From NCBI GenBank assembly GCA_963770935.1, contig CAVYRJ010000008.1, positions 32,001 to 96,000 on the forward strand: 64,000 bases of DNA, in the 5' to 3' direction. The notes beneath the pieces were generated by a model. It saw nothing but the letters and a program-made list of their open reading frames with translations, ran no database searches and was not told where the DNA came from. Origin of the DNA: Candidatus Bathyarchaeota archaeon. GTDB lineage: Archaea > Thermoproteota > Bathyarchaeia > Bathyarchaeales > Bathycorpusculaceae. Positions 1 to 64,000 of the stretch are shown piece after piece. The number at the start of each line of letters is the position of its first letter. The stretch's first letter is position 1. A program made the translations under genes and the position numbers.

Positions 1-4
1 ACAT

Positions 5-298
5 ATGAGCAAAGATCAAACAATAGGTGCAGTAATCGTTACGGCTTGCTTTATAGTTGCAATTGCCTACATTGGATTTCTCTTCTTTTATGAACCATAC
101 CTCTCCCCATTTGTGAATTTAGGCTCTGGTGTTGATGTTCGTTTCTGGATAGTCGCCGCTCCAGTTGCCATAGCATTTGTAGCTATACTCGCAATCGGCT
201 CATGGATAGGATACACAATGGCAACTACACCGCCACCTAAACCCATAGAAGAAATAGCGTCCATTACAGAAACAGAAAAACTACCAAACACAAACTGA
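5..298 (+). CDS. Small conserved archaeal two-TM membrane protein
   Basis: Two hydrophobic helices and a C-terminal WIGYTMATTPPPKPIEEI motif typical of a TACK small membrane protein family. Confidence 0.75.
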   Translation: MSKDQTIGAVIVTACFIVAIAYIGFLFFYEPYLSPFVNLGSGVDVRFWIVAAPVAIAFVAILAIGSWIGYTMATTPPPKPIEEIASITETEKLPNTN

Positions 299-1065
299 GC
301 AAACCCTGCAGGCAAGGATGATCCGTTGAGATTGCATATGTGACTTAGCGCTTTATGCATTTTCCACTTGTTGCGTCATAATGGTTTGTGTCGCCGTAGT
401 CGCATGTTTCGCAGTCATTTTTTATATCTTGCCCAAACGGGCAACCCTTCAAATCAGCCATACTTAAACATCTCAAATGAAAGTATCTGCACATGTTTGT
501 ATTATAAATCTGTTTTTAGAATTTAACGGGTTATTCTTCTGGGTTAGAGGGATGTACGCATCTTGTTTTTTTTTTGGTGGTGTAAGTTGTGTTTTATGTT
601 TGGTTTTGAGGTTTGGGGTTTGTTTGGTTGTAGTAGTGGTTGTGGATGTGTCTTTGGTTGGTTGTTGGGGGTAATTTGGAGACTATTGGTGTATTTTTCA
701 ACGTGGTTGTAACACTCATTGGTTATATTAACGAAAACCAAAAAGCCAATACTTCTCGGGAGCCGTGAACATGTTTGAGTGCGGAGATGGGAAGAGCGCT
801 TTTTGAGACGTGTTTAACTTATAGATCAAGTTTGGTTGTGCCTTCGATCAAGTTTTAAAGTTTAAAGTTGCTTAAACTCCTGTTGTCCTCAGGAAACATG
901 AGTTACCTGGTTTCTTGGCTTTGATTTGGTTTTAAATAATTATTGACTACTACTCGAATTGTTATTTAACCCGTAACAAGTCATTGAAGAATTGCTAATT
1001 TATATTCATAGCAAATATCGAAAAAGAAGGATTGTTTTTTGCAATTATCGGTAAACGATCTACAC

Positions 1066-1254
1066 TTAATTTAGAGATCTCTGAGTAACTTTTAATCCAA
1101 CATCTACTGCCAATTGCAGATTAGATTGCGATTTATTTAAAACTAAGAGCCTATTATCAAATGCTGTTACTAAGTCGTCTAAGAAAATGTTGCGCATTCC
1201 CACTGGCAGAAATTTAAGATCTTCGCTAAAAGCTTCAGATATCTTATTTTTCAA
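1066..1254 (-). CDS. Small hypothetical protein
   Basis: 62-aa helical-looking ORF; the frame stays open upstream to a CTG near 1284 preceded by GGGGGT. Confidence 0.5.
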   Translation of the reverse strand: MKNKISEAFSEDLKFLPVGMRNIFLDDLVTAFDNRLLVLNKSQSNLQLAVDVGLKVTQRSLN

Positions 1255-1560
1255 AGCCGTTCTATGTTTAGTTTTATGTTTCAGTTAATTCTACCCCCGT
1301 TTCCTGGCGCTAAGTAATTATCCTCAGTATTTAAGTCACTTATGAATCAAAAATCCATATTATAATTGACAAAATAAGATTACCCCCTCTATGATCTGGC
1401 TAACCGATAGAGTTGTCATCGAGAATCCAGCTATAACAGATTAATTTCAAATAAAATTTTTCTTTATATTTCTAATTTTTATGTTTAAAAAAAGTCAATT
1501 CTTTGTGTAAGCTCACCTTGGCTAGTTTGATAGCTATTTGAAATCAATGGTTGAAATAAA

Positions 1561-3738
1561 TTAGGAAAATTTCTTTTTATTTTCCATTTGTTTTTTAAGC
1601 TCTTGAAGATTCTTTATGTTCGGCGAATTTCTACGCTTTAACAAGAGCACGGATACAATTGCTGCTGCAACGACTACGACAATTATCACCACTACAACAA
1701 CTATAGGGTTGTTGGCATCTTGATTGCTATCAGTTTTAGCTGTTAAAGGAATGGTAAGTGTCAATGGTTGGCCATTATAATCCAAGATTTGATTTGTCTC
1801 TGGGTATCCTTGACTTATTATCTTAAAGGTATAACTTCCGGCTGAAGCGTTTTGGAATGAAACATAGCCTGTTTCGTTTGATATTTGGAGTAATGTCAGG
1901 GTTCCAGTTGGTTGGACAATCGAAGTAACAAGTGTGTTGTTTAGTGGGTTTCCTTGTTCATCTGTTATTTTGAAAGTTAGTGTTGCTGGAGTTGCGGTTA
2001 GTGTTTGTGTTGGGGTAGAGGTGGGGGTTGGGGTTGCAGTTGGAGTGGGTGTTGGGATTGCTGTCTGGTCTGGATCTGGTGCGACAGCTATCTGAGTTGT
2101 TCCTTGTGCACTTAAATAGCCAGGTTTTGAGCCGCTTGCCGTAATGGTGCAGCTGGTTGCTGTAGAAAAACTTGGGGCGGTAAAGCTTACGTTGTAGTTG
2201 CCATTTCCTTGTTCTGCTATTATTCCGAATGATCCACCCTTATTCGATGCAAAACTTATTGTCGCCCCCGTTACTGGGACTGAGTTAGCAGTTATGTACG
2301 CCATTATTGACGTTGTATAAGCGTTGGTTACGCTGTTTGGGTTCGATGTTAGCGTTATTTGCAGAGGTGAATAATCAATAAGGTTTGTTACTATCGAGGT
2401 TAGTCCTGTAGTGTAGCCTGAAGCTTGGGCAGTAATTGCTGTTTCTCCTGGAGAATTTGTTACAGTCAAGTTTCCAGTGGCTTGTGTTTTCCCAAAAGGA
2501 ATTGTTATAGTTGAGCTGACAACACCGATTGTTGGTTGTGAAGAAAAGAGATTTATGTTGACGTCAGCTTGAGGGTCTTTTGCTGGACGACCTTGAGTAT
2601 CTTGTAATTGAACTTGTATTGTTTGGTATGTCCCGTTGTCTGATGGTAGATTCATCGGGACGCAGTATATTCCAATTTTTGAGGGAATAAAGCCAAATGT
2701 GCTTATGGATTTGTGGTCCCACAGAAGGTCGGTGGCGACGGCAGTTAATGTTGCAGAGCCTGCTTTGTAAGTCGTGTTTAGAGTGGCTAAAGCATAGGGC
2801 TGCAGCTGTGGAATAATTATTTGGTCTGTTCTACAGATGGTTTGATCGCTTGACGCCAAGGTAACAATTTTATCTGTTGGATTTACAGCAACAAAACCCG
2901 TTGCATTTTGCAGTTCCACTGCAATTTGGGTGTATGAGTATTGGTCAGCTGGAACCTTTGTTGGACCTACAAATATTTTAAGTTGAGATGGGTTCGTCGC
3001 AACTGGAGTGGTTGTAATGATCAATTGGCTGGGGGTATATCCCTGCGTTACTGCAGTGATTGCTGCTAATTCAAAAGTAGCTTCTGTTTGTGCCTTTGTT
3101 GTTGTGGTGAAATTAGCCACCGCGTATGTTTGACCTTCAGGTATAGTTGTGGTTGAGGGAACTGTGCCAACACTGGTGTCTGAGCATGAAAGGGTAACTT
3201 GAATTCCGCCTTGAGGCGCTCTTGCAGGGTTACCGCTTGAATCCTGAAGTTGCAACATTATAGCTGCATAAGTATTCCCATCTGATGGTAGAGTAGAAGG
3301 AAATCCGTAGGCTGTTATAGCCGAGGGGATTGGACCGACAGTAGTCACAATTGCCTGTTCAGTAGCAAAGCCTGAGGCTGTGGCAGAAATTGATGTCGTT
3401 CCGGGGCTAAATGTTGTGTTAAAGTTTGCTGAAGCAAACGTGGTTCCTTTGAAAATTATGATAGATGAGTCCACAGTTCCTATGTTTATGAGGGATGATG
3501 AGAGGCTAATAGTAGTGTCTTGTAATGCTCTGGCTGGTTGCCCAGATGAATCTAGCAATTGCACGAAAATACAGTTATAAGTGTCATTATCTGCAAGTAC
3601 GCTTGTTGGGCCTGTACAAATGTTGAGTTTAAACGGGTCACTTGTAGCTGTACAGGAACTATTATTTTGATTAAATAAGACTAATGTCGATGTCACAACT
3701 AAAATTGCTATAGCAAAGATCACTGTTTTTTTGAACAT
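1561..3738 (-). CDS. Membrane-anchored surface protein/adhesin with repeated Ig-like domains
   Basis: N-terminal signal peptide; four ~105-aa repeats (P..lp.D...Y..I.vQL.D..G.PA); further Ig-like domains; Pro/Thr linker; C-terminal TM helix followed by KRR. Confidence 0.85.
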   Translation of the reverse strand: MFKKTVIFAIAILVVTSTLVLFNQNNSSCTATSDPFKLNICTGPTSVLADNDTYNCIFVQLLDSSGQPARALQDTTISLSSSLINIGTVDSSIIIFKGTTFASANFNTTFSPGTTSISATASGFATEQAIVTTVGPIPSAITAYGFPSTLPSDGNTYAAIMLQLQDSSGNPARAPQGGIQVTLSCSDTSVGTVPSTTTIPEGQTYAVANFTTTTKAQTEATFELAAITAVTQGYTPSQLIITTTPVATNPSQLKIFVGPTKVPADQYSYTQIAVELQNATGFVAVNPTDKIVTLASSDQTICRTDQIIIPQLQPYALATLNTTYKAGSATLTAVATDLLWDHKSISTFGFIPSKIGIYCVPMNLPSDNGTYQTIQVQLQDTQGRPAKDPQADVNINLFSSQPTIGVVSSTITIPFGKTQATGNLTVTNSPGETAITAQASGYTTGLTSIVTNLIDYSPLQITLTSNPNSVTNAYTTSIMAYITANSVPVTGATISFASNKGGSFGIIAEQGNGNYNVSFTAPSFSTATSCTITASGSKPGYLSAQGTTQIAVAPDPDQTAIPTPTPTATPTPTSTPTQTLTATPATLTFKITDEQGNPLNNTLVTSIVQPTGTLTLLQISNETGYVSFQNASAGSYTFKIISQGYPETNQILDYNGQPLTLTIPLTAKTDSNQDANNPIVVVVVIIVVVVAAAIVSVLLLKRRNSPNIKNLQELKKQMENKKKFS

Positions 3739-3767
3739 TTTTTTTCCTCAGAGTCTTTTCATTATTG

Positions 3768-4115
3768 CTAATTTGATTTTTTTGCTGTAATGCGCGTTGG
3801 ATTTTTTTCTTGGTTTTTGTAAATCTTACAAAGTGCACATGTAACATTAGAAAGCTCTAAATGGCAATGAAGAATTGCTGACTCTTTGCAATGTGTAACG
3901 CGACAATTTGTGGCAATTGGAATTTTCCCCTTAGAATCATTCACAAGAACAAAATAGCTACATTGACCATTTCTGGGATATTCACATTGGGCTTTTTTTA
4001 GTTCTCCAAAAAAAGTAATCGACGCTAATATTTCCAACAGTGTTAAGACTTCTTCATTTCTTTGTCGCTCAATTTTGTCAATGCGTTTATTCAATTCTTC
4101 GATTTCTACAATCAT
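3768..4115 (-). CDS. Cys-rich hypothetical protein
   Basis: 115-aa ORF with an N-terminal coiled coil and 7 Cys including CALC; co-oriented between the TFB paralog and the adhesin. Confidence 0.65.
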   Translation of the reverse strand: MIVEIEELNKRIDKIERQRNEEVLTLLEILASITFFGELKKAQCEYPRNGQCSYFVLVNDSKGKIPIATNCRVTHCKESAILHCHLELSNVTCALCKIYKNQEKNPTRITAKKSN

Positions 4116-4294
4116 TCAGAGCATAGCATCCGTGATTTACTTGAGGGAGTCTGCTTATATACTGAGTTAGGAAGTCAATTGTCACAATTAAAAATCAAGA
4201 AGCTCACTTGCAGGTATTGCTGTATTCACGATGTTTTTTATATAGGAACTTTGCTGCTCGTTTAAAAAATAAGAAATATTGACTTATAGATATT

Positions 4295-5089
4295 TTATAC
4301 GCAAAGTATCATTGGAGTTGATTTTGGACTTTCTTTAGCTGTAATTAATCTTCTAATTCTTACTTCGTTAGCATAAACCGTTCTCTCTGAAATACCAAAT
4401 ATTTTGCTGATATCTTCCTTAGAAATCTTCGTTTTCTTCTTACAGGCAAAATAAAGGACGCCCGCTGCAACCCCTATCGGATTTCCTCCTGATCCCTTAA
4501 TGTACAATAAGGTTTTTTCTGCATCGGAGAATATTTCTCTGCTTAGTGATATTCTTCCGCCTTTTTCACGCAAATAGTCTATGGATGTTTTGCGTTGAAT
4601 TTTTACTTGATTTTCTCCTTGGTTTAATGTCTTGTTTAATATCCAAGCTTGCTTCAAAACCAATTTACTATCAAGGCTTAGCTCTTTTGATATTTCTTTT
4701 ATCGATCTTACCTTGTCATATTCCTTGAGAACTATGTGCATTAATGCCGCCACAGTGGCCCTTTTGTTTTTTGACAGTTTCTGTGATTTGGCCAAACAAT
4801 AATTTTGTTTTCTTATTGTTCGTGCAGCTTCTTCTCTGTAGGGAAAATTTGGTATGTTTAGCTGGCAAGAAACTGCTCTTAGGATAGTTAACCATTCTTT
4901 GAGTGTTTCAGAGTCTTGTTCATTCCAGTTTGAAAACCATTCAGGCGCCCATTGTGTGAAGGTGTTGAGCGAAGGTGTACTCTCTATAACTAGTCCACAT
5001 TTGCCGCATATTTTTTCCCCCTGTAAGCCTTCGGGATAAACGATTGCGCCTTCGCATTTGCTACACTTCACACTAATTTTTCTCCTCAA
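4295..5089 (-). CDS. Divergent transcription initiation factor IIB (TFB) paralog
   Basis: N-terminal Zn ribbon CSKC..CGKCGLVI, PEW motif, two cyclin-like repeats, C-terminal HTH (GGNPIGVAAGVLY..ISKIFGISERTV). Confidence 0.85.
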   Translation of the reverse strand: MRRKISVKCSKCEGAIVYPEGLQGEKICGKCGLVIESTPSLNTFTQWAPEWFSNWNEQDSETLKEWLTILRAVSCQLNIPNFPYREEAARTIRKQNYCLAKSQKLSKNKRATVAALMHIVLKEYDKVRSIKEISKELSLDSKLVLKQAWILNKTLNQGENQVKIQRKTSIDYLREKGGRISLSREIFSDAEKTLLYIKGSGGNPIGVAAGVLYFACKKKTKISKEDISKIFGISERTVYANEVRIRRLITAKESPKSTPMILCV

Positions 5090-5509
5090 TTGTCGACCTG
5101 AGTTAAGATTGATGATTTTAGCGATTGTTACAGTGTGATTATTTGCTTAATAACACTTGAGAACTGAGAATTCATGATTTTTAGAGATTTTTTATGTTTT
5201 GTTTAGCAAAAATAATAAAAAATAGTAAAATATTATTACCTGAAATATATTTTTGAAAATATTGGGTATGCATAAATTTGCGGAAGAAATGAGCCGAAGT
5301 TTCTACCTTTTTTGTTAAATGGAGCTTTTATTGCTCTACTCCATCAATGTTAAAACGCATCAACCTTTAGAAATATTTTCTTCAATAAAGGCTTACTTTG
5401 TAAAATAGAACATAGATTTAGACTATTTATCGGTAGTTAACAGTGTTTATTAGCTAACTTCTGAAATAAAATGTCAAATGGAAAATTTCGAAGGAGGTGG
5501 AAAGAAAAA

Positions 5510-5945
5510 ATGAATTACATACGCTTATTAAGAAACAGAAAAGCAATCTCGCCAATTTTCGCAACTTTAATCCTCATTGCAATTGCAGTTATTGCTGGAG
5601 TAGTCGTTTACATGTTCACTAGTGGAACATTAGCAACTATGACCGGAGGTGGACCAGTAGCACAAGAACGAGCTGCAGTGCAAGCTGCATCACGCACTGC
5701 AACAGGCGCTAGTCGTTTACGCCCAATACATGTCTGGAGGAAATGCTATCAGCATAAATGGCGCGATTTTCAATGATGCAACCGGTACAACTGTACCAGG
5801 AGTTCTTACAACTACAGCATTACCAACTACTGGAGCATTAACACCCATTACTATCACAGGAACATTAGTAGCAGGACACTCATATACGATTACGTTGACA
5901 AGTACAAAAGGTGGTAGTTTCGTGTCACCTAGTTTCGTCGCTTAA
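5510..5945 (+). CDS. Archaeal type IV (major) pilin, split by a frameshift near 5710
   Basis: Class III signal peptide RKA/ISPIFATLILIAIAV; strong SD GGAGGTG at about 5493; C-terminal G.SYTITL.STKGG in the second frame. Confidence 0.85.
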
Positions 5946-6532
5946 ATTTTGAGCGATTTTTCCTCTAATTATTTTTCATTTTCATTATTTAATATCTGGA
6001 AGAACATTCATTGTTCTTAAATTATTCATATTCTCTGGAATAATTAATTTTAGGCATGTCGACTTTAGATGTGTTAATGCATTTCCACTTTTCCTGTGAG
6101 CATTTTTGATTCTGCATGGTAATAAACAATGAATTATTGAAAATCTACCGTAAAATATAGTTAAAGCCGCGATTTCTTAGCTGCAAGAATTAACTCATCT
6201 AAATTAGGACAATGCTAATTTCAATTATGACATTAAAAGTAAACGAAAATAACTAACAACATTTATGTAAGAAAGAACCAAAGCAAGAAACACCATTTCC
6301 TAAAAGATAAGAAATAGTAACAGATTACCATTCAACAGGTTTGCAGTGATAGCTTGAGGTATCTTACGTTAAACGACAAGATTGATTATTGAATTCAAAA
6401 TACCTAGTTTATAAATAAACAACGCGAAGGGAATACTTGAATGTTGGAAAGATAAAAATGAATGTTAGTGCCAAAGATTCTCCCTTAAACAATAAAGCGA
6501 TAGCTGCTAAGCTAAACGGTTGGATACGGTAA

Positions 6533-7066
6533 ATGGGAAAACCTGGTATTTGGTCACGTGATAAGCGCGCACTTAGTCCAATATTTGCCACTGTATTGTT
6601 ATCATCAATCATTATTGTTTTTGGTTCAACCGCTTACTACTATGCAAGTAACATTACTACGACTACTACAAACGATTATGTTAGCAGTTTATCCAATAGT
6701 CAGCAATCCATAGCTGAGCGCATAAGCTTTGAAAATGTTATTTATACACAATCTTTTCCTGCAACACTAAAGATTTACATTCTTAATTCTGGAAGCGCGA
6801 ATAACTTGAAAATCAACGTAGTATTCATTTATGATTCAAGTCAGAACATTGTAGGAGCATATTCGGGCAGTGCGATTTCTGCATTGAATCCTATCGATGG
6901 AAATATTCCCACACCAACACCAATTACAGGAAACGCTCTAAACGTCGGAAAGGAAGCATACTTTACTGTTACGTTGGCTGGTCCCTCTCTCATCTCTGGT
7001 TCAATTTACACTATTCATTTAATAACTCAAAGCGGAAGCTATTTTGACCATGAATTTACGCCATAA
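6533..7066 (+). CDS. Archaeal type IV pilin-like protein
   Basis: Class III signal KRA/LSPIFATVLL; ERISFE motif; C-terminal YTIHLITQSGSYF. Confidence 0.85.
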   Translation: MGKPGIWSRDKRALSPIFATVLLSSIIIVFGSTAYYYASNITTTTTNDYVSSLSNSQQSIAERISFENVIYTQSFPATLKIYILNSGSANNLKINVVFIYDSSQNIVGAYSGSAISALNPIDGNIPTPTPITGNALNVGKEAYFTVTLAGPSLISGSIYTIHLITQSGSYFDHEFTP

Positions 7067-8150
7067 TTTTCGAAGAAACAGGAAGGGCATCGCCACAGTC
7101 TTCGGAATGGTTTTTTTCCTACTTATAACTATGGTTGTTTTTGCGAGTTTTATGACGATTCTCAATCAAAACACGGGTCTCGAACGTACTGTAATGCAGA
7201 CTAGGCAAATGGACAATGACAAAGCAAATGAAAAGTTGACAATCAGCGACCAAGGCAACATCATCAACACTAATAGTGTAACCGTTAAATGTAACCTCAC
7301 TAACACTGGAAATCTACCAGTTCAAGTTATCCGTCTATGGGTTCAAGACCTATCAAATAATAACACAGGATCTCTGCAAGTTTCAAGCACGGATGGTGTA
7401 CTCCAGCAAGGTCGAACAAGATTTTATAGTGGAACGGTTAATGTTCAAATAGCTGACCCTGCCAGAGACCAAATCAGATTTTGGTTCGTAACAGCAAGAG
7501 GCAACCACTTTACGCTCGGAGATACCGGCTCTAATATTCCTATAATTGAATCGGGCACGGGGGGTGAATTTTACGTCGGACCGTTTGTTTTGAGATTTAG
7601 TAATGAATCATTTCAGTTCACAGCCGATAATTATCCGCCTTCACCTAGCAATCCTGCAGGGAGTATACCTGACGTCTCTGTTCCTCAACCTGCATTCCAG
7701 TTAGATAATGATAATCAGCGTATCTGTTTTGATATAGAAATCGAGAATGCCGCGGAACAGAATATTGAAATTAGTCGGCAGTCATTTTTTTTAGTGGAAG
7801 TCAGGGAGCTATTGGGTGATGGCGATCCAGGAACAACGGAGTACGAACGCTACTTCCATATCGTTGGTCCTTCAAGCACCTACTCGAGTTTGTCGCGATA
7901 CAACCCGGATTATATGCAGGTCCTTCCCGCTGGAGAGATTACCACTCTGAAGTTTGGATCTGAAACCGTGGGCGGCAACTCATTTTTGAACCCTGAGAAC
8001 GAGTATCAACCTCTCCAAGGTGATGGCGATAATGGTGACAACTCTGAGAACCTCTGCTGGGCATTCCTCGTCTTATTCTGGAGATATCAAGGCTCGCAAT
8101 TTACATTCGGACAGACAATTACCTACGTTGCTATTCAAACATTGCCTTAG
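7044..8150 (+). CDS. Large minor pilin-like protein
   Basis: Class III signal RKG/IATVFGMVFF; N.GN.PV..IRLWV and VTARGN pilin motifs; acidic C-terminal extension. Confidence 0.8.
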   Translation: MTMNLRHNFRRNRKGIATVFGMVFFLLITMVVFASFMTILNQNTGLERTVMQTRQMDNDKANEKLTISDQGNIINTNSVTVKCNLTNTGNLPVQVIRLWVQDLSNNNTGSLQVSSTDGVLQQGRTRFYSGTVNVQIADPARDQIRFWFVTARGNHFTLGDTGSNIPIIESGTGGEFYVGPFVLRFSNESFQFTADNYPPSPSNPAGSIPDVSVPQPAFQLDNDNQRICFDIEIENAAEQNIEISRQSFFLVEVRELLGDGDPGTTEYERYFHIVGPSSTYSSLSRYNPDYMQVLPAGEITTLKFGSETVGGNSFLNPENEYQPLQGDGDNGDNSENLCWAFLVLFWRYQGSQFTFGQTITYVAIQTLP

Positions 8151-8443
8151 AATATAGAGTTGACTATCCGCTTGAGAAATCGGGTAAGGTTACGAAACTT
8201 CAAGAGACAACAGAAAGTTGAATCAATAATAAAAACCAGTAACTGATGCACTTTCCTCTTGCAGGGGTGCTGGACAAACATGGTTGGATATAGTAGGTTT
8301 TTGTATAAAATATTACAAACAATCAGTCACATTTGGGCATCATTCGACTATAAGAGACGGCAATTTGAACAGCGGTCAGTAATCTTCCCAGAAAACGACA
8401 TCAGATCAAAACTGTACCTGCTGATCATAAGGAATAAAGTTGC

Positions 8444-10108
8444 ATGGTTTATATGGATTCCTTAGAAATTAATCGTGTGGTCGCCAGCTTGAAGATTTGG
8501 AAACGCCAAAAAAAAACCAGGACTTCGCAGTCACTAATAGAAAATTCTTTAGTTATAGACGAGACTATACCTGGTCCGGCTGTGGAATCTCACATAGATA
8601 TTGCTAAAGGATCAGAAGTTCCAGAAACATTCAAAGAGCATTATCCTCTGTTGCTACCTTTTTCATATGCAGCAATTGTTGAAGACGAAAAAAATGATAT
8701 AAAATATTCTCTTCTTGAGCCAACTTTAACACAGTTAGACGCTAAGTTGTTAGGTGAGCTAAAAAATATCCTCTGGGACGAGCTTTCAATTAATACAAAA
8801 AGTTTTAAAAATGGTGAAGAAGCACAAGAATTTCTGAAATATAAAATTTTGGATACAGCAATAAAATATCGCGTAAATATTGATGCCAATACTCTGGGTA
8901 AATACCAGTATTATATCGCCCGAGACTTCTTAGGCTTCGGAAAAATAGATGGAATAATGCGAGACGAAAACATTGAAGACGTTTCATGCGATGGTACTAA
9001 TTCGCCAGTGTTTGTTTGGCATCGCAAATATGAATCAATACCCTCAAACGTAAAATTTGAAACTCACGAAGAACTGGAAAACTTTGTTTTTAAACTTGCA
9101 TATCTCTGCGGACGACATATTTCCATTGCGCAACCAATTCTTGACGGAACATTGAATGATGGTAGCCGAGCGCAAGTGACATATGGAACAGAGGTAACAC
9201 CTAAAGGCAGTACCTTCACCATCAGAAAATTCAAGAAAACCCCGCTCACAATCACTGATTTAATTATATATAAGGCTCTATCACCTGAAATTGCAGCTTA
9301 CTATTGGTTCTTAATAGAAAATCGGCATTCAGTTATGATCGGAGGCGACATTGGTGGAGGAAAAACTTCAATGCTTAACGCAATCAGCCTATTCATTAGA
9401 CCAACTTTAAAAATAGTGAGCATTGAGGATACACAAGAAATTCGTTTACCTCACCAAAACTGGGAAATGATGGTGACAAGGCAAGGCTTAGGCACAGGTG
9501 CAGGTGCCGTTGGAGAAGCTGGAATCGGCAGTATCAGTATGTTTGATCTTCTAAGAGCAGCACTGAGACAAAGACCAGACTTTATTATAGTGGGTGAAAT
9601 CAGAGGTGAAGAAGCCTACGCACTGTTCCAGGCTATGTCAACTGGCCACTTGGGACTTACAACTATACATGCGGAACACGTGCAAGGTGTCCTGCACAGA
9701 CTAACAACAAAACCCATGAACATTCCCCAGACACAAGTAGAAAATTTAAATGCCATCTCAATAGTCCGACGGCTTGTAGTAAACAACGTATCCTTGAGAC
9801 GGACGATTAGCGTTTCGGAAATGGTCGGTTGGGATAAAGAGAAAACCGATTTTAAAGTTCAAGAGATATTCACGTGGAATACGGAAAAAGATACCTATGT
9901 AAAAGTAGCTAGAAGCCCGCTGCTAGATAGGATTGCAGCTCAATGGGGGTACTCTATTGAAGAGATTGACCAAGAACTCGAAATGAGACAAACAATCCTT
10001 GAATACATGGTTAAGAAGCACTTGCGCTCATACGAGCAAGTCTCAAAACTAGTCCTAGACTACTTCTCTGACCCACAACAGATCTATAGAAAAGCAAAAG
10101 TGAGTTAA
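8444..10108 (+). CDS. Type II/IV secretion (pilus assembly) ATPase, ArlI/TadA family
   Basis: Walker A GDIGGGKT, SIEDTQE, LRQRPDFIIVGEIRGEEA, TGH..TTIHA motifs. Confidence 0.95.
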   Translation: MVYMDSLEINRVVASLKIWKRQKKTRTSQSLIENSLVIDETIPGPAVESHIDIAKGSEVPETFKEHYPLLLPFSYAAIVEDEKNDIKYSLLEPTLTQLDAKLLGELKNILWDELSINTKSFKNGEEAQEFLKYKILDTAIKYRVNIDANTLGKYQYYIARDFLGFGKIDGIMRDENIEDVSCDGTNSPVFVWHRKYESIPSNVKFETHEELENFVFKLAYLCGRHISIAQPILDGTLNDGSRAQVTYGTEVTPKGSTFTIRKFKKTPLTITDLIIYKALSPEIAAYYWFLIENRHSVMIGGDIGGGKTSMLNAISLFIRPTLKIVSIEDTQEIRLPHQNWEMMVTRQGLGTGAGAVGEAGIGSISMFDLLRAALRQRPDFIIVGEIRGEEAYALFQAMSTGHLGLTTIHAEHVQGVLHRLTTKPMNIPQTQVENLNAISIVRRLVVNNVSLRRTISVSEMVGWDKEKTDFKVQEIFTWNTEKDTYVKVARSPLLDRIAAQWGYSIEEIDQELEMRQTILEYMVKKHLRSYEQVSKLVLDYFSDPQQIYRKAKVS

Positions 10109-10112
10109 AAAA

Positions 10113-10994
10113 ATGAAATTTCAACCCTGGGCTATTGCGTATGAACTACTGAACAAAAAGTTGGAAAAAGTTTATCCTCATTTCCAAGAAATCCATGTAC
10201 AATTGAAGAAAGGTGGTGTACTGATTGCATTCAAGCCGTACATTGCCTTCATGGTATTAGCTTCAATGATTGCTTTTGTAGTTTCAATCCCCGTCTCTTT
10301 TATTGTCTTCCCATTTCTAATCGGGATTCAGATCCTTTCAGTAATGAATTTCTCATTCACTTTAGTAATTGCCGTATCAGTTGCACTAATCACCTTAATG
10401 GTTATGTATCTTTATCCAAGCCTAAAAGCAGGAAATAGAAAAGGTCCAATAGACAAGAATTTGCCCTATATCACAAATTTTCTAACCCTTCTCTCAAGTT
10501 CAAACGTTCCGCCAAGCGTTATTTTTGAGTCAATGGCTAAAATTGATACATTAAAAGAAGTTCGCTTAGAATTTAGTAATATAATGAGAGACATAGAAGT
10601 CTTTGGTAATGACCTTATGAGCTCAATTCTTGATAACGCAAAACTTACTCCTAACGATCAACTTGGTGAAATCCTGCAAGGATACGTAGCCACTGTTAGA
10701 ACAGGAGGAAATCCCACCGAGTACCTAAAAATTACTACAGAAAAAGTGACGAAAGACCGAGTAGGCAAACTGGACTTGATGCTGGAATCGCTTGCAGCAA
10801 TGGCAGAAATCTACATAATGATGCTCGTGGCAGCTCCGTTGCTGTTCGTGGTGCTTTTTGTCACTTTGGGCATGATAGGGAGTGGCACAATTGCAGGCTT
10901 TAGCATGTCACTAATCCTTTATCTGTTGACCTACCTTGGAATCCCAATAATGGGCGCAGTAATGATGGTTATAATTTCAACATTCGAAAAGTGA
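10113..10994 (+). CDS. Type II secretion system F family (TadB/ArlJ-like) pilus platform membrane protein
   Basis: Multiple TM helices, IDKNLPY and G.D...I...A..TP motifs, directly downstream of the ATPase. Confidence 0.9.
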   Translation: MKFQPWAIAYELLNKKLEKVYPHFQEIHVQLKKGGVLIAFKPYIAFMVLASMIAFVVSIPVSFIVFPFLIGIQILSVMNFSFTLVIAVSVALITLMVMYLYPSLKAGNRKGPIDKNLPYITNFLTLLSSSNVPPSVIFESMAKIDTLKEVRLEFSNIMRDIEVFGNDLMSSILDNAKLTPNDQLGEILQGYVATVRTGGNPTEYLKITTEKVTKDRVGKLDLMLESLAAMAEIYIMMLVAAPLLFVVLFVTLGMIGSGTIAGFSMSLILYLLTYLGIPIMGAVMMVIISTFEK

Positions 10995-11001
10995 GATCTA
11001 A

Positions 11002-11826
11002 ATGAAAATAACCAAAAAAACGATAAAGCACATTACAATCATTTCAGGCATAGTTGGCATAATCTTCTTCATTATTGCAGCAATGTTCTATCTTACATCC
11101 CCTACCTTAGACTACATGGTTATAATCGCTCTCGCAATCGGTGTTGCACCACCAGGTATCGCAAATATTTTTCACAGTAGATGGCGAATGAAAATCGAAA
11201 AGGCAACCCCTGAATTTTTGAGAGACTTAGCAACTGCATCGAGAACCGGTATACCATTACATGTGGCTTTGGAACATGCCTCCAACCGAATGTACGGTCC
11301 ACTTACTCATGAACTAAAAGTGTTAGTTGCACACATGAGTTGGGGCATGAACTTTAACGAGGCACTAGATGAACTTGCGGAAAGAATAGACTTGCCTCTA
11401 ATCAGAAAAGCAACAGTCTTGATAAATGAAGCAGGAAAACACGGTGGAGAATTATCAAATATCTTTGATTTAACTGCTAAATACCTTGAAAACATAAATG
11501 ACTGGACTCAAAAAAGAAGACAACAGACACTCCCATACGTCGCAATTTTCTACTTCTCTGTTTTTATGTTCCTATTCATCATTATAGTAATTTCAAACAT
11601 GATGTTTACACCATTGAGTCAAACTACAGATGGAGTATCATTCATCAAACCGATCCTATCTCAAGGTGAATCAAGACGATTATTCTTACATGCATCATTA
11701 ATAGAAGCAATTTTCGGTGGACTTATTGCAGGAAAAATTAATGAGGAAAGCTTCATCGATGGTTTGAAACACGTCACGTTTCTAGCTGTTGCTTCAGGCA
11801 TAGCGTTCTATTTGTTCCTGCATTAA
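11002..11826 (+). CDS. Type II secretion system F family (TadC-like) pilus platform membrane protein
   Basis: PEFLRDLA..SRTG, YGPLT.E, WGMNFNEAL, GLIAGKI motifs. Confidence 0.9.
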   Translation: MKITKKTIKHITIISGIVGIIFFIIAAMFYLTSPTLDYMVIIALAIGVAPPGIANIFHSRWRMKIEKATPEFLRDLATASRTGIPLHVALEHASNRMYGPLTHELKVLVAHMSWGMNFNEALDELAERIDLPLIRKATVLINEAGKHGGELSNIFDLTAKYLENINDWTQKRRQQTLPYVAIFYFSVFMFLFIIIVISNMMFTPLSQTTDGVSFIKPILSQGESRRLFLHASLIEAIFGGLIAGKINEESFIDGLKHVTFLAVASGIAFYLFLH

Positions 11827-11887
11827 ACCAAATAATATAAGGATGTCAAGATAATAACTGATGGAAATAAAAAGTTAGGTCGATGAA

Positions 11888-13090
11888 ATGAAAAAAATCT
11901 CACAGCAAAATACGGATACAATGCAGGCTACTGAAGGACAAAAGCAGCCGTTGGGAAAAATTTTCTCAAGCAAAAACAAAGAACCTATAAAGGCTTTAGA
12001 TGCTGAAGATAAAATAGAACTCGAAAGGCGCGAAGCCTATATTGAGCCAAATACACGCGATTTATTAAGAGAGATTCTTGAATGCTGTGATAACGAGGAG
12101 ATTATTCCAAAATATGTCTCAGGAACGGGATTCGTATATCAGGCAACTAATAAAACTTTGAGTGATCCTAAAGCCAAAGTAATTGAAAAAGATATATTGG
12201 AGAATCTTGCACGCCTTGATATATTGAAAAAGAACTTCTTTGATTCAGTTTCAGCATGCCCAAATTGCGAATCGACAACCATAACTCTGCATAATCGATG
12301 CCCAAAATGCAAAAGTCACAACGTTGCAAAAACTAATTTAACCGAACACATTCCTTGCGGATACATCGATCAAAAAGACAAATACGTAGACAATCGATGT
12401 CCGAAATGTGGCGAACCCCTCGAAGAAGGGCAATATCGAAACATGGGGCGCTGGTATGTATGCCAAGAATGCTCGGAACGATTCGAAAATCCTGAATCAG
12501 ACATTATCTGCCGAAGCTGTAGAAAAAACTTCACGATAAAAGAAGCCACAGCAGTCGATATTCCGAAATTCTCATTAAATCTGCAACGACGAAAAGAAAT
12601 TAGGCAAAATGTAACAAGCCTAGAAAACATTCAACAACTCTTAACCAACCTGGGATTCAGCATTGATATTCCTGGAATAGTAATCGGGCAAAAAAGCGGT
12701 ATGCAACATCATTTCAGTCTAATTGCCAAGAAACTTATAGATGGACAAGAAAAGGTTATTGCATTAGATCATGCAGTGAGTGAGAGCGAGGTCTCAACAT
12801 CACCACTGATTTTATATCTCTACAAAACCTCTGAAGTTAAAGTCGATGTTCCAATTTTTGTTGCCGTTCCCCAGCTAAATGAAACAGCAAAGAAGATTGC
12901 ACAAGGTCATAACATTGTTTTGATTGAGGGCTCATTAGAAGAACAGGAAGCAATGACAAGAATTAAAAGCGAAATTGAAAAAAGTTTAGAAGCAAAAAAA
13001 CCAACCAAAACGTCATACGGTCAAACAGAAGAGGAAAAAACGCAAAGGAAATCATTTCTAGACAAATTTAAAGGAATAAAAAAAAGATAA
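11888..13090 (+). CDS. TackOD1-like multi-CxxC metal-binding protein with C-terminal restriction-endonuclease-like fold
   Basis: CPNC, CPKC, HIPCG, CPKC, CQEC, CRSC motifs after a wHTH-like segment; C-terminal G.KSG..H.F.LIA Mrr/PD-(D/E)xK-like region. Confidence 0.7.
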   Translation: MKKISQQNTDTMQATEGQKQPLGKIFSSKNKEPIKALDAEDKIELERREAYIEPNTRDLLREILECCDNEEIIPKYVSGTGFVYQATNKTLSDPKAKVIEKDILENLARLDILKKNFFDSVSACPNCESTTITLHNRCPKCKSHNVAKTNLTEHIPCGYIDQKDKYVDNRCPKCGEPLEEGQYRNMGRWYVCQECSERFENPESDIICRSCRKNFTIKEATAVDIPKFSLNLQRRKEIRQNVTSLENIQQLLTNLGFSIDIPGIVIGQKSGMQHHFSLIAKKLIDGQEKVIALDHAVSESEVSTSPLILYLYKTSEVKVDVPIFVAVPQLNETAKKIAQGHNIVLIEGSLEEQEAMTRIKSEIEKSLEAKKPTKTSYGQTEEEKTQRKSFLDKFKGIKKR

Positions 13091-13199
13091 CCTCCTAAAG
13101 AGCCAAATAAACCTCAGTTCTCATCACTGGAAAGAAAATCAAAGATCTAATCTTGAGGCAAAAATACAAATTAAATGTCATAACCATGCTCTTATTCGA

Positions 13200-13676
13200 T
13201 GTTTAAAAATTTCTTCATTTGTATTAATCGGCTTTATGAAAGGCATATGTATTTTTATCTAAATTGAAACTGCCCATTCTTCGTTAAAACATTTGGGACC
13301 AACTGGTATTTCCAAATATGGTTCTTCAAGAATTTTACTTCAAGCCATCTTGCCTCTAAATTGGAAAACTTCGGCAAAATATACAAGAATTCTTCGACCC
13401 TTTTAGGAATATCTTTCTTTTCCATCTTAAAATTAACTTTTAATCGAAGGTAGGTCTCATTCTCACTGGAGCACATGGTAAAGAAAACACTTCATCAATG
13501 GGCTCTATTAAAAAATTATCAAATTTGTCTGCGAGGTTTTCGTTTGTAAGTTTATCCTTGATTTTATTGGTTTTTTTAGTTAGATTTCAGGTAGATTAGA
13601 ACATCATCACTTGTTGCCAGTTGAATTGAGGTTTCTTCGTTCTGATTAATTGTAAAACTAGTGCTTTTTCCTTCAT
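13200..13676 (-). pseudogene. Degenerate paralog of the 16383..16937 NitrOD5-like gene
   Basis: Fragments DKFDNF/LIEPIDEVFS and LKVNFKMEKKDIPKRVEEF..LEVKFLKN in different frames align by eye with KFDQYLLEAIDETFS..LQNDFQIKRVDIPIEICEF..LELKIMNS; boundaries approximate. Confidence 0.6.
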
Positions 13677-13849
13677 GTGATATTCTTCAGTAAATGAAAT
13701 ATTTGATAGCCTTGAATTGATGCATAAAACTAAAATATTCAAAATATTTATTTTAATCGATATTATTCAAGACTATGGCGATGGATATTTTCTTAAGCAA
13801 CATTCTTCAAAAAAAATTGAAAGAATAAAGAAAGAATGATATTTAAATT

Positions 13850-14296
13850 TTAGTTGACAGAAATTTCCTTAACTCTGGTTTCGATGAATTCAGCGACTTT
13901 TTGTTCATTGAATTTTTTGTCTTCTTCTTGTTTTTTAAGCTGTTCTCTAACGGTTGTTAGTAATTGATCAATGTCAACGGGTTTAATCAAGTAAGCATCT
14001 GCATTTCTATTTACTGCTTCAACTGCGTTCTGTAGAGATGGGAATCCAGTCACCATTATTTTTCGCATTCTTGGAACACTATCTTTCATTAATTTTAGAA
14101 GTTCTACACCTTCCATGTCAGGCAATCGTATGTCAAGTAACGCTAAATTGTAAATCTGCTCATGTGTCTTTTTGATCGCTTCTTTTCCATTGGCTGCACT
14201 ATCTACACTGTATCCTTCATCCACAAGTATTGCCTCCATGGTGCTTCGTATTGTTACATCATCATCCACAATTAATATTCTGTATTTTTGTATCAT
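13850..14296 (-). CDS. Stand-alone response regulator (REC domain)
   Basis: ILIVDDD, LLDIRLPDMEG, VTG and YLIKP motifs. Confidence 0.95.
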   Translation of the reverse strand: MIQKYRILIVDDDVTIRSTMEAILVDEGYSVDSAANGKEAIKKTHEQIYNLALLDIRLPDMEGVELLKLMKDSVPRMRKIMVTGFPSLQNAVEAVNRNADAYLIKPVDIDQLLTTVREQLKKQEEDKKFNEQKVAEFIETRVKEISVN

Positions 14297-14299
14297 ACT

Positions 14300-16252
14300 C
14301 TATTCACCTCCGCATTGAAGGGTAGGTTCTAACGGGATAGTCATCGTAAAAGTAGTCCCTTTTCCCATGGCAGTCTTAACGCTTATCGTTCCTCCATGTG
14401 CTTCAACAATACGCTTACAGATTGCCAATCCAAAACCCATTCCTTGCGCTTTAGTTGTAAACAATGGAGCAAATAACTTGGGTAAAACATCGTCTGAAAT
14501 TCCAATACCTGTATCAGAGAAACCTATTCTTAATTTCCCATCTTCTTGTCCGCTGCTAATTGTTAATGTGCCTCCACTGGGCATTGCATCAATTGCGTTC
14601 TTGATTAAATTAACAAAAATACGTGTTAATTTGTTTACATCAGCTAAAAAAGTGACCTCACAAATTTGATCGCTTATAACAATAATCGTATTTGGAACGT
14701 TAGCCATTGTCAGGCTTTCAACTATCATTTTTTGTAATGAAACTTCTTTGAGATCTAGTCGAATTTCTCTGGAGAAATCAAGCAGATCATTGATTATTTT
14801 ATTTGAATATTCGACACAGCGACCAATTATCTCAATCATTTCTTGTTCTTGGGGAGTAGAACAAACATTCTTTCTTTTCAAGAAGTAAACCGCATTCTTA
14901 ATGCCGGTTAAGGGATTTCGCAAGTCGTGACCAATCATTCCCGATAACTCTCCGATTGCCGCTAACCGCTCAGATTTTATTAGTTGAGCCTGTGCTTTCT
15001 CTAGTTCCTTGGTCTTTTGATGAACAACTTCTTCAAGAGTCTTTGAATACTTCTCTAATTTTTTTTCCATGTCTTTCCGTGACGTTATATCAGCTACGAG
15101 CGCAAGAGTGCCTATGCAGTCTCCTTCATCATCAGTTATTTGGGATGCAGCGATACTAGTGTAAATATGAGACCCATCTTTTCTGGCAAACTCGTACTCA
15201 AAATTTCCACTAACCCCACAAGTAAATTTCCCCAAGAAATCCTTCGCTAAAGGACCTTCCCTGCTATCCATGAAATCAAAAAGCTTCTTTCCCAACATTT
15301 CACTGCGGCTGTAGCCTAAAATATCTGTCATTCTGCGATTAACAAAAACAGTTTCATACTCTTTTGAAAGAACCCAAACACCTTCGTGAGCAAGCTCAAC
15401 CAATTGCCGATACTTTGCTTCGCTCTCACTCAAGCTCCTTTGGACTCGTCTAATTTCGGTTATGTCACGAAAGATACATTGGAGATATTTTTTACCTTTT
15501 AATTTAATGCTCTTAGTTGTTACTAGAATATTCTTTGTTTCGCAAGTCTTAGTTTGATGCTCTGTTTCAAACTCTCCGTCCCCAGCTTTTAATAGCTCAT
15601 TAACGTTTTTCCTAATTTTGCCTGGCTTATTGACCTCTATATCTACTAAGGCAAGTTTTTCGAATTCATCTCTGGAATATCCAAGTTGAGTATGAGCAAG
15701 ATCATTAAATTCAATAAAGCCGGTGGTCTTGGGGTCTACGACTAAAACTCCGACAGGAGCTTGATTAAACAATGCATGATAACGCTGCTCCGCTTCTCTT
15801 GACTTTTCTTCGGCTTGCTTTCTGCGCGTAATGTCTTTAACTACTCCAACAGCGCTCCATTTTCCTGACTTTTTTAGGGGCGAAATTGAAAGTTCAATTG
15901 AGATTTCAGAACCATCTTTCCGATTTCCAACCAACTCAACATTACCTACAGTAAAATAACCCATACCTGTGTCAGCAAAAATATCCATACTCGACTTAAT
16001 TCGTTCTTTGCCTTCAAGACACAAAGTTTTAGGGACAAGAAGTTCGTGTACACTTCTTCCCAAAGCTTCAGCACTTGAGTACCCAAATATTTTCTCAGCG
16101 GCAGAATTCCAAAATGTAATTTTACCGATATCATCCACTAAAATTATTGCATCCTTTAGAGAGTTAGCTATCGTTTGAAAATTCTCTTCATTTTTCACTA
16201 CATCGACTATGCTTAAGACGGCGACGGAACTAGATTCTTGTGTGATATTCAT
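14300..16252 (-). CDS. Cytoplasmic sensor histidine kinase with three PAS domains
   Basis: Three PAS/PAC repeats ending in DIT; H-box GHDLRNPL; N, G1 (DTGIG), F and G2 (GMGFGL) boxes. Confidence 0.95.
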   Translation of the reverse strand: MNITQESSSVAVLSIVDVVKNEENFQTIANSLKDAIILVDDIGKITFWNSAAEKIFGYSSAEALGRSVHELLVPKTLCLEGKERIKSSMDIFADTGMGYFTVGNVELVGNRKDGSEISIELSISPLKKSGKWSAVGVVKDITRRKQAEEKSREAEQRYHALFNQAPVGVLVVDPKTTGFIEFNDLAHTQLGYSRDEFEKLALVDIEVNKPGKIRKNVNELLKAGDGEFETEHQTKTCETKNILVTTKSIKLKGKKYLQCIFRDITEIRRVQRSLSESEAKYRQLVELAHEGVWVLSKEYETVFVNRRMTDILGYSRSEMLGKKLFDFMDSREGPLAKDFLGKFTCGVSGNFEYEFARKDGSHIYTSIAASQITDDEGDCIGTLALVADITSRKDMEKKLEKYSKTLEEVVHQKTKELEKAQAQLIKSERLAAIGELSGMIGHDLRNPLTGIKNAVYFLKRKNVCSTPQEQEMIEIIGRCVEYSNKIINDLLDFSREIRLDLKEVSLQKMIVESLTMANVPNTIIVISDQICEVTFLADVNKLTRIFVNLIKNAIDAMPSGGTLTISSGQEDGKLRIGFSDTGIGISDDVLPKLFAPLFTTKAQGMGFGLAICKRIVEAHGGTISVKTAMGKGTTFTMTIPLEPTLQCGGE

Positions 16253-16382
16253 TCACGCTCTTAATATTTATTGGAGCAGTAAAACGAAACATAAGCATTA
16301 TGAATTCTAAATTCATACTCAAAGATTTTGCCCAAATAATGATTATACAATTCTTTACCTCAGAAAATGATTGAGAGGAAAA

Positions 16383-16937
16383 CTAGTAAGTCCTCTTTCT
16401 GACAGTCTCTGCGTAACTATTTCGCAAATTTTGAACATAATCCGTAAGTGAAACTTCGTTAACTATCCACTTGGACAGTGGCCATTGGTATTCAGTTAAT
16501 TTAACGTCGACTTGAAGCTTAGAATTTAAGCTATTCATTATTTTAAGCTCTAATCTACCTGCTCCTAATCCAAAGACCTTATGAATTACCTTGGAGAACT
16601 CACAGATCTCTATGGGAATATCCACTCTTTTTATTTGAAAATCGTTTTGTAAATGTTCAAAAACAGCGTTTTTAACAACTTCGCCTAAGGAAGAAAAAGT
16701 TTCATCTATGGCTTCCAAAAGATATTGATCAAATTTCTTATCCGAATCATAAGTATTTGTGGGTGTAATGGAAATGGAAGTTGAGCTATAGCTATTTGAA
16801 AAGTTATGTTCGTTGAAGATTTCGTTTTTTTGGGTGCTTATTATAAGGGCTTGTTGAAAATATTCTTCTGTTTCAACAAGATCTTCTTCAGTAAGGTAAG
16901 CTTTTTTCATTTTTCCAATAGTGATTTCTTTCACCAT
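16383..16937 (-). CDS. NitrOD5/DUF3227-like archaeal signalling protein
   Basis: LLEAIDETFSSLGE..L..DF.IKR.DIP....F...I..VFG.GA..LE pattern; located between two kinases. Confidence 0.65.
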   Translation of the reverse strand: MVKEITIGKMKKAYLTEEDLVETEEYFQQALIISTQKNEIFNEHNFSNSYSSTSISITPTNTYDSDKKFDQYLLEAIDETFSSLGEVVKNAVFEHLQNDFQIKRVDIPIEICEFSKVIHKVFGLGAGRLELKIMNSLNSKLQVDVKLTEYQWPLSKWIVNEVSLTDYVQNLRNSYAETVRKRTY

Positions 16938-17174
16938 TTCGATTAACTATCCCCAGGAGGTCTAAGGTTGTTGGTTAATTGTATGTAACTTCAGAACTAC
17001 CTGTGTGTATCGTGTTATATAAGTATTAATATTTACTACTATAGATTTATTAAAAGTCATTCTCACAAAACACGAAGCAACTAAGGCACTAACAAATAAG
17101 CACATATCAAAAGGGGAGTTTCAAAGGCTGATTTAGACACGAAAATTAAGCGACCAACTTGTGAAAACTAGCTT

Positions 17175-18938
17175 TTAACCTAAAGGCGGGCGCGTTTTTA
17201 ATAGCTCAACTGGTAATGCAAAAGTGAATTTTGCACCTTTACCAACTGCGTTTTCGACAGTAACTTTTCCGCCGTGAGCTTCCACAACCCGTTTACAAAT
17301 CGCTAGACTCATACCCATTCCTTTTGCTTTAGTCGTTACCAAAGGACTGAAGAGCTTAGGCAAAATAGTTTCTGGTATTCCAGGTCCGGAATCGGTAAAA
17401 GTTATCTCAACAGTTGTATCTCTTAGTCCGCTTGTTATTTGTATTTGACCATTTTCGGAGATTACTTCAATAGCGTTTTGAATAATGCTAGCAAAAGCAT
17501 TCTGTATTTTTTGTGCATCTACAAACATCTTTATCTCGTCGGTTGACAGATTGATTACATTAATGCGTATGGGAACTTTTACTTTTAATAACGCGTTATT
17601 TGTTAGAGATTTAGGAGTGCATTGTTCCATTTGCAATTGAAGATCACTCGAATAGTCAACTAGACTGGTGATAATTCTGTTAGAATCCTCGATTGCATAT
17701 TCAATCCACTCGCAAATCTTAATTCTATCATCAGCTGGCATTTGATCATTTTTCTTTTTGATCATATAAATGCCATTTTTTATGCCGGCTAATGGATTGC
17801 GCAGGTCATGTCCAACTTGTCTAGCGAGTTCGCCAATCGATGCGAGCTTCTCAGACTTTAGAAGTCTTTCTTCCATTTGTAGACGCTCAGTAATATCGTG
17901 AAGAATGCAGGTTATTCCAACGGAACTGCCCTTTTTACTCTTAACAATGGACCCAGAGAAAAGAACGTGTTTTTTCTCTCCCTGCTTTGTTACTAATACC
18001 AGTTCTTGATTTCTAATTAACTTCTTATCAGAAAGCTCCGTTAGAATGCGGTTACAATTAGTTTTGTTACTTTCATCAAACAACTTTGTCATTGGCTCTC
18101 CAATAAGTTCACCTTGTCGGTAACCAAGAAAATCTATCAAACGTTCGTTGACTCTGATTATATTGGAGTCTAAATCTGCGAGAATAAGTGAGTCAGGGAT
18201 TGTGGAAATTATGTTTTCTGCGGCCATTGACGCGTCAAGAGTAAAAAGTTCATATTTCATGACTGCATACCCCACAAAAACACTGAAAAATAAAATAGAG
18301 AACACACCAAGATTAGGAAAATCAATCCCAAGAGCTCTGGTTAACATGTTTGTTGCAACAAAGGTTGCGATTGGTATACCAAAACCTATTGTTACATATT
18401 TTCTTTGTAGCCGATGAACTTGGTCTTTTGCTGCGCGATAGTCTCTAAAACAAAAAATAAATGCTATAACAGGTATTACAGCTGTCCAAATAGTTGATAT
18501 GTAGTAGATCCATGTTCCCGATGCAACATCATTATATCCCCAATATTTCATTATCGGTGCAGCGTTTATTTGGTAAGTTAATAAGTCAACGAGCCAGAAT
18601 GCTACAGCGGGCAAATAGAGTACTAAATAGCTGAGTTTGTTCTTTATCCATTTGTTGTTGCTAAATACTAAGGCAAAATTTAGCACTAAAACGGTAAAAA
18701 AAGGCCAAATAGTTCCCACTTTGTGCCAAAAGTTCGCTATTTCAAAATCAATTGACATCCACATCATTACAGTTGAAAATGAGTAGGTAAAAGCAGCGAG
18801 GCTTGTCAAGAAAAAAAGTCTATTAACAGTTGCTTTCCTGTTAAGAGAATAAACCATATGACCTAGGAGTAGACAGACAATTGCTGCAGGAAGGGAGAGT
18901 AAAGCAAACTGATTCATTATCATCAAGGTGGATTTCAT
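17175..18938 (-). CDS. Membrane sensor histidine kinase (N-terminal 7TM region, PAS, HisKA, HATPase)
   Basis: About 7 TM helices, PAS ending in HDITE, GHDLRNPL, DSGPG, GMGMSL. Confidence 0.93.
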   Translation of the reverse strand: MKSTLMIMNQFALLSLPAAIVCLLLGHMVYSLNRKATVNRLFFLTSLAAFTYSFSTVMMWMSIDFEIANFWHKVGTIWPFFTVLVLNFALVFSNNKWIKNKLSYLVLYLPAVAFWLVDLLTYQINAAPIMKYWGYNDVASGTWIYYISTIWTAVIPVIAFIFCFRDYRAAKDQVHRLQRKYVTIGFGIPIATFVATNMLTRALGIDFPNLGVFSILFFSVFVGYAVMKYELFTLDASMAAENIISTIPDSLILADLDSNIIRVNERLIDFLGYRQGELIGEPMTKLFDESNKTNCNRILTELSDKKLIRNQELVLVTKQGEKKHVLFSGSIVKSKKGSSVGITCILHDITERLQMEERLLKSEKLASIGELARQVGHDLRNPLAGIKNGIYMIKKKNDQMPADDRIKICEWIEYAIEDSNRIITSLVDYSSDLQLQMEQCTPKSLTNNALLKVKVPIRINVINLSTDEIKMFVDAQKIQNAFASIIQNAIEVISENGQIQITSGLRDTTVEITFTDSGPGIPETILPKLFSPLVTTKAKGMGMSLAICKRVVEAHGGKVTVENAVGKGAKFTFALPVELLKTRPPLG

Positions 18939-19190
18939 TTAATATAAGATGTATGAATTTCTAATCTGTACCAAGTTTAAAGAAATTCCGTTACAGTGGA
19001 ATTGAAGGTTGACTGATAGTTCGTTCTTGTTATGATTTCCCCTCAATTGTGCCTTTTTGCCAATTGTAAAAGAGTAATGGTTGATAAATGTGTATGGATG
19101 GGAGTTAAAGAGAGATGAGGGTCCTTAAGTAGAGATGTCTTAAGAAACGTGAACTTTTCTTTTTTTGCAGTCTGAAGCCTTAAAATTTTA

Positions 19191-19403
19191 TCAGTTTGTT
19201 ATTGCTTGTTCTTCTTGCAGAGGAATAGCCATTAAATGCACATTTTCCGGTTTTAAAGCAGCTTTGCCCATTTTTTGTTTCTTATTCCCTGATTGACCTA
19301 TCCAATAGAAACTCCAGCCGACTAAGAAAACTATGGCGATTATTGGCGCAAATAGAATTCTGATTGCTTTACTTCGTTTTTTTCTGTGCAATGGCTTTGT
19401 CAT
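19191..19403 (-). CDS. Small single-TM membrane protein
   Basis: Basic N-terminus followed by hydrophobic ILFAPIIAIVFLVGWSFYWIG. Confidence 0.65.
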   Translation of the reverse strand: MTKPLHRKKRSKAIRILFAPIIAIVFLVGWSFYWIGQSGNKKQKMGKAALKPENVHLMAIPLQEEQAITN

Positions 19404-19905
19404 ATTGACGTAACCATATTCTTAATACTTAACTCTTGATATATAAATTTTACTTGTGGCCACTCTAAAAGAAAAAGAACATTCAAATGAAGATATCCTA
19501 AAGCTTTCATCCAAAAAAGGACGTTTATTTTCGATTTCCCAATCAAATGGCAACTAAATTATGTTCTTCTAGGCGGAAAAATTGTAGAGCACAATTTCAA
19601 TATTATTTTGGAGGATAAAATCAACGTATTTTCTGATGATTTGAATCCATAAATTACATTTTTCTGTTGTTGCGTTGTACAGTTCTTTTATTTTTAGTTG
19701 TGTGGTCGAAATCGGCATTTTTAAAAAGTATTTTACGTATTGATGTGTTTTTGTGTTCGGCAATTGTGCGTGAAATCAGTTTGGATATGCTTGCATTATG
19801 TAATAGGGTTTATCTTGCAGAGTGGACTTATTGAAGACAAAAGAAATGTGTCTTAATAAGACATATTGTATAACTGTACAACACAACAACAGGAGAAAAA
19901 CAAAA

Positions 19906-20298
19906 ATGCACATAAACTATCAAAAAGAGGTCCAAACAAAACTCACAAAAGGACTCTTAGATATGATTATCCTTGAATATTTAGGCCAAGAATCCATGCA
20001 TGGATACCAGCTCATCACTAAAATTCGCAAAGGCTTTGGCGTCTACTTCGGACCTAGCACAATCTATCCACTGTTAGGGCTATTAGAGAAAAAGGGCTAT
20101 GTAAAGAGCGCATGGAATATGAATACGGAAAGACCTAGAAAAATGTATAACCTTACTTCCGAGGGAAAAAGTGTTTTAAGTTTTACCGAAAGTTCACTCA
20201 ACTTAATATGCAAAAACATGGTGGCTGAAACAACCGATAGCAAAACCCGGATACAAGGAACCTCCTTAACCCTTGGCGCGATCAAAGCTTCAAATTGA
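19906..20298 (+). CDS. PadR family transcriptional regulator
   Basis: LDMIIL..L....MHGYQLI, GPSTIYPLL..LEKKG, RKMYNLTSEGK; ATG at 19906 after AGGAG. Confidence 0.92.
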   Translation: MHINYQKEVQTKLTKGLLDMIILEYLGQESMHGYQLITKIRKGFGVYFGPSTIYPLLGLLEKKGYVKSAWNMNTERPRKMYNLTSEGKSVLSFTESSLNLICKNMVAETTDSKTRIQGTSLTLGAIKASN

Positions 20299-20539
20299 AA
20301 GCCCCAATTAACCTAAAGTGTCCGATGCCAAAAATTATCTCTTCAAACTGCTAGTTCAAGATTTGCTCCTCATCAATTCATTATTAAACGCTTACAGCTT
20401 GAATATTTTCTGTCGCAAACGATATTTCATGTGTTTTTCTTATCATAATGATCGCTAACTTAATTGAAACAACTAACAGCATTTGAAATATTCATTTAAA
20501 CCATCTGGTAAAGTGGAATAAGATGCAGAATTTGCATTC

Positions 20540-20848
20540 AGGGGAATACAAAAAATCGCGGAAACCCCTTAGAAGAGACATTATGTGGCGGGAATAATTT
20601 TTGGATGCTTAGTTAAGTAAGTTTTTAGAGGGCAGATACGGTTTTCGTAACTGACAGTGTTGTGTGCAGGGATTAATATCATACAATTTGTCCCAATGTA
20701 TCAATCGCTGTGCGATCCTCCAACTTCATTTTTGCATGCATAAACTTCTCAAATTCTTCCAGCATTCGAGGATTCACTAATATTTCGCGGTTGTTTGACT
20801 GAAATTGGTTCGAATATAATGGTGAATTGCTAAAAGAAGCGTTAAAAA
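20540..20848 (-). mobile_element. Decayed tyrosine-integrase remnant immediately 3' of tRNA-Ala
   Basis: The frame reading through the tRNA continues as ..LEEFEKFMHAKMKLEDRTAIDTLGQIV, then broken fragments (VSYE.., TYLTKHPK, LRGFRDFL) resembling the core-binding domain of tRNA-targeting archaeal integrases; no catalytic domain seen. Confidence 0.5.
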
Positions 20849-20926
20849 TGGTGGACCGAGAGGGATTTGAACCCGCGACTTCCGCGTTGCGAACGCGGCG
20901 ATCATACCGAACTGATCTACCGGCCC
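20849..20926 (-). tRNA. tRNA-Ala(CGC), CCA encoded
   Basis: GGGCCGG acceptor with G3:U70; anticodon arm CCGCG-TT-CGC-AA-CGCGG; T loop TTCAAAT; ends ACCA. Confidence 0.95.
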
Positions 20927-21091
20927 TTTTCTGGAAAAACACGGTTACGATAGCATTTAGAGCTTTCGGTGCCTTCTTATCAGGATTGAGCTAAAATATT
21001 CAGCGCCTAGTAATCTAACAGAATAAGTGAAATACTAAAAATATAAAAATCAAAAAAAGGAAAAAATTCTAATTCAACACATTGGAAACGC

Positions 21092-21676
21092 TTAGTATCT
21101 TGGTCTGTAACCGCCGCTGCCGCCACCGCGTCGATCTCCACCTCTACTGTCTCGACCGCCGCCGTAACCGCCACCACCGTATCCTCCGCCGCCACGTCTA
21201 TCTCTTCCGCCACCGTATCCTCCGCCTCCGCCGCCGAATCCGCGTCCGCCTCCTCTTCCGCCTCTAAATGGTCTGCGTTCTTGCTCGTATGTCTTGCTTG
21301 AAACGTTGTTTTCTGTGTTAACTTCCACTGTGAGTGGCTCTTTTGCTTGGTCGAGTTTACCGTATTTGCCAATGTTTAGGCGTATGTTGCCTTTGAAGAG
21401 TGTAACATACCCATTTTCTATGCGCACTGTGTCTGCTTCGTTGACTTTTTCAATGTTGTCGTCCCACAGTGTCAGGTATACAACGCCAGTTTCGTCGCCG
21501 ATGAGTGCATCGCTGACTTTGTGTGCAGATCCATCTCTGCCCATTGGAATTTCGCGTATTTCTGTTTTGGATACTACTTTGGCCGTAACGTTAACCGCTT
21601 TTGATTGTGGGGTTAAGTCTCCGACTTTTGCTTCTACTGGTTCCTTTTTGTTTTCGAAAAAACCTTCAACAGCCAA
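21092..21676 (-). CDS. ssb: Single-stranded DNA-binding protein (single OB fold) with Gly/Arg/Tyr-rich tail
   Basis: KVGDL..VNVTAKVV, ALIGDETG..LTLWD, IENGYV.LFKG..RLNIGKYG; RGG-rich C-terminus. Confidence 0.9.
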   Translation of the reverse strand: MAVEGFFENKKEPVEAKVGDLTPQSKAVNVTAKVVSKTEIREIPMGRDGSAHKVSDALIGDETGVVYLTLWDDNIEKVNEADTVRIENGYVTLFKGNIRLNIGKYGKLDQAKEPLTVEVNTENNVSSKTYEQERRPFRGGRGGGRGFGGGGGGYGGGRDRRGGGGYGGGGYGGGRDSRGGDRRGGGSGGYRPRY

Positions 21677-21803
21677 TTGATTTCACCTATTTTGTAATCT
21701 GAGACACAACTTAGCTTTCTCTACACTTAAGGGTTTCGCTTTGGATGACTTTTGGGATTTTAGCGTTTAGGATATAAACTTGCATGTGTATTTACGTCTC
21801 AAT

Positions 21804-22686
21804 ATGAAAAACCAGTATGTTGCAGTGGCCGTTTTTGTTTTAGCAGTGCTGGTAGTCGGCGCTTTAGCGTTTTCTTTATCTAGTTTAGCTCCTTTTAACG
21901 GTTCATCTCCAACTCCAACGCCGACCCAAACGCCTCCTCCAACTTCGGCTACGCCAACGATATCGCCTGCTCCAACACTAGACCCATCCACATCAAACGG
22001 TCCCACAATCTACACCTACAAAATAGTAAAAACCTATCGCCATGACCCCAGCGCCTTTACTGAAGGTTTAGTGTTTGACAACGGCGTTTTGTACGAGAGC
22101 ACTGGCTTAACGAGTTCTCTTCGGCGTGTGGATCTTGAAAGCGGCAACGTGCTGCAGAAAGTCAGTTTGTCTGAGGAATATTTTGGTGAAGGTTTAGCAG
22201 TTGTTAATGATTCACTGGTTCAGCTGACATGGCAAAACCAGATAGGTTTCATCTACGACAAATCCACATTTAGTTTGCTGGGTAATTTTAGTTATGACAC
22301 AGAGGGTTGGGGCTTAACTAACGATGGCAACCGATTAATCATGAGTGATGGATCCTCAAAACTGACTTTCCTAGACCCAATTACCTTTCAGAAAAATGGG
22401 CAAGTAATCGTCCATGACGGAAACAACGTCTATAACAAACATCAACGAACTGGAATATGTTAACGGAGACGTTTACGCCAACATTTGGCTGCAACAAAAA
22501 ATCGCCATCATAAACCCACAAAATGGAAATGTGAAAGGCTGGATTGACTTAACAGGAATCTACCAATCGCACAACATAGATGACGTTTTAAACGGAATTG
22601 CATATGACTCACAAAACAACAGACTCTTCATCACAGGCAAATACTGGCCAAACCTCTACCAAATAACAATAACCCCTAAAACATAG
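21804..22686 (+). CDS. Glutaminyl-peptide cyclotransferase (beta-propeller type), frameshift near 22430
   Basis: HDPSAFTEGL, YESTG, YFGEGL, QLTWQ, EGWGLT, INELEY, VLNGIAYD, TGKYWP; N-terminal anchor and Pro/Thr linker. Confidence 0.9.
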
Positions 22687-23151
22687 CATCTCAGAAAAAA
22701 CTTTTGAAGTCTCTAGAATGCGTGTGATAACAAGCCTGTGATAGGTTTTTGGGCATTTGTTTTGGGGTGGTTTTTTTAAAAAAAGGCTATTTAATCTTTG
22801 GTAAAAAGTTCGCACATGAATATTTCCAAAAAAAGTGGAGTTTAACGGTTTCTCCGCTTTTATTTTTTCTTCCACTTAATTTTTTGCAGGTCAAGTCTGA
22901 GCCTTATTGTTGCGTACAGCCCACCTAAGCGATGTCTTTGACCGCTGCAGATTTTATGCGCCGTTTTGAACCTGCAACTCAAAGCTAAGGTGCCACAACA
23001 CTATGCATGTTCAGCCCACTGAGGCAAAGTCTTAGTCGCGCACTAATATTTCGCTGTTTGAATCAGCACGCATCTATGCCTCAATGCATTGCATCTAAAG
23101 CTTGCTCCTTGACCTGCATATTCTACTTATCACTATCTTCATAATAAATAT

Positions 23152-23199
23152 TGCGACATTTGTGCTACATAATGAGACAAAAATGTCCCATTTGTAACA
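23152..23199. promoter_or_regulatory. Array of five phased TGNNNCA motifs
   Basis: TGCGACA 23152, TGCTACA 23163, TGAGACA 23173, TGTCCCA 23184, TGTAACA 23193; AATATATG immediately downstream. Confidence 0.4.
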
Positions 23200-23346
23200 T
23201 AAGAATATATGCTGGGAAACTAAAAGAATCGCTGTGACCAGTTTTTTCATATAAAAAAGAAATTTCACATTTTGGCAATTGAAAAATGTGTTATTTAGAA
23301 TTGGGTCGCGGTTTTGGTTGTTCAGTTTTCTTTATTTTTGAGGATC

Positions 23347-23511
23347 TTGGTTACTTCCACAAGCAGCATTGTTACAAGAACCGACGTTAAGAACGTGGTA
23401 GAACGTTATAGAACCATGCCAGGTTTGGGAAGCTACGACACAAGAATGGACTTCAACAATAACTACGGAGCAGAAATCGCTGAAATCTCAACAGTTGCCG
23501 CCAAGATGTAA
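23347..23511 (+). CDS. Small hypothetical protein (about 54 aa)
   Basis: TTG start after GAGGA; open frame followed by a T-rich terminator-like tract. Confidence 0.5.
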   Translation: MVTSTSSIVTRTDVKNVVERYRTMPGLGSYDTRMDFNNNYGAEIAEISTVAAKM

Positions 23512-23615
23512 GAAATTATGTGCCAAAATTTACCCTATTTTCTTTTGTTTTCTCTTGCTTCTAAACGGTTAAGTTAATACGTTTATTTTGCATAAGAAAT
23601 CTTTAGTGGCTAACG

Positions 23616-23798
23616 ATGGCTAACAAAGGAAAAAGTAGTGCAGCAACTGATACGCCCAAAGAAGTAGCGTTACCCTGTGGTTGCGTATACCAGGATAAAG
23701 GTTGGATGCTTACCCGAAGCAGCGAATGCGAATACCATAAACGAAAAAGAACCACAAAGCGTCCGTACAGGCCTAAAGCTGAATGCGTAAGACCATAA
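23616..23798 (+). CDS. Small basic putative zinc-binding protein
   Basis: LPCGC..C.YH motif, Lys/Arg-rich tail, T-run terminator at about 23820. Confidence 0.6.
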   Translation: MANKGKSSAATDTPKEVALPCGCVYQDKGWMLTRSSECEYHKRKRTTKRPYRPKAECVRP

Positions 23799-23983
23799 AA
23801 AGGAAATGCTACATTCGCGTTTTTTTTTAGTTAATGGTTAATCAAGTAATCGTTTGATTTACATCTATTTTGAGGGGTCCAAGCAGCGAAACAAGTGCTC
23901 AAGCAAACTATTGACACCTTAGAATCCTTTTGTTGCAAGTTTTCCACAATCCATTTAACCATCAAAACCAATTCCTAAGCACC

Positions 23984-25080
23984 ATGACATTTCCCCAATC
24001 GTCTCCTGCACTTAAGACGCAAAGTTCCGCAAAAAGAATCCTAAAAATTCTCCTTCAAGTAGTATTCATGGTTGCTATTTTCGCCGCTTTGCTTTGGTAT
24101 GTCGGAATAGGTTCACTGTATGATGCATTACTCACCATAAAGGCGAGTACTTGCTTCTTGCTTTTCTAATGTATTTTGGAATAAATCTCCTCTTTACTGT
24201 AAGGCTCAGACGCGTCCTAAGCAAAGACGGAGTAAAAACGTCTTTTGGAAAAACACTTCTTGCCCAATATGCAGGAATGTTAACCAGCGATGTAACCCCC
24301 GGACGCTCAGGATACATCCTAACTCCAGTTTACCTACGAGACCAAAATGTGCCTGCGTCAAAAGGTCTTTCAAGTATTTTAGGTATACAAACCATAGAGT
24401 TTTTAGTGAAAGTAATCGGTGGAGTAGGCGCAGTAATTTATTTAGTCACATATGTACCTACAGCGACGTGGAATGAATTATTTCCCCAAACAGTTGCAGG
24501 GATAAATGTGGGGTTGCTAGTCGCGGGATTAGGTATAGCGTTAATGCTTGTAGGAGCTATTGTGCTCGCGCTTTTCACGTGGTCCCAGAGAGCCATTTCA
24601 GTTTTTGACCGCATCGCAAATTCCAGATACCTTAAAAGGTTTACAGGCGGCTTGATGGGGAAACTTGGAGAATACAAAGAAAGCTCCCATAGTACCCGAA
24701 GAGCTATTCCGGAGATAATTATCTTAACATTCGCATGTTGGCTTCTGAAAGGCTTGGAATGGTACTTCCTTGGGTTAGCGTTAGGAATTATCCATATACC
24801 TTGGATAGCTTACTTTTTGATTCACCCGTTAGTGACAGCATTAGCATTTGTCCCTATAACCCCCGCTGGAGCTGGCGTGCAAGAATTTGGAATCATCGGA
24901 ATCCTTGGACTTCTCGGAGTTGCGGCTGGCCCCGCAGGCGTATTTGCATTGCTTGCTCGCGGATTACTCATCTTTGAAGACCTCGTAGGAATACCCCAAA
25001 TTGTAAAATCTACAAGCCTAATCATTACACACAAAAAACCTCAAGAAACAACACTGCCGCCCTCAGCACCGCCACTTTAA
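23984..25080 (+). CDS. Lysylphosphatidylglycerol synthase TM-region / UPF0104 flippase-like protein, frameshift near 24150
   Basis: Multi-TM; SDVTPGRSG and FVPITPAGAGVQEFG motifs. Confidence 0.85.
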
Positions 25081-25274
25081 CCAGACGTCTTCTCTAAGAC
25101 AACTTTTTTCTTTTCGACAACTAATAGTCAGTCCCGTAAAAACCTTTGATAACTAAGCACTAAATAACACGTTGGTAGCATTATTTTTCTTGAATATGAA
25201 AGGCAGTAATTGATCAAAATAAATTAAGGAATTAAAGGGACTGAGCATTTAGTTATCAAAGGGAGCAGCCCAAA

Positions 25275-25765
25275 GTGAACATTAAACCAACAATAATGCA
25301 AGCTACAATGGATGATCGGGCACAACTAAAAGTAATAATTGGCTTGTGGTTTCCAAGGTTCTTCAGATACTTTGCAAGCAACAGTCTAAATTCAGAAGAA
25401 GGAAAAGTGCGCGTAGCCGTAACTCAGGGCGCAATCTCGGGTTTTGCTAAACTCATCAAATTCAATGTAGGTCTAAGCAAATATGGCTGTGTTCTCTGGA
25501 TTGCGGTTCACCCTTCTTATCGGCGCAGAGGAATTGCTCTTAGCTTTAACAAACGCAGGTACAGAATACCTGAAAAGAGATGGACACAAGCGGTTTTTGC
25601 TTCCACCCAGAGAAAAAATACCACTGATTTGGCGACATTGGGCAAAGCAAGTTTTAGGCGGATAGGTTTTGTGGGTTTATGGCGAGCGTTTGGTTGGCGT
25701 GTATTTAGCTTTTACCGTGAGATTTGGTATGCCCAGGCGAAATAGTATTGATGAAGAATTTTTAA
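25275..25765 (+). CDS. GNAT family N-acetyltransferase, frameshifted (possible pseudogene)
   Basis: WIAVHPSYRRRGIA acetyl-CoA motif; the continuation LALTNAGTEYLKRDG lies in another frame. Confidence 0.7.
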
Positions 25766-25774
25766 GAAGTTAGT

Positions 25775-25928
25775 TGGTCGGGAGAGCAGGATTTGAACCT
25801 GCGACAGCTCGGTATCTGTGGCCTAGACAGGCTAGAATGAAGCCTACCATGGGTAGACCTCTACAGCTTCTCCACCAGCTAAGCGTGTTAGCCGGCTCGA
25901 GAGCTCTGCCAGGCTGAGCTACCTCCCG
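25775..25928 (-). tRNA. tRNA-Tyr(GTA) with two introns (30 nt in the anticodon stem at about 30/31; 47 nt at canonical 37/38)
   Basis: Removing 25897-25868 and 25860-25814 leaves a 77-nt cloverleaf with C1:G72, A73, anticodon arm CTCGG-CT-GTA-GA-CCGAG and encoded CCA. Confidence 0.92.
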
Positions 25929-26049
25929 ACAAAGACCATAAAGACAAAAGATTGGAATTTATGTGTTTTGGAATTGCTTTAACGTTCTATGTACTAAAAG
26001 TTTTAATCTTTTAGTTATAGTGATTCTAACTAAAAGAGGCGCAGTTAAA

Positions 26050-27015
26050 ATGGCAAAGACTATCGGCATTGTTACTTCGGGAGGAGACGCACCAGGCATG
26101 AACGCAGCCATCCGCGCAGTAACGCGTGTTGGGTACTCGATGGGTTTCCAAGTAATTGGGTTTGAACGCGGCTGGGATGGACTGCTATCTAATTCTTTCA
26201 AAAAGTTAACTCCGCGCAGCGTCGGCGGCATAATCCAGCTTGGAGGCACAATACTTCATACTTTGAGGTGCCCTGCATTCGAGCAGCCTGGCGGCGTTGA
26301 AACAGGCGCAGAAACCCTGCGAGAAAACAATGTAGATGCCTTAGTAGTCATTGGCGGTGACGGTTCGTTTCGGGGAGCGTTGGCTCTGGGCAAGAAAAGT
26401 GACGCTTTATTGCTTGGTATTCCAGCAACCATCGACAACGACGTTTACGGCACGGATGAAACAATCGGCTTTGACACAGCAGTTAACACAGCTGTGGGCA
26501 CTATCGACAAAATCAGGGACACAGCGATTTCTCACGAACGGATTTTTATTGTTGAGGTTATGGGTCGCAAAAGAGGCTTTTTGGCGCTGGAAGTGGGAAT
26601 GTGTGTGGGCGCTGAAGTAATTTTGATTCCAGAAAAACCCCTTGGCTTAACGGATATAGTAAGCATTATGGATAATAACTCCAAAAAAGGCAAAAGAGCA
26701 GGCATAATCGTTGCCGCCGAAGGACACGGTGACTCAAGCAAATTGGCACAGGAAATGCAGCAACAAACAGAATCCGAAGTTAGGCTATCCATACTTGGCT
26801 ATGCACAGCGTGGCGGAAGCCCGACTGCCCGTAGTAGGTTGTTGGCTAGTTTGTTTGCTGAGAGAGCGGTTGAATTGATTTGCGAAGGAAAAGGCAATAT
26901 GGCTGTTGGGTTGGAGAAGGGCGCAGTCGCCAACATTGAGCTTGGCTTGGCTGCAAATAATCGGAAGCGTTTGGATTTGCGGTTGTTAAAAGTAGCAGAA
27001 ATGCTCTCGATCTAA
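26050..27015 (+). CDS. pfkA: ATP-dependent 6-phosphofructokinase (bacterial PfkA type)
   Basis: TSGGDAPGMNAAIRAV, GGDGS, PATIDND, GFDTA, EVMGR, LGYAQRGG. Confidence 0.95.
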   Translation: MAKTIGIVTSGGDAPGMNAAIRAVTRVGYSMGFQVIGFERGWDGLLSNSFKKLTPRSVGGIIQLGGTILHTLRCPAFEQPGGVETGAETLRENNVDALVVIGGDGSFRGALALGKKSDALLLGIPATIDNDVYGTDETIGFDTAVNTAVGTIDKIRDTAISHERIFIVEVMGRKRGFLALEVGMCVGAEVILIPEKPLGLTDIVSIMDNNSKKGKRAGIIVAAEGHGDSSKLAQEMQQQTESEVRLSILGYAQRGGSPTARSRLLASLFAERAVELICEGKGNMAVGLEKGAVANIELGLAANNRKRLDLRLLKVAEMLSI

Positions 27016-27264
27016 CCATTCTTTCGGGTTTTTTCTAAGTTTTCAAGTTTACAGCAGTGACTCGTAGATTTTGGAATGTTTCCTCGGCAACTTTTCGTCA
27101 AGTGAAGTATTCAAGCACTCTTCGCCGGCCATTTTCGCCCCAATTCTTGGCTTTCTCAGGATTCCTTAATGTTTCTTTTACGCCCCAAGCTAAGTCCTCT
27201 GGATCTTCACCGTTAATATGAATACTATTCTGGTCAACGCCGCCGTTCACAACTTGTTCTTTAA

Positions 27265-27650
27265 AGCCTTTGTGTGGGATCGCCCTCGATTGAGTGGCAA
27301 CCCGCTAAACCAATGGCTGATTTGCTGAAGGCTAAATTGAACCAGTATCGTAACCAAGGAAAGATTAAGCCTTGCGCTCCAAAAGTTGTGGGCAAAAATG
27401 TTTGGTTTTTTGCACCTATTCAGGGCCGCACACGGGCATTGATGAGGCAACACCTGCGGGCAAAATCATGAGGCAGTACTTTGAACATTTCGGCTTTCAC
27501 GTACTTGGAGAATGGTATGTTCCGCGCGAGTTTCATGGACGAGAAGACATGGGCACTCAGGGTAGGTTCGGCGACATCCGAGGCAAACCGACGAATGGTG
27601 AGTTGGATAAAATTAAAAAGGATGCCCAACAAATAGCTAAGAGTTTGTAA
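27265..27650 (+). pseudogene. Flavodoxin-like protein, 5'-truncated and frameshifted
   Basis: CVGSPS..W.P and VFCTYSGPHTG..EA..AG, RGKP...EL motifs in two frames; the N-terminal FMN loop is not evident. Confidence 0.6.
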
Positions 27651-27666
27651 TTAGAGTGGGATTGGT

Positions 27667-27948
27667 ATGACAAAGACTGTTGATTTGCCCCTGCGAGTTC
27701 ATGAGGATTTAGTTAAAGTTTCTGAGGAGCTATCTTTGATGGCTAAAAAACCCATTTCGCTGTCGATGGCTGTTGATTTGCTTATGGAGATTTACCGCGC
27801 GTACCTCAACAACCCATGCGCGCTGGATGCATTTAGTCAACAACTAAGAAGCCTAAATATCATGCCCCCAGAAGAATTTGACAAGTACTGGGATGAACCA
27901 GCAAAAACCAAAAAAATAAAGCAAACAGCAAAAAACAAAAAAGGGTAA
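27667..27948 (+). CDS. Small putative DNA-binding (RHH-like) hypothetical protein
   Basis: KTVDLP..VHEDL..ISLSMAVDLL strand-helix-helix pattern. Confidence 0.65.
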   Translation: MTKTVDLPLRVHEDLVKVSEELSLMAKKPISLSMAVDLLMEIYRAYLNNPCALDAFSQQLRSLNIMPPEEFDKYWDEPAKTKKIKQTAKNKKG

Positions 27949-28061
27949 CCCTATTTCAGCTTAACCTTAAAAGGTCAAAGTGTGCCCAAAAAATCCCAGC
28001 GATTTCCGCATGACCAAAAACCTTCTCTTAAAGTTTAAAGGCTTTTCTTTTCTATAATGTA

Positions 28062-30456
28062 TTGGGATTGCTTGTGAAAGTATCTTTTTGGCTACTAGAC
28101 ATTAACCCTAAAATCGATGAGGACAAAGGCACACTTGAGATATGGCTGTGGGGAATCGATACATCAGGCAATCGAGTGCTCGTTGTTGACCGCAATTTTA
28201 TTGCTTATTTTTATGCTGTGGTGGCTGAAGGGGTTGATTCGTCGAAAGTTGCTGACTCAATCATGAACTGTTATGGCAAATCAATTGTGAAGGTAGAAGT
28301 TACCAAGCGTCGTTTTTTTGGCAAAACCGTGCAAGCAGTAAAGGTCTACTGCAAAGTCGCAACCGAAACAGGGAAACTTGCCAAGCAACTTCGAAGCATC
28401 GAAGGGGTGAAAGACTGCCTCGAAGACGACATTCGCGCCTCCATGAGATACTTAATTGATAACAACGTGACACCCTGCAGTTGGCATGAGGCGGATGTGG
28501 CAGAACAAGAAAACACCGAAGGGGTAAGAGTTGCCAAGGTTTATGCGGCTAAAACTCCGCCCAAGCAACTCGACAAAGTCGCGGTGCCGTCTTTGAGGAT
28601 TCTGGGTTTTTCAATGATTTGTTACAGTCGCGAGGGCTCACCTAAACCGGACCGCAATCCTGTCCTAATTATTTCCACCTCAGCTAGCAACGGAGAAACA
28701 AAGCAGTTCATCGTAAACGATGACAAAAACGACCAAACAGTAATTGAAGAATTCATCGCTTACATTTGCCAGTTTGACCCAGACATCATCGCAAGCTACG
28801 GCGCCAACACTAGTCGATTGGACTTATCTTCGAGGCAGAAGCCACAAGTTAAAATTGAAACTTGCCTTTGACAGAGCCAAACGGGAACCTCACACCAGCA
28901 TTTATGGGCACGTCTCCACAACCGGTACCGTAAACATTGACTTGGCAGACTTCATGGATGTGTTCCCCGAAGTTAAAGTGAAAACGCTTTGGAACCTTGC
29001 TGACCACTTAGGTGTCATGACAGAGCGTAAAAGTATAGTAGAGGATGTTGAGTTTGCGGATTACTGGGATAACAAACAAAAACGTGAAGAGTTAAAGCGG
29101 TTCGGTTTTGACAGCGCCTGCAAAGTTCAGGGTAGCGCGGCGTTGCTTTTGGATTTTGCCATGCAACTTTCCAGTTTGACTAGCTTGCCTTTAGATCACG
29201 TGATGACGGCTGCTGTGGGCTTCCGCGTGGAGTGGTTCCTAATCAAACAGGCGCAAAAAATCGGCGAGCTAATCCCCAAACGAATCGAGCAGCCCTACAG
29301 ACCTTATGCTGGGGGACTTGTGCTTTCTCCAAAGCCTGGTTTGCATGAGAACATCTCAGTTTTAGACTTCAAATCAATGTACCCAAATATCATGATAAAA
29401 TACAACCTCTCCCCAGACACCTACATTGCACCCGACGAGCCAGAACCAGCAGACGGAGCCTACGAAGCCCCCGAAGTAAAACATAAATTCTGTAAAGCAC
29501 CCCCTGGGTTCTACAAAGAAGCCCTTACATACCTAATCAACGTACGAGATACAATTCGTCAACGGATGAAGACCCTCAACCAAAAGACCGTTGAATATCG
29601 AATTTTGGATGCAAGGCAAAAAGCAGTCAAAATAATAACGAATGCTGCTTACGGTTATGCTGGCTGGATTGGGGCAAAATGGTATATTAAGCCTGTCGCT
29701 GAAGCTGCTTCCGCATGGGGCAGGCACGCCATTTTATCAGCTACAGAGATGGCTGAGAAAGCAGGTTTACGAGTTGTTTACGGCGATACAGATAGTTTAT
29801 TCCTAAATTATGACCAAACCAAAGTTCAAAAGTTGGTAGAAGAAATTAAACGGGAGCTAAAATTAGAAGTTGAAGTCGGAGAGGTCTACAGGCGTATTTT
29901 TTTTACGGAAGCTAAAAAACGCTATGCAGGCTTAAGGGAGGACGGCAGCCTTGACATCGTGGGCTTAGAGGTTATTCGCGGTGACTGGGCGGAAGTAGCT
30001 AAAAAAGTGCAGGAGCACGTTCTTGAAATAATTCTAAAAGGGCAGTCACCCAAGAAAGCAATTGATTACGTGCGTTCTGTGATTGCGGACTTGAAACACC
30101 GAAAAGTCCCCTTACATGACCTCATAATTTGGAAAACCCTCACAAAACCGCCTGAAGACTACGCAATAAAAGCGCCGCATGTTGAGGCATCAAAAATGCT
30201 CAAAGAAAAAGGCTGGCGACTAACCGGCGGCGACAAAGTAGGTTACGTAATCTTGATGGGCAAAGGACGTTTATACAGCCGAGTGAAACCTTACGTTTTT
30301 GCAAAATACGATGAATTAGATGTCGATTACTATATAACCAACCAGGTCCTGCCTGCAGCCGTAAGAATACTATCCTTCTTTGACGTAACAGAAGCTGAGC
30401 TGCTAAAAGAAACCAAAGACACAGAAGAAGTTACAAGCCTAATGGATTATGTTTAG
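28062..30456 (+). CDS. polB: Family B DNA polymerase (PolB3-like), frameshift near 28810
   Basis: LDFKSMYP, KIITNAAYGY, YGDTDS, KKRYAG motifs; N-terminal domain in the upstream frame. Confidence 0.95.
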
Positions 30457-31634
30457 GCTGGCGGAATGGCGTCTTTGAACGTTATCAATTCAACATTTAG
30501 TACTGGCTTAACTGCTTCAGAGATGCGCGAGGCAACGATTCGTTTGATGTTCTTGTCGGCTGCGATGTCGACAATTCTCTGTGTGATGATGCCGTCAAAA
30601 ACAACTGTGTCAACGCCAGTTACCTGAGCAAGCTTCTCTGCTAGCTGGCTTACTGGTAGACGCTCGATTAATTCAAGTTTGTCGTTAAGCAAGACTGCTT
30701 CAAGGGTACCTACCAAAGCTTTTGCCGCTTGAGTAATGGTGTCTGGCACTTCAACTTTAACTCGTTCAGGCACCTGTACTACCTTCTTTGGAAGTGCTGG
30801 TGGCGCGGTTTTGCCGCCTGCTTCAGCGATCGGTAACTTGTTTTCTAGGGCTTCAGCGATTTCTTTGCAGTTGCATTCCTCAATTTCTTTACCTCTTGGT
30901 GCACGCCCGACAAACTTTACGTTTGTCACCTGCATGAGCTCTTTTAAGATCAAGTCGCCACCTCGGTCACCATCAAGCAACGCTATAGCAGGTCTTTCTT
31001 TTGTTATCTTCTTTATCGAGTCAGGAACCTTGGCGCCTTCAAGGGCAACAGTGTTAAAAATTCCACACCGCATCAAATTAATGACGTCAGCGCGTCCTTC
31101 AACAACGATGATTTCTTTAGCTCCATCCAATCCTGGTCCAGCAGGCAAATCTTCGGGTCCATACTTTTCTACTTTACCCACTTTCATAGTGTCGCTAATT
31201 TCTTTGTAAACCTCGTCTACGCTTGGCATGGATTCAATATTCCATCGGTGAAGAATTTCTTTGGCGCGGTCGATGATTATTTTTCGGCGTGCTTCCCGAA
31301 TGTCCTCGATTTTTTCAAGGGTTACTTTGGCTGAGCAGGGTCCGACACGGTTGATGCTCTCGACGCTGGCTGCGATTAGAGCTGTAGAAACGCGGTCTAA
31401 GCTGGTTGGAATTGTTATGGAACCAGTTGTTCGGTCGTTTTTTGAGTGCAAGTCAATTTCGATTCTACCAATACGTCCAGTTTTTTGGAGTTCTCGCAGG
31501 TCAAGTTCAGGGCCGAAAAGTCCTTCTGTTTGACCGAAAACTGCTCCTATAACGTCGGGTTTTTCAACTACACCTTCAATTTCAAATCTAGCATGTACAA
31601 CGTACTTTATAGTAAATGTTTGGGATGTTCCCGT
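30453..31634 (-). CDS. dnaG: Archaeal DnaG (bacterial-type primase homolog / exosome-associated)
   Basis: GVVEKPDVIGAVFGQTEGLFG..LDLRELQKTGRIGRI; TOPRIM VVEGRADV and DGDRGG; start uncertain (ACG at 31634 or ATG at 31751). Confidence 0.95.
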   Translation of the reverse strand, partial: TGTSQTFTIKYVVHARFEIEGVVEKPDVIGAVFGQTEGLFGPELDLRELQKTGRIGRIEIDLHSKNDRTTGSITIPTSLDRVSTALIAASVESINRVGPCSAKVTLEKIEDIREARRKIIIDRAKEILHRWNIESMPSVDEVYKEISDTMKVGKVEKYGPEDLPAGPGLDGAKEIIVVEGRADVINLMRCGIFNTVALEGAKVPDSIKKITKERPAIALLDGDRGGDLILKELMQVTNVKFVGRAPRGKEIEECNCKEIAEALENKLPIAEAGGKTAPPALPKKVVQVPERVKVEVPDTITQAAKALVGTLEAVLLNDKLELIERLPVSQLAEKLAQVTGVDTVVFDGIITQRIVDIAADKNIKRIVASRISEAVKPVLNVELITFKDAIPPA

Positions 31635-32395
31635 AAGTATGCAACTCCTATTGTAAGTTATATTCTGTCTGATTATGTTAATCGCACTATAGCGAGTTCT
31701 TCTCGCAATGATGAGATTTTGATTTATTACTAATTTAGAATTTAGCTGCATGCTTTCTAATAATACTTGTGGTTTATAGATTCTGGAACTAAATTCATAC
31801 TTTTCAGAATGTTGAAAGGATTTTCAGTTCCCTTTCTTTTTTTATTTCTAATCAGGTCAATTTTCCCCCGATAACTTGCTCAGGTGAAGTCAGAGAATTA
31901 ATTTCCCAAGAAAGAAGCGGCAAGGTCATTTATGCGCACTTTTAGAAATTGTCCCTTCGTAAAACTTTACTTGCTTAAACAATTGCAGATACTTTGCCAC
32001 ATAAGAATAGATTCCAAACCGTAAAGCCGATAGCTAAGACCCATCGCTTACCTCTCATTAACCTTATAAAAAACGACACTATTAGCATCTCATATTCCAT
32101 TATCCGAATAGGGTAAAGGAAGAGAGAGGGGGAAATAGAAAATAAGTCAAAACGAGAAAAGAATTGAAATTAGTGATAGAAGAAACTATAGAATAGACAT
32201 AGGCGCTTATGGCAGCATAGGCATAGAAGCTCCAACAAAAGAAGAATGTTTAGAGCTATTCAAGGAAGTAACAAGAACCAAACGACATTCAAGCATAGAT
32301 GAAGCCATAAGATAACTTGAGCGGCAATTTTTTTCCGCTATATGTCTTACTTTAGAGTTTTTGATTTGCTGCTAACTCTATACTCAGACTGTAAA

Positions 32396-34084
32396 CTATA
32401 GGTAGGCGTCGATTACGTATCGGCGCATCATTCGGTGGCTGTTAAAGTAGTATGCTATTTTGCCAATCGAGTTCTTCATCATCTTGATCCATTCATCGTG
32501 CCTATCATAGAACATTGGGGTGATGACGTATTCTAGTTTGTTGTAGATGTCCTCGGCCTCTTTCTGGAAAAGTGCCTGATTGTCCAAGGTATCGATGTTT
32601 GGAGGCCCAATCGCCCAGCCAGTGAGGTTTTCTATCCAGCCTTCAATCCACCAGCCATCCAACACGCTGAAGTTGAGGACCCCGTTGTGTGCGGCTTTCA
32701 TTCCGCTTGTTCCGGAAGCCTCCATCGGTCTTAGCGGCGTGTTAAGCCAAACATCAACGCCCCCAACCATCTTGGAGGCAATGCTCATACTATAATCTTC
32801 CAAATATACAATTTCCATGTCGTCTTTGAGTTGTTTTGCATAACTGTAAATTTGCTCTATAAGTCGTTTTCCGCCTTCATCTCTGGGATGTGCTTTGCCA
32901 GCAAATATGACTTGGAACCTGCCTTTCCGGCTAATCGTGCGCAATCGGGCAATGTTTGAAAACAACAAAGCGGGTCTCTTGTACTCTGTTGCTCTCCTAG
33001 CAAAACCCAAAGTGAACATATCAGAACTTAGATTAGCGTTTGTTGCTTGGTTAGCATAGTCTATTAGTATCCGTTTTTGTTCTTCGTGAGCTTGCCAGAT
33101 TTCACAGTCAGGAATTAAGTCAACCTTAGCCAACAACTCTGGCTCAATTGCCCAACCAGGTAAATACTGGTCAAAAATTTTACGGTAACTCTCACCTGTC
33201 CAAGTAAACGAGTGAACCCCGTTTGTTACCGCGTGAATTTCATAGCCCGCAAACATTTTGCTTGAAATTTCTTGGTGACGTTTAGCTACACCGTTAACGT
33301 AGTTGCTTAGGTTAAGCGCCAAGCAAGTCATGTTTAACCTGTCGCAGCCGCCATACTCCTTTAAAATGGCCAAATCAACTGTTCCGACGATTTGCTCAAC
33401 TAAGTCGTAGCTAAATTTGTCATGTCCAGCGTCTACAGGTGTGTGAGTGGTAAAGACGCAAAGCTCCTTTACTTTCTCTGGGTCAGAACCGTTCTTCCGC
33501 AATAACTCAACCGCTAACAGACTCGAGTGACCTTCGTTCATATGGTATTTTCTAACCCTAAAACCCAACGCCTCGAGCATCCGGACACCGCCAAAACCTA
33601 AAATTGCCTCCTGTGAGAGACGGTACTTCTCGTTTCCGCCATACAAGTAAAAGGTTATTTCTCTGTCTTCAGGTGTATTTCCGTCACAATCCGTATCCAA
33701 AAACAGGACTGGAACAACCCCACCAGTCATACTTTGATACTTGTAGAGCCATGCCTTAACCTTAACGTCCCGCCTTTCAATCTGTACGAAGACCTGATTT
33801 GGCAGAAGCGTCATGTATTTTTCAGGGTCCCACTCTCTGGGTTGCTCGGATTGTCTTCCGTTTTGGTCAAGTTTTTGCCTGAAATAGTTTCGTTTACTAA
33901 TCAAGGTTACTGCGACCAGGGGGAGTTTTAGGTCTGCGCTTGAACGGATTGCATCGCCTGCCAAAGTGCCTAACCCACCTGCATATGTTGGAATTTCACT
34001 TGTTAAGCCCACTTCCATTGAGAAATAAGCAATCTTCTGTCCTTTCAGTACACCCTCTAACTCATCCATCACTTGTTCCCCCAC
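32396..34084 (-). CDS. glgP: Alpha-glucan (glycogen/maltodextrin) phosphorylase
   Basis: AYFSME, YAGGLG.LAGD, HMNEGH, FARRATEYKR, PLP motif EASGTSGMKA. Confidence 0.95.
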   Translation of the reverse strand: MGEQVMDELEGVLKGQKIAYFSMEVGLTSEIPTYAGGLGTLAGDAIRSSADLKLPLVAVTLISKRNYFRQKLDQNGRQSEQPREWDPEKYMTLLPNQVFVQIERRDVKVKAWLYKYQSMTGGVVPVLFLDTDCDGNTPEDREITFYLYGGNEKYRLSQEAILGFGGVRMLEALGFRVRKYHMNEGHSSLLAVELLRKNGSDPEKVKELCVFTTHTPVDAGHDKFSYDLVEQIVGTVDLAILKEYGGCDRLNMTCLALNLSNYVNGVAKRHQEISSKMFAGYEIHAVTNGVHSFTWTGESYRKIFDQYLPGWAIEPELLAKVDLIPDCEIWQAHEEQKRILIDYANQATNANLSSDMFTLGFARRATEYKRPALLFSNIARLRTISRKGRFQVIFAGKAHPRDEGGKRLIEQIYSYAKQLKDDMEIVYLEDYSMSIASKMVGGVDVWLNTPLRPMEASGTSGMKAAHNGVLNFSVLDGWWIEGWIENLTGWAIGPPNIDTLDNQALFQKEAEDIYNKLEYVITPMFYDRHDEWIKMMKNSIGKIAYYFNSHRMMRRYVIDAYL

Positions 34085-34210
34085 TTAACTGCTAACCTGC
34101 TCCCTCACGTGGCAGCGTTAAATCTATTCTTGCATTGGATTCTTAATCTATCTTTCCATAAGCCCAGAATGATAGCATATAATTCTAAACAAGAAAAAAA
34201 GAAAGTGAAT

Positions 34211-35353
34211 TTATGTTACAGGTGCAGGACGAGATCCCAAAACCACGGTCACAGGAATCTGCGAGCTACCCCTAACCACAGTCAAGACTAGACTATCCCC
34301 TGGAAGAGTATATTCCTCCAAGTAGCTTGCTAAATCATCGTTGTTTTTTATGGGTTGACCGTTCATGGCTATGATGATGTCACCCACAGCGATTATTCCA
34401 TCTGAGGGCCCGCCTCCTGTTACTGACACAATTTGCCAGCCATAAGTGACACTTGCACCTGTTTCTTGGGCTAAATTATAAGTCATGTCTTGTCCCGTCA
34501 CCCCCAAATAGGAGTGACCATGGTAGGAGCCAGTGGTTGTCAAAGCAGACACTTCCCTAAGTATCGTATCAGATGGGATAGCGAAACCTAATCCTTGAGA
34601 TTCAGAAACTATGGCTGTCGTTATGCCTACGACGTTTCCAACAGCGTTAAGGAGCGGACCGCCTGAGTTTCCAGGGTTTATAGGTGTGCTGGTCTGAATG
34701 ATGTTGGCGATTGCGAATCCTCCTGCCGTATCTTCAGTTATAGTTCGCCCTGTGGCACTAACAACGCCTGTGGTTAGGGAACCCACGAGTCCATATGGGT
34801 TGCCTATTGCAATGACAAGTTCACCTACACCTAATGTTGACGAGCTTACGATTGTTAACGGCTTGAACTCAGAGGCAGGTGCATCAGAGGAAACAGAAAC
34901 AACTGCTAAATCGGAGTATGCGTCGGTTCCAAGAACAGTGGCTGAATATCCATGTCCATTTGAAAAAGTAACGCTTAAATTGGTTGTATCTTGGACAACA
35001 TGGTAATTAGTTAATACAACACTTCGACCAGCAAAATCGTAAACAAATCCTGAGCCCTGTACCCCTCCATCTGGAGTTTCACCTTGAACCAAAACCACCG
35101 AAGCTGCAACATTATTGTATATTTCAGCTAAAGAAGTCCCATTTTGTAATATGGTGATGTTTTGGTAAGTGGCGTTTTGGGAGCCTCGAAGATCTGAAAC
35201 TTGACTTTGCAAAATTGCAACTTGACGGTTTAGAGAAGAAACTGGTGAGTAAGTAACAAAAAATATCAGAAGTCCTCCAGCCAGCAATCCTGCAACGAAG
35301 AGTAGAAGGAGGATGCTGGCTGATGCTTTATTGCAGTCTTTAACTGGAAACAT
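34211..35353 (-). CDS. htrA: HtrA/DegP-family serine protease with PDZ domain
   Basis: N-terminal TM; GSGF, TNYHVV, DLAV, INPGNSGGPL; C-terminal PDZ. Confidence 0.93.
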   Translation of the reverse strand: MFPVKDCNKASASILLLLFVAGLLAGGLLIFFVTYSPVSSLNRQVAILQSQVSDLRGSQNATYQNITILQNGTSLAEIYNNVAASVVLVQGETPDGGVQGSGFVYDFAGRSVVLTNYHVVQDTTNLSVTFSNGHGYSATVLGTDAYSDLAVVSVSSDAPASEFKPLTIVSSSTLGVGELVIAIGNPYGLVGSLTTGVVSATGRTITEDTAGGFAIANIIQTSTPINPGNSGGPLLNAVGNVVGITTAIVSESQGLGFAIPSDTILREVSALTTTGSYHGHSYLGVTGQDMTYNLAQETGASVTYGWQIVSVTGGGPSDGIIAVGDIIIAMNGQPIKNNDDLASYLEEYTLPGDSLVLTVVRGSSQIPVTVVLGSRPAPVT

Positions 35354-35398
35354 GCACTTGCCTCGAATGAGGATTAACGATTAAGAAAATAAAAGTTG

Positions 35399-36403
35399 CT
35401 ATGCCCTACGATCTATAAGGTCCAAAGCATCTGGTCCTGTACCTATGAACATGATGGGCACACCTGTTCGGGTTTCAACTTCTTTTATGAATTCTTTCGC
35501 ATCCTTGGACAAGTCGTCATATTTTCTTGAGCCTTTGCATTCTGGGTAGATGATGTCAAGTTTTGTCAGAGCAGCCTGCGTGGCACCATTAATTTTTGCA
35601 GTTTTCTTGGCTAATTCAAAGTCGAAGGGGGCACTGCGTCGGTCGCGTCCTGTGCCCGCTGCAACCTCAAACCAGCCACGTTTCAGCGCTTCTTCCTTGG
35701 TTATCTCTCCAGGAAGTGGTCCTGCACCTACTCGTGTAATAAATGACTTGTAAACGATTATTACGTCGTCAACGCGTGTGGGTCCGACGCCTGCTTCTGA
35801 GGCAATGGCAGATGCGCCCGTATCTCTGGCAGTTACGTATGGGTAGCCGCCGCCAAGGAAAAGCGACAGCATAAAACCCTGAGTGCCTTCTAGGAGCACA
35901 CTTTTTCCAGCATCCAACCCATCATTTACTTCCATTATTCCGTCGGCGAGGTAGGGTTTAAGTTCTGGGATATCGTGGGCGAGTTTGGCGGTGCGCCTTA
36001 CACGTTCTTCTAGGGCGGGTCCAACGCCTCTTCCTGTGGTTCCTATGCCTTTGTTGACGGCGCTTGCCTTGTCTTGTTCGCAATGTTTCTGCTCGATTAT
36101 GGAGGCGTTCTGGTCTACGCCCATTCTTTTTTGGTCCACTCGAGTGAGGGCTACCTCGTCAAGAAATGTTTTAACATCGACGTTTGCTCCTGCTGCGATC
36201 AGTAAGCGGGTTTTGGGGTTTATGAATGCTGCGGGAACCATGTGTAGGGCGTATTTTTTGCCTTCAAACCAGACAGTGTGCGCGGCATTCACTGAACCAG
36301 TTCGAACGCAAAAATCAAGGTTATCTTTGAGGGCTAAGTAGGAGATTATTTTTCCTTTACCTTCGTCTCCCCAGAAGGCACCAACAATTACTGAGCAAGG
36401 CAT
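35399..36403 (-). CDS. purA: Adenylosuccinate synthetase (short archaeal form)
   Basis: WGDEGKGK, IGTTGRGVGP, LLEGTQG, TRVGAGP, LTKLD. Confidence 0.96.
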   Translation of the reverse strand: MPCSVIVGAFWGDEGKGKIISYLALKDNLDFCVRTGSVNAAHTVWFEGKKYALHMVPAAFINPKTRLLIAAGANVDVKTFLDEVALTRVDQKRMGVDQNASIIEQKHCEQDKASAVNKGIGTTGRGVGPALEERVRRTAKLAHDIPELKPYLADGIMEVNDGLDAGKSVLLEGTQGFMLSLFLGGGYPYVTARDTGASAIASEAGVGPTRVDDVIIVYKSFITRVGAGPLPGEITKEEALKRGWFEVAAGTGRDRRSAPFDFELAKKTAKINGATQAALTKLDIIYPECKGSRKYDDLSKDAKEFIKEVETRTGVPIMFIGTGPDALDLIDRRA

Positions 36404-36466
36404 AACGGTTTCACCTTGCATGAGTCAGTTTAAGAATTATTTAAAGTTGTAGGCTTTTTAGGCTGA

Positions 36467-36649
36467 TTATTTCTTTGAGTGTTTTTTATCTTCAGTTATT
36501 AGTTCAGACAGGCGGTAGGTGATGTAGGCTGAGAAGCTTCGGATGCCTTTTTTTATGGCGTATTCCTCTTTGACTTTGAGCCATTGGTTGAAGAAATAAT
36601 CGTAAACCTCAGTCTTCACAGTGATGCTTTTGTAGCCTTTTTTCGGCGT
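36467..36649 (-). CDS. Small RHH-like DNA-binding protein (not in ORF track; ACG start)
   Basis: 60 aa (M)PKKGYKSITVKTEVYDYFF..GIRSFSAYITYRL; GGGGG SD-like tract upstream; no in-frame ATG/GTG/TTG before the upstream stop. Confidence 0.75.
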   Translation of the reverse strand, partial: TPKKGYKSITVKTEVYDYFFNQWLKVKEEYAIKKGIRSFSAYITYRLSELITEDKKHSKK

Positions 36650-36770
36650 TTGTGTTCCCCCTAACCCTATACCGAACGTACATTTATTTAAGGTTTAACA
36701 ATCTTGCGCTAACTTACCGTTAATTATATATTTAGAGAGTACCGTAAAGTACCGAGAGGAGATTCGACTT

Positions 36771-36917
36771 TTGCCACGCAAAGGTTATAAGTGCATAACA
36801 GTGACGGAAAAAGTTCACGGAGACATTAACAATAGAGCTAAGGAAACCAACCGCACTATGAAAGATTATATCGAATATTTAATGGCAAAGGAAAGGGTTA
36901 CTAAAGAAGGCAACTGA
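36771..36917 (+). CDS. Small RHH-like DNA-binding protein (not in ORF track)
   Basis: 48 aa MPRKGYKCITVTEKVHGDINNRAKETNRTMKDYIEYLM; TTG start after GAGGAG. Confidence 0.75.
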   Translation: MPRKGYKCITVTEKVHGDINNRAKETNRTMKDYIEYLMAKERVTKEGN

Positions 36918-37107
36918 TTTTTGCCTATAAAGATTCTCCAAAATAACGAACGCGTTGCTGAAGTGCAATTTATTTGTGACTTCTGCGGTAAACTGATGCG
37001 AACATGCGTGGTTCCACAAAGCGACTTGGAAGCTGAAAAAAACAAAGCGGTAGCATGCTGGCAATGTAAACAGCCAAATCATGCAAGCAAAAAATCATAG
37101 AGACCCT

Positions 37108-37488
37108 TCAGATGCATCTGTCTAAAGCTTCGGAGTCGATTATCTCTAAAAGTTTAATCACTCTTTTGCCCTTGATGTTTTTTTCCGACTGAGTGATCGT
37201 CTTTCTAGACTGACAAATACTGTCTAAAATAATTCCGGTTTCTTCATCAAGAATAACAGGGTAAACTCTGCAGCCCGCTGGACGATCAAAATAAACGCTG
37301 CACCTACGATTTTTGAGGTCGTAGAAAATGCAGTAACCATGACGGTTTTTCAACTGTACGTAGCCTTTCTTATCATAATTAACAAATTGGTTTTGGCTAA
37401 AACCCTTCTTTTCTAAGCGTTCGATGTCTTTTTTGGAGAGCAGCATTTCGGTTTCTGTGCAACAGACTCCACAGTTTGAGCAATGCAT
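37108..37488 (-). CDS. YkgJ-family cysteine cluster protein
   Basis: CSNCGVCC, CIFY, CSVY..RP.GCRVYP. Confidence 0.9.
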   Translation of the reverse strand: MHCSNCGVCCTETEMLLSKKDIERLEKKGFSQNQFVNYDKKGYVQLKNRHGYCIFYDLKNRRCSVYFDRPAGCRVYPVILDEETGIILDSICQSRKTITQSEKNIKGKRVIKLLEIIDSEALDRCI

Positions 37489-37541
37489 AAACGGTGAAGT
37501 GTTAGGCTGGTATTTGTGTTTTATCTTAAAATTCAGTTTTT

Positions 37542-37781
37542 TCAGGCAGGGTTTTTCATCAGGTTTATATTTAGCATTTCTGCCCATGCAATGTTTCTAA
37601 GCGGTACACGGGTGGCTTTGCGGTTACCAGGGGGAGAATACTCGATCAGGTTGTTGTTTTTTCCTACGCCCTTATAGAGCTTTGTTAATTGTACGTTTAT
37701 TATTACTGCGCCATCTTTCAGGTGGAGGTTAACGTTTCTTCCTATGTAAGATCTTGCGCTGTTGGCGCTGAAACTTTCCAT
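37542..37781 (-). CDS. Small Sm/LSm-like beta-barrel protein
   Basis: YIGRNVNLHLKDG..I and VPLRNIAW resemble Sm1/Sm2 motifs. Confidence 0.6.
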   Translation of the reverse strand: MESFSANSARSYIGRNVNLHLKDGAVIINVQLTKLYKGVGKNNNLIEYSPPGNRKATRVPLRNIAWAEMLNINLMKNPA

Positions 37782-37784
37782 TTT

Positions 37785-37922
37785 TTACCAGTCCTCTTCT
37801 TGGTCAGAGATTTTGCTCCAGCATTGTTGGCATATTGGTAGGTTTTCGCCTTTTATTTGGATGTAGAGTTTTATATTTTCGTTTTTGCAGATGTCTCGCC
37901 AGGGGTTTTTGCAATGTTCCAT
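37785..37922 (-). CDS. 45-aa zinc-finger microprotein (not in ORF track)
   Basis: MEHCKNPWRDIC..LPICQQCWSKISDQEEDW; GAGGA upstream; stop 3 nt before the next start. Confidence 0.75.
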   Translation of the reverse strand: MEHCKNPWRDICKNENIKLYIQIKGENLPICQQCWSKISDQEEDW

Positions 37923-38045
37923 TTCTCTTATCCTCAATATACCCGTTATGTTTTTTGCTTTTAAGTCGCTCTAAGAAACGACTATTGGATAGCTGGGGAG
38001 GGGTGTGTGAAAGTAAACTTTATACGCTTAGTTTTATATTTGTAA

Positions 38046-38510
38046 GTGATGCTTTTAATGGCTCTCTTAAATAATCCTGTTGCTCTTACAATAACAGCCA
38101 GTTTAATAATACAAATTATTGTTTTGTTTTTGCTTATTTATGGGTACTTTTTGAAGCGAAAATTAAAGTTCAGGCAACACGGAATTACCATGACAGTGGC
38201 GTTTATTTTGCATCTGTCACTGGTTTTTTATGTGATGATTCCGTCTTTTGTTTGGGCAGTAGTTCCAGAGTATATTGTGCCAACTCCTTTAGGGATACAT
38301 TCTGTCGTGGGAATAATCCATGGAATCCTTGGAATCATAGCTTTGTTACTGGGTGCTTATTTAGTTGGATCCTGGCGATTGAGCAAAAACATTCAAGGGT
38401 GCATAAATAGGAAAAAATTTATGTTTAAAACTTTAACTGTTTGGATTGCAACTTTAGTTTTTGGAATAATTCTTTACTCGATTTTTATTGGACCTGTTTT
38501 GAACGCTTAA
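38046..38510 (+). CDS. DUF420-like four-TM membrane protein
   Basis: Four hydrophobic helices with conserved His (QHG..M, LH, IHG). Confidence 0.7.
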   Translation: MMLLMALLNNPVALTITASLIIQIIVLFLLIYGYFLKRKLKFRQHGITMTVAFILHLSLVFYVMIPSFVWAVVPEYIVPTPLGIHSVVGIIHGILGIIALLLGAYLVGSWRLSKNIQGCINRKKFMFKTLTVWIATLVFGIILYSIFIGPVLNA

Positions 38511-39067
38511 AGTTCAACTATTTGCGGGGTGATGGTTTCCTTGTTGATTTTCAGCAATCCGACTGAAGGCTTAACCATAATAGACGGTGGTTCAGTTGGG
38601 CTGCCGGGGTTAATGTGGAGGACTTTGCCTTCCCACTTAATGTCAGCAACATGCGTGTGCCCATAAACAAAAACGTCAAATTCCTTCTTTGTTGCATTTT
38701 CGTTCGCTTTGTTTGATTCAAAGAGAATGTTTTGGTCATGAGTAACGCCGATTTTCCAATCGAAAATTTTTAGGGAGTTAAATCTCGGAAGCGCGTTCGA
38801 AGCTTCTAAACCATCCATGTTGCCGTGAACGGCCAAAACTGGCGCAATCGTCTCCAACTCATCTACCACTGCAAGTTCAACTAAATCACCAGCATGAATA
38901 ATGTAGTCTACCTTTTCGAAGATTTCAAAAACTCTTTTAGGAATACACATGGCTCTTTTGGGTACATGGGTGTCGGAGATTAAGCCAACGGTTTTGGTGA
39001 CTTTGAAGATTGGGGGTTCCTTTTTTGCTATCGTTTGTCCACCGAGCATTTTTGGGTTGCCTCTCAA
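38507..39067 (-). CDS. YfcE/MJ0936 family metallophosphoesterase
   Basis: SDTH, HAGD, GNMD, GHTH, NPGS; start uncertain. Confidence 0.92.
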   Translation of the reverse strand: MRGNPKMLGGQTIAKKEPPIFKVTKTVGLISDTHVPKRAMCIPKRVFEIFEKVDYIIHAGDLVELAVVDELETIAPVLAVHGNMDGLEASNALPRFNSLKIFDWKIGVTHDQNILFESNKANENATKKEFDVFVYGHTHVADIKWEGKVLHINPGSPTEPPSIMVKPSVGLLKINKETITPQIVEL

Positions 39068-39153
39068 ACAGGCGAGTCTATTGTTGATTATATGGTGTTT
39101 GGCAATAAATATTCAACTGTTAAGAAGGACAGAAAGAAGGTGGTGAGAACTTG

Positions 39154-40512
39154 TTAAGTCATGAATCTCTTAACAGCCTCGTAGAAAATGCTTGTTCCAA
39201 AAACAAGGTTCTCCACAGTTATGCGTTCGTCAATGCCATGCATACGCTTTTCCAACATATCGTTAGGTTCATCTGGCCGCATCGGGTGAAAACCATAGCA
39301 TACACTTCCTGTTTCTCTAAAAAAGCGCGAATCAGTCCCGCCTGTTGTCAATGTTGGCGTTACTCCGCAACTAGGTTCAAACTCTCTTAGAACACCTGTT
39401 ATGGCATTATAGAGCGGCGTTTGTGTGGTTGATTCGTTTCCGTCATGCATCTGCATAATCTCAAAACTTAACTTGTCCATGCCCAAATCCCCGAGCAAGC
39501 CTTTAATTAGAGACAGCGTTTCATCCACGCTCTGTCCAGGCAGAACTCTGCAATCGAAGACTACTTCGCATTCGGATGGAATTATGTTTTCTTTTATGCC
39601 ACCGTGAATCATGGTTGGGGTTATGGTTGTTTTGGTTCGGGGTCGGATTTCTTCAGCCAACGCCTTTTCTGTTTTGCCTAATTCGTCAAGGATTTGTTCG
39701 CTTTGCGCGGGGTTATTTAGTAAACTAGAAAAGTGCCTTTCAAGGTCAGGGTTAATTTTTGCCACTTCTGTTAAAAACTGCTTAAGCGTTGGTACATAAA
39801 ATGTTTCTGGCTGGTATTTGCCGATTCTAGTTATAACTTTGTTAATGCGCACAATTGCGTTATCAGCCATGTTTGGGGTAGAGCCGTGTCCGGGGGTTCC
39901 TTTGGCTTTTATTCTAAGCCACAAAATGCCTTTCTCGGCGGTCTGCACTGGATAGACATTTCCTTTTTTCTGAGGTATAGCTAATCCCCCACCTTCGTTG
40001 AGAACATATGGACACCAAATTTTTTCTTTGTGGTGCTTTAGCAGATAGCCTGCGCCTTCTTCTCCGCCTTTTTCCTCGTCAGCAGTGGCTGCCAGCACAA
40101 CGTCGCCTTTAAGCGGGATGTTATTTCTCTTAAGGAGCAAAAGGGTTAAAACTTCAATGGCAGTCATGCCTTTCATGTCGTATGCGCCTCTGCCATATAC
40201 GTAACCTTCTCTAATTGTTCCCGCGAAGGGGTCAATTGTCCATTCAGCCGGGTTTGCCGCCACAACGTCGATGTGTGAGAGTAGAAGTAGGTTGGGTTTT
40301 TCGCCTGAACCTTTAAGCCTTGTGATTACGCTGCCTCTACTTGGAGCTGACTCTATAACTTCTGTTTTAAAACCTTCATTAGACAGGTATTGAGCGATAA
40401 AGTTGGCTGCTGCTGTTTCGTTGCCAGGGGGGTTAGTTGTGTTTATCCGTATTAAATCGCTAAGAAAAAGCGTGATTTCTTGTTCAATCTCAGTTAACAT
40501 TTGTATTGGCAT
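39154..40512 (-). CDS. M20/M25/M40 family metallopeptidase/deacylase
   Basis: SHIDVV, GRGAYDMKG, ADEE, NEGG, GGTDSR, HGIDE. Confidence 0.93.
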   Translation of the reverse strand: MPIQMLTEIEQEITLFLSDLIRINTTNPPGNETAAANFIAQYLSNEGFKTEVIESAPSRGSVITRLKGSGEKPNLLLLSHIDVVAANPAEWTIDPFAGTIREGYVYGRGAYDMKGMTAIEVLTLLLLKRNNIPLKGDVVLAATADEEKGGEEGAGYLLKHHKEKIWCPYVLNEGGGLAIPQKKGNVYPVQTAEKGILWLRIKAKGTPGHGSTPNMADNAIVRINKVITRIGKYQPETFYVPTLKQFLTEVAKINPDLERHFSSLLNNPAQSEQILDELGKTEKALAEEIRPRTKTTITPTMIHGGIKENIIPSECEVVFDCRVLPGQSVDETLSLIKGLLGDLGMDKLSFEIMQMHDGNESTTQTPLYNAITGVLREFEPSCGVTPTLTTGGTDSRFFRETGSVCYGFHPMRPDEPNDMLEKRMHGIDERITVENLVFGTSIFYEAVKRFMT

Positions 40513-40673
40513 GTATTTGGGGCTCCTGCATGTTAAGCACAGTTTTTTCTCTTAAGAGTTCCTGTTGTAGTGTGCCTTATGCTCTGGGAGCGGTTTTTAT
40601 TTATTCAACAATGATGTTTATATATGATGGCAAAAAATGCTATGGTTAGCTAAAAACGTTAAAGTTGATCGTA

Positions 40674-41183
40674 ATGAAAGAGTTAAAACCGATAGATTAC
40701 AAAATATTGTTTGAGCTCATGAAGGACTCACATAGAAGCGATAGGCAACTTGCAAAAGCCTTGGGCGTTTCTCAACCCACAGTGACCCGAAGGCGTGCAA
40801 TGCTGGAAGAAAACTTTATCGAAGGGTACACTGTCATACCGAAATTTGGTCAAATTGGATTTGAAATTGCAGCTATAACATTTCTAAAGAGTAAACTAAA
40901 ATATGCAACGGGCGAGGAGAAGACTCAAGCAATAAAAGAAATGAGAGCTTGGTTCATGAAACAAACCAACGTGATTCTTGCTATGGACGGCAGAGGCATG
41001 GGTTGGGATACTGTTTGCATTTCGCTTCATGCAAACTTTGAGAACTTCGCAGAGTTCATCAGGAAGCTTGATTCGGAATTGTCCAATTGGGTAGTTGAAA
41101 GCCAAACTTTCAATGCTGACTTGAAGGGCGGAATAGTGATTAAGCCATTCCACCTCAAATACTTAGCATCTACCACGCAGTAG
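40674..41183 (+). CDS. Lrp/AsnC family transcriptional regulator
   Basis: DYKILFELMKDSHRSDRQLAKALGVSQPTVTRR HTH. Confidence 0.9.
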   Translation: MKELKPIDYKILFELMKDSHRSDRQLAKALGVSQPTVTRRRAMLEENFIEGYTVIPKFGQIGFEIAAITFLKSKLKYATGEEKTQAIKEMRAWFMKQTNVILAMDGRGMGWDTVCISLHANFENFAEFIRKLDSELSNWVVESQTFNADLKGGIVIKPFHLKYLASTTQ

Positions 41184-41364
41184 ATTGTACCCAAAAACCC
41201 TGCCTCCCTCTCTTATACTATTTTTTCTTTTTTTGCAAGAGCAATTGTATTTTGGGTAACTATATCAGAAAACAACCAAGCTTCCTGCCCAACCGCAATT
41301 ATTAATAAAGTGAAAAATGAAGTTTGGATTCATAAGTTTTTTACATGTGTAATTAAACTTACCA

Positions 41365-41643
41365 ATGCGCGTGTATAAAATGATCAAAAATCAGCCACTA
41401 TTAGAACATAAAAGTAATTCAGGCGTGGAAACTATCACTCTAACATATCAAGAACTTGAAAATATACTTGGTTTGAAAATGCCTAAAACAGCGACAAACT
41501 ACAGGGCTTTTTGGGAGAACTCCAAAAATAGAAAGCGCGTCCAGAGTCTATTAGGATTATCATCTAGATACGCATGTAAGGTAAGACTCAAAGAAAGAGT
41601 AGTTATCTTTCAAAAAACACTTGATTATTGTTCAACTGAATAA
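41365..41643 (+). CDS. Small hypothetical protein (DUF7662-like)
   Basis: TLTYQELENILG..MP.TA..YRAFWEN pattern; may be degenerate. Confidence 0.55.
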   Translation: MRVYKMIKNQPLLEHKSNSGVETITLTYQELENILGLKMPKTATNYRAFWENSKNRKRVQSLLGLSSRYACKVRLKERVVIFQKTLDYCSTE

Positions 41644-42031
41644 TTGTTCCTGAACAAGGTTGTATTGCAGCATTGGCAGGCCTTGTATTGAATTGTTTTT
41701 TATTTTTGAGTTGTGCCTCTGCAGGCTCCGTATAAAAGGGTACGTTGGTCCTGAAAGGGATAGATCTCTGGTTGTAGAAGGGTGTTTTTGTGTGCACTAT
41801 TTCTCTGGGCGATTGTGTTAGGGGATTTTGTTTTTGTTTGGGTTGTGGCTTTGAGTCTGTCATGTTGTAGATGAGGTTTTGGAAACGTTTTTCCAACATG
41901 GTTGTAGCATGCGCACTATGGTTATGCTTGTGGAACCCAAAAGATTTTCCGGTTCATCGTATAAGAAAAACAAACAACTCGTGCGCAAAAATGAAAAATT
42001 AGTTTTGTTATGAAAACTTTTTTCAATTTTC

Positions 42032-42250
42032 CTAAAGATGAGAAATATTGTTTAAAAGACCTTTCTGTTTTCTATGCTCGCTACTTTTTCTTAAAAGAGC
42101 TAACGCTTCAGCGTTAGTAATTCCAAAAGGAAGAAAATCCTTATGAAAGCGTTCAAAATGTAATCGCACCGCTACTATAGCGGATTTCTCATCAATAAAA
42201 GCATCAAAAATATAACCGCAGGGGCATTTTCCTCTTAGTCTCTTTTTCAA
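42032..42250 (-). CDS. Small C2H2-type zinc-binding protein
   Basis: CPCG..HFERFH. Confidence 0.6.
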   Translation of the reverse strand: MKKRLRGKCPCGYIFDAFIDEKSAIVAVRLHFERFHKDFLPFGITNAEALALLRKSSEHRKQKGLLNNISHL

Positions 42251-42662
42251 ATATGGTCACTTATTTGTGTTCTTCAATCGATAAATATAGTTGTATAATT
42301 AGAATATTAACTTCAGTGACTGGAACAGCACAGTCACAACTTGAGATCTTAAAAGATATTTATGGAGGTTTCACTTATTTTGTGCAAATCTTCTCTTGAC
42401 CTTGCCGAAATTAGGATAAACGGAAAACCCTCTCAGGTAACTAAAAGGGTATTCAACGTTCTTTATCCAAAAAAATTGTCCTTTCAGGAGACGCAAAACA
42501 CATAAAAAGGTCGGAAAGGTAAGCGTTTAAATAAGCAAAACAAGAATTTAGAGCCTTAGCAGAAAAAGCCGTAAATTTATCTCAATAGTTAAAACAGAAA
42601 GGCGGTTTTATCTTGAGAAATCTGCAGCTTTTCTCAATTGCAAATAAGGGAATTTGTTTAAG

Positions 42663-43829
42663 ATGACCCAGAAAATAGTTTTCAATAAAGGTTCAAAACG
42701 TATCGGGTATTTGAGCTCTTTTCCACCGAGAGAATGCGGGATAGCAAACTTCACAAAAGACCTAATTGACGCCATAGATGATTTAGATGGACCTAAGCCA
42801 TCAATAATCGCCATAAACGAAAAAGGGGCGATTTACGACTACGACAGGCGAGTCAAATGGGACATTGACCGAGACAACGCTGAAGACTACGTTCATGCAG
42901 CCAAATACGTTAACTCGTCAAATATTCAGCTATTAGTTATCCAACATGAGTTCGGACTCTATGGGGGCGATTATGGTGAACATATTAAATTCTTCTTAGA
43001 AAATGTCAAAAAACCCGTAATTGTTACTCTTCACACGGTGCAACCTAATTTTGACCAAAAAGCGATAGAAGTCCTAAAATACATTGTTAGAAGAAGCGAA
43101 TCAATTATCGTAATCGCCCATGCAGCAATCGATATGCTTAAGCACCAAGGAATATCCTACAAGAAATGTGTTGTTATTCCACATGGATGCCCAAGCGTTG
43201 ATTTCACGAAGGGCAAAACAATGAAATCACTATTGGGTCTAGAGGGGCGTCTGGTTGCCTCAACCTTCGGGCTAATAAGCAGAGGCAAAGGAATCGAATA
43301 TGCTATTCAAGCGCTTCCCGAAGTTATTAAGAAAGAACCGCGAATAATTTACCTGATCATTGGGGAAACACACCCTGAAGTCAGAAAAAATGAGGGAGAA
43401 AAATACCGAAATGAACTAATGAGTCTTGTTAGTGAACTTGGATTGGAAGAGCATGTTAGATTCACAAACAGATTCATTTCCAAACGTGAGCTAATCAAGC
43501 TTCTTCAAGCAACCGACATTTACCTAACACCCTATATTTCCCCAAACCAAATCAGCAGTGGTACCCTTATCTATGCCCTTGGGGCTGGAAAAGCTGTGAT
43601 ATCTACCCCTTACTACCACGCGAAAGAAGTCCTGGCAAACGGTAGAGGTATACTATGCAAATTTGAGGACTCGTCTTCAATTGCTGAAGGCATAATTAGA
43701 CTCTTAGACGAAAACTTCCGGAGCGAGATGCAAAAGAGAGCTTACCAGTATAGCAGGCGTTTTCTATGGACAAACGTTGCCCAAGAATACATGAAACTCG
43801 TTGAAGCAGTTAATAGTAATAATGAGTGA
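42663..43829 (+). CDS. Glycosyltransferase family 4
   Basis: PPRECGIANF, QHEFGLYGG, TLHT, TFGLISRGKGIEY, SSGTL.YALG.GK. Confidence 0.92.
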   Translation: MTQKIVFNKGSKRIGYLSSFPPRECGIANFTKDLIDAIDDLDGPKPSIIAINEKGAIYDYDRRVKWDIDRDNAEDYVHAAKYVNSSNIQLLVIQHEFGLYGGDYGEHIKFFLENVKKPVIVTLHTVQPNFDQKAIEVLKYIVRRSESIIVIAHAAIDMLKHQGISYKKCVVIPHGCPSVDFTKGKTMKSLLGLEGRLVASTFGLISRGKGIEYAIQALPEVIKKEPRIIYLIIGETHPEVRKNEGEKYRNELMSLVSELGLEEHVRFTNRFISKRELIKLLQATDIYLTPYISPNQISSGTLIYALGAGKAVISTPYYHAKEVLANGRGILCKFEDSSSIAEGIIRLLDENFRSEMQKRAYQYSRRFLWTNVAQEYMKLVEAVNSNNE

Positions 43830-43835
43830 GAAGCA

Positions 43836-44870
43836 TTGAAAGATTTTTCAATAAAATTGGATTTTGTTAGAGCTCTGACGGACGATGTCGGAATTTTCCA
43901 GCATTCCAAATATGCAACACCGAATAAGAAAGAAGGATACACAACAGATGACAATGCAAGAGCTCTGATTGCATGTACAAATTACTTTATGTTATTTAAT
44001 GATACAAGCGTTAAGAAACTTGTTGATACTTACCTGAGCTTATTGTTCTATATGCAGAGATCTGACGGCAAAATGCACAACTTCCTTGGCTATGACCGCA
44101 AACTCTTGGATGAAATAGGTTCTGAGGATTGCATGGGCCGAACACTCTGGGCAACTGGTTACTGCTTGAACTCAAGCTTGCCAGAAGAAACAAAACTGGT
44201 TTCTAAAGAAATTTTTGACAAAATCTTTGCATGGACCCCAAGTTTTACATCCCCGCGAGCAAAAGCTTATGCAATTATAGGATTGTTTTATTACCAGAAG
44301 GCTCACCCAAAGGATCAAAATGTTAAATTAAACATTAGAGAACTCGCGGATCAGTTGACTAGGCAATTTGAATCGGAATCTTCCGACGAATGGGATTGGT
44401 TTGAATCATATCTAACCTACTCGAATGCAAGATTACCTCATTCACTTTTTTTAGCCTACGAGTCCACAGGAGAAAAAATTTATCTAAACGTAGCGTCCAA
44501 ATCTATGAAATTTCTAATAAACATCCAAACAATAAACGAAATATTTGTTCCTATAGGGAATCTTGGGTGGTATAGAAAAGGATCTAACCGAGCAATCTAC
44601 GACCAACAAACGATAGAAGCGTCTTGCACGACAGAAGCTGCAATTGCTGCATTTAGAAACACCCAAGAAGAAGTCTATAGAAAAGCAGCCTATGATGCCT
44701 TTGGATGGTTCTTTGGGAGGAATCTGAAAGGCGTGATGTTGTATGATCCAAAAAATGGGAGCTGTTGTGACGGCATAACGCCTCATGGATTAAATCTAAA
44801 TAAAGGAGCTGAGTCGACTCTTGCTTACCTCCAAGCTCGACTAAACATTGAAGAGGTAAAGACGTTATAG
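43836..44870 (+). CDS. Six-hairpin glycosidase-like protein (GT4-associated)
   Basis: LTDDVGIFQH, GYTTDDNARAL, SEDC.GR, LTY.NARLP, YDQQ.IE, NKGAESTL. Confidence 0.8.
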   Translation: MKDFSIKLDFVRALTDDVGIFQHSKYATPNKKEGYTTDDNARALIACTNYFMLFNDTSVKKLVDTYLSLLFYMQRSDGKMHNFLGYDRKLLDEIGSEDCMGRTLWATGYCLNSSLPEETKLVSKEIFDKIFAWTPSFTSPRAKAYAIIGLFYYQKAHPKDQNVKLNIRELADQLTRQFESESSDEWDWFESYLTYSNARLPHSLFLAYESTGEKIYLNVASKSMKFLINIQTINEIFVPIGNLGWYRKGSNRAIYDQQTIEASCTTEAAIAAFRNTQEEVYRKAAYDAFGWFFGRNLKGVMLYDPKNGSCCDGITPHGLNLNKGAESTLAYLQARLNIEEVKTL

Positions 44871-44989
44871 TTTTTTAAAGAAAATATAAAAAAACCGAAT
44901 AATGTGTAGTTGAATATTCTAATAGTTGATGCATAATTCACATCATTTATTAATTCGGAAACTTGCATTGAAATTGGAGATCAGGTTGT

Positions 44990-45364
44990 ATGATGACTCG
45001 TGATCTAATGCTAAAAGACGTAGTTACTCTAAACGGAAACGTATCCGTAAAGGAGACGGTTGATCTTCTTTTCAAAAGACATATTGGATCGGTAGTAGTT
45101 GTCGATGCTGAGCAGCGATGCGTAGGAATATTTACTGAGAGAGATGCTATAAGAATTATAGCACAGGATGTTCCTTTAAGTGCGCCGTTAGAGAAAGTCA
45201 TGACTAAGAACCCATTTACTGTTAATGAAGATTCAACTTTTGAAGAAGCAAAGAACATTATTGTCACTCATAAGATTCGGCATCTACCTGTGATAAATAC
45301 TGATGGAAAACTAGTAGGACTAATATCTGTCAGAAAAATATTAGATGCGCTAAGCGGACTATAA
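44990..45364 (+). CDS. CBS-domain pair protein
   Basis: IGSVVVVD..GIFTERD; IRHLPV..LVGLIS. Confidence 0.92.
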   Translation: MMTRDLMLKDVVTLNGNVSVKETVDLLFKRHIGSVVVVDAEQRCVGIFTERDAIRIIAQDVPLSAPLEKVMTKNPFTVNEDSTFEEAKNIIVTHKIRHLPVINTDGKLVGLISVRKILDALSGL

Positions 45365-45396
45365 CTTTCAAAAAAGCCTAGGGAGAGAAAACAGCA

Positions 45397-46290
45397 ATGA
45401 ACAGGTACTCGCACAATCCTATACTTGAGCCGATAGGCACACATTCATGGGAATCAAGTTTGGTCTTCAATGCAGCAGCTTTTGCCGCTAACAATCGAGT
45501 CCACATTCTCTACAGAGCCATGGGAAATGATAATGTTTCACGCATAGGATTGGCATCTTCATCTGACGGCTACAATATAGATGAACGGTTACCTCTCCCA
45601 GTTTTTAGTCCCTCGGGCGAAATGGAAAGTCAAGGTTGCGAAGACCCAAGATTAAGTCTATTTGGCAACTCGCTAGTAATGGCATATACAGCATTTGGAA
45701 TACATGCTCAACATCAAGTTTACCAAATTGCATTAACTTCTATAGGTTTAGATGATTTTTTGGCTCGAAAATGGAATTGGGGCGAAAGGATCTTGGCTTT
45801 TCCAGGAATCCACAACAAGGATGCTGTGCTTTTTCCACAGAGGTTCAATGGTGACTATGTAATGTTTCATAGATTGGAACCTGACCTTTGCATTGCACGC
45901 TCTAATGATTTGCGACGTTGGTATGACCTAAAATACGTTTTAGGGCCACGTGAAAAAGGCTGGGATTCATGGAAGGTAGGTGCTGCTGGACCGCCTATTT
46001 TGGTAAATGAAGGCTGGCTTCTGATCTATCATGGAGTGAGCATCGACAAAGTCTACTCTTTAGGCGCTGTATTGCTGGATAAAAATAACCCTGAACAAGT
46101 CCTTTACCGCTCTGAAGAGCCATTTCTAAAACCGGAGGAAGATTATGAACGTTATGGAAAAGTTCCTAACGTAGTTTTCAGCTGTGGCCAAGTTATGATG
46201 GATGGGCGGCTCCTAATTTACTATGGTGGCGCAGACAGCGCTTTATGTGTAGCGACTGCTGAACTTGCTGAACTTTTGCCAAAAAAATAA
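45397..46290 (+). CDS. GH130 family beta-mannoside phosphorylase/glycosidase
   Basis: NPIL, VFNAA, LYRA, GCEDPR, NKDAVLFP, LIYHG, VPNVVF, YYGGAD. Confidence 0.9.
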   Translation: MNRYSHNPILEPIGTHSWESSLVFNAAAFAANNRVHILYRAMGNDNVSRIGLASSSDGYNIDERLPLPVFSPSGEMESQGCEDPRLSLFGNSLVMAYTAFGIHAQHQVYQIALTSIGLDDFLARKWNWGERILAFPGIHNKDAVLFPQRFNGDYVMFHRLEPDLCIARSNDLRRWYDLKYVLGPREKGWDSWKVGAAGPPILVNEGWLLIYHGVSIDKVYSLGAVLLDKNNPEQVLYRSEEPFLKPEEDYERYGKVPNVVFSCGQVMMDGRLLIYYGGADSALCVATAELAELLPKK

Positions 46291-46303
46291 TTCGTTTTGA
46301 CTT

Positions 46304-46825
46304 TTACAGTGAAGCCAAGAGCTTTATGGTTGCTCGACAAAAATCTGGTAAGTCATCCGGAGAACGAGAAGTCACAATTTTACCATCAACCACCGAGGCT
46401 TCATCGACGACATTTGCGCCTGCATTTCTAAGATCCGTTCTAACAGAAGGCCAACTTGTAACTGTCTTTCCTCGAACAATATCCGCCTCAATAAGCATTT
46501 GTGGTCCATGACAAACTGCAGCTATAACTTTTCCCTTTCTATTTGCTGCTTTAACCAATTCTACCATATCTGGTTGAATGCGCATGCGATCGGGGGCTTG
46601 ACCGCCAGGAATAATCACTGCATCGTAATCATCCAAATCAACCTCATTAGGCGAAACCTCCGACATAAATGTCCCGCCACGTTTGCCAATGTACTCCCTT
46701 TTAGCTTTAGGCGCAACGATATCTATTTTGTAGCCTTCTTCTTGAAATCGATAATAGGGGTAAATGAATTCAGAATCCTCAACGCCATTTTCCAGCAAAA
46801 TCAAAATTTTTTTCATTTTATTCAC
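46304..46825 (-). CDS. pfpI: PfpI/DJ-1 family intracellular protease/deglycase
   Basis: EDSE..YP, IPGG.APD, AVCHGP, VVDG..VTSR.PDDL. Confidence 0.93.
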   Translation of the reverse strand: MNKMKKILILLENGVEDSEFIYPYYRFQEEGYKIDIVAPKAKREYIGKRGGTFMSEVSPNEVDLDDYDAVIIPGGQAPDRMRIQPDMVELVKAANRKGKVIAAVCHGPQMLIEADIVRGKTVTSWPSVRTDLRNAGANVVDEASVVDGKIVTSRSPDDLPDFCRATIKLLASL

Positions 46826-47092
46826 CAGAACAAAAAAAGTTGCAGATTCGATGATATAAGGAGTTGCTGGTTCCGATTCGTGTCACAATCAAACATTATC
46901 TCGACTCTGTTTGATGCTATAATGGGGCACCAAAGATAAGAAAAATAGCTAAATGTTAAATTCAAATGTAAATTCAATCATTCATCCGCTATTTCTCTTG
47001 TCAAAATTCGCTTTTGTTGCCCCTTAGATTTGTGATTGATTCGCTACAATAACAAGGGGTTATATTATCGCTGATTAGATTAAATTTAGAGT

Positions 47093-47392
47093 GTGCTGAC
47101 TTTGTTTGTCCTACAAGTTTTTAACCCTACTGACATAGGTTTCTGGTGGTTGCTGCTAGTTTTACTAATAATTGGTTTGATAGCTATTGTAGTCATCGGC
47201 TTTCTGTTTGCCTTCCCAATTGCAGCTCTAGCTGCTATTGCAGTGTACTTCTTAACAGGCAGCCTACTGTGGGCTGGTATTACCTTTTTAGTAGTTGCTC
47301 TAATTTCTGCTGTTGTAGGAGACCTACTGCATATGAGCCGCCGCCATCGACATCGTCGCATAGATGAACATGTAGAAGAACACCATGATTGA
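47093..47392 (+). CDS. Small membrane protein with His/Arg-rich tail
   Basis: Hydrophobic helices followed by RRHRHRRIDEHVEEHHD. Confidence 0.65.
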   Translation: MLTLFVLQVFNPTDIGFWWLLLVLLIIGLIAIVVIGFLFAFPIAALAAIAVYFLTGSLLWAGITFLVVALISAVVGDLLHMSRRHRHRRIDEHVEEHHD

Positions 47393-47423
47393 CATCGATG
47401 GACTTGAAATGGAGAATATGTAA

Positions 47424-47819
47424 ATGGCAAAATCAGTTATGGTTTTAGCGGCAATCTTAATTATAATTATAGCCGTCGCTATCCATGCAGCAATAACCTA
47501 TCCCCGAACGACAGCGACTATTCCAGTTTCCTTCACAATAGGAGCAGACTCAAAGACAATAGCGTTTGATCAGCCATTTCTAGACGACAAAGCACAAGTA
47601 CAAGTGTTAGTTCAAAATGGCGCTGCTTTGTGGCGAGCCCAAATCCTAAGCGGCGACCAAATCATATGGGAACATTCAGCAGCACAAGGTGAGCAACAAA
47701 GCTATAGCAGCGGATGGATCCAATTATCAAGCGGGAACTACAATTTTACATTCGGAACAATTGGTATAGGGGCGCTTGAAGCAACGGCTACTGTTATGTC
47801 TAAAGGCGGTTTCTGGTAA
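47424..47819 (+). CDS. Secreted/anchored beta-sandwich hypothetical protein
   Basis: N-terminal hydrophobic helix, beta-rich body (L.SGNYNFTF). Confidence 0.7.
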   Translation: MAKSVMVLAAILIIIIAVAIHAAITYPRTTATIPVSFTIGADSKTIAFDQPFLDDKAQVQVLVQNGAALWRAQILSGDQIIWEHSAAQGEQQSYSSGWIQLSSGNYNFTFGTIGIGALEATATVMSKGGFW

Positions 47820-47854
47820 TAAGCAACTGTTTTTCTTGGGAGGTGAATTGAGGC

Positions 47855-48166
47855 ATGTCTGGAACTTCTGTTTCAACTATAGCGTACTATTTAGCTCTCA
47901 TCGGCGGAATCCTAATGGTTCTTTTTGGATTGGTAGGATTGCTTGTAGATTTTGGCGGTTTCTTCTTCAACTGGGGTTTTGCATACGGCGGCATCGTAAC
48001 TTTAGTTATGGGAATAATTGCCATTATTGGAGCAAGAAGTGCAAGCACTCTTGTCTGGGCCATTGTATTGATAGTCGTTGGACTTGTCGGCGGCGGGTTA
48101 GGCGGGTTGCTTGTGCTTTTGGGCGGAGTATTTGGTCTAATTACTGCACTATCAAAAAAAGCATAA
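47855..48166 (+). CDS. Small Gly-rich membrane protein
   Basis: Four hydrophobic helices; SD GGAGGTG upstream. Confidence 0.75.
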   Translation: MSGTSVSTIAYYLALIGGILMVLFGLVGLLVDFGGFFFNWGFAYGGIVTLVMGIIAIIGARSASTLVWAIVLIVVGLVGGGLGGLLVLLGGVFGLITALSKKA

Positions 48167-48369
48167 TTTACCCATCCGCATCAATTTTTCTTCACATTTT
48201 TATTATTCTTGAATTTTAAAATATGAACATTATATCATGGAAAAAATTTTTGAAAAAACATAAGGTAGCATTTAGCTAAAAAATAAGATTACAAAGAGTT
48301 GTGGTTGCAGCGCCACAGTAACATATATTGAAAGACTTGTTTTCCAATCATTTAATTGGTGAGTTTTAC

Positions 48370-48596
48370 ATGGAAAATGAACTTAAGCAAGAGCGAAACT
48401 TGAGTAACAACAACTACAATTTAATGTACCAACTCCTAGAGGAAAACCAGAGTCTTTGAGAATAAAAAACAACTACAAAAATGACGCCAAGGGAGATTCT
48501 GAAGCAAAACAGTTCTAGGAATTTTTAGAAAAGGACAAAGAAGACCACATAAGAAACCTAACAGCACTATTAGCAAATCGAATTACTTCCACCTAA
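48370..48596 (+). pseudogene. Ferritin-like small protein pseudogene
   Basis: NYNLMYQLLEENQSL(W)RIKNNYKNDA..F*EFLEKDKEDHIRNL; has both a 1-nt deletion and an in-frame TAG where Trp is expected. Confidence 0.65.
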
Positions 48597-48828
48597 TTGA
48601 ACTAAATGAATTTGGATGATTTGAATGCCTGTACCTAAACCTGAATTCAATGAATCAGAACGGGAATATATATCTCGCTGCGAAAAATTCATGCACGAAG
48701 AAAATAAAAGTAACCAGAGAATGAAAAGCGATCAGACGAACAGATTAGCGCGATTTGTTATTCGACTTGGCGCAGAAAATAGATTTAAATTCCCCTAACA
48801 AGATACCGAGTTTTATCTTATAGGTTGA

Positions 48829-49446
48829 CTAATAATCTATGATTGTCAAGCGTGTTCTTATGTTAAGACATACAATCTCATCTACTTCGGGCAGGAGCAA
48901 CTTGATAGCGCCTAAAGAAGCCGTAGGCTCAGCAACGATTATTTTTTAGGCTTTTTTTCCCTCACAGATCTTGCGGCAGCCAACATTGTAAATCCTGAAG
49001 CCAACCCATCGTCAACAAGTATGACAACCTTGTCGGCAAGATCAGGCATAGGTTTATCTCCTCTGAACTTACGAAGCCTCGCCTGAAGGTTTTCCTTGGT
49101 ATTCAAAATTGACGTCTTAATCTCATCTTCTGTTAGCTCTAACTGCGTAACCAAATCATCGTTTAGGACAATTTTTCCATCCCACGTTATTGCGCCAAAG
49201 CCAGCTTCAGTGTTCCACGGAATTTGAATCTTCCTAACTACCAACACATCCATCGAGACAGCGAGTTCCTTCGCTGCCGAATATCCCACTGGAACTCCGC
49301 CGGCAGGTACAGCCAAGATAACTACATTTTTATCACCAGCGTAATCTCTGAGTTTGTCCGCCAAAAGCTTTCCAGCCTCAAACCTATCTCTAAAAACAAA
49401 AACCCGATCTCTAAAAGTTATATCTTCAATAACTTTCGCAGTCATA
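48829..49446 (-). pseudogene. Phosphoribosyltransferase family protein, frameshifted and apparently C-terminally truncated
   Basis: FRDRFEAG..LA, VPAGGVPV, VRKI, ILVDDGLASGFT; continues IIVAEPTAS..VDEIVCL in a shifted frame, then stops early. Confidence 0.7.
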
Positions 49447-49646
49447 ACTCCCAGACCCAACAAGTGATAATCTATTAAGGTCTTAAAAAACAGGTTCCGT
49501 TTTTACTCACCTAAGAATCGATTCATTACCCCCCTAGATAATTAGCAATTTGTTGGAGTAGCCAGACAACAACAAACACCATACAAAAGGTGGTAAGTTG
49601 TTTACAAATCGTCTTCAAAGGGCTAAACATAATGCTCAAAGTTCAT

Positions 49647-49931
49647 TTAACATTCTAAGGTAATCTTTTTGGTCGTTTTATTATTAAAAAGTTTTTTCAC
49701 ATGTTCCTCCCGTTTATTCCCAGCTGTTTTGCTTCTACTAACGGCTTTGTTGAGTATTGTTTCTTCGTTGATAGCTTTCTCCATTAGGCTTCTCACTGCT
49801 TGGTTCATATTGCCGTTGAAGTAGGGTTTAACGATTTTGAGACAGAATTCTTTCAACATCTTAGCTGAGAAGTTGTGGAATGTTAGAGATACAAGTAAGT
49901 CTGCTTCGGTTGCTATTTCATTTTGTGTCAT
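49647..49931 (-). CDS. Small hypothetical (RHH-like) protein
   Basis: SLTFHN...KMLKEF...IVKPYF.GNMNQAVRSLMEKAI. Confidence 0.6.
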   Translation of the reverse strand: MTQNEIATEADLLVSLTFHNFSAKMLKEFCLKIVKPYFNGNMNQAVRSLMEKAINEETILNKAVSRSKTAGNKREEHVKKLFNNKTTKKITLEC

Positions 49932-50214
49932 GTTTGTTCACAGAACCAACGTTATTTTGGATATTGCTTAAAAGACGGACGTCCATGCAACATTGCAGGT
50001 TCTGGAGAGGTCTGTGAAAGTGATCGTTTTTGAAATCCATGAGATTCAACATAGTACAATTTGCGACCTACTTTTACAAGATAGCCAGAATTGAGCAACA
50101 AACGCAACCCGGGTGTTTTGCTACAATAAAATGGTCGCGATTCGGTCAAAACCTTAGTTGCAAAGGTTACTTGTGAGCGGGTAATAAACAAAATTAGGTT
50201 GAGAGAGCAAAGAT

Positions 50215-51633
50215 TTAGGCTGTTGGTTGAAATCCCATTGGCCAATTTGGCGGTGTCTTGTTTAGGTCCTGCTTCTTTTTGGTGGATGGCTGCGACTGTT
50301 GCGTTAACGTTTTTTTCCTCAACTACAAGGATAATCTGTGACGTGTGGGGTGCAAAGATACCGCGTTTTATGTTTATGCCTGATATGGCGCTGATGGCTA
50401 TCGATGCTACGCCCGGAGAATTCTTCATGCGGTCGCCGATCAATGTGACGACGCCTAAACCGTAATCGATCTTGAGGTGTTCATCGAAGCCTTTGAGTTT
50501 TTCCTCGTTTTTCTTAAGGAAATCTGAGTCTAAAAACAGAAAGTCGCGGATGCGCTCGCCTGTTTCCATGGTTTCAGCTCCCAAATCCATGAAGTCGTTT
50601 CGTCGTTCCCATATGCGCAGGGAGTCTTCCAGTGAGCGACTTTTTTCGTCATTCATTGAAAGAATTGCGCAACCTGATTTTCCGGTCAGACACTTGACGA
50701 CTTCGCCGCCTTTTGTTTCAGCCTCAATTATCGAGTACATCTTGGGCTCATCGATAGGCACCACCATCAAGGGTTGTCCAAACTGTCTTGCCATTGCGAT
50801 TGCTGGGCTCTGCACGATTTTCATACCCATCATTGACGCTTTATGGGCTTCATTGTAAGTTAATGCGTTGACGTGTTCGGTTTTCTGTCCCTTTACAACT
50901 TTGGGGTCGGCACTCTGCACTGGTACGTCCTTGTAGAGGAGGGTTTTTGTTTGGTACACGTCTTTTAGGAGGCAAGATGCGAAAACAGCCGTTAAGTCTG
51001 AGCCGCCTCTGCCAAGTATGGTTTCTAGACCGTCTGCTGTGGCACCTAAGAAGCCTGCCAAAGAAACAACCTTGCCCTCTTCGAGGGGTTCAATTAGGGT
51101 ATGGAGTCTTTTTTTGCTTGACTCGAAGTTAGGTAATGCATCTTCAAAGTTATCGTCTGTGACGATTGGCCAGTCTTCCATAGAGAGACTAGCACGACTC
51201 TATTCCATTGCTTTTTAGGATGTAATCCGTCAGCATTGACATGGCAAGTTCACCGCCCAACGTGAGGGTTCGCGCTTTGATGTTGCCGCTGAAACGCTTA
51301 TTAACGGCGTCAAGAGTGGTCTGGGTTAACACCTGTAATTAGCCAACTCTCCTTGGGCTTGTTTTAGATATTTGCCCTTAACGTAGAGCTTGGCAAGTTC
51401 GTAGACTTCAAAAACAGGCTCCAGAGGCAACTGAACATGCCTGCGCGTAGGATTCACCTATTCTGATGAGGGCATCAGTGCAGCCCATAGGTGCAGAAAA
51501 CACTGCTACAGGTCCACACCCGTCTTTTTCCCTAATTTGCTTTATCTGCTTAACTATTTTGGGGATTCCTTTGCCTTCCACATCAAGGAGGCTGCCGCCG
51601 AATTTAGCTACTGAAACAGTCTTAAAAGCTCAT
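50215..51633 (-). CDS. lysC: Aspartate kinase with several frameshifts
   Basis: VAKFGGS at about 51610, VAVFSAP.G.TD, LGRGGSD.TA, ADPKVV, LTYNEA, C-terminal ACT domain; ends approximate. Confidence 0.88.
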
Positions 51634-51971
51634 TCCACCTATTACGAAGAAAGAATAAATTTTTTATTGCTGGTTATTCTGGTTTGCGAATTTACGAAGA
51701 CCTTTATTATTTCCAAGTTATTCTCTCCATATTTTACTGTAGCTTTTAGCTTTCAAATAATTAATAACTTTCCCTTTTGAATCTGTAAGGTTTTTTCGCT
51801 TAGAAGTGTTTTCCAACAATATTGAATGAGAGTTCATAACTCTTTTCGAGTTTTATACTCGTTCATTATCCAATCTTTCCAAGTTTGAGTCGGTTATCTT
51901 GAATCTCGGCGATCACAAATCATTAGTACTAGAGGGCGAATAGGGAAATGGAAGGTTGGGAGGTGAAAATT

Positions 51972-52814
51972 ATGGGAAGTAGAAAAGCTCTTTGCATCGG
52001 AGTAAACAAGTACAAGAATCTTCCTTCTGCCACGCTTCAGGGATGCGTTAACGACGTAAAGAATATGGAATCAATTCTTACTCAGTTTCTGGGTTTTTCT
52101 GGCACTTCTGGACCAAACCCAGACATAGTTGAATTAACGGATCTTAAGGCGACCAAGACTAAAATAATGAAAAATCTCAAGGAGATGGTTGATGGAGCAA
52201 AAAAAGGCAAATACAACTATCTGGTTTTTAGCATGTCAAGTCACGGAACTCAAGTCCCTGATACTTCAGAAGACGAACCAGACCGCGCTGATGAAGCTTT
52301 TTGTCCAACAGACCTAATTCAAAAAGGTAACCAGTGGGACCCAGCACACATAATAGTCGACGATGAACTTAATGACTTATTTACTCAATTACCACAAAAC
52401 GTTTCACTAGAAGTTTTCTTAGATACATGTCACAGCGGAACAGGCCTCAAAGCTATAGACTTGCTGTTAGATCGCAAACCTCGTTTTCTGCCGCCTCCAT
52501 CTTGGGAAGCTTTTGAGTTAGTTAATGGGCGTCGCTCTTTTGGCCTTCGGGACACTATGGCAAAAAATGAAGAAATTCACCATATACTTTGGACGGGATG
52601 CAGGTTTGACCAAACTAGCTCTGATGCAAATATTGCAGGAACTTGGAACGGAGCTTTCACATACTATCTTTGCAAGGAAATAAAAGCGAGCAATAACAAA
52701 CTAACCCGAAAACAACTCATGAATAAAGTTAGGGCTGACTTAGTGGCTAACCATTACGCTCAAATACCGCAACTAGAAATAGAAGCTACCAAACGAAATA
52801 TGCCAATTTCGTAA
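51972..52814 (+). CDS. Metacaspase (peptidase C14, stand-alone)
   Basis: RKALCIGVNKY, LQGCVNDV, catalytic His (SSHGTQ) and Cys (DTCHSGT), D..DEA..P.D, QTSSDA, NGAFT, QIPQL; SD GGAGGTG upstream. Confidence 0.95.
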   Translation: MGSRKALCIGVNKYKNLPSATLQGCVNDVKNMESILTQFLGFSGTSGPNPDIVELTDLKATKTKIMKNLKEMVDGAKKGKYNYLVFSMSSHGTQVPDTSEDEPDRADEAFCPTDLIQKGNQWDPAHIIVDDELNDLFTQLPQNVSLEVFLDTCHSGTGLKAIDLLLDRKPRFLPPPSWEAFELVNGRRSFGLRDTMAKNEEIHHILWTGCRFDQTSSDANIAGTWNGAFTYYLCKEIKASNNKLTRKQLMNKVRADLVANHYAQIPQLEIEATKRNMPIS

Positions 52815-52822
52815 AAAACACC

Positions 52823-52868
52823 GACGCACCTTAACCTATGGTGCATCTCTTCTTTTTTCCTTGTTTTC
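52823..52868 (+). terminator. Hairpin plus pyrimidine/T tract after the metacaspase
   Basis: GACGCACC..GGTGCATC imperfect inverted repeat followed by TCTTCTTTTTTCC. Confidence 0.45.
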
Positions 52869-53290
52869 AAGCATTTAGGTTTTCAAATGTGATACTTTTT
52901 GATTTTCGGATTGTCTAAATAGTCAGCAACTACATAGATAGACTAAATAGCAATTCAGGTTTTAGGTTAAATAAGGAAAACCGTTTTTCTTTGTATGTGA
53001 TTCGCAATAAGCTTCGGCTGGTCCAATAATGAGTATGCGCTTATCTTCAGCATAGATTGGTCTTGGACCATGAGAGCTCCCAATCGAAAACCTTAACTGT
53101 AATAAAATCCGTAGAGTTTATAGATAATCGGAAGATTTAAAGCGGTTCAAAACTTGTTTCACACTCTCAATTAGAATACGACGCCACCAAGTTTCTTCAA
53201 TTCTCTAATTCATTGCCACAATAAACTGCAATCTGCCGATCGGTGTGATAACTTAAAAAACTAAAATAAATCCAAAGTTGGTTAGAAAAC

Positions 53291-55088
53291 ATGCCAGATG
53301 AACCAAAGCAAATTGAGCATCTTGACGCGTTATTGGTGCATATCCAAGCTGCTTCGATGCCATGGATGTTCCAGCGCCAAGCTCAGTTGGGGCTATACTA
53401 TCTTGCTCAGCACGCAACTGACAAAGGCTTCAGGGTTCTTGTAGATAACCTTTCCTCCAATGACCATGTAGTCCGCAGGCTCTCTCGCATTCTCAACGAA
53501 CGCACATGTCGCCTTATTGGATTCTATGTTGACCAAGACAACTTGTGGACATTAAGAAGAATTTTGACGCCTCTTAAACGATTAATGCCCGACCTCAAAG
53601 TAGTACTCGGAGGACCTCAAGTAACCACTGATCCAGAGTTCACTTTGAATAACATTCCAGAAGCGCTTTGCGGCGTTGTGGGCGAAGGAGAAGAAACCTT
53701 TGCTGAGTTACTCTCTCTTCCAAATCTTAGTTCTGAAAACTTGGAAAAATGCCGAGGACTAATAATCAATGTTGATGGAATAATAGTGAAAACTGAACCA
53801 CGCGAATTAATTGAACCTCTGGATCGCCTATCCATTCCTCAACGCAAGAAACTGAGCATCGATCCGAAAACTGTTGGAGCTACCATGATTACTGGACGTG
53901 GTTGTATTGGGCATTGCGCGTTCTGTTACGAGGGCGGACATCACGAACATGGAAAAAAGATACGTTTGCATTCGGTTAAACGAAGCTTGGAAGAGTTCGA
54001 TTATCTCGTTCGCGAGTTCGACCGCTCCTACATAACCATAGTAGATGACTCTTTCGTTACCAATGTCAGTCGCCTCAAAGAATTCTGCAAAGAAGTCAAA
54101 GCCAAATACGGTGACAAGATTAAGTGGTTCTGTGAATCTCGCGTCGATGTTTTAGCTAAAAATCCTGATTTGCTCCCTACAATGATTGAGGCAGGACTCA
54201 TTCGGCTTCAAGTTGGCGGGGAATCAGGCAACCAGCATATACTGGATCTGTATGGGAAAGGCACCACTTTAGAACAGATGCATACGGTTGTGGAATCCGC
54301 GAAGAAGAATGGTTTGCTATCGATTTATGCTAATTTCATCGTGGGCGGCGCTTGTGAAACACAAGAAACTTATAGAAAAACTCGAGACTTCGCACTTGGA
54401 CTTCTTGATCTTGCTCCGGGCTGCATGGAAGTCGGAAGTTCCTTCTATACGCCTTATCCAGGAACTAGAATGTTCGAAAAACCTGAGGCTTTCGGAATTG
54501 AAGTTGTAGACCGAGAGGTTGTTACAGGCGCAGGCGATGAACACGCTTTTTGCAAAACCCAAGAGCTTTCAAGATTCGACATTCTGGCGATAAATCTAGA
54601 TTTTAAACGTAGCGTATCTCAAAAAATGAAAGAACTATGCAAACAGCTACCGTTTGAAGTGATCAAGAAGCACTTTCAAGCATTTCACAACTGGAATCTC
54701 TCCACCGAGTGGTATGAAGTTCTTGTGGGAGATCAGAGTCGGTACGCTTACTTCAAATCGATTCTTTCAGGAGGCGCGAAAGATTTTGCAGACATTGCCC
54801 AGCAGAATTTCTCAGAAGCCTATCCATGGCGCACAATTGATCTGGTGACATCTGAAAATGGCAAATATCGTAATTCGCACACATAACGGCAACGTACGTG
54901 TTTTGGATGAGCTGGAAAACATGGTTCTTGAGCTGTCCGCTGGTAAACTCAGTTTTGATGACATAGTCACGATAATAAGCAATCGAACGCCAGGAATCTC
55001 GGCAAGCATAATACGAGAAGCTTGCATAGAGCGATATGATACGTTTGACAAAGAATGTCTGGTTGTCTGGAAAACAAATGTGTTGTAA
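53291..55088 (+). CDS. Cobalamin-binding radical SAM enzyme (class B methyltransferase-like) with C-terminal RRE/PqqD-like winged helix; frameshift near 54866
   Basis: LGLYYLA, VLGGPQVT, GEGEETF B12-binding motifs; GRGCIGHCAFC; DDSF, G.ESG, TPYPGT; the 54858..55088 frame gives strands then LDELENMVLELSAGKLSFDDIV helices. Confidence 0.9.
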
Positions 55089-55289
55089 AACCGGAAAACT
55101 GCGTGCATTCAAGAATAAGGGAATGTGCTTTTGTTGTTTAGTTTTTGCTCGAATCAAAATGTTCTTATACCATCCAAAGAATAGTCACTTAAGGCTACAA
55201 GTCGTAGCATAATTCTTGCGATACAACAAATTCTCTCAGATTAAAATGGAACAATCGAGAGAAAACGATGGAGTAAGGAGGTGATGTGA

Positions 55290-55664
55290 ATGGCGAAAAC
55301 TGAAAGTAAAAAGGCTGCCCGGAAAATTCTTGTGGAGTTTGAGATGAATCCTGAGGACGTGAAAAAACTCATACAATCTGGAAAGAAAGGACCTAAGAAG
55401 CTGCTTGGCGATGCAGAATTTGATAAGCTCATAAAAGTAGGCGCAATCAAGGCTTCTGATTATCTTGACCCAGTTCAAATGGAAGAAGCGTCTCGAGGAA
55501 TAGGATCATGGATAAGGAAAGTCGGAGGTAAAATTAAGAAAGCAATTTCCAACCCAACTGTTCAAACTACGGTCGTAACAATTGTGGCTGGGAAACTTAC
55601 TTCAAGAGAAATGGAGAAAGAATTGGAACTTGATAACGAAGAAGAAGATAAGCCTAAAGATTAG
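55290..55664 (+). CDS. Putative peptide precursor (leader / cationic amphipathic core / acidic follower)
   Basis: Strong SD AAGGAGGTGA; core GIGSWIRKVGGKIKKAISNPTVQTTVVTIVAGKLTSR flanked by EEASR and EMEKELELDNEEED. Confidence 0.75.
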   Translation: MAKTESKKAARKILVEFEMNPEDVKKLIQSGKKGPKKLLGDAEFDKLIKVGAIKASDYLDPVQMEEASRGIGSWIRKVGGKIKKAISNPTVQTTVVTIVAGKLTSREMEKELELDNEEEDKPKD

Positions 55665-56000
55665 CAAGCACAACTGAATCGAACTAATAACTCTGCTCAT
55701 TGACGATAATGGCAGGAAAATATAATCGCAACTAAAACATCTATTATTTTGCAAACGGTTTCAGTCTCTGACACAAATTATATCACGATCGAGAAAATGA
55801 GGATAGTCGGTTCGAGGTTCACATCGACAGGCTATCAGATCTACTCTTTTTTGGTTAGTCAACATACTTTTCATGCTAATTGAAGTCAATTAATTTGTTA
55901 TATTCTTATATTTGTACGGAATTAGCAAATTTAAAGCAAAAAAAGAAAAGGAAATAAACGCCGACACGCTTCCAACTAGACAAGAAGGTTTTATTGAGTT

Positions 56001-56408
56001 ATGTACGACGGATACATATTTTTCTGTACCAAAGAATCCCAGCAACAATGTTTAAGCAATAAACGCTACACTTGCGCGGATGAACTAACAAAGCCCCCAG
56101 AGGAGCAAATTAAGGTGGGTTCAATAATTTTCCTTTTTAATGTTGGCGATAAGAGTTTGCTGGGTCCTTTCACAGCCTTGGCGGAAGGCGATCAGTTGGA
56201 TGCTGGCGCATGGGCAATGGACGTTGACACCCACATACCGTCCGAAGACCTCAAAGTAACTTGGGAGGACCTGCATATAATCCAAAACGCACCTGAAAAA
56301 CTCCCGTTCCTAAAGGAACCAAAAACCTGCAAGCTAACATCTTTAGAAACACAGAATACTTTAGACCAGCTAAAACAGGGCGAACTCTACCTTTACGCTA
56401 AAAAGTAG
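56001..56408 (+). CDS. DCD (development and cell death)-like / EVE-PUA fold protein
   Basis: GYIFFC......CL..IKVG..IFLFN.....LLGPFTA pattern. Confidence 0.65.
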   Translation: MYDGYIFFCTKESQQQCLSNKRYTCADELTKPPEEQIKVGSIIFLFNVGDKSLLGPFTALAEGDQLDAGAWAMDVDTHIPSEDLKVTWEDLHIIQNAPEKLPFLKEPKTCKLTSLETQNTLDQLKQGELYLYAKK

Positions 56409-56413
56409 ATGAA

Positions 56414-56602
56414 CTATTGCTTACTGAATTTTTTTGCTTCTAACTCCACGATTTTGTGGCAGTTAAGGCATCGTGTCAACTTAAATTCTAAGCCGTTGAG
56501 AATGTCAAATTGCCTCTGGTTGTACAACTCCTGTTCATGGACACAATTAAGCTGACGTGTACTAAACAGAATATCTTCTTCCATTTGCCTTCTCCTTCTC
56601 AC
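56414..56602 (-). CDS. Small putative zinc-binding protein
   Basis: CVH..RCLNCHK. Confidence 0.6.
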   Translation of the reverse strand: MRRRRQMEEDILFSTRQLNCVHEQELYNQRQFDILNGLEFKLTRCLNCHKIVELEAKKFSKQ

Positions 56603-56665
56603 TTAACTGTAAAACTAAGGTTGCTTAAAAAAATTTGCAAACAAAAAAGCTAAGGTAAATAGCGG

Positions 56666-57094
56666 TTACTCTGCTGTTTTCACTTCAACTTCAACTTTAA
56701 CCGGCACAGATTCCTTGTAAACAAACAGCACTGGGCAACCTGCTTCAGTCCGTCGCCAAGCAGCTTCAACTAAAGCTTTCCGTGCTTTCGACGCAATGTT
56801 GACTTTCATCGAAACTCCGCTTAACGTAGGCGAATTAGCTGTTTTCTCCGCTTCCACCGAAATGTTGATGTTGCCGGGATCAATCTTGCTGTTCTTGCAG
56901 ACATCCGCGTAGATTATAACTCCGCAGCCAGCCAGAGCCATCAAAGCCAACTCCAGCGGTGTGGGTCCAGCGTTTGTTCCTCCTGAAGCTTCGGATAAAT
57001 CGCAGATAACACTGTGTCCTCTGCCATTATCGGTTACTAAACGGACATTTTCAATAAGTTTCGCGTTTCCTTTAAGTTTAGCCATAAAATTCAC
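56666..57094 (-). CDS. OsmC/YhfA family protein
   Basis: GGTNAGPTPLELALMALAGC..CPV. Confidence 0.9.
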   Translation of the reverse strand: MNFMAKLKGNAKLIENVRLVTDNGRGHSVICDLSEASGGTNAGPTPLELALMALAGCGVIIYADVCKNSKIDPGNINISVEAEKTANSPTLSGVSMKVNIASKARKALVEAAWRRTEAGCPVLFVYKESVPVKVEVEVKTAE

Positions 57095-57225
57095 TTGGAG
57101 AAATTAGAAGTTTATTACGGATTTAAGAATTCTGTTCTTCAAAACTGACCGTTGAATTTGCAGTTGGAATGTGAAGTGTTAAATAGCAAAAAACCCGTTT
57201 CAACTAAACAAAAGAGGAGCAATAC

Positions 57226-58305
57226 TTGAAAAACAAAGGTCCCCTATTTATCGTTCCCTGGCGATGCACGTTCGCCTGTGGCAGCACCTGCGTTCACTGC
57301 ACCTCGGCAGAAAAACTCGCGGCTCCAGATGAGATGGGAACTGAAGATGCTAAAAAAATGGTCGATAAAATAGCGGATTTTGGCGCAACTTTTTTTGGAA
57401 TCACGGGTGGACAACCATTTCTGCGCAAAGACCTCTTCGAAGTGTTGGATTACGCGACAGAAAAGGGTTTGAGTACCAGCATAATTACCGATGGGCGTCT
57501 CCTTGATGAGGAAGCGTTCAAAAAAATAGTGAAAAATCAAACTAAAATTTCAGTCAGCATTGACGGCGCAGAAAAAACTAACGATGCCATCCGAGGCAAG
57601 GGCGCCTACAAAGCGGCAGTCTTAGCGATCGAGCGGTTTTCAAAAGAAAAACTCCTAAACTGCCTAGTTTACACTTTTGCAAACGCAGGCCAAACGACCA
57701 ACGCAAACGAGGATGATATGAGACATGTGCTGGATTTAGCTAAAAAGTACGATGCCCGCTGGGTAGTTTTCCACGGCATGGTTCCCTACAGCAGCGACCC
57801 AGCCTGTCTAAAAGCTGACCTCACCCCTGCCCAGTACGAGTGGGTGTGCAACAAACTCTACGACCTAACCCCAGAGTATAACGGGAAACCCTGCATCAAC
57901 GTCTACATACCCTTCTATGCCCGAGTAGCAAAACAACGAGGCATGCCCGACTTCGACAACTGGTACAACAACTTCTTCTTGGGCAGATGCTTTTTCGGCA
58001 AATTCATGAGCGTGGCAGAAAACGGCGAGGTTATTCCCTGCAGCTACAATGATGCTTACCACGTCGGCAATGTTAAAAACAAATCTCTTGGGCAAATTTG
58101 GAAGAAAATGCAGAAAAGCGAATTCTTCAACAAAGTTAAAGATAAAGCTAACATCAAGGGCAAATGCGGCGTCTGCGAATACAAAGACCTCTGTGGCGGC
58201 TGCCGATCAGCTGCACTATTCTACACAGGAGACATCCTTGGGTCAGACCCAAGATGCGCCTACATACCTGCTGCTCTTAGCAAAACTAAGTCTCCTATTC
58301 GTTAG
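57226..58305 (+). CDS. Radical SAM/SPASM domain protein (NirJ/Ahb/PqqE-like)
   Basis: C.STCVHC triad (CGSTCVHC), TGGQP, SIDG, SPASM C..GEVIPC..KCGVCEYKDLCGGCR..DPRC. Confidence 0.9.
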   Translation: MKNKGPLFIVPWRCTFACGSTCVHCTSAEKLAAPDEMGTEDAKKMVDKIADFGATFFGITGGQPFLRKDLFEVLDYATEKGLSTSIITDGRLLDEEAFKKIVKNQTKISVSIDGAEKTNDAIRGKGAYKAAVLAIERFSKEKLLNCLVYTFANAGQTTNANEDDMRHVLDLAKKYDARWVVFHGMVPYSSDPACLKADLTPAQYEWVCNKLYDLTPEYNGKPCINVYIPFYARVAKQRGMPDFDNWYNNFFLGRCFFGKFMSVAENGEVIPCSYNDAYHVGNVKNKSLGQIWKKMQKSEFFNKVKDKANIKGKCGVCEYKDLCGGCRSAALFYTGDILGSDPRCAYIPAALSKTKSPIR

Positions 58306-58734
58306 GTCTACCCATTTGCTAAGATGATAAATACCGCTTATCTAAGAGAGCAGTCTAAGAGTAAACCGGATCAGCGTCTCTATCCAGTAAACTTAGTTTA
58401 TTGGACGATTCTGTTTTAGGATGGCTGCAACAGTTGCAGCAGTTCTGCGCCTACGCCTAATAATCAACACCGATACCTGCAAGCGCAACTAATACAGCTA
58501 TGGCAACGATAATGGCTATCCAAGGTGTCTTGGCTGGACTTAATGTCTGCATGAAGGGTATTTATATGGTGAATGCATGTTGACTTTGAGAGTACATGCA
58601 TGAGATGATCCAAACCCCTTGTTTTGCCTGCGCTTTTTGGGCTATATAGTTTGCATTTTTTACTTGAAGAATCCTCAAATTGGACGCAACAAATTATGGT
58701 GGTCTATAGAGCCGAAGAGAACCATGTCTCGACG

Positions 58735-58817
58735 CAGCTCAGGGCACTATTTTAAACAAACGACTTTTTAAGTTCAGACCCACGATGCGGATACATACCT
58801 AAAATGCTGAGGGATAG
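58735..58817 (+). pseudogene. Relic copy of a SPASM-protein 3' end
   Basis: Translates RALF*TNDFLSSDPRCGYIPKMLRD, matching AALFYTGDILGSDPRCAYIP of the upstream gene. Confidence 0.55.
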
Positions 58818-58926
58818 TCAATTCCAATATTAAATCCAAAAGTCAGTTATCGAGAGCGACGTGCACCCAAAAATATTTGGAAGAGAGAGGGGTAAAGGGA
58901 ATCTTGTCTGGATGCACGTCACACAT

Positions 58927-59199
58927 TTACATTGGACTTCTCAGATGCTGTTGGAAGAGGAATCCGCAGGTTTGTCTGGACTTGCTGTAGTTTCGTTGCG
59001 CTTTGGCTTTGGGGAAAGACAGTTTCTGTGAGCCTTTACTTGTTATGAAAACTGAGCCGCCGTTTTTGAGGTGTTCTTTAACTTGGCAGAAATCAACTTG
59101 TTTTGATTCTTGAACTTCAACGTCGTCGCTGGCGTCGTTGTCGAGAAGTAGTACTTGAAAAACTGATGGCTTCGTTTTTTTCTTTAGCATAGTTGCCAT
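58927..59199 (-). CDS. Hypothetical protein
   Basis: About 90-aa ORF, ATG after GAAAGGAAG. Confidence 0.6.
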   Translation of the reverse strand: MATMLKKKTKPSVFQVLLLDNDASDDVEVQESKQVDFCQVKEHLKNGGSVFITSKGSQKLSFPKAKAQRNYSKSRQTCGFLFQQHLRSPM

Positions 59200-59295
59200 T
59201 TTAATGTTTCTTCCTTTCAGTTTGAGAGTAACTGTATATTTCTTCAAAAAATGTTTAAAGCTATGTTGTTGCTAGCCCGCTACCACAAGATATTA

Positions 59296-59953
59296 TTACT
59301 GCAAGATAAAAGGGAGAATATGAGGGTCTTTTAGGGTCTCAACGATTAAATCAGGCTTTTCCTGCTCAAGCTCTTGCTTAGAGTAAACACCTGTTGTAAC
59401 GGCGATGCAGCCCATGTTTGCGGTTTTAGCGGCCTTAACACCGAAAATCGAATCCTCAAAAACCACACACTCCTTTGGCTTAGCCTTTAGATGTTCAGCT
59501 GTTTTCAGAAAAATTTCTGGGTCAGGCTTTGAGTTGGAAACCGCTTCAACAGTTAAAATCGTGTCAAAACAGTCCGCTATACCGTTATTGTGAAGCAAGT
59601 GCATGACAACGACTCGGCTATTCATCGATGCCAAACCCACCTTCACCTTGCCCTTGTAGCGCCTCCAAAAGCTCCTTTGAACCTTCAAACAACTCCACCT
59701 CCTTGGCTAACTCGATTTGCACTTTACTCTTCCGTTCAACAAGTTGCTTCACTATTTTCTCGTCAACCCGCCTGTTTGCAGCTTTAAGGATTTCACGGAA
59801 GGTTTCGGATGCGCCGATCCCGATTCTGCGTTCAATGTATTCGGTGGGGACTTCGAGGTTAATTTCTTTAAGCGCTTTTTGGAATGAAACCACAATTACC
59901 TTTCGTGTATCGGCTAGTGTGCCGTCCCAATCGAAGATTACTGCTTCAAACAT
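59296..59953 (-). CDS. HAD-superfamily phosphatase (beta-PGM/CbbY-like), frameshift near 59660
   Basis: IFDWDGTLAD; KPDPEIF; VFEDS..GV.AA. Confidence 0.9.
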
Positions 59954-59962
59954 TGTATTTCG

Positions 59963-60773
59963 CTATGTGAGGTTTAGTTTTTCGCGGATAGCTTGGCTTT
60001 TTTTGGTGGCTTCTTCGATTGCGCGTATCATGGCGGGTCGGATTTGGCTTTGTTCGATTTGGTAGATGGCTTCGATGGTTGTTCCGCCAGGCGTTGTGGT
60101 CATGTCTTTTATTTTTGCTGGTTCCTCATTTAGCTCTATGACAAGTTTGCCTGTACCCATTACCGTTTGAGCTGCGGCTTTTAGAGCGATGTTACGGGGC
60201 AATCCCACTTTTAGTCCAGCGTAAGTCAAGGCTTCGATGATAATTGACATGTAGCCAGGTCCACTACCGCTAACCGCAGTGATGGCATCCATGTACTTTT
60301 CGTCAACCTCATCACAGACGCCCATCATATTCAGTAAAACTTTGATTTTCTCTTTGTCTTCTGCCTGTCACGTTTTCTCCGCAACAATACGCCGTGTAGG
60401 CAGCCTGCACCATCGCTCCGAGGTTAGGCATTATCCTTACTATTCTGCATTCAACTGGAGCATTCTTCTTTAGAAAACTCAAGGGCACAGTTGCGGCAAC
60501 CGATATGAGAAGTTTTCCTTTGATTTCCTTGCTTATTTCCTTTAGAACCTTCTCAACGTCGCCTGGCTTAACAATTATGAAAACAATATCTGCCTCCCCG
60601 GCGGATTTGCAGTTGTCAGAGGAAACCTTAACACCCAACTTTTCCAAGTCGCCGAGTTTTTCCGGTGCGATATCGACAGCTGTGATTTTACCAGCGTACT
60701 TGCCTTTGACGAGGCTTTTGATTATGGCGCTTCCCATCATGCCAGCGCCGATTACTGTGATTTTATCGTTCAT
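59963..60773 (-). CDS. proC: Pyrroline-5-carboxylate reductase, frameshift near 60360
   Basis: IGAGMMG, VKP, RIMPN, SGSGPGY, TPGGTT. Confidence 0.93.
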
Positions 60774-60839
60774 GAGTATTCACTTATCTTGTAGAAACAC
60801 GGGTTTTGCTCTTTAAACTTTCGTAGCCAAGCCGAATGC

Positions 60840-62061
60840 CTATTTGGATGCAACAAGATCCGTGAGCACTTTATGCATAGCCAACGCTGGCGCGTTTGTT
60901 TTGATTCCTCTTGGGTTGAAGTGGGTTGGCACCGCTTGGAAGTCGCTACTGTGTAGTGCTGTTAGGAACGATTGGTTTGATGGGGCTGGTAGGTTTAGTT
61001 TGCCGCTTAACTTGTCGATCACGTAATAAGTAGGGGGTGCTGTGGCTTCGCCTTTGAGTTGGTTTAGGAGCTTTGTGATTTTGGCGTTGTTTTTAAAAGC
61101 GGTGGTCTGGTTTTCCTTTATAATTTGTTCAATGAACGCTCGGTCAGATATGGCACCTATCCATAATGGGCCTGCAAGCTCCATTTTTGAGCCACACTCG
61201 GGGCAAATAACGATTAGGCCAAAAATTTTTGGAGCGATTTCCCGACGCATGCAATTAAAGCAATGGAGGATGTAGCCTTTGTTTTTGAGGCTTTCGTCAG
61301 CTTTTTGGCAGCCGTAGGCGATTTGGGCGTAGACTCGGATGTAGTGGTTGCTGCTGTGGCTAAACAGTATTCGGAGTCCAATGTCGTGCTTCGCTGCCAC
61401 CGATGCCATGCAACCCGCCAAAAGCCGAACCGCCAACTCATGACAATACTCTGTACGCAATGGTTTACCGCCGTACTTACGCACGCAAGCCTTCGCATGA
61501 ACTCCACACAGAGGCGCCAAATCTGTAGCAGTCGCTGCCAGCAAGCCTTTGTTTTTTAGGGCTCTAAACGCTGAATCTAAGTAAGGCACGGGAGTTCCGA
61601 ATGGGTCGATGTCCACTATGTCGAAGCGTTTTTTGGGCGAGGCATTATCTGCTTAAAACGGCGTTAGCGTCTTTGTGTTTGAGGGTGACTTTGTTTTTTA
61701 GTTTGTTTAGTTCAATGTTGTGCTTCGCCAGTTCATAGGCTGAGGTGTTGATGTCGCTGACCAGCACCTTTTTAACGCCGTCAATTTCGGCTGCAAAACG
61801 GATTCCCCGGATGCCTTGGCTGGTGAAGGGTTCGCAGATGCTGATTTCATGGTCAACCATATGCTTGTAAGCTTTGAACGCTAAAACGGTTAAGTCACGG
61901 TTGAACTCCATGACAGGGTTGTAGAAGACTGGAGCTTTAGAGGGAGCATAATCTGATGGCACAACACCGTATGCAGAGAGTTTGGGCACTAAAACTTGGA
62001 CTTTACCTTCATGGATGATTTCGCTGGGAAAATCTGCCACGTATCCTTCTTTATCTGCCAT
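60840..62061 (-). CDS. trm1: tRNA (guanine-26-N2)-dimethyltransferase Trm1, frameshift near 61650
   Basis: PVFYNPVMEFNRD, GIRGIRFA, DIDPFGTP, ATATD, GPLW.G, THF.P.GIKTNAP. Confidence 0.93.
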
Positions 62062-62137
62062 TTGGTGTGCTCCAGAGATGTTGGTATGAAAAGAATTTAA
62101 TCGGCATATTAGACTTATGGTATGGTTGGTGCAAAAG

Positions 62138-62686
62138 ATGAAGATGACGATGACTAGGGTTTTGCTTTTAACCGGTGCTTCAGGCGTTGGAAAAACAACC
62201 GTGCTCACAAAAACGGTTGACGCCTTAAAAGCCAAGGGCATAAACGTTGGCGGCATGATTAGCCGTGAAGTACGCGAAGGAGGCGTGCGTGTTGGCTTTG
62301 AAATTTTGGATTTGTCCAGTGGAAAACGTGGGTGGCTTGCTAAGGTAAACGGCCAGAGTGGTCCACAGGTAGGTAAGTACCATGTCAACCTTGGCGATAT
62401 AGACAAAATCGGTGCTGCAGGCATCATTCAAGCCCTCGAAAACTGCAGTGTTATCGCCATCGACGAGATTGGTCCCATGGAGCTATTCTCGCCGAAGTTC
62501 AAACAAGCCGTGGTACAGGCGATGGAAAGCAAAAAGTTAGTGCTGGCGGTTGTGCATGGAAAAGCCAAAGACCCGCTGGTAACTCAGGTAAAGCGAAAAG
62601 CTGACGCGGAGATTTTTAACGTGACTTTTTCTAATAGAGAAAAATTGCCTGAAAAACTAATTCAAAAAGCATTAGATCCACGTTAA
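62138..62686 (+). CDS. Nucleoside-triphosphatase, THEP1/NTPase_1 family
   Basis: LTGASGVGKTT, EVREGGVRVGF, VGKY.V, IDEIGPMEL. Confidence 0.93.
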   Translation: MKMTMTRVLLLTGASGVGKTTVLTKTVDALKAKGINVGGMISREVREGGVRVGFEILDLSSGKRGWLAKVNGQSGPQVGKYHVNLGDIDKIGAAGIIQALENCSVIAIDEIGPMELFSPKFKQAVVQAMESKKLVLAVVHGKAKDPLVTQVKRKADAEIFNVTFSNREKLPEKLIQKALDPR

Positions 62687-63259
62687 TCTAACTCATCACT
62701 TTTAGCGGGGAGTATTTGGATCTGAGGGGTATGCATAATTAAATTTTCTTCTTTGGAATGATTTAACTATTATGATTGCTTTTGGGGCATTCACGTAATT
62801 TAGGAAAAGCAGAAATAAGAAAAGGTAGAGCAAAAGAATGGTGGAGGAAATGCCGAGCCTAAAGATTGAGGTCATCGGAAATATTTGTTGTCTGATAGAA
62901 GAACAACAGTTGCTTTTACAAATTGGCAAGGCTTGCTTTGGGTTGCTTTTTTGATTTAGGATTTGTGGCGTCTGCAGGCTGCGTCTGGATTCGGCAAACA
63001 ACGTCATAGAAAGTCAAAGAAAGGCGGAGTTGGTCTAGTTGCCGCCAACTGAGCAGTAAGTTTCAAGACCCGGTTGCAGAGAAGGGAAAATTGACTGCAG
63101 CCCAGAAAAGTACTTTTTAAGCATTAAAAATATACCCCTAGGCAAAGGAAGAAAGATAACAAAAACCTAAATCTGCTCTCAGAAGGGCATAAAGAAAACG
63201 CAAGCCTCAAAACAAACTTTTATTTGTGCGCCGTACAGAAAAACCCTGGAACGGATGGA

Positions 63260-63823
63260 ATGAAGCAAGCCAAACTCTTTGGTACTGACATTGAACCCAA
63301 AGTTCTGACCTCATTAGAGTTAGCTAAGGCAAAGATAATGGCTAAGCAAATTGTCGACAACGTTCGAACCTTTTGTGATAAGATTGAGCTCGTTGGCTCA
63401 ATTCGACGGCAAAAAAACTTAGTGGGCGATATTGACTTTGTGGTTATGGCAACTGATAGAAATTGGGCAAAAATTACTTCATGTTTTAAGAAATCAAACA
63501 TTATTTGCGCTGGTAATCAACTCATTAAGGTAAACTGCCCTATCAGTGGAGACTTATTTCAAGCCGATTTTTACAGAGGATACGACAGTAATTTCGGTAT
63601 TCAACAACTAATTCGCACAGGTTCAGCAGACCATAATATGTGGCTGGCAGGATACGCTATATCAAAAGGCTTCAGGCTCAAGTACAGCGAAGGTTTGCTT
63701 CAAAACGACAATGTTATTGTTGGAAGTACAGAGGAAAGCGTTTTTGAAACACTAGGGCTACCCTGTCCAAAACCTGAAGAACGAGAAATAGCCAACGGAA
63801 AGCCTGTTTGGTTAAAAGCTTGA
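63260..63823 (+). CDS. Minimal family X DNA polymerase (palm + thumb only)
   Basis: VGSIRR...VGDIDFV, QADF, RTGSADHN, EESVFETLGL..PKPEERE; no 8-kDa, HhH or PHP domains. Confidence 0.85.
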   Translation: MKQAKLFGTDIEPKVLTSLELAKAKIMAKQIVDNVRTFCDKIELVGSIRRQKNLVGDIDFVVMATDRNWAKITSCFKKSNIICAGNQLIKVNCPISGDLFQADFYRGYDSNFGIQQLIRTGSADHNMWLAGYAISKGFRLKYSEGLLQNDNVIVGSTEESVFETLGLPCPKPEEREIANGKPVWLKA

Positions 63824-64000
63824 CGGTTTGCCTCAAAAACAGAAGGGTATTAATACCAACTACGCGCCCGCCCTCCTTCATGTCTACTTGTCATTAGTTA
63901 AGACTCATCCTTCTATTTTGGCAAATACAGATTAAACTTTCAACTCCATAGGAAAGAAACGTAATACGTAAACATATTACAACCTCTTTTTCCTTTTTAT

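Follow-up and report, generated by a model that had tools for sequence, protein, structure and literature searches.

Three genes that read in the same direction stand together in a 64,000-nt stretch of Bathyarchaeota DNA (hereafter the window): a C14 metacaspase, a B12 radical SAM (rSAM) enzyme and a 124-aa orphan protein. The locus raises the question of whether these genes make up a single system. An earlier note, made from the sequence alone, held that they do: it proposed a RiPP or toxin system in which the rSAM enzyme modifies the core of the small protein and the metacaspase acts as the maturation protease. That interpretation is, as a whole, partly supported. The features on which the argument turns are collected in Table 1.

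Table 1. Features of the locus, given in window positions.
Feature	Position	Strand	Description
Strain-specific 4.3-kb insertion	51643..55916	.	Between aspartokinase gene and DCD-like gene; content is exactly three genes
Stand-alone C14 metacaspase / caspase-family protease, 280 aa	51972..52814	+	Pfam PF00656; His91 and Cys153 intact
Hairpin GCACC...GGTGC, then T-rich run	52826..52868	+	After metacaspase stop; read from sequence; terminator-like
Class B (cobalamin-binding) radical SAM enzyme, first frame, 531 aa as assembled	53291..54886	+	Pfam B12-binding and Radical_SAM
Predicted RRE (PqqD-like) domain of rSAM	54770..55088	+	54770-54868 in first frame; 54870-55088 in second frame (ORF 54858-55088)
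Putative Shine-Dalgarno-like AAGGAGGTGA	55275..55284	+	5 nt upstream of small-gene start; read from sequence
124-aa precursor-like protein	55290..55664	+	N-terminal ~60 aa conserved (55290-55469), variable middle, C-terminal Pro-Lys-Asp (55653-55661)

All three co-oriented open reading frames are present, and their description as inserted among housekeeping genes holds: in a genome of the same genus that is without the island (G001) the insertion is replaced by 68 nt, the junction being read directly in the sequence. Blastn against this genome pairs window positions 50215-51642 with L124 4543-3115, and 55941-58269 with L124 3047-710. A DNA contig of run X1 departs from the window at 51642 and continues into the empty-site sequence. 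No flanking repeats above chance were found at the island. The repeat search returned six short families; one repeat, at the right boundary (53117-53143 / 55911-55937), was set aside as chance, with a score of 18 against 23 for other random island windows. No Rfam families occur in positions 49000-59000. The DCD-like gene, considered for a time as a fourth member, was dropped: it lies outside the insertion, and is seen in all four same-genus genomes compared (by DNA alignment in three and as an ORF in three). Viral contigs searched with the rSAM held no relative, while those searched with the metacaspase held one distant relative (44%). PADLOC assigned no defence system, its matches being limited to a generic model for caspases (E 3.8e-16) and a weak one for the rSAM; nothing among the tests run speaks for a toxin role.

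The identity of the central gene as a cobalamin-binding radical SAM enzyme is secure. Both Pfam domains score above cut-off (PF02310 B12-binding, E 6.4e-17, residues 32-141; PF04055 Radical_SAM, E 6.3e-15, residues 199-368), both occur in all 22 family members, and the three cysteines of the CxxxCxxC motif (C205, C209 and C212; the window reads GRGCIGHCAFCYEG) are invariant in the same 22. The assembled frame is short. The rSAM has 273 homologs in the protein search; those at 84-98% identity are 598 aa long, and comparison with a 92.6%-identical contig reveals one extra T at 54868, which shifts the frame after codon 526 and puts the last 73 codons into a 76-aa ORF (54858-55088). That ORF matches rSAM C-termini in 20 of 26 loci, in keeping with the corrected C-terminus that had been proposed. 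Among the contigs of four runs none crosses 54868: that of X2 stops at 54866 and that of X1 at 54837.

Against NCBIfam the enzyme reaches no model's cut-off. The best scores are to HpnJ (121 against a cut-off of 578) and BchE (121 against 481); the ApyD family (NF050148) is the third-best match at 103.1 bits, against a cut-off of 750, so the enzyme is not a member. Scores are lower still for the methyl-coenzyme M reductase (MCR) glutamine C-methyltransferases (TIGR04014; 74.6 bits, cut-off 360) and for the PoyB/C type (TIGR03975; 66.8 bits, below the cut-off of 281.85). Family matching therefore does not fix the chemistry, and B12 rSAMs also carry out non-methylating reactions.

More can be said of the C-terminal tail, which the earlier note had read as PqqD/RRE-like. 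Its structure was modelled from the protein of locus L042, which is 93% identical, with the C-terminal 105 aa as input. The model (pLDDT 91.4) has three strands and then three helices (beta-beta-beta-alpha-alpha-alpha-beta; E18-21, E33-36, E42-44, H47-55, H62-72, H78-95). In VIA-align its three top matches, which span 81-90 residues, are the lasso peptide protein B1 (6jx3_B, Z 9.5, 82/85 residues aligned), TbiB1 (5v1u_A, Z 9.3) and PqqD (5sxy, Z 9.1); TigE, TbtB, PbtF-RRE, ThcOx, MibB, LynD, CteB, MccB and NisB follow lower down. Foldseek returned the same kinds of protein, all with E-values above 1e-3. The Pfam PqqD model finds no match at E ≤ 1 in any of the 22 rSAM members and none at E ≤ 10 in the 76-aa ORF; because it misses the tail in all 22, the RRE assignment rests on the predicted fold. 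RREs are known to escape sequence models (PMC10635010). On the strength of the model we confidently predict that the C-terminal ~105 residues of the rSAM adopt the RRE fold, much as the earlier reading had it.

What, then, would such a domain bind? The obvious candidate is the 124-aa protein. It matches no Pfam family at E ≤ 10 and no NCBIfam family at E ≤ 0.01, carries no leader of a known family (NHLP, Nif11 and others), nitrile-hydratase-like leaders included, and finds no neighbour in the ESM Atlas at 0.9 or above (best score 0.77, too low to be meaningful). AF2 predicts no stable fold (pLDDT 48.4). The earlier note had allowed that the precursor might turn out to belong to a known globular family; neither the family searches nor the fold prediction point to one. 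A family nevertheless exists: 40 representatives were recovered at E ≤ 1e-3 from a 50%-identity library. Its members range from 80 to 143 aa, which is long for a precursor. One further candidate, P0311 (915 aa, matched in five stretches), is an unrelated repeat protein whose match is confined to the Lys-rich helix.

Alignment of 37 representatives shows a conserved block that ends in G-A-I-K-A-S-D-Y-L and in which V15 is found in 37/37 and E18 in 35/37; a middle with a mean column identity of 25%; and a C-terminus with Pro at position -3 in 29/37. Of the leader-core-follower organization that had been proposed, the conserved N-terminus and variable remainder stand. Conservation is strongest in the first 60 residues and in the final three, not in a classical core. 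To judge by sequence, the small protein appears to combine a conserved recognition part and a variable part, as expected of a precursor.

To place the family in its genomic context, its profile was run over 20,256 frames from 106 loci (1.27 Mb). There were five matches, each directly downstream of an rSAM ortholog of at least 44% identity (L016, L017, L018, L032 and L042), and these five are every ortholog locus with checkable downstream DNA. The other 101 loci, including 78 distant B12-rSAM loci (≤33% identity), gave none. By label the hosts of the pair are Bathyarchaeota, Myxococcota, Acidimicrobiia and Acidobacteriota: the pairing is kept in archaea and in three bacterial phyla, and the suggestion that the 124-aa gene is the partner of the rSAM is thereby upheld. 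The rSAM and the small protein are a conserved two-gene pair. No other neighbour is conserved beside them, and no protease, exporter or immunity gene is kept; a secreted natural product is therefore not implied. The distribution is patchy (1/401 in the class, 2/120 in the genus). In the reading that we favour, the rSAM and small-protein module moves horizontally and arrived here within the 4.3-kb insertion.

Beyond the family itself, a metagenome scan with P0002, a relative of the rSAM with an intact frame, yielded 80 loci, of which two contain close relatives (L042 and L043, both short) and 78 distant ones (≤33% identity). A small ORF adjoins the enzyme in distant rSAM clades too: Ala/Val/Ile/Gly-rich ORFs of 81 and 109 aa in L035 and L037, ORFs of 79-89 aa in L029, L030, L031, L033 and L034, and a Cys-rich peptide of 42-43 aa in seven Bacteroidales-type loci. 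A literature search turned up nothing on this rSAM subfamily, and no Bathyarchaeia rSAM RiPP; the supplementary compendium of PMC10288494, with ~15,000 RRE-associated rSAMs, may list the family.

Together these data make it probable that the locus carries an uncharacterised RRE-dependent B12-rSAM/precursor module of two genes, in which the enzyme docks and modifies the small protein encoded downstream and of which the metacaspase is not part. We infer that the C-terminal RRE would first dock the small protein by its conserved N-terminal ~60 residues, and that the rSAM would then modify the docked protein. If other RRE-bearing B12 rSAMs are a guide, the likeliest reaction would be C-methylation of an unactivated carbon. 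The family alignment offers two candidate target sites: the Val/Thr/Ala/Ile-rich stretch NPTVQTTVVTIVAG, and the conserved C-terminal Pro-Lys-Asp/Glu. The unit is compact, and although rare (40 representatives among 1.84 billion proteins) it spans the divide between archaea and bacteria. New peptide chemistry comes in large part from RRE-dependent radical SAM pathways, of which, to our knowledge, hardly any have been described in archaea.

The fate of the product separates this reading from its nearest rival, in which the pair is a protein-modification system: the ~120-aa protein would stay whole and inside the cell, and would need the rSAM modification to do its work, with neither cleavage nor export. 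The lack of a conserved protease or exporter beside the pair is consistent with this, as are the size of the family members, the conservation of both their ends and the score of the rSAM against TIGR04014, albeit one below the cut-off. However, RRE domains are known as parts of peptide pathways, the small protein is without a predicted fold, its middle varies in the manner of RiPP cores, and the patchy horizontal spread fits an accessory trait. We regard this alternative as unlikely.

Less probable by far is that the small protein is an unrelated or regulatory operon partner rather than the substrate, the rSAM acting on a small molecule or on some other protein. Modification of the small protein is, after all, a prediction only, and the best family scores of the enzyme are to HpnJ and BchE, which are lipid and tetrapyrrole enzymes. 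Against this, a domain of predicted RRE fold fused to an rSAM would need a peptide ligand, the small ORF is the sole conserved neighbour of the rSAM, and adjoining small ORFs are kept by other rSAM clades as well.

There remains the metacaspase. That it is an intact stand-alone enzyme was correctly recognized: it scores 105.3 bits against Pfam Peptidase_C14 (PF00656; E 5.1e-30, cut-off 21.4), and the catalytic His and Cys are invariant in all 13 aligned relatives. Its homologs begin at the position of the ATG at 51972 rather than at 51948. They number 2728 at E ≤ 1e-10 among 3083 candidates from a 90%-identity library; of four cited here that bear names, three are labelled Methanothrix, Methanotrichaceae or Methanoperedens and one Syntrophales. 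The hairpin and T-run beyond the stop codon look like a terminator, an RNA-library contig of run X14 stops at 52871, and a 476-nt spacer precedes the next gene. The best explanation is that the gene is transcribed on its own and belongs to a family of stand-alone proteases that is both large and highly conserved.

Several observations nonetheless favour a bond between all three genes. They form one insertion in one orientation, and stand together in all close strains observed (contigs of 9386, 4555, 20348 and 48710 nt, and L043), that is, in all contigs of the same population, with proteins at least 90% identical. Contigs from RNA libraries cover the metacaspase (51965-52871) and the small gene (55207-55762) alike, as separate pieces; the libraries are two runs of one study, and 52872-55206, which includes the rSAM, is without a contig and so uninformative. 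The nearest outside relatives, moreover, lie at similar identities (84, 76 and 72% for the rSAM; 85, 84, 82 and 77% for the metacaspase).

The wider comparison goes the other way. By blastp, a metacaspase homolog lies within 10 kb of the rSAM in none of 26 genome loci, that of the same-genus carrier G809 included; the count is without the contigs of the 71-84% rSAM relatives (72,991, 10,676 and 11,740 nt). Five genomes in which a small ORF lies downstream of the rSAM were searched as a whole with PF00656, and three of them (G809, G825 and G826) have no C14 gene. Judged by the contigs of cluster representatives, the contigs that metacaspase and rSAM share all belong to clusters of 90% identity or more, which amount to one population. 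Thus the co-occurrence proposed as a check in the earlier note is borne out for the rSAM and small protein (5/5 loci) and fails for the metacaspase, and the role of maturation protease is not sustained. Nor are the two Ser-Arg sites at which it was to cut conserved: among 37 representatives, 8 have a basic residue at the column of R69 and 6 at that of R106. The metacaspase family is also far larger than that of the small protein, with 2728 homologs against 40 representatives, numbers that are only roughly comparable because they come from searches at E ≤ 1e-10 of a 90%-identity library and at E ≤ 1e-3 of a 50%-identity library.

The metacaspase thus looks like an independent neighbour and no conserved part of the module. 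As the three genes are one block and stay together in all close strains, a local functional link to it may exist. A still broader proposal would combine everything: an undescribed mobile class of ribosomal products in archaea and bacteria, with a 60-residue leader of new type docked by the RRE, new chemistry on the C-terminal Pro-Lys-Glu/Asp or the adjoining beta-branched stretch, and a caspase-family protease recruited for release in this Bathyarchaeia lineage; we think it improbable. That the three genes form one system, with the rSAM modifying the core and the metacaspase maturing the product by cuts after Arg69 and Arg106, is, given the absence of a metacaspase homolog from the 26 rSAM loci, the gene's own terminator-like end and the unconserved sites, the least credible reading of the locus. 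Our literature search found no RiPP pathway with a C14 protease, and the word 'metacaspase' does not occur in the text listed for the leader-protease review PMC10885120; the present data are no first case. A caspase-processed RiPP class is a tempting claim without support, and its removal saves misdirected experiments.

How does the two-gene module compare with known systems? The closest parallel is ApyD/ApyA (aminopyruvatide, Burkholderia thailandensis). According to PMC10635010, the RRE-containing B12 rSAM ApyD methylates its precursor at the C-beta of a Tyr in the penultimate position, next to the C-terminus. In both cases an RRE-bearing cobalamin rSAM is encoded together with a known or putative precursor. 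Unlike that cluster, the present locus has no neighbouring gene for an MNIO, a P450 or a methyltransferase; the putative precursor bears no relation to ApyA and is far longer, and the RRE is C-terminal.

A second parallel is with the polytheonamides, in which PoyB and PoyC are B12 rSAMs that C-methylate side chains in the Val/Ile/Thr/Ala-rich core of PoyA. The PoyB group is named among B12-dependent C-methyltransferases in PMC10288494. Val, Ile, Thr and Ala likewise abound in the variable region of the small protein. In contrast to PoyB/PoyC (TIGR03975), there is here no Nif11 or nitrile-hydratase-like leader, and no epimerase or other tailoring gene.

Archaeal B12 rSAMs also modify methyl-coenzyme M reductase. 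These enzymes (TIGR04014) too are class B rSAMs of archaea with a protein as their substrate, but they are not known to carry an RRE tail or to have a small substrate gene of their own. The upstream gene of the island is a full member, by domain and His/Cys dyad, of the prokaryotic metacaspases or orthocaspases (Peptidase_C14). Finally, the predicted fold of the rSAM tail is the same as that of PqqD and lasso-peptide B1. Those are stand-alone RREs, whereas this one is the C-terminal domain of a class B rSAM or, in the frameshifted assembly, is split from that enzyme.

The earlier note described three co-oriented genes inserted among other genes, and this observation is confirmed: the metacaspase, the cobalamin-binding (B12) radical SAM enzyme (henceforth rSAM) and a putative precursor (the small protein) are all present as ORFs on the forward strand between 51972 and 55664. 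In the same-genus genome G001 the flanks equivalent to 50215-51642 (aspartokinase side) and 55941-58269 (DCD-like gene, OsmC and SPASM radical SAM side) are separated by just 68 nt; relative to G001, the window thus has 4.3 kb of inserted DNA (51643-55916), which holds these three genes and no others. A DNA contig from sequencing run X1 departs from the window at 51642 and enters empty-site sequence, and no repeats above chance flank the insertion. Each of the three genes is rare across the lineage. One relative out of 41 has the metacaspase, as do 2 out of 401 genomes at phylum level; the rSAM ortholog turned up in a single genome among 401 from the class and in 2 among 120 from the genus; and just one of the 41 relatives encodes the small protein. 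A second small-protein match among these 41 (E 0.005, internal stops) was rejected as chance-level.

Features of the insertion, its neighbours and related loci (bare coordinates refer to the window)
Feature	Location	Strand	Remarks
Aspartokinase	49952-51642	-	broken
Metacaspase	51972-52814	+	280 aa; Pfam Peptidase_C14, E 5.1e-30, 105.3 bits vs cut-off 21.4
rSAM	53291-54886	+	B12-binding domain and radical SAM domain
Small protein	55290-55664	+	124 aa
DCD-like protein	56001-56408	+	135 aa; PF10539, plant 'Development and cell death' (DCD), E 3e-8, 34 bits vs cut-off 27.8
Radical SAM/SPASM protein	57226-58305	+	best matches AhbD heme b synthase (200.8 bits vs cut-off 500) and TIGR04053
YVTN-type repeat protein	G016, aspartokinase/DCD-like spot		
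Pro/Thr-rich secreted or surface proteins	G003 and G014, aspartokinase/DCD-like spot		
No cargo	G001, aspartokinase/DCD-like spot		68 nt
Variable-site cargo	L125 2519-3709; L127 15456-16756; L126 2024-2989		
79-89-aa ORF	L029 9738-9995; L030 1158-1424; L033 9732-9995; L034 1197-1466; L031 9696-9935		
Bacteroidales-type clade loci	L019, L021, L022, L024, L026, L036, L038; e.g. L021 8572-12823		

Within the genus, what lies between the aspartokinase and DCD-like genes varies: three further members carry other cargo at this intergenic site (a YVTN-repeat protein; Pro/Thr-rich surface proteins). At the left edge of the insertion, the aspartokinase gene is split over two frames, its N-terminal 73 codons occupying 51629-51411 and 415 codons running in a different frame past the normal stop. 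Relative to G001 it has several single-base indels, and the match in its own genome has internal stops; homologs within the genus are intact, with lengths of 463-471 aa. Because the insertion starts ∼14 nt upstream of the aspartokinase start, it may have silenced this gene and left it to decay; alternatively, this part of the assembly may be prone to errors. The DCD-like gene was rejected as part of the finding: it lies outside the insertion, occupies the same place in G001, G003, G014 and G016, and is a conserved gene of the genus. The SPASM protein, also outside the insertion, is genus-conserved at 70-84%, with several 43-47% paralogs per genome.

C205, C209 and C212 of the rSAM are invariant in an alignment of 22 of the 120 homologs listed. 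Relatives at 84-98% identity are 598 aa in length, as against 531 in the window. In the homologous protein P0002, SENGKY runs continuously into VIRTHNGNV, a sequence that in the window belongs to a 76-aa ORF (54858-55088). Alignment with the metagenome contig L042 (92.6% identity) located the frameshift: the sole coding-region indel is one extra T at 54868 in the window, which may reflect faulty assembly or a genuine mutation; no contig aligned from the sequencing runs crosses this base. Intact 598-aa proteins occur in other assemblies of this population (one on a contig of 493,642 nt), and in further assemblies both the rSAM and the metacaspase copies are fragmented.

The PqqD/RRE-like nature of the C-terminal tail, proposed previously, is accepted on account of its predicted fold. 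A model of the last 105 residues (17-sequence alignment of L042 and 16 of 26 genome loci) has a pLDDT of 91.4 and the order strand-strand-strand-helix-helix-helix-strand. Comparison by VIA-align against 48,161 chains matched it to the lasso-peptide B1 protein 6jx3 (Z 9.5, 82 of 85 residues aligned), TbiB1 5v1u (Z 9.3) and PqqD (5sxy, Z 9.1; 3g2b, Z 7.4), with RRE-bearing enzymes lower down (TigE, TbtB, PbtF, ThcOx, MibB, LynD, CteB, MadB, MccB, NisB and TglHI). The best row, methyltransferase Rv2067c (Z 10.8), contains a similar winged-helix domain. Foldseek returned the same families, all at E-values above 1e-3, and the Pfam PqqD model detected the tail in none of 22 rSAM family members.

The small protein matches no NCBIfam family and, even at E≤10, no Pfam family. 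Among 1.84 billion representatives it has 40 matches at E≤1e-3 (31 at E≤1e-10), which, bar one unrelated protein, are 80-143 aa long. In a 37-row alignment V15 is invariant (37/37) and E18 nearly so (35/37), within a conserved N-terminal block consisting of K-I-R-V-E-F-E, then E-x-V-K-x-L-I-x-x-G-x-K, then L-x-K-x-G-x-I-R-A-S-D-Y-L. The next 40-60 residues are variable (mean column identity 25%), and 29 of 37 rows have a proline at exactly position -3 from the C-terminus, mostly as Pro-Lys-Glu/Asp. AlphaFold gave no stable fold (pLDDT 48.4, 9-row alignment). This pattern of conserved, variable and conserved segments, together with the lack of a stable predicted fold, bears out the tripartite part of the leader-core-follower layout claimed for the protein. 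The third segment fares differently: judging by its conserved final three residues, the tail seems to be more than a follower and could itself serve as the target. The two Ser-Arg sites named as points of cleavage lack conservation, with basic residues in 8/37 at the R69 column and in 6/37 at the R106 column.

The rSAM family is wide: of 8000 candidates that were scored, 273 proteins reach E≤1e-30. A search of species-representative genomes returned 26 loci, in MAGs labelled Bathyarchaeota, Myxococcota, Acidobacteriota, Acidimicrobiia, Bacteroidales, Oscillospiraceae, Erysipelotrichaceae, Desulfosporosinus and Geobacteraceae. One (L016) is from G809, a genome of the same genus as the window; its rSAM is 68% identical and has other neighbours, an AlaX-like gene on one side and a histidine kinase on the other, which points to separate acquisitions. 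Matches at 30-36% are abundant in genomes of the lineage: these are B12 radical SAM paralogs, mostly of ∼470 aa, with matches stopping before the tail. G000 and same-genus genomes contain many: each yields 3-13 matches at E≤1e-20, and the genes often cluster on one contig (e.g., G015:C27, G012:C13).

A small-protein profile, built from 37 of the 40 representatives (omitting P0282 and P0286, which are short, and the unrelated P0311), was run on 20,256 stop-to-stop frames from 106 loci. It matched five frames, each directly downstream of an rSAM ortholog (L016, L017, L018, L032, L042), and none in the other 101 loci, 78 of which are distant B12-rSAM loci (≤33% identity). Three of the five matched proteins belong to the profile itself and their scores follow by construction; unlike these scores, the position of the five matches and the absence from 101 loci are independent of profile membership. 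No neighbours besides the pair were found in common among the rSAM/small-protein loci. Distant rSAM clades likewise have small ORFs adjoining the enzyme: those of L035 and L037 (81 and 109 aa) share a similar short motif, E-F/Y-x-A-M-V-x-x-G-E-h-L-A, and have Ala/Val/Ile/Gly-rich, in part repetitive tails; in five further loci ORFs with a G-H-F-M-P-L-V-F motif overlap the rSAM start; and in seven Bacteroidales-type loci a gene for a 42-43-aa Cys-rich peptide separates a second radical SAM gene from that of the B12 enzyme.

Two of these clades have further features. Four loci of the G-H-F-M-P-L-V-F clade (L027, L029, L030, L034) encode a 107-116-aa CxxCxxCC (PF03692) protein. The Bacteroidales/gut-bacteria clade (38-40% identity) has a fixed gene cluster: radical SAM gene, peptide (C-terminal end CASGCG[MI]CGYG), B12 rSAM with RRE tail, and M42 peptidase, the last preceded in some loci by a 306-aa membrane protein. 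A tyrosine integrase is close by in eight loci. The arrangement resembles an uncharacterised RiPP cluster carried by integrative elements; the words B12 and cobalamin are absent from a survey of Bacteroidales RiPPs (PMC10352776).

The metacaspase is intact, as had been claimed: in addition to its Peptidase_C14 match, the catalytic His91 and Cys153 are invariant across 13 sequences (the window, 11 of the 120 homologs listed, and locus L123). Homologs start at the ATG at 51972, with GGAGGTGA just upstream. The family is very large and tightly conserved at ∼276 aa (E≤1e-10 is reached by 2728 of 3083 candidates); the 120 homologs among the matches listed are 64-99% identical, and the few names on them include Methanothrix, Methanotrichaceae, Methanoperedens and Syntrophales. 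Its proposed role as maturation protease is not supported. By blastp, no homolog lies within 10 kb of the rSAM at any of the 26 loci. Of five genomes carrying the rSAM and a downstream small ORF, a PF00656 search found no C14 gene in three (G809, G825, G826), and eight matches in G824 (Myxococcota) and one in G827, none placed beside the rSAM. Metacaspase and rSAM share contigs only within clusters of at least 90% identity and in L043, a metagenome contig 92% identical to the window. The metacaspase gene ends in a hairpin followed by a T-run, 476 nt from the rSAM. Metatranscriptome contigs from two libraries of one study cover 51965-52871 and 55207-55762 at 95-99% identity; given that RNA libraries can contain DNA, they only hint that the metacaspase and small-protein genes are transcribed as separate units.

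The other half of the earlier interpretation, a putative pairing of rSAM, RRE and precursor, is supported by the comparative evidence. All 24 NCBIfam matches of the rSAM fall below cut-off, among them HpnJ (121.2 bits vs 577.6), BchE (120.8 vs 481.35), ApyD (103.1 vs 750), the MCR glutamine C-methyltransferase (74.6 vs 360) and PoyB/C-type TIGR03975 (66.8 vs 281.85); the sequence-nearest solved proteins are AprD4, CysS and OxsB, with E-values no better than 2.5e-17. Literature searches of main texts found no paper on the rSAM subfamily, nor any that places a C14 protease in a RiPP pathway. ApyD is described as an RRE-containing B12 rSAM that methylates the C-beta of its precursor's penultimate Tyr (PMC10635010). 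Given this precedent, the kind of system is already known; what is new is the enzyme subfamily, the precursor family with its new leader type, and the presence in archaea.
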